A stretch of DNA of 30,721 nt, from NCBI RefSeq assembly GCF_000143415.4, contig NW_003314273.1:378100-408820 (forward strand). Reading direction: 5' to 3'. The DNA is from Selaginella moellendorffii (lineage: Eukaryota; Plantae; Lycopodiophyta). A program made the position numbers and the translations under genes. Below, in pieces: positions 1 to 30,721 of the stretch. The stretch's first letter is position 1. Each line of letters starts with the position of its first letter. The notes below the pieces were generated by a model. The model worked only from the letters and a program-made list of their open reading frames with translations. It did not search any database and was not told the DNA's origin.

Positions 1-387
1 AAGCCACCCGCTGGAGCAAACAAGAAGAAGGCAGCAGCAACCAAACAGGAGGACAAAGCTGCTGTGGCGAATGCTCCGGCTGCCGAGAAGACTGTGAAGG
101 AAGCCGCAAAGAGGAAGACGAAGACGGTGGCACCATCGCCGCCAGAGAAGAACGAGGCTGCCGGGGCGGCGGAGAACGTTGGAGCAGCGGTGAAGAAGAC
201 GAGATCAAAGAAGAACGCGGGGGCGAGCGATGCAATCCAAGGAGCACAGAAGAATGACCGCGCCACGGATGGAGCAGCGACGAAGAACACCAGATCAAAG
301 AAGAACGCAGGACTGAGCGATGCAATTCAAGGAGAAAAGAAGAATGGCAGCGCTCCGGATGGAAGTGGAGCGATCCCCAAGGTTTAG
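1..387 (+). CDS. 3' end of a gene encoding a Lys/Ala-rich low-complexity protein (5' part outside window)
   Basis: Frame +1 is open from base 1 (KPPAGANKKKAAATKQEDKAAVANAPAAEK...) to TAG at 385-387. Basic, low-complexity, with an internal 30-aa duplication; an AT-rich 3' region follows. Confidence 0.6.
   Translation, partial: KPPAGANKKKAAATKQEDKAAVANAPAAEKTVKEAAKRKTKTVAPSPPEKNEAAGAAENVGAAVKKTRSKKNAGASDAIQGAQKNDRATDGAATKNTRSKKNAGLSDAIQGEKKNGSAPDGSGAIPKV
181..360 (+). repeat. Two-copy 90-bp in-frame tandem repeat (GAAxKxTRSKKNAGxSDAIQGxxKNxxAxD)
   Basis: 181-270 and 271-360 align without gaps (ggagcagcg..gaagaa.ac.agatcaaagaagaacgc.g...gagcgatgcaat.caaggag...). Confidence 0.9.
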
Positions 388-518
388 GAACCACCAGTGA
401 CGCTGATCTGATAGTGATGTAGAAAAATGCGAGCGATTATTTTGATGATCTCAAAACCTTTGTTTTTGTCACCTTTCTTCCTTCTTTGCCAAATATAATA
501 TTTTGACCCACTCGATTC

Positions 519-3448
519 TTACGGTCTCACCTTTTTAACTTCATCGGGTCTTAACCTCTTGTGGAGCACCGAGAGGGAGCAGTGGAAGAGCTTTTCCAGC
601 TCCTCCAGCGTCTCCTCCACCGATTCCAAAAGATCGACTTCTCCGCGTTCCAGAGCGATGCCAAACTCGCTCTCCGAGCTCAGCTGGAAAATCCTTGCTT
701 TGCAGTGAGCGACCTCCGAAGATTTGGAGATGGAAGGTGACAGTTCTAGCACCACCTGTGGGAAGAGAAAAGCTTTGATCAAGAGAAACAAATCTAGACG
801 GGGTTGCTTACGCTCAGAGCCTTTGTAACAATGCGAGCTCCAGCATCGCAATCAGAAGCATCGTCACGTTTGGATGGTTCGAGTGGCCACAACGCTGCAG
901 CAAATGCAACACCACTCCCTGCAGATCATACACGCTCAACAAGAGAAAGAAGCCGGGATATGATACTAACCTGCTATAAGTCCTTTCGCTATAGAAGAAT
1001 TTATGGCTGTTGCTGCTTTTTGCATACGTCCCACCCTCTCATGGAAGTGATCGCGAGTAGCACCGCTAACCTGCGAACTAACAATCAGCACTGCTCGAGA
1101 AAACTCATCTTACCCGCAACTCCAAAACACTGCTCAGGGGCTGATTCTCCGAGACATTACCCGACCGGTAAACAATCACCTCATTCCTGCACATTACAAG
1201 CTGCAAGAAGGCTCAAGCATGTAGAAACTTATAAAAACTGCGAGCTTGATATATTACCTTGTTAGCTCTCCCGCGACAGCTGATAAAATCCGCTTTTTGA
1301 TTATCCACAAGCTTCCAGCAACAACAAATGCAAGTGAGGAAAGGAAAATGAGCAAACGAGACGTCGTTTTACCTCAACACCCAAATAAGTCCGTAAAGCA
1401 TTCAAGCTCTCGTTGCGCACTTTCAGAATCGTAATGTTAGACTGCAACAATCACGATGCTCAGCTCAAGATTTATTCGCAAAAGCCACACTTACCTTTAC
1501 ATTCTTGAGCATGTGCCCCTTATCCACATTCTTTGCAAAAACTACAAGCCGTGCGTACGCCTGAAAAAACATAGCATAAAGTTAAATTCCCTGCTCAAAA
1601 CGGAACAATAGAGCCTTACACCCTGAAAAAGTTTGTGCCAAAAACGGTCTAAGGTAGACGTGTCATTGCACAGCAGAACAGTGTAGTTTTGTGTGACCAC
1701 CATCTCTTGATTAAAACTCTTGAGTACTCGCTCAACAGAGATAACCAACGCGTCGAAGCATTCTACAGCATCGTCCTCCGCTATATCATTCTATGCAAAA
1801 GAATCCATACAGGATAACTGATAGAAAGGAGGACAAGAAAAAAACAAATTCTTACATCAACTATGATGTGACGAATTGAGGTTCCAATCTTGACTCTGGC
1901 CTGATCATCCAGAAGCTCTAGAAATTCCTCTCCCCCGTACAAACGGCCAAGCTGATGATCAAGTAAATCAAACCTGGAGAGAGTAAGCGAACTGTATAAG
2001 CTGTATTACCGTCAGGAAATGAGATGCAGTGGATGGTACTCTCGCCATTTCCCTCAAACATCCTCGCACTGTCTCGATCGAATCTATGAATCCGTGCCTG
2101 AAGCCGTCTGCTGGAACCCGTGTCATAGCCTCCATGTCAGCGACTGCAGCAGCTATAACATTCTCAGAGTAGAAACCTGCACAATCCACTGAATGTGTAT
2201 AGCAAAACTACCAACATAAGGCACAAGCTTACATGCTAAACTCCGTGCCTGTGAATTTGTGAATGCACTATGCCCAGAACAAAGTTAGCAAGAGACACAG
2301 CCGCAAAATAATGCTGACCTCTCGAACTGAAGACATCTATTGATTTCCTCGTCGTGCTGGCGTTTGAATACCATTCGTAACTTCTGTGCCGTCCATCCAT
2401 CTTTGCACACTCTGTCGCCGCAGGCGAGCCGGAGCAGTCCCTCGCAGAGAACCAATGATCCGTCCAGAAGCTTTCCGTCCAAGCCGCTACCATTCCAGAG
2501 AAAAACTTCACGCGCATTCCAGATGTTCGACACCACGTACTTGCCGGCTTTCACTCCGCTAATGTTTCCCTTGTCCGTCAGTAAGTTGTTCACGTTCTCT
2601 AAGCGATCCTGCAGATTCTCCTGAGTCCAAGGCAGAGTTTTCGCGAAATAGCCAACGCGATCTGGATCCTTCTTCCTGATCCGCTCGGCCCGAAGCTTCT
2701 GTTGCTTAGCGAAGGACGCGAAACCGTCGATGCTGCTGGACGGGTTGACAGAGATGACTCCGTAAGGGTCGAGGACGGACAGCCGCCACCTTGTTGCATC
2801 GATGGCAATAAGGTAGACGGGCCTCGGGGAGAAACCATTTTGCAGATTCTCCAGGCAAAGCTGGTTGCCGTAGGAAGCCAGCTCCATGCGCGTCTTCACG
2901 TTCCAATCCTTGACACTGTCCGTCTTACAGTCGATGACCGCGTCGTAACGAACATTCTCGGGTGGTATGGTGTCAAACACCTCGTTGGCGAGTGCCTCCT
3001 TGTCCGGGTTGTCCCAGAAGATCTCATCGTGCTCGCCCTTGAATTCTTCCAGCGCCTTCTTCGAGATTGTCCGCAGCACGAAGTCAGCTTGGCCTGAGTA
3101 TCCTGGCTCGAGTCGAAAATGAAAAGCGCCATCTTGTGCCAGATACAAGATCTTGCTTTTAACATGCGCCAGGCTTGGAAAGATTTGCTGAAACATAGCT
3201 CGGTAGTTGGATTCTTGGAAGGATGGGAATGCGGAATGGAGGCAGCGGAGAGGGCCGAAAACCGCGAAAGCCTTGACACAGCGGGGATCCATGACGGAGG
3301 AGAACTTGTCCATGGGGTTGCCGCTCTGCCAGGACCTCTGCGTCATGAACGGGAAGACGTTCAAACTCAAAGGTTTTGGTATGCTGCCACCTCTTCCCCA
3401 TCGACCTCTCTCACGCCCACCTTCACCGCTCTCGCTATCACTATCCAT
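519..3448 (-). CDS. 12-exon gene, ~776 aa: N-terminal PD-(D/E)XK nuclease-like domain fused to a highly divergent group I chaperonin (mitochondrial HSP60/Cpn60-like) domain
   Basis: Manual exons: 3448-2319, 2267-2233, 2188-2010, 1951-1856, 1790-1620, 1560-1495, 1441-1373, 1311-1258, 1200-1114, 1070-971, 918-812, 755-519. All introns are GT-AG, 43-65 nt, with consistent phases; total 2331 nt, no internal stop. Cpn60-like segments in correct order: KLLDGSLVLCEGL, RVCKDGWTAQK, FRHGFIDSIETVRGCLREMARVPST, LVVFAKNVD, GRANKLVMCRNEVIV, VLELRVSGATRDHFHERVGRMQKAATAINSSIAKGLIAGSGVAF, DAGARIVTKAL, GEVDLLESV. N-terminal motifs: GQADFVL, VIDCK, ELASY, VYLIAIDATRW. Confidence 0.75.
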
Positions 3449-3828
3449 TCCTAATATACCCTAATGAAACAATTGAATGATAAAGGTTGAGGTTTATAAG
3501 CCCTTCCTAAAAAATTTCATTGTGCAAACTATTCCTTTGGATTGACGCTCTTCTTTTTCAGGCAAATGTAACTGAATCGATTGGTCATGGGAGGAAATCA
3601 AATGCCGTTCGCAAGTGAGTGAGAGAGGCCTGCTTTGCGGAAAAGAAATTTAGCGACTAAGTAATGGAAAACATATAGTAATAGATACCATGTATATATC
3701 TATATGAAAACAAGGTGGGGAAACAGGATCGCAACACTACCATGATAAGCTTGTCACGCCTTGTCTCTCTCAAAATTCTCGGTGAAGTTCTTAGCAGACT
3801 TGGCTTTTAAAAAGTTAGGACATATATC

Positions 3829-6800
3829 TCAGTTGATTTTGGGCTTTAATCTTCTCGGCCACAATGCATACCGCAGCATGACAGCCACCACCGCAAGCCC
3901 AAAACAGGCAAACAGCTCCCTTGGAACATGAAGGTGTCCATGTTGGGTACAATGTAAGGGGTGCAGCGCGGTGATTATCGCATCTGATTGCTGTGTTAAT
4001 CTGAGAATACCACCATTGTAACTTAGCCTATAGAAGATGGTTTCAATGAATTTCTACCTCTCAGACGCATGTCTCAGTGACGAGAGTGACCGAACAGCGT
4101 CGTCGAATTTTGCTTTCCCAACGTTGATAGAAATCTGGAATGATTTGGGCGCGGGCGTCAGCTGGCTAGTTCTATAACTGTAAAAGATTCAAGTAAATCA
4201 GACTCACTTGTCTCCATATGCCCACAACTGAATTGTATTCTTGCAGTAACTGACGCTCCATCGACTTAAATGGTCTGAACACTCGTTCGTCTGCAAAAGT
4301 AGAACCTCTTAAGCACCTGTGGAAGCAACTAAACAGAAGACTTGTCTTACGGGTTGGCTCTTTGGACAGTCGTTCAAACACCGCGTTCATCTCTTGCACC
4401 GATTCGTCCAGGGCGGAGACGATGTAACTTCTGGCTATTGCGTCCGTGTGGAGAGACGATATCGTGTAGCCGCTTGAGGTGCCAGAAAATGGATGGTTTC
4501 CAGCGGACCACGTCCAGTCCTAGCCCGAGCAAGATCAGTTTTAAGGTATCACGAAACCAGGGAGGTTCTCACCTCGTCGGCATTATCGTGTGCATGGCTA
4601 TAAGTCAGGTGTGTTGGCATCAAGCCGGACAAATGCTCCGCGACGGCAGCAACGGCGGCTTTGATAGGTGAGCTGCAGCGATGATATAAGACATATCTAT
4701 AGCTAGATGTAAGCGCGAACTTACCTTGCATCCCAATCGATTGATTTGCCATTGCATTGTAGGTGGCTTGGCCACGATGATTGAGCAGACTGCATAACAA
4801 TAACCATATCCGGAAGTGCCTTTGCCAAATAGTGCTTGTCAATAAACACAGACTCATCCGATCTGATGAACCAGAACACTGGCACTTCCAGCGTCGACTT
4901 CGGAACTGAAAACAGCAAACCGAGCGAATCGAGTGAAAAGAACGTAAGAACTGTGCTACCTGATCTCGGACTTCTGGCGGTTAACTGTTGGAGCTGGTGT
5001 TGGAGAATGATCGAGTCTAGATAGTTACGAGTTGATTGGCTGTGTGCGCCATTCATTTGCAAGACAGGTATAACCGCGGCACGGCGCGCAACTGAGAATG
5101 CCATTGCCAGGGCCGGATCCTCAGAAAGTCCTATCCTGAAACGTTCAGAGTTTCAGTAGAACGTCAAACAAGTAAAACACTTCTTACAAGTGAACATTGT
5201 ATTGGAATGTCTGGGACGGAAGTCTGAGTGTTGAAATCGCATCCTTTACTTGGGAAATGTCTAAAGGCAGCAAACCGATATGTCTAGTTCTCTGAAAAAG
5301 AAAAAAAAACAAGTAGCCCGAGCAATGAAATAGAGCCAAATGAGAACCCATACCTCTTCAGTGATTACGTATATTTGAATAGAAACTTTATCATAGTAAT
5401 GGAATGCTCCTTCTGCTGTAGAAGGGGTGATTACATGTTTCATACCCGCTGTTAGCGTTGCGCCGAGATGAGCAAGAAAAGAATCCCTGGCAACAGAGAA
5501 GTTTTGTACGTGCTGCAAAAGCGTGATGTAAGAAGAATTGTGGATTCAATATGCAATACCTCGTGGATGTCTCCAAATAGATTCCATTTTTCTACACGTT
5601 GCAACACTGCTAGGGCCTTTTTTTGATGCTCTTCGTCATGACCTTCAGATCGCAACGAATCTAACTCGTCTTTAAGATCGTCCATCCTCTCTTGCAATTC
5701 TAAACAACATATCATAGATTAGAAACTAGTAACCAAAGCTATAAATAAGTTTATTCACCTTGGCATAAAGCGATTTTTATCTTCCGGCCCCGGCAATGCT
5801 TTTCTGCGAACATGTCATAAACATCAACTTCCGCCAGAAGTACGTCTATAGCTCCGTGCCCCTGCAAAAAAATTAAACAAAATGAAAATTGGAAAACCAG
5901 CAGCTCTTGTGTCCTACATCGTCCATCGTTGTAAACCGACCATCCATAGCTTCTTGAAGTTCCTGAATATGATCATCATTTGAAATAACTAAACCCGCCG
6001 CCGTTAGAAGTTCTCTAAGAATCACATCTGATCATTACCTCCACCGTTGACCGCTAAACTACCGAAGAGCTTCTCTACGGACGGCAAGCTCCCAACCGTA
6101 CGCACGCCTACGCCACCAACTGTTGGTCCCCAATGGAATGGACCGGCCGTCAAGTCTATGAATGCCCATCTAAAACAAAAGGGAAACATATATCAGCACG
6201 TTAAGTCGACAGGTAGCACTCTTACCGCCCTTGACCAGTCCACGTATCAACGAGGCATTCTTCTACCGTCTTGAATGCGTCTGGGTTTTTCAATGTTCTC
6301 TTCAAAGAAAAGGCTAAGTCATGGCTTGATTCCGAGAGAACCTGCCGAGTTCTGTTAATAACAGTGTGGTAAGAAAACAGGGACGTTAGCAGCTTACCTG
6401 CTGAGTTTTCATAAACAACAACTCTTCTGAGGCTTTTGATTTCATTGACGCCTCGATTGACTTGAGTGCATCTGTATACTTCTGAGTCCATTGTTTCTGC
6501 CAATGGACGAGGACGTTAGCATTTAAATTAAGAATACAACGTTACCATGTCCATGTGTTGAGAGGATGTCCAAGAGAACTTCTGCCTTGGATGTTTTTCA
6601 TGTGAAGGTTTTCTTAACTTCTCGATGTCTGTCAGCACAGGTTTCAGGATTTCGTCTGAAGTACAAGACAGAAACTAACCTAGTGGATTCCGCTGCTTTG
6701 TTGTCTTCAACGACTTCAAGTTGGAATTCTGAAAACAAGAGCATCAGAAAAGCAAAAGACCAAGGAGGAACTTACTTTAGCAACAAGTTTTAATTCCGAA

Positions 6801-8055
6801 ATGGACAGCCCGCGCCTAAAACATATCTGATTATCGAATTTACCAACCAGCTAAAACTATTACCTGTAGCCGTAAGTCTTTCTGCTCTCGTCACGCTTAG
6901 GGTTCAGAACATAGATGTTATATGCATCTTCCAATTGCAAATAGTGCGTTAAGCTCTCGAATAAGTATGACATGCTATCCATGTCCACTTGCCAAGTAAC
7001 TTCAGAATCTGGCCTGCCAAAACGAACAATAATCCAATGCAAAACATGACAATGGAGAACCTTGAGTCACTGGTATCTTCCCTCCGGGAGAGAACTTTGA
7101 TGGCGTACTCAAAAAGCTTAGTTACTTCAGTTCCCATATCGATAGTATGCACGGAATAGCTGGATTAAAGAAGGGAGTTATGAACAAACAGCTCAAGCAA
7201 AAAAATGACCGACCTTAGTCTCTCATCTCACAATATACTTACTTGTAGTGCGTATAGCTAACAAGAGGGAGGTGCGGCCTCGGGGTACCATCAGCTCCGA
7301 CCTTATAAAAGGGTGTAAGATCGTCACCGAGTTGAGGTATCCGCGTGTGTTCCAAAACATGATCAATGTTTGTAAACCAGCGCTCCATCTCGTCCTCTCG
7401 CAGCTTCACATCTGTAAAACCACGCGAGTTTAAAACAACGTACTCAAAGCCTGCTGTCGATTACCATGGTTTCCATGGCCGTCAAAGCCGATGAAGACGA
7501 AGGTAATTGGAACAGGTAGATAGATCGCATCGATTTCAGTCATGTTTAGATACTTGGCAATTCTTCCTACAAGAACATGTATGCGCAAAACGTAAGAACA
7601 GAGACTTTTTCCACTTTTTTTTACCGGAGCCAGTGAAATTTGCAAGAGCTTTCTTGCTCAAATCGTGGGACTCGAATCGCTCGAAGTCGTCATAGCCTGG
7701 AGTTACGTCCATAAGAACCAATACACGAACAACAAACATGGACATTTCTTACTTCTCCACATGAGAGTGTCGGTCCAGAACTTTTTGGAGCGCGCCATGT
7801 CGAAAAGAGAGAGCACCGAGGTCTTGGATTTGAACCTAGAGGATGTGGAATACACAGCTTGACCCGAAACATCCTGGATCACAGCAAAGAAGATGGAGTG
7901 AATCAAGATTTAAGCAGCATTTTCCTCCAAATTCTATGTTCTTCGCTGGCCCTACTCTAGATTCGACATACCTCGGGAGCGCAGAGCAGAATGCCGAGGA
8001 GGAGGCCGATCAAAGCGCGCATCCACGCAGCGCCATAGCGGCGATCCAGCGCCAT
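3829..8055 (-). CDS. Conserved plant protein of unknown function with signal peptide and C-terminal TM helix (Arabidopsis At5g58100-like), many exons
   Basis: Exon translations match the recalled family: MALDRRYGAAWMRALIGLLLGILLC (signal peptide), SVLSLFDMARSKKFW, YLPVPITFVFIGFDGHGN, LEDAYNIYVLNPK..YGYR, ECLVDTWTGQGR, ELQERMDDLKDEL, FSVARDSFLAHLGATL, MAFSVARRAAV, TLEVPVFW, HLQCNGKSIDWD, PIKAAVAAVAEHLSGL; ends ...WPRRLKPKIN* at 3829. Confidence 0.9.
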
Positions 8056-8149
8056 CGCCGTCAGAGCCGAACCCGCATCGGATCGATCGAGAGAAGAATT
8101 AGGGTTTTAGAAAAGTAGAAAATATTTCTCTCTTTTGGTTTTAGTGGTG

Positions 8150-9246
8150 TTAGTGGTGTAGCTTGGAGAGAAGATACAAACAACACGATGACAAGAGGAT
8201 GGACGTGGAGAAGAAGAGAAGCTCCATGCTGGAAGTCACTGGAATTTTCTTCGACTTCTCAAACATCCCAACGAGCAGCACCATTACTATAACATGCCCG
8301 AGCTTTGTCTTGAGCTCGTCCAAGGATCGAATTTCCAGCCACTTTGGACGCTCCTGGAAAAGAGAAAAAACATTTATTAGGGAAAGAAGAACATAGTTCT
8401 ATGTTCTTCTTCTTTGATAGTAGAAGAACTTAGTGATCGATGCTTACTCGCAATCTAAAGAGACCAAATAAGTTGGATCCACAAACGGTGGTCCTCGAGC
8501 CTTCCATACAGTAGCCTCCAGGAACATCCAAGCTCGCAACGAAGAGTTCATACAATCCCATTCCAAAGATGAGCATCACTGTTCCAACCAGGTAGACATC
8601 TACGAGAAAAAAAGCAGAAAAAATTAACTTTTTTTCTTGGATGGTTGATCTAGAACTCTTACCGACAGCTTCTACGAGCAGCAGTATGACTTTTCCAGAT
8701 CCAACACCGGAATGGCAATTCTGGAAATACTCGATGAACGATTTGGCGATGTAAGTGGATCCCTGTGACAAAGATTTATTTTGTGACAGAGATTGCTATT
8801 TCGAAGAGATAACTCTACCTTAACAAAGCAAAGAAGAGCTCCAGCGAGTGATCCAAACACTGCAAACAGCGTGAAAAATCGACAATTGAAGATCATCTGA
8901 TAACACAAAGGTTGGAAGTTTCAAGTGATTCTCTAGATAGAAAAACTTCCACTCTTACTCTTTCCAAGTGTTCCTCCACATTCTTGCTGTTATCACTGAT
9001 GAGCTGCTGCTTTTGATCCGCTGTTGCCGACACCGATCCATTGCCACACGAGAAATTGTAAGAAGGATCGTGATGGAGCTGCTGCGCCGAGATTAAAAGC
9101 CTCTGCGCTCCATTCCTTCCAAAATCCCTTCTATTGTTGATTCTACAATCGACTACGATCACTGGCCTTCGACGAATCGTTCCACACTTTTGTGTTTTAA
9201 TCAATCGTTTCAAAGGAAGAACAAAAGACGCACTGGCAGACGCCAT
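8150..9246 (-). CDS. UPF0114 (YqhA-like) membrane protein with probable plastid transit peptide, 5 exons
   Basis: MASASASFVLPL... N-terminus; IFNCRFFTLFAVFGSLAGALLCF, LLVEAVDVYLVGTVMLIFGMGLYELFV, SNLFGLFRL, ERPKWLEIRSLDELKTKLGHVIVM; stop TAA at 8152-8150. Confidence 0.88.
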
Positions 9247-9414
9247 GAAATCAACTCCACACAAAGCTTTTCAATACTGCCACGTCGGATAGATTGTCCT
9301 GGCGGACAGCCCACCACGTGGAATCCCACACTGACGTGGACAGTTTTTGCCGTTGGTACGAGAGTGGGATATTCTCCTAATATTTGTAGGGGATCTTTAC
9401 TCCAGTTTTAACCT
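9247..9414. promoter_or_regulatory. Putative bidirectional promoter with three ACGT (G-box/C-box-like) elements
   Basis: 168 bp between divergent ATGs (9246 and 9415); GCCACGTC 9279-9286, CCACGTGG 9314-9321, TGACGTGG 9332-9339. Confidence 0.55.
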
Positions 9415-10411
9415 ATGGCGGCAGCGTTCTCTCTCTCTCCGACCGCCCTGCGCGTCGGCCTCCGGCGGTGGCGTCCCGGCGCCACGATTAAATCCGCTAG
9501 GAGCAGCAAGAATGTGTTGTTGCGGCCAAGGATCGCGCAATGGCGAGCTCTCGGCGGCAGTGCGGTGCCGGGATGGAATGCCAAGGAATCGCCCTACGAT
9601 GTTCTTGGTAAGATTAAGATTTTGGTGGATCAGATCTTTCTTTCTCACACCTGATGTTGCTATCGAGGCGTGGAAAGAGATTGCAATGAAGAAGGAATCA
9701 AGTCTGCCTATCGCCGCTTGGCGAAGCTCTATCATCCAGACGGTACGAGCTTGTTTAGATCTTTCTTGTCAGGACGCTTAGCTTTATCTCTCTCAGTGTA
9801 CAGTGGAGATACCCAGCTACTGGAAGATGAAACCGTGGAGGGAAGATTTATAAAAATCCAGGCCGCGTACGAGCTCCTCACAAATCAAGAAGCTCGTCGG
9901 AGCTACGACTATGACAACAGAAGTGATCCCATGAAGGTTCGTAGTTTTCTTCTTCTCGGTGTTCTTTTCTTCTTTGTAATCGCTGGAACTTGTAACAGGC
10001 TTCCAAGGCTTGGATGGAATGGTTTATCAAGAAGAAGCAAGCATATGAGCAGAGAGGAGATCTGGCTGTGACTTTGTGGGCACAACAGCAGCAAAGAGAG
10101 ATGAATCTCAAAGCCCGTCAGCTTGCACGACACAAGGTGAAAAGTTCTCGGACACTGCTTTGCTTGTTCATACGGATAGATGTTTTCTTTCTGAATCTCA
10201 GATGGATCCGGAGGAGGAAAAGCGGATAATCGCGAAAGAGAAGCAAGCCTCCACGATCAACTTCGAGACCACTCTCAAGCGGCATACTTTGGTGCTGAAG
10301 AAACGAGACATCGAGAGGCGACGAAGCGAAGAAGAGGCTGCCAAGAACAAGCTTGTGCAGCAACTTCTCGCGTCCGAGGGCCTCGAGCTAGACGATGGAA
10401 AAGAAGATTAG
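9415..10411 (+). CDS. Chloroplast type III J-domain (DnaJ) protein, At1g77930/DJC65-like, 5 exons
   Basis: Transit-peptide-like MAAAFSLSPTALRVGLRR; J domain SPYDVLG..IKSAYRRLAKLYHPD..RFIKIQAAYELL..RRSYD; conserved tail PMKASKAWMEWFIKKKQAYEQRGD...TTLKRHTLVLKKRD...LLASEGLELD. Confidence 0.9.
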
Positions 10412-10477
10412 TTTTACTCTCTACCAGGTACCTTCGCGCCATTTAAATCTTTGAACTTTGGAGCATCGCAGGATGCC

Positions 10478-12286
10478 ATGGGATCGCTCCAATCGCAGTC
10501 GCCATGGGCCGATCTCGCGAAGCAAGTCACTCGTCACAGGAAACTCAGCGAAGCCGAGCGCGAATCCAAGCGTCGAGACGGCAATTCCACCCATTTCTTC
10601 GCGGACCAGCTCAAGTCGTGCAAGAGCCTCACGAAGGGTCGTCAAATCCACACCCAGATCCTCGAGACAAAACACTACCGCAACATCTTCCTCGCCAATC
10701 TGGTGATCGAGATGTACGGCAAGTGTGGCAGCGCCGAGGAGGCGCTACGAGTGTTCGAGGATCTGAGCGAACCCAACATATTTTCCTGGAATATCCTTCT
10801 CGCGGCGTTGTCACGCAATGGCGAGATCGATCGCGCCAGGATGGCGTTCGAGAAGATGCCGGTGAGAGACGCGGTGTCGTGGAATGCGATGATCGCAACA
10901 TATGCCCAGAACGGGCATCTAGAGAAAGCCAAGAACTTCTTCGATCGAATGCCCAAGAAGAACTCCATCTCCTGGAACTCGCTGATCATGGCGTACGCGC
11001 ACAGTGGATTCGTAGGCGAGGCGCGAAATCTTCTCTTCGCGATGCCGCAATGGGATCCAGTGTCGTGGACAACGGTGATCGCAGCGTATGCCGCCGTGGG
11101 AGATAGCAAGGAGGCCGTGATCCTCTTCCGGATGATGGATCTCGAGGGGATTCCCGCGGATGGAGTGGCTTTCGCGGCGGTGCTGGATGCGTGCGCGAGC
11201 CACTCGACGCTGTCCGACGGCGCGGCGATCCACGCGAGCATCCTCGAGAGTGGATTCGCAATCAGCACGGTGGTTTCCACCGGATTGGTGAACATGTATG
11301 GGAAATGCGGCAGGCTGCGCGAGGCGAGGGCGATCTTCGATGCGATCGCGTTCCGGGAGAGGGATCTGGTGCTGTGGACGTCGATGATCGCGGCGTACGC
11401 GCAGTGGGGGCGCGGCGAGGCCGCGATCGAGGCGTTCCAGAGCATGCTCTTGGACGGGATCGCGGCAGACGAGGTCGTGTTCATCAGCGTTCTCTGCGCT
11501 TGCAGCCACGCCGGGCTGCTGGAGCTGGGCTGCCAGTACTTTGCGTCGATCGAGCCGGACTATCGGGTAGCGATCGGCGTCCACCACTACGCCTGCGCGA
11601 TCGATCTCTTGGGAAAGGCTGGCTGGCTGGACGAGGCCGAGAGCTTGATCGAGAGGATGCCGTTTGATCCGGACGGCGCTTGCTGGACGGCGCTTCTGGC
11701 AGCGTGCAAGCTTCACAAGGATGGAGATCGTGCGGAGAGGGCGAGCGAGCGGGCGATGGCACTGGATCCCGACAGCGCCGCTCCCTACGCGCTGCTGGTG
11801 AAGATCCAGGGTGGCGGCGAGGCCTCCGAGCAGACGACGCGGCGGCGATTGGAGCGAGGGGTGCGCAAGCTCGTCCCGGGGTGTAGCTCCATCGTGGTGA
11901 GGGATCGGGTGCACGAGTTCACGGCCGGGGCGATGGATCATCCCCGCGCGGCGGAGATCTACGAGGAGCTGGAGCGTTTGAGGGCCCCCCTGGCGGAGGC
12001 GGGCTACGTCCCGGACACCGGAGTGGTGATCCAGGCGGTGGACGAGCGCGAGAAGGAGCGGATCGTGCTCGCGCACAGCGAGAAACTGGCAGTGGCGTTT
12101 GGGCTGCTCGCGACGCCCGCGAATTCGCCGCTGCGCGTCGTCAACAATCTCCGGATGTGCTCCGATTGCCACTCCGCCATGAAATTCATCGCGTCCATCA
12201 CCCGGCGCGAGATTGTGGTGCGCGATCTCATTCGTTTCCACCGCTTTGACGAGCAAGGGCGTTGTTCTTGCGGGGATTACTGGTGA
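10478..12286 (+). CDS. PLS-class pentatricopeptide repeat protein with E and DYW deaminase domains (organellar C-to-U RNA editing factor), intronless
   Basis: Repeated P/L/S motifs (LVIEMYGKCG, VSWNAMIATYAQNG, FISVLCACSHAG); PG box KLVPGCSSIVV; HSEKLA and CSDCH zinc ligands; terminal CSCGDYW. First ATG at 10478. Confidence 0.95.
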   Translation: MGSLQSQSPWADLAKQVTRHRKLSEAERESKRRDGNSTHFFADQLKSCKSLTKGRQIHTQILETKHYRNIFLANLVIEMYGKCGSAEEALRVFEDLSEPNIFSWNILLAALSRNGEIDRARMAFEKMPVRDAVSWNAMIATYAQNGHLEKAKNFFDRMPKKNSISWNSLIMAYAHSGFVGEARNLLFAMPQWDPVSWTTVIAAYAAVGDSKEAVILFRMMDLEGIPADGVAFAAVLDACASHSTLSDGAAIHASILESGFAISTVVSTGLVNMYGKCGRLREARAIFDAIAFRERDLVLWTSMIAAYAQWGRGEAAIEAFQSMLLDGIAADEVVFISVLCACSHAGLLELGCQYFASIEPDYRVAIGVHHYACAIDLLGKAGWLDEAESLIERMPFDPDGACWTALLAACKLHKDGDRAERASERAMALDPDSAAPYALLVKIQGGGEASEQTTRRRLERGVRKLVPGCSSIVVRDRVHEFTAGAMDHPRAAEIYEELERLRAPLAEAGYVPDTGVVIQAVDEREKERIVLAHSEKLAVAFGLLATPANSPLRVVNNLRMCSDCHSAMKFIASITRREIVVRDLIRFHRFDEQGRCSCGDYW

Positions 12287-12423
12287 GTCAACGAGTCAAC
12301 GAGTAAATTCTAGGGCAGCCGAATTTCTAGCGTTAGATATTTTTGGGGGCGATTCTTTTCTTCCCTCACATGTTTGTGTCTCATATTTGCTTTCCCTTTC
12401 TACCCTAGCTCGAGCTCCCAGCT

Positions 12424-13895
<1,472 letters not shown>

Positions 13896-14220
13896 GAGAG
13901 CTCCATAGCTCATATCAATGTAAATACATTAACTATTATCTATCTAAACCACCAGGATACCGTACTTTACGTACGAAAATAAACACGGAATGGATATTCT
14001 TCTTATGTCCGTACTGCCCTTTTTTATGCCTTTCCAAAGCCTAAAAATTTTTTTTTGTTGGTTTTTTGGTTATGGTGTTGCGGCGAGTGGAAATTTCGAG
14101 ACGATAGATCTGTGAAGGTACGTGATCCCTAGCGGCGCCATGGCGGAGCTCCGCGAAACCCCTTCCTTGATCTTCGCCATGGCTGATCGATTCTTTCCCA
14201 GGCATTGTCGATGGTAGTGG

Positions 14221-17182
14221 ATGACGACCGTCTTAGGTGATGCCGACGGCGCCGGAGGAGAACGCATCCATAGCCAGGTAAGATTGCGCTCTTCCTCGCG
14301 CTGGCTGGCTCGCTCGCGTTCCTCGGGGCTAGGGCAGAAGGATTGATCCCCCTTTTCTTGTAGGTTATCGAGCTAGAGAAGCAGCTGAGAGCCAAGAGCA
14401 AGGAAAAGAAGGATGTGCGCAGCTTGAGGACCAAATTCCGCGAGAAGAGCGTGGCGATCATATTGGGAGACCCCGAGTTTGCCGAGAAGCGTGACATCGG
14501 GGCGTCGCTATGGCACCTCGTCTTCTACAACGTGATAGAGGAGTTTCGGGGCAGGATTCGCGCTGCCGCCTCCGCCGCCGCCGGGGGAAAGGCAGTGAAC
14601 CTCCGCAAACTCTTGGGTGACTTTCGCGAGTTCATCGCCGACGCCACGAAGTTCTACTGTGGCCTCGTCTTGAAGATCAAGAAAAAGTATGGCTTGGCAC
14701 AGGAAGGCCTTGAAGGTGGCGACTCCGACGCTCTGGGGGTAGATAGTAAGAGGCTGACTTACTTCCGGAGGTCTTGCTATAGGATCTTTATACATCTGGG
14801 TGATCTCGCTCGCTACAAGGAGCAGAATCCCGACAGTGAGAACTACTCGCCGGATTGGAAGCTACCAGCTAGTTATTATTTCAAGGCTGTGAAGCTATGG
14901 CCGGCTACTGGGCATCCTCATAACCAGGTACGTTATGGACTTCCAGATATTAAAGCTGGCTCCTTTCTCATTCCCCTTGGTTTTTTTTTCTTTTTGCAGC
15001 TCGCTGTTTTAGCAACTTACTCGCACAATGACTTCCTTGCCGTGTATCACTACTTTAGGAGCCTTGCAGTCGATGACCCCTTCGTTACGGCGAGAGATAA
15101 CCTGGTTCTTCTTTTTGAAAGGGTTTGTTTTCTTGTCTGCCGTTGCATTTTGTTGACGTGTTGCTTGTCACAGAATCGTCAGCAGTATAGTGAGCTATTA
15201 GAGAAGAAACGCTCTTTGGATGTCCATAAAAAAAAGCCCGCGAAGGAGCACGCGAAAGACGCTGAGAAAAAGCATTCCGGTGACGACGAAACCGAACTAT
15301 TGCGAACCTTCTTTATCCGTTTCGTGCGGCTGAATGGAATACTTTTCACCAGAACAAGGTACCACTTTTATTTGTTCCTCCAACGCTGTACTAATGCTAG
15401 TTTTCCTTTACCAGCCTTGAAACGTTCTCTGAAGTCTATCAAGAAAGCGTTCGCGACTTGGAGAAATTACTGGCTCTGGACGTTTCAACTCTGGAAGGAC
15501 TATTTTCACCCGAGCTACGGAAAAACTCAGACGTTCCTGGGTTGGCGCTCGTGGTACTTCAACTTGTCACAGTCCTCATATATTCCGTCCCGAGTGGGAG
15601 TTCTCGCAGCAGCTACGCAGACGTTCTTCAGCACTCGACTATGTCCAGGCACGCACTCGCGGCAGCTTTCAAGATTGTCGGGTGCTTCATGTCATCTTGC
15701 ACGAAGTTCAAGGATATAGGCGAAAGTCCTTTTATGCCAGCATGCCTGGTTTTCTTAGAATGGCTGGCCTACAAGCAGGAGTGGGCGATTGGTAGAACGG
15801 TAGAAGATGACAAACAGTACGGTGCACAGGGTTTTTTCTGGAAGGAAGCCTTGGCTCTGCTCAACACGGTCTGTGAGGCTGAAAGTTGGGATGGGGTTGC
15901 AGATGAAGCTAGTCCGACTGCCTTATGGGAAGACCATGAGCTGAGGGGCTTCACTCCATTACTTTCGGCACAGCTCAGACTAGAGTATGACAATAAGCAG
16001 CCTGAAGAAGCGGCGGCTTTGCGACTGCGAAGGCTTTTGTCTGCGGGGAAGTCTATTGCAGAGCTAGTGGATGCTAGTGATACTGGTGCAGGCCTCGCCT
16101 TCGACAAAGACATGGTTAGATTTTTCTTAGCAGGGAACCACATGGACAGGAGGTCTAGAGAAAAGGTGGTGCTCTCGAAAGTGCCTGAGCAGGCAGCTAA
16201 ACAGGAGCCTAAACAGGAGCCTTCCGGACAAATGCTAGTTACTGAACCACCCGCATCAGCTTCCAGCGTTCCTGTCAATGAAGACGAAGACGACGAAGTT
16301 ATAGTTTTCAAGCCTGCGGTCAAGGTTTCCCCTCCAGTTCTCACCGAGAGGAATGATGGTATGGTCCAGGCAGGGACGGTTACGCCGCAGGTCCGGGACG
16401 ATTTGGTGCCGCCGTTGGTTCGAGGCGATCAACTGGTGCCTCAAATCCCGGAAGACTTTCCCGCGCCTCCAATCCCTGACGACTTCGCTGCGCCACCACA
16501 AGCTCGGGATGATTTCGCCGCCACCGCCCAGCTACGGGACGACTTTGCGGCGCTCGGTCGAGAGGAACAAGCTCGTGACGACTTCGCTGCGCAGCCCCCG
16601 CAAGCTCGAGACGACTTTATGGCACGGCAGGAGTTCGTGTCACAACAAGCTCGGGAGGAGCTTGCGGCGCTCGTCCGAGACGACTTCGCGGCGCGAGCAA
16701 AGCTGAACAGCGTGCGGCCTCCGCCGGGCTTCGGGCCAATACCGCAGAGGGCCGTCTCAAAGTGGAACGAAGGCTATCGGAGTCCTGCTCCTCAGTCGTT
16801 ATTCGGGACAAACTTCGGCATATGGTCGAACAACATTCCAGTGCCGAAGAGCACAGCGTATCCTTTTCCCGGCATGGGAATGCGAACGCTCCAGCAGATC
16901 GAGCAGCAGCAGCAGCAGCAACAGGCGATTCCAATGCCGCCTTTCCAGCCACCGCAACCTTTGTATAACTCTTGGAAGATTAGCGATACGAATGCCCTCG
17001 AGCTCCAGCTCCAGCAGCTCCACCAGCAGCAGCAGGAGCAACACCAGTTGCATTTGCAACTGCAGCAGCAACTCCAGCAGCAGCCCCCGCAGCCTCCGCA
17101 ACCTCAGCATCCGCCGCCGCCGCCGCAGCACCAGCAAGCAGCCTTTCGACCATACTGTCCGCATGATCCGTTCGTCTCATAA
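14221..17182 (+). CDS. SMG7: SMG7/EST1-family nonsense-mediated decay factor, multi-exon, with Q/P-rich C-terminus
   Basis: First exon 14221-14277 splices in frame to 14364. EST1/14-3-3-like motifs LWHLVFYNVIEEFR, CYRIFIHLGDLARYKE, YYFKAVKLWPATGHPHNQLAVLATY, YHYFRSLAVDDPFVTARDNL, FFIRFVRLNGILFTRT, LVFLEWLA, ALWEDHELRGFTPL, DEVIVFKP, RPPPGFGP; no PIN domain. Confidence 0.9.
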
Positions 17183-17392
17183 ACGTAAGCTCTTATCACC
17201 TTTTCTGGCGCGTTTGTTCTGACTGTGTGATCTCACAGGTCGAAGATGATTGTGCGCACGAGCTTCCAGATGCGTGGCATCTAAAAAGCTGTATGAGATC
17301 CAACTCGCCATCTACGCAGGAGAACAAGGTAAGAAATGAAGAAAAACTCGATCAGTTTTTGTTCCTCATTAGTTTGCTTTTCTTCCATGCAG
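17183..17392 (+). promoter_or_regulatory. Two predicted introns in the SMG7 3' UTR (17185-17238 and 17329-17392)
   Basis: TAA-ac|gtaagc...tctcacag| then a 90-nt exon, then aag|gtaaga...ttccatgcag|; strong donor consensus, pyrimidine tracts, sizes 54 and 64 nt. Confidence 0.75.
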
Positions 17393-17542
17393 ACGTTCCA
17401 AAGTTCTCACAATCGATTTGCAACACTAGACCCATGGTGGAAACTCTTAATTTGTTTCCAACCAAAGACATTCAATTTCTTCTCTAAATTTACAACACTA
17501 CCTTAGAATAAACTCGATGATATTTGCTTACTTTGCATGCGT

Positions 17543-19096
17543 TTAGAAGAAGTCTCGATCTGGAAGAACGAGTGGAGCTATGAGTGACCAAATGTATAGC
17601 GCCGATGTGAACCACATTGTGCCAATCCGGACCCATACCGAAGGCCAGCCAACGTCGATAGCATCCTTGTCTCCGGGATTTCCCCATCCGGTGAGCAACA
17701 TAGCCGAGTACATGCTCGCGAGAGCAAAGACGAGATAAAAGAACGAGTAGACCGTGACAGGACAGTGCTGGGACGATTTCTTTGCTTCGTGAAAGTTGTG
17801 CTCAGATCCAGCGCCACTTAGTTTATGGCTGTTTTCAAGATCTCTCCTTGAGAGCAAAGGTTGCAAAGGAGCATCTGGAAGAAGAATTGAGTAGAACAAC
17901 CCACAAAGCTGCTGTATCGTTACCTTCCTCGCGAGGAGCTGGCGGTGACAGGAAAGTGGTCGAAGAGCCTGCTCGAGCCGCGGAGTATATCACGGAGATA
18001 AGCGTGGTGGCCATTCCCATGACAAGCGTGTTTGTAGAAACCACCTCGGCGTGCTTGGGCACTCCGATGCACTCGTAGTCTCGTGGCTCGCTTGACAATG
18101 CACTGTAGCATAAGTACATGCAGTAGAGCGCTATCACCGAAGCAGGCAGCAGGCTCCCATTCACCTAGAACAAAAAAAAACCATCCTTCACACTCAGCAA
18201 AAAAAACGCCATTACCTGAGGATGCACAGAGATAGCAGCGAAAGCGATGCCGAGAGATAGTGAGGTCGTGATAAAGAAGAGATTGAGCTCGCAATCTTGA
18301 TAAGCAGGATTGAACCACTTATACAGGTACCCCGAGAAAACAAAGGTCGTGATGTAGCACACAAAGGACACAGCAAGCAAGGCGTTATACCTGTGAAGTG
18401 TGAATCTTGTTATACGTATGAGGAAAAGAAACTAGGAAGAACATTACCAGAACTGACTCTCTTTGGCAATCCACGCAGCATTCCAGTTGTATGTGAAATC
18501 CAAAAGCACGACCATCTGGACCAGGAGAAACAAGCCAGACCCAAACCTCGAGAGTCTTCCTGACAGAAGAACAAAAACTATGGTTGTAAATCCAAGAGAA
18601 AGAAACACTAGATTTACCATAAGCATCCACGATGTCGTTGGGAAGAAGGATGAGGCAAAGCACAGTGAGACCAGACCAGATGATAAGCTTGATCATCCAG
18701 TTGCCACGATGCCAAAAGTCCCTGTGATTGCTTTGGTACTTAACTCCAAACATAAGCAGCGCCATTCCTATGAAGAACGAGAAACTCCCAAAGCACACGC
18801 GTAGAACAGCTTGTGTGGCAAACCAATCCTTGCCAGGCGAGTAAGGGAAGTGATTGATCCCTGCCACAAGCGAAAAAAGAATAAAATGTTGGTGCAAATC
18901 GCAAGAACTTACACGGGATTTTCTCCAAGATTGGCCATGCGTGGTCGCGCAGCATCCATGCGAGCAGCAAAGAGAGCGCGAAGAGGTTGCAATATGCGAT
19001 TCTTGCTGATTGGCGAGAGATGCTGCTCGCTAATCCCTTACAAGCCTGGCAAGCGCAAGCCGCGCAGCAGGAGGCTAGACAAGATGTCCCCCACAT
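17543..19096 (-). CDS. Serine incorporator (Serinc/TDE/TMS) membrane protein, multi-exon
   Basis: MWGTSCLASCCAACACQAC..ISRQSARIAY, WFATQAVLRV, SRFGSGLFLLVQMVVLLDF, GSLLPASVIALYCMYLCYSALSSEPRDYEC, YSFFYLVFALASMYSAMLLTGW, VGWPSVWVRI, WSLIAPLVLPDRDFF*. Confidence 0.92.
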
Positions 19097-19149
19097 CGCT
19101 CGCTGGATCGAGAGAAGCAAAACCCTAGAATTTGATTACATTGTCCCTC

Positions 19150-19740
19150 GCTTTAGGGCTTATGCAAATGCCAAGTGTCTCCTCGCTTCTGGCGCTCAAG
19201 GAATGCGGCAGCGCGCGTCTGCGATCCAATCCAGTGCGCTGGAATCTGGCTGCCAAGGGACAGGATTGCGAGAGCTTGAGGAGGAGCTGCGTAGAGAAGG
19301 GGGCAGAAATCCATTGCCTGGCTGCGAAAAATGGATTGGAAGAAGATATCTTCGTGGCGAGTAGCTTGGATGCTCTTTGGGTCTTTTGCAGCATGGTTTT
19401 CGGCTACGTGTAAAGCGGGGAGTTAGCGATTGGATTGGAGCTGTTTGCTCGGATGCAGTGATCCGGGAGATCAAACATTTGTCGCGGCAATCAAGGCGTG
19501 CAGTAGCTTAGCAGTGAAAGAAGAAGCACAAAAGAGAAAAGGTTGCAAGGTGGTCGTGAAGGAAAGATCGTTGGAGAAAGGAAGAGTGATCCACGCTTAG
19601 GCAGCCAGCCGTGGATGCGACCGAGTTATATTTGTGTCGAGCACCTTGGTGAAGATGTATCTCAAAGTGCGGGCGTCGAGTCTTTGACGGGATTCCACGC
19701 AAGAATGTGGTATCTTGGATGGCAATCAGGAAACTAATGG
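19150..19740 (+). pseudogene. Degenerate PLS-type PPR gene fragments
   Basis: Frameshifted or stop-broken motifs KGAEIHCLAAKNGLEEDIFVASSL, SLEKGRVIHA*AASRGCDRVIFVSSTLVKMY and RVFDGIPRKNVVSWMAI. Confidence 0.7.
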
Positions 19741-19923
19741 TAACTTTGGAACTCTTTGTGCTGATGCAGCATTCACCACACATTTTTCTGGTATGCTTTG
19801 CTTAGCTTTACCTTTTATAGCTAAGGGAAGAAAGGTTTTTTATTTTTAGTACTGAATCCAAGCCATAAAACTAAAATGCAAATTAAACCTAATTAAACCC
19901 AAAATGGTGGCAAGGTGCAAACA

Positions 19924-20590
19924 TCATGAGCCGACGGAGGCTGAGCATGGTGTTGGTAACGCTCCTGGGAACTGGCACCACGTCTTCTCCACGCTCATCA
20001 CCAGCCTCCCCATGGCACCGAAGTATTGCATCTCTGGCGGCTTGCCCTGCAACACCCACACCACACCACCCATGCCCAATCCGGATCTAGATCCGCGTAG
20101 GAGCAAGCCACACTAGAACCCTGATCACCACCACCACCACCACCACCACCATCCACGAGATACAAAGTCCCGATGAAGCTCCGGGACTCCACCAGCGACA
20201 TCTTTGACTGGAAGAACTTGCGAGATGATCCGCAGCATGGTGCAGTACCCGTAGATGATCTCGGACATATGCTCCCACGTCTTGCCCTGGACGAGCATGG
20301 CATAGCCTATGCGCAGCGCCGGCGATGGCGTCCACCATGCGGTGGAACCACCTGATGTGCGTCACGCAGCATAGCCTCGTAGCTCAGCCTGCCATACCAC
20401 ATCACCTCTCTTGGGCCGCCCTTCTGGAGCAGCTCTCTGTCCAGCAGCACCTTGCAGACGCGCTCTGGGAGATGGAGCTCGTCGCAAAGATACCCAAAGG
20501 TCCTCTGGTGGAGATCCCTGCCCTGGTGCATCCCGTGTCGGGAAGCACAAGGTCCACGTCACTAGCCACATCATATATCCTCACCAACCG
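19924..20590 (-). pseudogene. Unidentified GC-rich, frameshifted coding remnant
   Basis: GC3-biased minus-strand codons jump between frames (RDLHQRTFGYLCDELHLPERVCKVLLDRELLQKGGPREVMWYGRLSYEAMLR / HIRWFHRMVDAIAG / GYAMLVQGKTWEHMSEIIYGYCTMLR / RKFFQSKMSLVESRSFIGTLY); contains a (CAC)n tract at ~20126-20150. Confidence 0.35.
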
Positions 20591-20596
20591 TCAAGA

Positions 20597-21620
20597 ATCA
20601 GAGAGGTAAGATCCTCATGGCTCACCACTGGCGCCCAAAACAGAACCGTAATGACGAGGATGAGCGAGAACGTGCAAGGGCTCTAGCCGTCCTTGCTAGA
20701 GTGGAGAAAAAGATCCGCGACCGGAAACGCCACGAGCAGCTTTGCCCACAGTGTAGGCGCGTGTGCAGTGCTTGTGGACGCCCTTTCCCCGCGTCTCACT
20801 CCCGTCAATAAAATAGATGGCATTGTACATTGGCAAGCTTAAGGGGATGATGCAAGAGCTTAAGGAGGCTGGCACCCTGTCTCGGACGATTATGCCAAAG
20901 CTTTCCTTCTCTATTCGGTTTCTTCTGAACTCCAACCGTCTTCCTCCATGCTCTCCTTTGTATCCGTTTGGTGTTTGCTTTCTTAGCTCGACATTCTCGC
21001 TCTATATGCCCCATCTTCCCGCAGTAGGTACACGGCCCCTTCTTTTTCTTGTTTCCATTTGTGGTCTAGCCAGGTGTTGGTGTCGCAGGAGAACTGGCAA
21101 ATCCGCGAGAATTCCCACGCTTCTTGGCATTTCCATTTCCTGACTTCTTGCCGATGAACAAAGCCTGATCACGAGCAGAATCTGAGGACGTCGTGCCTGC
21201 TTTTCGCTCCAGAAGCTTGCGCTCTTCTTCCAAGAGATTGGATTAGAGCTCGTCTAGGGTCTTTCCTGTAACGAAGGAGAGCATGGAGGAAGACGGTTGG
21301 AGTTCAGAAGAAACCGAATAGAGAAGGAAAGCTTTGGCATAATCGTCCGAGACAGGGTGCCAGCCTCCTTAAGCTCTTGCATCATCCCCTTAAGCTTGCC
21401 AATGTACAATGCCATCTATTTTATTGACGGGAGTGAGATGCGGGGAAAGGGCGTCCACAAGCACTGCACACGCGCCTACACTATGGACAAAGCTGCTCGT
21501 GGCGTTTCTGGTCGCGGATTTTTTTCTCCATCTAGCAAGGACGGCTAGAACCCTTGCATGGTCTCGCTCATCCTCGTCATTACGGTTCTGTTTTGGGCGC
21601 CAGGATCTTACCTCTCTGAT
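20597..21620. repeat. Long inverted repeat: arms 20597-20958 and 21274-21620, 315-bp spacer
   Basis: Arms are reverse complements with few mismatches and a 13-bp indel. Near-identical ORFs MEFRRNRIEKESFG... appear at 20696-20935(-) and 21297-21548(+). Confidence 0.95.
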
Positions 21621-21624
21621 ACCA
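20959..21624 (-). mobile_element. Ty1/Copia LTR-retrotransposon 5' fragment: tRNA-iMet PBS plus degenerate gag with zinc knuckle
   Basis: CA-TGGTATCAGAG PBS at 21624-21614; gag-like ALYIGKLKGMMQELKEAG, KTLDEL*SNLLEEERKL, DQALF; CCHC knuckle CTYCGKMGHIEREC at ~21032-20991. Confidence 0.8.
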
Positions 21625-21626
21625 TG

Positions 21627-21960
21627 AAGTGGCTCTTTAAAAAGAAGTATAAGGCGGATGGGAGTGTGGAGCGATTCAAAGCCAGATTTGTCGCTCGTGG
21701 CTTCTCGCAAATTCAGGGAGTTGACTATTCTGAGACTTACAGTCCGGTAGTTAAGCTAACCAGCATCCGCTTGCTTCTGGTTTTAGCAGCCGAGCTTGAT
21801 CTTGAACTCCATCAACTCAATGTGCGCACAGCATTCCTCAAGGAGGGTGGCACAGCCTCAAGGTTTTGTCCTTCCAGGCCAAGAACACATCGTGTGCTGG
21901 CTGCATAAAGCTCTCTATAGGCTGAAACAAAGCATAAGGTCTTGGTGGTTTTCTAATTTC
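21627..21960 (+). mobile_element. Ty1/Copia reverse transcriptase (RVT_2) fragment, internally deleted
   Basis: KWLFKKKYKADGSVERFKARFVARGFSQIQGVDYSETYSPVVKLTSIRLLL..HQLNVRTAFL, then QPQGFV..VCWLHKALYRLKQ. Confidence 0.9.
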
Positions 21961-22269
21961 TCTTGGCTTCATATGCAGCTCAGCTGATGGTAATCTCTAC
22001 ATCTACTTTGTGGAAGTAACCTCAAAGATGCATCTATACTTGTTAAGCTCGACTGGACAAAGGACAAGTGCGTTACAAAAATTTAGACATTATCTTTTAT
22101 CAATAAAAGTAATTGTTTTTTATGACCATAATGCTATTTTATATTTTATTAACAAACCGTGTATATCTGCTTGACTAACTAAATGGTTTTTACTATTACA
22201 AGAATATAATCTTAAAATAGTACATAGGCTTGGAAAATTTTATGAGCAAGCCAATTTCCTAACTATATC

Positions 22270-23530
22270 ACTATAGGAGAGTTGTTAGAAGATATACAAA
22301 TCTATTTTTCTACAGGCACCGTTCCATCTTACTATAATTTACCAGATAAAAAGAAGTTTTTTTTATCTTGAGGACATGATGTTATTTTATTGAGGGGGAA
22401 CACTTATATAAATTAAACATCGATGGAACACTAAAGAGATGTGTTAATAGGCAAAAAGAAAAAAATGAAATCCTAAGGGAAACTCACTCAGGCCCATAAG
22501 AAGGTTATATTGTAAACGAAATCACTATTAGGAAAATTTTATAAGCAAGGTTGTGGTGGCCTATACTTTAGAAAGATATAGCAATTTTTTGCAAAAATTG
22601 TGATATTTGCCAAAGGCATAAACTACCTCCTAAAAAGCAAATCCACAAAATAAATCCTACTTATCCATATGAAGTATTTCATAAATAGGGATTAGATTTT
22701 GTTGACAAGAAATAAAAGGAATAAATACATTTTAGTCACCACTGATTATGTGACTAAATGGACAGAAGTTATGCCAATGAAACAGGCCTCAACTAGTAAT
22801 ACTATTAAATTCCTTTATAAAAACATCATTATAAGATTTGGTTTGTCGAAAGAGATCATCACAAATAGAAACACCTATGTCATTGATGAAAAAATAGAAA
22901 GTTTTATACAAAAATTTATCCTTAAGCACAAAAATTCTATGCCATATTACTCACTAGGGAATGGTCAGGTTGAATCTACTAACAAAGTTCCTAAAAGTAT
23001 CTTGAAAAAGATTGTAAAAGACAATAAAAAAGATTGGAATGAGAAAATTCTAGATGCTTTGTGGGCTTATAAAATTGCATATAAAGCCTCCACAAGCATG
23101 ACACCATTTTGTGTTACTTATGACCAAGAAGTTTTAATGCCTATGAAATTTATAATTCCCTCTTTGCATATTGCAATTAAAAATGGCTTTGACTAAAAAG
23201 CAGCTCTTAAATGAAGATTTGCTAAAATAGAAAACTTAAATGAGCTCTTAAACAAGCTTAAACTTAGAGCAATCTAGACCTTACATGCAATTCCAAAAGC
23301 CAAAAAGGCTATGCATGACAAACAATTGAAAATCTTTTACAAGCTTAAACTAAGAGATAAGATCCTTTGGTATCAAGGCAAAATAGATGATCTTGGACAT
23401 AAATTCGAGAGAAAATGGAATGGTCTATTTAAGATATTAGCTTCAGAAATTGCTGAAATGCACACTTTAAGTAGGGACAATATTGCAATAGTAAATTTAA
23501 ACTGTTTAAGCAAGTACTATGAAGATATAA
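22270..23530 (+). mobile_element. Decayed Ty3/Gypsy integrase (zinc-binding domain, rve core, C-terminal region)
   Basis: ILRETH...WWPIL*KD..FCKNCDICQR, *GLDFV, YILVTTDYVTKWTEV, RFGLSKEIIT, PYYSLGNGQVESTNK, DWNEKILDALWAYK, TPF..YDQEVLMP, KFERKWNGLFKI; multiple stops and frameshifts. Confidence 0.85.
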
Positions 23531-24217
23531 GCATAAATATTATCTATATCATAGGGTATAAAACTATAGATAAGCTTGTGGATGATGCCCTCACTAGGAT
23601 TTATTGTGAGCGACTAAATTTTCCATTCTAATTTAGTCACTTAACCACATTTCTGACCATTTGGAGGAGTTTTACTCACAACCTCCATAAGCCCTATTCT
23701 GGACTTAGAGACTTGCTAGCCCTGAGAATAACATTCATACACTCAACCTTTGCACTTGATTCAAATGCTACACGTGTTTGATCCCATGACCGACACCTAA
23801 AGGTACCACCGACATATCAGCCCATTACACTAAAGCCATGCTTACTCACCTTTGTCACATTGGTGGTCCAACACTACTTGCATCATAGTCCCATCTCTCA
23901 AAGACTAGGTTATCTATCCATGAGTGATCATCTTAGTTGCACTCTTTAGCTTCCTTAAGATGCCTGCAAACATAGGGAACAACCTTCCCCAATATTCCTT
24001 TTTCATTCCCCATCAAGTCCTTTTCCATCCATAGCCGTGTTCGCTAACACTGCCATTGGATCAAGGCCCATAGGCTTAACTATTATGTCCCACTAACCTC
24101 TAAGACTTCCTTGCTACATGACCGCATCCTTGGTCCCCACCAAATCCCTTTTTGTCCATAGTTATGTTCGCTAACACTACCATTGGGTCAAGGCCCACAG
24201 ACCCAACCACTAAGTTC

Positions 24218-24403
24218 TGTTGGGGGAAGGAGGGACACCTCCCCCAACGCTCACTTAAACACGAGAAATGCTTCAATACTCTTCACAAAAATGCCCCCCC
24301 TTGCCCTTGTGGGGCAAGGGTTTTATACAAAGAAGATGGATAATATTCTGAGGACCAGAATATTCCCTCTTTCTCTCACTCTCTTGGTGGCCACACTCTA
24401 ACA
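24218..24403. mobile_element. Possible short LTR-like element (~186 bp)
   Basis: TGTTGG...CTAACA termini, TATA-like TGTATAAAA on the minus strand, internal palindromes; no target-site duplication seen. Confidence 0.35.
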
Positions 24404-24844
24404 TGCAACCACAGTGGATTGTGCTAGCTCCAGACGTGTGAGAACCCACCGGAGAGTGTAGAGTGTACCTCTACTATTGATGCCAAGTGTTGGTAGTTGC
24501 GTGAAATAGTAAAAACTCTAGAAAACAAAGTGGAAAAGAAATAAAAGAGGTAGGTGTGGAGATAAGGAGGAAAACTTAGTGGGAAACCTTGTAGTCAAAC
24601 TGGACCCTGAAGTTGAAGAAAAAGTGTAAAAAAAGTGGGAAACGAAGAGAAAAATAGAGGGAAAAGAATGAGTACACAAAAAACTTAATCTCTACCTAAA
24701 TTTTGGCTCAGGAAAGTGTAATATGCAAATGTAACCTCGTGATGACTTTAGGTATGCTCCAAGGATTGGCCGAATTCGAGAAAGAAAGAGATGTAAAAGA
24801 GGGGATGTGTTGCCCAAGGGTGGTAAGTGTGGAAATGATGAAAA

Positions 24845-25312
24845 ATGGAGTGATATAGTGGAGCGCCAAGATGGTGGTGGCCCTCTGAGAAGGTGGCCAT
24901 CTATAACCATTGGCCCGTAGAGTAAGCATTGACCTCTCAGAGTAGCCGGTAGCCGGTAACTAGTAACTAGTAACCAGTACTGGGAACTTATAACCTGTAA
25001 CCGGTAAACACCTGCTCTCGCTCCTACTCCTACACCTGCTTTAGCATCGATATGGTGGAGTGATATGGTGGAGCGCCGAGATGCTGATGGCACTCTAAGA
25101 AGGTGGCCATCTCTAAAATAAAAGTAATAAGGGTGAAAATGGAAGGAGACATAAGCCTCAAAAAGTAGGAGTAGCCGGTAACCGGTAACCAGTAACTAAG
25201 GACCTGTAACCAGTAACCACTTGTCCTCGCTCCTACTGCTGCGCCTGCTCCAGCACTGATATGGTGGAGCATTGAGATGGTGGTGGCACTTTGAGAAGGT
25301 GGCCATTGCTTA
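24845..25312. repeat. Degenerate ~200-bp-period tandem repeat (3 copies of a ~55-bp core) interleaved with (GTAACCG/A)-like heptamer arrays
   Basis: Core gatat.gtggagc...gagatg.tg.tggc.ct.t.agaaggtggccat at ~24852, ~25062 and ~25258. Confidence 0.75.
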
Positions 25313-25992
25313 AAGTGTTAGGCCAATGGTCTGATGTGTCAGACTAAAGAAGACAGCAACTGGAAAGAACGGCATACTCACTGGGCTGCCGGTAAAGAGA
25401 GGTGGCATATGTCCACTGAGTGTTAGAGTAGAAGACAGTGGCTTTGGCTTCTGTTGCCTTGTTTAAAGATCCACCTAGGTGCTTTGAGTGAACAGGTTCA
25501 CCCGGTTGGAAGAAAGTCACTCCAGAAAAGCTAGTGCATCGTCGGCAAATGGTTGCAAGGATATCTCGGAAATGGCACGTCCAAATGAGGTAGTGTCTTT
25601 TGCTTCTGGTGCATATATATGTGTCCGTGGTATGGTGTAAATATGACCTCAAATAGAGATGTGAATGATGGTGAAAGAATGAAAGATGCAAGACGGGCAT
25701 CCAGAGATAAGTGCTAGCAATGCTGCTAGAAGTGATTGGTGATGAAACTATGAGTGTGGATGATATGGAATGGGTGTGGTAATGGTAAGGGGAAGGCAAA
25801 AGAACCTAGAACATAGACCAAGCCAAGTGAGGAACCTCCATACAAACGGCAATGCAGCCTGAGCATGAAATCCAAGGCATGGGCCATGGTCCAATGGAGA
25901 CACACCCCCTAAAAGTAAGAAAAAGAGCCATGAAAGTAAAGTGAAAAAAAGGAAGAAAAAGAAAAGGAAAAAGAAGAGAAGAGGAAAACCTC

Positions 25993-26800
25993 ACTGGATG
26001 AAGCATTTGAGGTAAGAGTGGTTGTGAGCATGTAGGAGCTCACGTCTATTAGCATTGACTAGCATATATGCTCCACCTCTAATGTGTCGCTGGACAAAGT
26101 AGGGGCCAGTTCAGCAAGAGGAGAACTTCGAAGGTGGCATAAACTCCTTGAGTAGAACAAGATCACCATCCTCGAATGGTTCAGCAAACCACTGGTGATC
26201 AATGACGGACTTCATCTTTTGCTTACCTCAAAAGAGATGTTTAGTCATGGATCATTGCTGTTCTTCCAAGGCAAGAACCTCTAAGTCACGTGCATGAAGC
26301 TTGTCCTCATTGCTAAGCTGCATCGCTGCTGCATATCGAAGTGAAAGTGAGAGTGATGGCAGTTGGATCTCCACTAGAAGCATGGCCTCTATCCCATATA
26401 CAAGGGAGAATGGGGTCGCAAAGATGGATGTCTTGAAGGATGTCCAAAAGGCCCACAACACCGTGACCAAGTGCTCGTGCCAATGCCTTGGGTGATCCTC
26501 CACAAGCTTTGAAATGAGTGTCTTCAATATCTTGTTGCTGGACTCCACCTGGCCATTGCACTCAGGATAATAGCTATTGCTCTTCACGTGCTTGACTTGC
26601 AACCATTGGAGAAGATGTTGCATCACTTGACCAAGGAAGCTGCTGCCACGATCGGAAATCAAAACGGCAGGAACTCGAATCGACAAATAATGTACTTGTA
26701 GACAAACTTTGCTATAGACTGTTGATCTGCTTGTCGCAGAGGGGTAGCCTCAACCCATTTTGTGAAATAGTCCGTCGCCATGATGATGTATCACTGTCCT
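25993..26800 (-). mobile_element. Decayed Ty3/Gypsy integrase with GPY/F motif
   Basis: YIIMATDYFTKWVEA, VPAVLISDRGSSF, YYPECNGQVESSNK, WHEHLVTVLWAF, TPFSLVYGIEAML, FEDGDLVLLK, TGPYFV. Confidence 0.88.
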
Positions 26801-27244
26801 TTTGAAATATGATGATATATATGATCTCGCACACCCGAAAGACTACCATGAAATCTTTTTTGTTGTAATTGACTATCTTTATTGTTGTAAGATAATTAGA
26901 GTTAATTGTAGTTTGATATTGAATTGGTGGAATTTTATTTGATGGGGCATTTTTCATAGTCAATTACTAGCAATGAGTGTGTTATTATTGCTTTTTACTA
27001 CTTTACTTAGTGGGTGGAAGTTGGTGCTAATGCTAGTACATCTATGACTGGTATTAAATGCTTTCTCCCTAATTGAGTGGTGTTTTAGCATTCTCATCTA
27101 GAGCTGATTTTCTTAGACAATAGTTTTACATTTATGGATGAAGCATTTTATATTTTAACATCTTAACTAAGGATATATCACACTTTCACAAGTGTTTATC
27201 ATCCACAAATGAATGATTTGGTGAAATAGCTCATTAGACCTTCA

Positions 27245-27887
27245 AAAAGATGATCACAATGTATAAGAATTTTTAATATTGAGATTAGGATTATTATTTT
27301 TCATATCTTCAATATGTGTATATCATAGGGGTATAGGGTGTTTTACCATATAAAGTATTATATATGGTCATGATCTAACATTGCCAATAGAGTTGAGTTT
27401 ACTTTTACGATTGCTATGAGTTGCTAGGACCTGGGATTAATATTTGATGACCATTCTTAAAAGGATGATCACAATGTATAAGAATTTTTAATATTGAGAT
27501 TAGGATTGTTATTTTTCATATCTTCAATATGTGTATATCATAGGGGTATAATATGTTTTACCATATAAAGTATTATATATAGTTATAATCTAACATTGCC
27601 AATAGAGTTGAGTTTATTTTTACGATTGCTATGAGTTGCTAGGACCTGGGATTAATATTTGATGACCATTCTTAAAAGGATGATCACAATGTATAAGAAT
27701 TTTTAATATTGAAATTAGGATTGTTATTTTTCATATCTTCAATATATGTATATCATAGGGGTATAAGGTGTTTTACCATATAAAGTGTTATATATGGTCG
27801 TGATCTAACATTGCCAATAGAGTTGAGTTTACTTTTACGATTGCTATGAGTTGCTAGGACCTAGGATTAATATTTGATAACCATTTT
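27245..27887. repeat. Three-copy 215-bp tandem repeat, apparently derived from a decayed integrase-like sequence
   Basis: gatgatcacaatgtataag anchors at 27249, 27464 and 27679; copies nearly identical. Upstream sequence reads FTSVYHPQMNDLVK (YHPQxNG-like). Confidence 0.92.
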
Positions 27888-28999
27888 TGCACTATTGTAA
27901 GCTTTTGAATTTGAACTTCCCGAAAGGTCACCACCCAACCTAGTATTATTCAAACCCAAGAATGCTTCACCCCAAATATCCCAAAACCCTTAACGAATTG
28001 GAAAAGGGGGTGCACTCTTTTCATGGGTCTTTTCTTTTTATATTTGAACCTCTATAAATCATCTATCAAGTTGTTCCCTTTGGTTATTTATAATTATTTG
28101 GAGCGAAGTTTGTTAAACACTTCTGCCACATATAAATGAGACAATAGCAATGTTATAATTCTCATTATTATCCATATCTGAAGTATAAAGTGGATGATTG
28201 GTATTTGTTTATTTTTCCAAATTTATAGTATATAATTTACCTAAAGGGCTCTTTGCTTAGTAGAAAGGATTGTATCAAGTGTTGTGGCAAGTTAGATTCC
28301 AAATTTATGATCATCACCAATTTATGTCATCATTGTGGTGGATATTATAAAATTGATTATTCACAATTGAAGAATAAGTAATAAAGAAAAAAGAATAGTT
28401 AATCTTTTATTAGCATTAAGTTGAATACTAAAAATTTGCAAAATTTGCAAAGTAAAGATGACAAAAAAGACTATTCTGATTAAAGGAAGAGACTTTTAAT
28501 CACTATTTAATAACTCAACTATATGTAGAATAATTAAAGGAACCTCAAGAGAAGGCATAACATAGTTTATGCAAGGTTAAACATCTTTGTCTTTGTTATT
28601 TAGTGCTGGGTCATAACAGTGTATTATTTGAAGTTGTCAAAGTTGGGAAGTTGAAGAACTTGCATCCCTCACAAAGCATTGTTTATAATACATAGAAATA
28701 CTATTCTTCTTTATTCAGAATTCAAGATTGTTTCTTTAGTGGGATATGGCTAAAATCAAGTATCTCCTTGAGACCAAAAATAAGTTTCTATGCATCTTGA
28801 TCTCTATTTGATGACGATTCTTCCACCATATAAGCAACAACATCATCCCTAATATTGTCCTTAAACTCCACATGCTCTCTATCACTAAAAACAACTTCTC
28901 CTCCTTCCTCTGAACCACCTAAGCTTGACGATGAACTCAGAATGGACTCATAGGACATTGTATCTAAAAAAGAATAAATAAAAAGTTTTGTGTCTACTA

Positions 29000-30721
29000 A
29001 ATTCAATGTCATACAACAGTTTCAAAAAGTAAATTGGTAGCAGATGTATGTGTGCTTGGTAACAAGACATATCTCAACAGCAAACATGAAAAAATTGCCA
29101 TCAACACTATAACAAAGCTAGAAGAAAGCAAGAGTGAATCACCACTCAATACTTTCTTGCAACTAAGTTAACCAATATCAAAGATACTTTACTCAGTATC
29201 CAAGATTAAACTTTCAATAATACTCAGCTATAGTTAACACGTCATTAAGGAGTGATTCACCACATCCAAGACTCAATGTAATCCAATACTACGAACTAAA
29301 TGCAACCAAATGATATTAACAAAGGTAGAGTCGTCATGCCAACATGGAAAACCCATATAACACTAACAATACGATTCTCCGCAACACCATCTGGTAAAGC
29401 AAGCCCATCATTGCTAAATCATCATCAAGTGAAGCAAGTGTCAAAAGCCTTTGACAAAGTTTACAAGTAATCACTAGTCACAAAGCAACTAACAATCACT
29501 CTTCAACTTACCTTCACAAGACCCAAACACCAACTCTTATCATCAAGTCATATACTTGTTCAACATGAACGTAATACCCCAGGTACGGGATAAAGGTTCA
29601 TGAACAAGCATGAACTAAATGACCACTCAAATCCAACTCAACCGTGATAAGCTCACCAACATATCTAGTCAATAGCTTTGAGCATACCTTGAAAAGGTTA
29701 GCTATGCATGATCAACACTTAGTTGAAACTAAAGTGAAGACCATAAAATGGACTCATATCGGTACACAACCTCCTTATAGACAAAGCTATAGTATAGATA
29801 CCAACATCTCAACCTTAAACAACTAACTTAGACATCACCATTCTCAGCCAAAGTGTAAGGCCACCAAGACCAAATCAAGATCAGTGAGAGCTCACTGCTT
29901 TCATAAAGTTTAATAAAATGCAAGATATAACTTGCCACCAAGCACAATGCTACAGAAGAAAGGCACAAGGATCACCTTTTTAGAAAGGCGCAACGGCCAC
30001 TTTTTTACACCAACTCTAGACTCTATCCAACTCAATTGCCTTAACCCCAAAAATCAGCATCCCTTTCAGGCCGCATCATACAAATTACCTATTAAGGTCT
30101 AAGCCAACCGAAGTCAACTTCAACCCCTTCACTAATTTGTACAGGCTTACAAAAACGGAATGGTTTTCTGGCAAAATAATCAATAGATCAACTATAGGAA
30201 AAGTCTAAAACAATTTGTGAAAAATTTCCATCCTAGAGAAAGAATGACTCTCAGTCTAAGAATACAAACTTTCAAGACTAAACTAACTTCCTCCTACTAA
30301 CAACTTCACATAGGTTCACCTCAACATAAATTCTCATGATCCAATAATATGCTTAAGCATTGAACATTTTTGCCCATACTTTCGACATTCAACACCGATA
30401 TCCGCAAAAATGCAAAATGAACATCCAAGGCTTAATCACGAAGACCATATCTTCAGATATCCACATTACACTAATACTTTTCTTCAATCACTTTCAAGAT
30501 CCAATATGAAGCCAAAACACTAACAAGGAAAAATGACATGGAAAATCAAGCTTTAAGGAAAATTCCTCATCACTCGAATCAACAATGCCACTTCCACTAA
30601 CACAAGTGCTAGTGATGTCAATGCCTCAACTACACAATTTTTCCATCCAATAACTTACTCCAAGTGTTAACAAATAAACCAACAAGCCACAGCAAGTGAA
30701 TACTATAACCCTTTCTAACAC
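29000..30721 (-). mobile_element. Probable very old LINE (non-LTR) RT remnant
   Basis: Only scattered, ordered motif traces on the minus strand (EVDF ~30115, KGDP ~29975, PYLG ~29580) in AT-rich sequence without ORFs. Confidence 0.3.

What the first reader, a model, noticed from the sequence alone, without database searches (positions are those of the whole stretch)
519..3448. Nuclease-chaperonin fusion: PD-(D/E)XK-like domain joined in frame to a divergent HSP60
Seen: the ORF track shows only fragments, but 11 short GT-AG introns join them into one uninterrupted ~776-aa frame. The chaperonin part starts inside the large first exon (~aa 312, nt ~2515): NAREVFL..KLLDGSLVLCEGL..RVCKDGWTAQK, compared with GroEL/HSP60 AKDVKFG..KMLRGVNVLADAV..KVTKDGVTVAK. 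The fusion therefore does not depend on a splice guess. Established: group I chaperonins form heptameric rings and are not normally fused to enzymes. Inference: a lineage-specific protein in which a repurposed chaperonin fold acts as an oligomeric scaffold, sensor or decoy controlling a nuclease effector (defence, cell-death or selfish-element-like architecture). I know of no described family with this architecture, but could not search.
Basis: partly seen in the sequence, partly recalled or inferred. Interest (0 to 1): 0.92.

Follow-up and report, generated by a model that had tools for sequence, protein, structure and literature searches.

The report
Selaginella gene with degenerate chaperonin tail
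A rarely expressed, lineage-restricted Selaginella moellendorffii gene model joins a rare plant module with a nuclease-like motif to the remnant of a GroEL/HSP60-type chaperonin that lacks key ATPase residues, but no transcript yet shows that the two halves are one protein.

Summary
**Verdict: partly confirmed.**

**Gene model.** The minus strand 3448-519 holds 12 exons joined by 11 GT-AG introns, giving 772 aa. The other haplotype copy (GL377565.1, about 97% identical) is also intact and keeps all 22 splice sites. Spliced RNA contigs confirm 4 of the 11 introns.

**Chaperonin part.** Only aa ~618-772 is demonstrably GroEL-like. It scores 22.5 bits against my 161-sequence GroEL profile, while 200 shuffles reach at most 1.9. 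The best PHROG hit for this part is "chaperonin groEL". Language-model features also call aa 377-584 Cpn60_TCP1, which is a lead only. Pfam finds nothing. The residue equivalent to the GroEL catalytic Asp398 is Lys, and no LGPKG or DGTTT motif is detectable.

**Start of the chaperonin.** That stretch is conserved in homologues without a chaperonin part: a 417-aa standalone transcript and an Adiantum gene. It shows no similarity to GroEL.

**Fusion.** It therefore rests on the exon 1-2-3 splices, which no read covers.
- For: the exon-1 donor has the same position and phase as an annotated Adiantum donor, and the frames are compatible.
- Against: exon 1 is absent from the one run with spliced contigs.

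**Nuclease assignment.** It rests on a conserved D...(D/E)xK motif only. The AlphaFold model failed (pLDDT 32).

The scan noted the same architecture on another piece of this genome (s1-418381).

The parts
2319..3448 (-). Exon 1 (aa 1-376, intronless). It encodes a rare land-plant module, conserved from about aa 44 (NPMDKF) to aa 376. GC3 is 0.66, against 0.50 for the other exons.
   Evidence: The ORF is. A whole-library phmmer search found only 3 relatives: P0001 (the Selaginella allele), P0002 (Adiantum) and P0003 (a standalone 417-aa transcript). The alignment is A1.
2924..3085 (-). Candidate PD-(D/E)XK-type signature: Asp122 (3085-3083, in G-x-x-D-F) and Asp173-Cys-Lys175 (2932-2924).
   Evidence: The motif is read directly from the sequence. 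P0003 has the equivalent G-x-x-D-F and I-I-E-S-K. The Adiantum locus has V-S-S at that place and in-frame stops upstream. The fold is not verified.
2268..2318 (-). Intron 1 (51 nt, GT..AG). Its donor lies after aa 376, in phase 2.
   Evidence: The annotated Adiantum exon ends at the homologous residue, 4 aa after the conserved Cys, also as AG|GT in phase 2. The donor is conserved in the other haplotype. No RNA read covers it.
2233..2267 (-). Exon 2 (35 nt, aa 377-388). This is the bridging micro-exon on which the fusion depends.
   Evidence: The frame is open under the model. The GenBank model P0001 uses the same exon. There is no RNA support.
1114..2176 (-). Exons 3-9 (aa 389-625). This is the probable intermediate and apical part of the chaperonin remnant. 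Its sequence similarity to GroEL is not significant.
   Evidence: The ESM Atlas features of P0001:365-572 gave 59 of 60 nearest clusters as Cpn60_TCP1, score 0.92. HMM and global profile tests stayed at shuffle level. Introns 1952-2009 and 1791-1855 are confirmed by spliced contigs.
519..1200 (-). Exons 9-12 (aa 597-772, stop at 521-519). They hold the GroEL-homologous C-terminal equatorial segment: aa 624-695 align to GroEL 379-449, and G-S-G-V-A-F stands for G-G-G-V-A-L.
   Evidence: - Smith-Waterman against E. coli GroEL gave z of 6-7.5, with 0 of 200 shuffles as high.
- A global hhalign gave z of 11.9.
- A six-frame scan of the window put exons 11 and 10 at the top, colinear.
- PHROG 5725 'chaperonin groEL' hit at E 0.026.
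- Introns 1071-1113 and 919-970 are confirmed by a spliced contig.
1017..1019 (-). Lys643, at the position of the GroEL catalytic Asp398.
   Evidence: The HMM alignment maps R-V-E-D to R-M-Q-K. The codon was checked against the sequence. The role of D398 in ATP hydrolysis is established knowledge of GroEL.

Best explanation
This is a chimeric protein-coding gene, restricted in what can be searched to Selaginella moellendorffii. Its allele is annotated as SELMODRAFT_402960.

**Architecture**
- A large intronless 5' exon encodes a rare land-plant module with a conserved D...(D/E)xK, nuclease-like signature.
- Elsewhere this module exists without a chaperonin: a 417-aa standalone transcript and an Adiantum gene.
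- The exon is spliced, through a donor shared in position and phase with an annotated Adiantum donor and so probably ancestral, onto eleven small exons.
- Those exons derive from a group I chaperonin (GroEL/HSP60/Cpn60) paralogue.
- The chaperonin remnant probably keeps only the intermediate, apical and C-terminal equatorial parts.

**Likely function (inferred)**
- The N-terminal equatorial segment with the LGPKG and DGTTT nucleotide-binding motifs is not detectable.
- The catalytic Asp398 equivalent is Lys.
- It therefore most likely cannot hydrolyse ATP. It would serve as a passive binding or oligomerisation scaffold for the N-terminal module, not as a foldase.
- The N-terminus is acidic and has no evident transit peptide, which suggests a cytosolic or nuclear protein.

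**Shown**
- An intact frame in two haplotypes.
- Purifying selection on the chaperonin exons.
- GroEL homology of the last ~150 aa.
- Splicing of 4 introns.
- Very low or conditional expression.

**Inferred**
- The exon 1-2-3 joins, that is, the fusion itself.
- The nuclease fold and activity.
- The scaffold role.
For: **Gene model and selection**
- The 772-aa model has 11 GT-AG introns.
- The second haplotype is intact, with all splice sites kept. CDS indels are all multiples of 3; intron indels are not.
- dN/dS for exons 2-12 is 0.24 (9.5 synonymous against 7.5 non-synonymous changes). The binomial P against neutrality is about 0.002-0.008.
- Spliced contigs confirm 4 introns, including exon 4, which the GenBank model missed.

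**Chaperonin homology**
- See for the C-terminal segment.
- Cpn60_TCP1 is the nearest family by language-model features for two segments. One of them excludes the strongly similar region.
- D398 is replaced by Lys and GGG by GSG.

**Fusion**
- The exon-1 donor shares position and phase with the annotated Adiantum donor.
- Exon 1, exon 2 and exon 3 are frame compatible.
- Only about 110 nt separate the exon-1 ORF stop (2285) from exon 3 (2176). That leaves no room for a separate promoter.
- No chaperonin N-terminal exons lie elsewhere in the window.
Against: - No read or contig covers exon 1 or the exon 1-2-3 junctions.
- In run X1, low-depth contigs cover about 45% of exons 3-12 but none of the 1130-nt exon 1. 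This is a rough argument; 3' bias or filtering could explain it.
- Three deep RNA-seq runs, each about 12% sampled, give zero reads on 448-3671, while both neighbours are expressed.
- If unspliced, exon 1 would give a 387-aa protein resembling the standalone P0003.
- Exon 1 evolves almost neutrally between the haplotypes: dN/dS is 0.62, P = 0.19.
- GC3 differs between the halves, 0.66 against 0.50.
- No Pfam, PDB or NCBIfam hit for either half in the forms that could be submitted.
- aa 377-617 is not significantly GroEL-like by sequence.
- The nuclease fold is unverified.
- No orthologue with the fused architecture was found.
Confidence: 0.55

Rival explanations
1. Two adjacent units have been wrongly joined. 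Exon 1 would be a standalone gene (387 aa, stop at 2285) like P0003. Exons 3-12 would be a separately transcribed, N-terminally truncated chaperonin paralogue, starting at Met403 or Met406.
For: - Run X1 has spliced contigs on exons 3-5 and 9-11 but nothing on exon 1.
- The exon-1 ORF runs on to its own stop.
- The homologue P0003 is a complete standalone transcript.
- GC3 and dN/dS differ between the two halves.
- The exon-1 family and the chaperonin part have no shared relatives.
Against: - Only about 110 nt separate the exon-1 stop from exon 3, on the same strand.
- The exon-1 donor shares position and phase with the annotated Adiantum donor.
- The frames are compatible through the 35-nt exon 2.
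- A product starting at Met403 would begin in the middle of the presumed intermediate domain.
Confidence: 0.28
2. One reading: a near-complete divergent HSP60 begins inside exon 1 at aa ~312. The nuclease-chaperonin fusion would then be encoded without any splice.
For: - A visual resemblance of three short motifs to the GroEL N-terminus.
- A greedy hhalign path (mact 0.05) runs colinearly from exon 1 to the C-terminus with P = 0.001.
Against: - aa 300-376 against GroEL gives z of 0.15.
- aa 200-376 and 300-376 stay at shuffle level by HMM and by global profile alignment.
- The exon-1 family profile against GroEL gives 1% probability.
- The stretch, including E-G-L-L...G...W, is conserved in P0002 and P0003, which lack any chaperonin part.
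Confidence: 0.06
3. This is a decaying or non-functional locus: a chimeric pseudogene or a transcribed relic with no protein function.
For: - No reads in three deep RNA-seq runs.
- Orphan status.
- ATPase motifs are lost.
- Exon-1 dN/dS is not distinguishable from 1.
- The Adiantum relative carries in-frame stops and has lost the (D/E)xK motif.
Against: - The 772-codon frame is intact in two haplotypes that differ by 1.4-2.5%.
- 4 of 4 CDS indels are in frame.
- All splice sites are kept.
- dN/dS is 0.24 on exons 2-12.
- Correctly spliced RNA exists.
Confidence: 0.1

Closest known systems
Group I chaperonins (GroEL / mitochondrial HSP60 / plastid Cpn60; Pfam PF00118 Cpn60_TCP1)
   Same: The C-terminal equatorial segment is homologous: aa 624-695 align to GroEL 379-449. 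It includes the G-G-G-V-A-L loop (here G-S-G-V-A-F), and Asp495 appears kept. The distance from exon 2 to this segment (241 aa) matches GroEL 136-375 (240 aa).
   Different: - No Pfam hit in the submitted forms.
- No detectable N-terminal equatorial segment or LGPKG/DGTTT motifs.
- Asp398 is replaced by Lys.
- No evident transit peptide.
- Preceded by an unrelated 376-aa module.
- The middle part is not recognisable by sequence profiles.
Chaperonin-derived domains and pseudo-chaperonins: the Cpn60_TCP1-type domain of Fab1/PIKfyve; BBS6/MKKS, BBS10, BBS12 (from established knowledge, not tested here)
   Same: These are precedents for a chaperonin fold reused as a non-foldase scaffold, either inside a multidomain enzyme or as a degenerate paralogue.
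   Different: They derive from group II (CCT/TCP-1) chaperonins, are widely conserved in eukaryotes and have different partners. This remnant is group I-like and known from one species.
PD-(D/E)XK nuclease superfamily (for example HSDR_N, PF04313)
   Same: A G-x-x-D-F...h-h-(D/E)-x-K signature is conserved between Selaginella and P0003. HSDR_N appears among the language-model neighbours, at rank 37 with score 0.86.
   Different: There is no profile hit and no confident fold. The spacing between the Asp and the (D/E)xK is long (51 aa). The Adiantum relative lacks the motif.
Exon-1 family proper: P0003 (Logan SRR8210169 transcript, 417 aa) and Adiantum capillus-veneris KAI5063774 (P0002)
   Same: 25-31% identity over aa ~167-372, with 23 invariant positions. 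Adiantum has an annotated intron at the same position and phase.
   Different: Neither has a chaperonin-like continuation. P0003 ends 15 aa after the homologous boundary. The Adiantum model continues into a Lys/Glu-rich tail.

Membership tests
Group I chaperonin (Cpn60_TCP1, PF00118) | Match to the family profile above the curated threshold | tested here: not met
   Pfam hmmscan at E<=10 gave no Cpn60_TCP1 hit for P0001 (the mis-spliced allele), for P0001:300-612 or for single exons. The correctly spliced 772-aa protein could not be submitted because it has no reference.
Group I chaperonin (Cpn60_TCP1, PF00118) | Significant homology to GroEL sequences | tested here: met
   Met only for aa ~618-772:
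- 22.5 bits against a 161-sequence GroEL HMM, shuffle maximum 1.9.
- Smith-Waterman z of 6-7.5.
- PHROG groEL hit at E 0.026.
Group I chaperonin (Cpn60_TCP1, PF00118) | Full three-domain layout (equatorial, intermediate, apical) colinear with GroEL | tested here: inconclusive
   aa 377-617 scores at shuffle level by HMM and by global profile alignment. Language-model features call it Cpn60_TCP1. No structure could be predicted for the spliced protein.
Group I chaperonin (Cpn60_TCP1, PF00118) | ATP-binding and hydrolysis residues (LGPKG, DGTTT, Asp398, GGG414-416) | tested here: not met
   Asp398 is Lys643 and GGG is GSG. No segment aligns significantly to GroEL 1-135.
PD-(D/E)XK nuclease superfamily | Catalytic D...(D/E)xK signature | tested here: met
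   Asp122 and Asp173-Cys-Lys175 are read in the sequence. Equivalents are present in P0003 but absent from the Adiantum locus. This is motif-level evidence only.
PD-(D/E)XK nuclease superfamily | Restriction-endonuclease-like alpha-beta-beta-beta-alpha-beta core fold | tested here: inconclusive
   AlphaFold2 on a 4-sequence alignment gave mean pLDDT 31.7 and pTM 0.22, which is unusable. No fold search was run on it.
PD-(D/E)XK nuclease superfamily | Profile match to any described nuclease family | tested here: not met
   No nuclease family in Pfam, NCBIfam, PADLOC or PHROGs at E<=10; PHROGs gave only two weak matches to families of unknown function. The PDB profile search with A1 gave 0 hits.

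The most novel reading that the evidence does not exclude
The 772-aa fusion is really made. A catalytically active PD-(D/E)XK-type nuclease is tethered to an ATPase-dead, group I chaperonin-derived ring or scaffold that gates or targets it, for example in stress-induced or defence-related nucleic-acid cleavage. This would be a domain combination not described in any organism.
Probability: 0.1. Interest if true: 0.75.

Novelty: new variant of a known kind. Interest (0 to 1): 0.42.

Why it matters
If the fusion is real, it would be a rare documented case of a group I chaperonin being truncated, stripped of its ATPase residues and recruited by exon shuffling as a domain of another protein. It would also define a small, so far undescribed plant protein family, the exon-1 module.

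Its reach is limited. The gene is known from one species, it is barely expressed, and its function is unknown.

As it stands, it also corrects the public gene model SELMODRAFT_402960. That model skips exon 4 and part of exon 5 and has a frameshifted C-terminus.

Tried and rejected
**Family and structure searches**
- Pfam, NCBIfam and PADLOC gave nothing on exon 1, single exons, P0001, P0002 or P0003. PHROGs gave only weak hits.
- A PDB sequence search and a PDB profile search gave nothing.
- AlphaFold2 of exon 1 with the 4-sequence alignment gave pLDDT 31.7, so the model was discarded and no fold search was run.
- The only referable full-length protein (P0001) is mis-spliced, and an alignment padded with GroELs would merely impose the GroEL fold.

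**Homologue searches**
- All three word-indexed searches found no further relatives: whole P0001, the A1 profile, and P0001 region 365-612.
- An exact-product look-up of an unspliced exon-1 protein, for both haplotypes, found nothing in the public assemblies.

- I tested the alignment of aa 312-356 to GroEL 2-60 and rejected it.
- My own earlier visual alignment of exon 3 to GroEL 78-135 was dropped. The hhalign alternative, exon 3 to GroEL ~140-200, is not significant either.

**Other**
- Chaperonin N-terminal exons upstream of exon 1, or elsewhere in the window: none.
- Paralogues within the window: none.
- Literature searches for the locus tag, the accessions and SRR8210169 found nothing. 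A search for the architecture returned no relevant paper among those listed.
Full report
**Organism and locus.** The window is colinear at about 97% DNA identity with Selaginella moellendorffii scaffold GL377565.1 over 9.4 kb. It is therefore the second haplotype, or a very recent duplicate, of the locus annotated there as SELMODRAFT_402960 (P0001, 670 aa, "hypothetical protein"). The gene lies on the minus strand. Upstream is a DUF7906 gene whose expressed 3' end reaches about 3672. Downstream is a convergent gene below about 450.

**Checking the observation: the gene model.** Reading the minus strand, I built a 12-exon model with 11 GT-AG introns of 43-65 nt. It gives an open 772-aa frame ending at the stop at 521-519. 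The evidence that this is a real coding structure is as follows.
- In the other haplotype the same model is open and all 22 splice dinucleotides are conserved.
- The four indels inside the CDS are 27, 12, 3 and 12 nt, all in frame. The three intron indels are 8, 2 and 8 nt.
- Between the haplotypes, exons 2-12 show 9.5 synonymous against 7.5 non-synonymous changes. That gives dN/dS of 0.24 and a binomial P of about 0.002-0.008 against neutrality.
- Exon 1 shows 8 against 18, giving 0.62 and P = 0.19.
- Contigs of run X1 carry joints that skip exactly introns 3 (1952-2009), 4 (1791-1855), 9 (1071-1113) and 10 (919-970). All have CT..AC ends on the plus strand, which is GT..AG on the gene strand.
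- These contigs also show that the GenBank model P0001 is wrong. It skips exon 4, truncates exon 5 and is frameshifted after exon 10.

**Expression.** Three deep RNA-seq runs gave no read on 448-3671, while both neighbouring genes were covered at depths of roughly 2-54. About 1.4 Gb of each run was read. Only X1 shows transcripts, at a word depth of about 3. Expression is therefore very low or conditional.

**Is there a chaperonin?** Yes, but only the C-terminal end can be demonstrated.
- Smith-Waterman of the spliced protein against E. coli GroEL (L004) gives a score of 77 against 40 +/- 5-6 for shuffles. That is z of 6-7.5, with 0 of 200 shuffles as high. It aligns aa 621-697 to GroEL 375-451.
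- A profile I built from 81, then 161, GroEL sequences scores the C-terminal part at 16.9 bits (E = 9e-8 for a single comparison). aa 618-772 scores 22.5 bits, against shuffle maxima of 5.1 and 1.9.
- A global profile alignment of aa 618-772 to GroEL 376-525 has z = 11.9.
- In a six-frame scan of the whole 30.7-kb window, the two best fragments are exons 11 and 10, hitting adjacent profile positions 413-448 and 380-414.
- In the independent PHROGs library, the best family for P0001:365-612 is "chaperonin groEL", E = 0.026, same region.
- The rest is weaker. aa 377-617 scores no better than shuffles, locally or globally.
- The ESM Atlas feature search returned Cpn60_TCP1 for 60 of 60 neighbours of P0001:365-612. 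It returned it for 59 of 60 neighbours of P0001:365-572, a segment that excludes the strongly similar region.
- By the tool's own calibration that is a lead, not proof. That it names the very family found independently next door makes chance unlikely.
- Pfam itself gave no Cpn60_TCP1 hit for any form I could submit. The correctly spliced protein has no reference and could not be submitted.

**State of the chaperonin part.** In the HMM alignment the GroEL R-V-E-D(398) stretch is R-M-Q-K, so the aspartate needed for ATP hydrolysis (established GroEL biochemistry) is Lys643. G-G-G(414-416) is G-S-G. Nothing aligns significantly to GroEL 1-135, which carries the LGPKG and DGTTT nucleotide-binding loops. 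No such exons lie elsewhere in the window. This is a degenerate, most probably ATPase-dead, N-terminally truncated chaperonin remnant.

This fails.
- aa 300-376 against GroEL has z = 0.15.
- aa 200-376 and 300-376 stay at shuffle level with both profiles and in global alignment.
- A profile of the exon-1 family against the GroEL alignment gives 1% probability and aligns other residues.
- An exhaustive phmmer search of 1.8 billion representatives with exon 1 found only three proteins: the allele P0001, an Adiantum capillus-veneris protein (P0002) and a Logan transcript product (P0003).
- Both distant relatives align through aa 364-372 of exon 1.
- P0003 sits on a 1971-nt contig with UTRs on both sides and ends 39 aa after the conserved Trp.
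- The 10 kb downstream of the Adiantum gene shows no chaperonin-like sequence.
- The contested stretch therefore belongs to the exon-1 module.

**Is the fusion real?** It now depends on exon 1 splicing to the 35-nt exon 2 and on to exon 3. No read or contig covers those joints.

In favour:
- The annotated Adiantum exon ends at exactly the homologous residue, four residues after a conserved Cys. It also ends as AG|GT in phase 2. The donor at 2319|2318 therefore looks ancestral, so the large exon would not be a terminal exon. The Adiantum splice itself comes from a gene prediction whose RNA support I could not check.
- The phases of exons 1, 2 and 3 fit the chaperonin frame.
- The exon-1 ORF stop (2285) lies only about 110 nt from exon 3 on the same strand, which leaves no space for another promoter.

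Against:
- X1 contigs cover about 45% of exons 3-12 but none of the 1130-nt exon 1. On a crude Poisson argument I would expect about 4 contigs there. 3' bias and the tool's filters could explain the gap.
- The unspliced exon-1 product (387 aa) would resemble the standalone P0003.
- The halves differ in GC3 (0.66 against 0.50) and in constraint.

I put the fusion at roughly 0.55-0.6.

**The N-terminal module.** The PD-(D/E)XK reading rests on a signature only. G-x-x-D(122)-F and h-h-D(173)-C-K(175) are matched in P0003 by G-x-x-D-F and I-I-E-S-K. The Adiantum locus has V-S-S at that place and in-frame stops upstream. No nuclease family was hit in Pfam, NCBIfam, PADLOC or PHROGs, and the PDB searches gave none either. 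AlphaFold2 on the 4-sequence alignment gave pLDDT 31.7. The Atlas feature neighbours are unnamed fungal clusters, with HSDR_N only at rank 37. The assignment is plausible but unverified.

**Most likely mechanism.** This is a chimeric gene made by exon shuffling. The 3' part of a gene of the exon-1 family was replaced, downstream of its probably ancestral phase-2 intron, by the exons of a group I chaperonin paralogue. Those exons start near the equatorial/intermediate domain boundary. The span from exon 2 to the conserved segment is 241 aa, against 240 aa for GroEL 136-375; this is an inference. The remnant cannot be expected to cycle ATP. Selection on it (dN/dS 0.24) suggests it is kept as a binding or oligomerisation scaffold for the N-terminal module. 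The acidic N-terminus argues against organellar import (inference). Ring formation, nuclease activity and any defence role are untested.

**Comparison with known systems and novelty.** The closest known are group I chaperonins, with membership only partly met (see the table). As functional analogies, the closest are the chaperonin-derived domain of Fab1/PIKfyve and the BBS6/10/12 pseudo-chaperonins, all group II-derived (established knowledge, not tested here). Searches for the locus tag and accessions found no paper, and a search for the architecture returned nothing relevant among those listed. I rate it a new variant of a known kind: a degenerate chaperonin paralogue with an unusual, still unproven, N-terminal partner. 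It is an orphan in one species with marginal expression. Another first-stage note (s1-418381) describes the same architecture on another piece of this genome, most likely the other haplotype copy. It is not independent evidence.

Noticed in passing
L001:6001-8858 (GL377565.1; protein P0001 = EFJ38778.1 / D8QNL1): The public gene model SELMODRAFT_402960 is mis-spliced. It replaces exon 4 with 12 intron-derived residues, drops the last 27 codons of exon 5 and reads exons 11-12 in the wrong frame. Under the 12-exon model this haplotype is fully open.
   Followed up: yes
window 180-363 (+ strand ORF 64-387): A 90-nt unit repeated twice (84% match) lies inside the Lys/Ala-rich end of the convergent neighbouring gene. 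That gene is expressed in all three RNA-seq runs.
   Followed up: no
window 27244-27885: A 215-nt tandem repeat, 3 copies at 95% match, lies inside a 30% GC block (27-29 kb). A second AT-rich block lies at 22-24 kb. These may be repeat or transposon-derived sequence.
   Followed up: no
window 11001-13000: A GC-rich island of 58-65% GC, against about 45-50% elsewhere in the window.
   Followed up: no
L002:9300-10650 (Adiantum capillus-veneris CM043961.1): The Adiantum relative of exon 1 extends upstream of the annotated start of KAI5063774, with an N-P-M-D-K-F block at about 9575-9784. It has in-frame stops between that block and the annotated ORF. So either there are unannotated introns or the copy is decaying.
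   Followed up: partly
window 3449-3700 vs L001: The 5' flank of the gene is the most divergent stretch between the haplotypes: 19 mismatches and 68 gap columns in 217 aligned bases. Synonymous divergence in the exons (about 0.035) is higher than intron divergence (0.012). The numbers are small.
   Followed up: no
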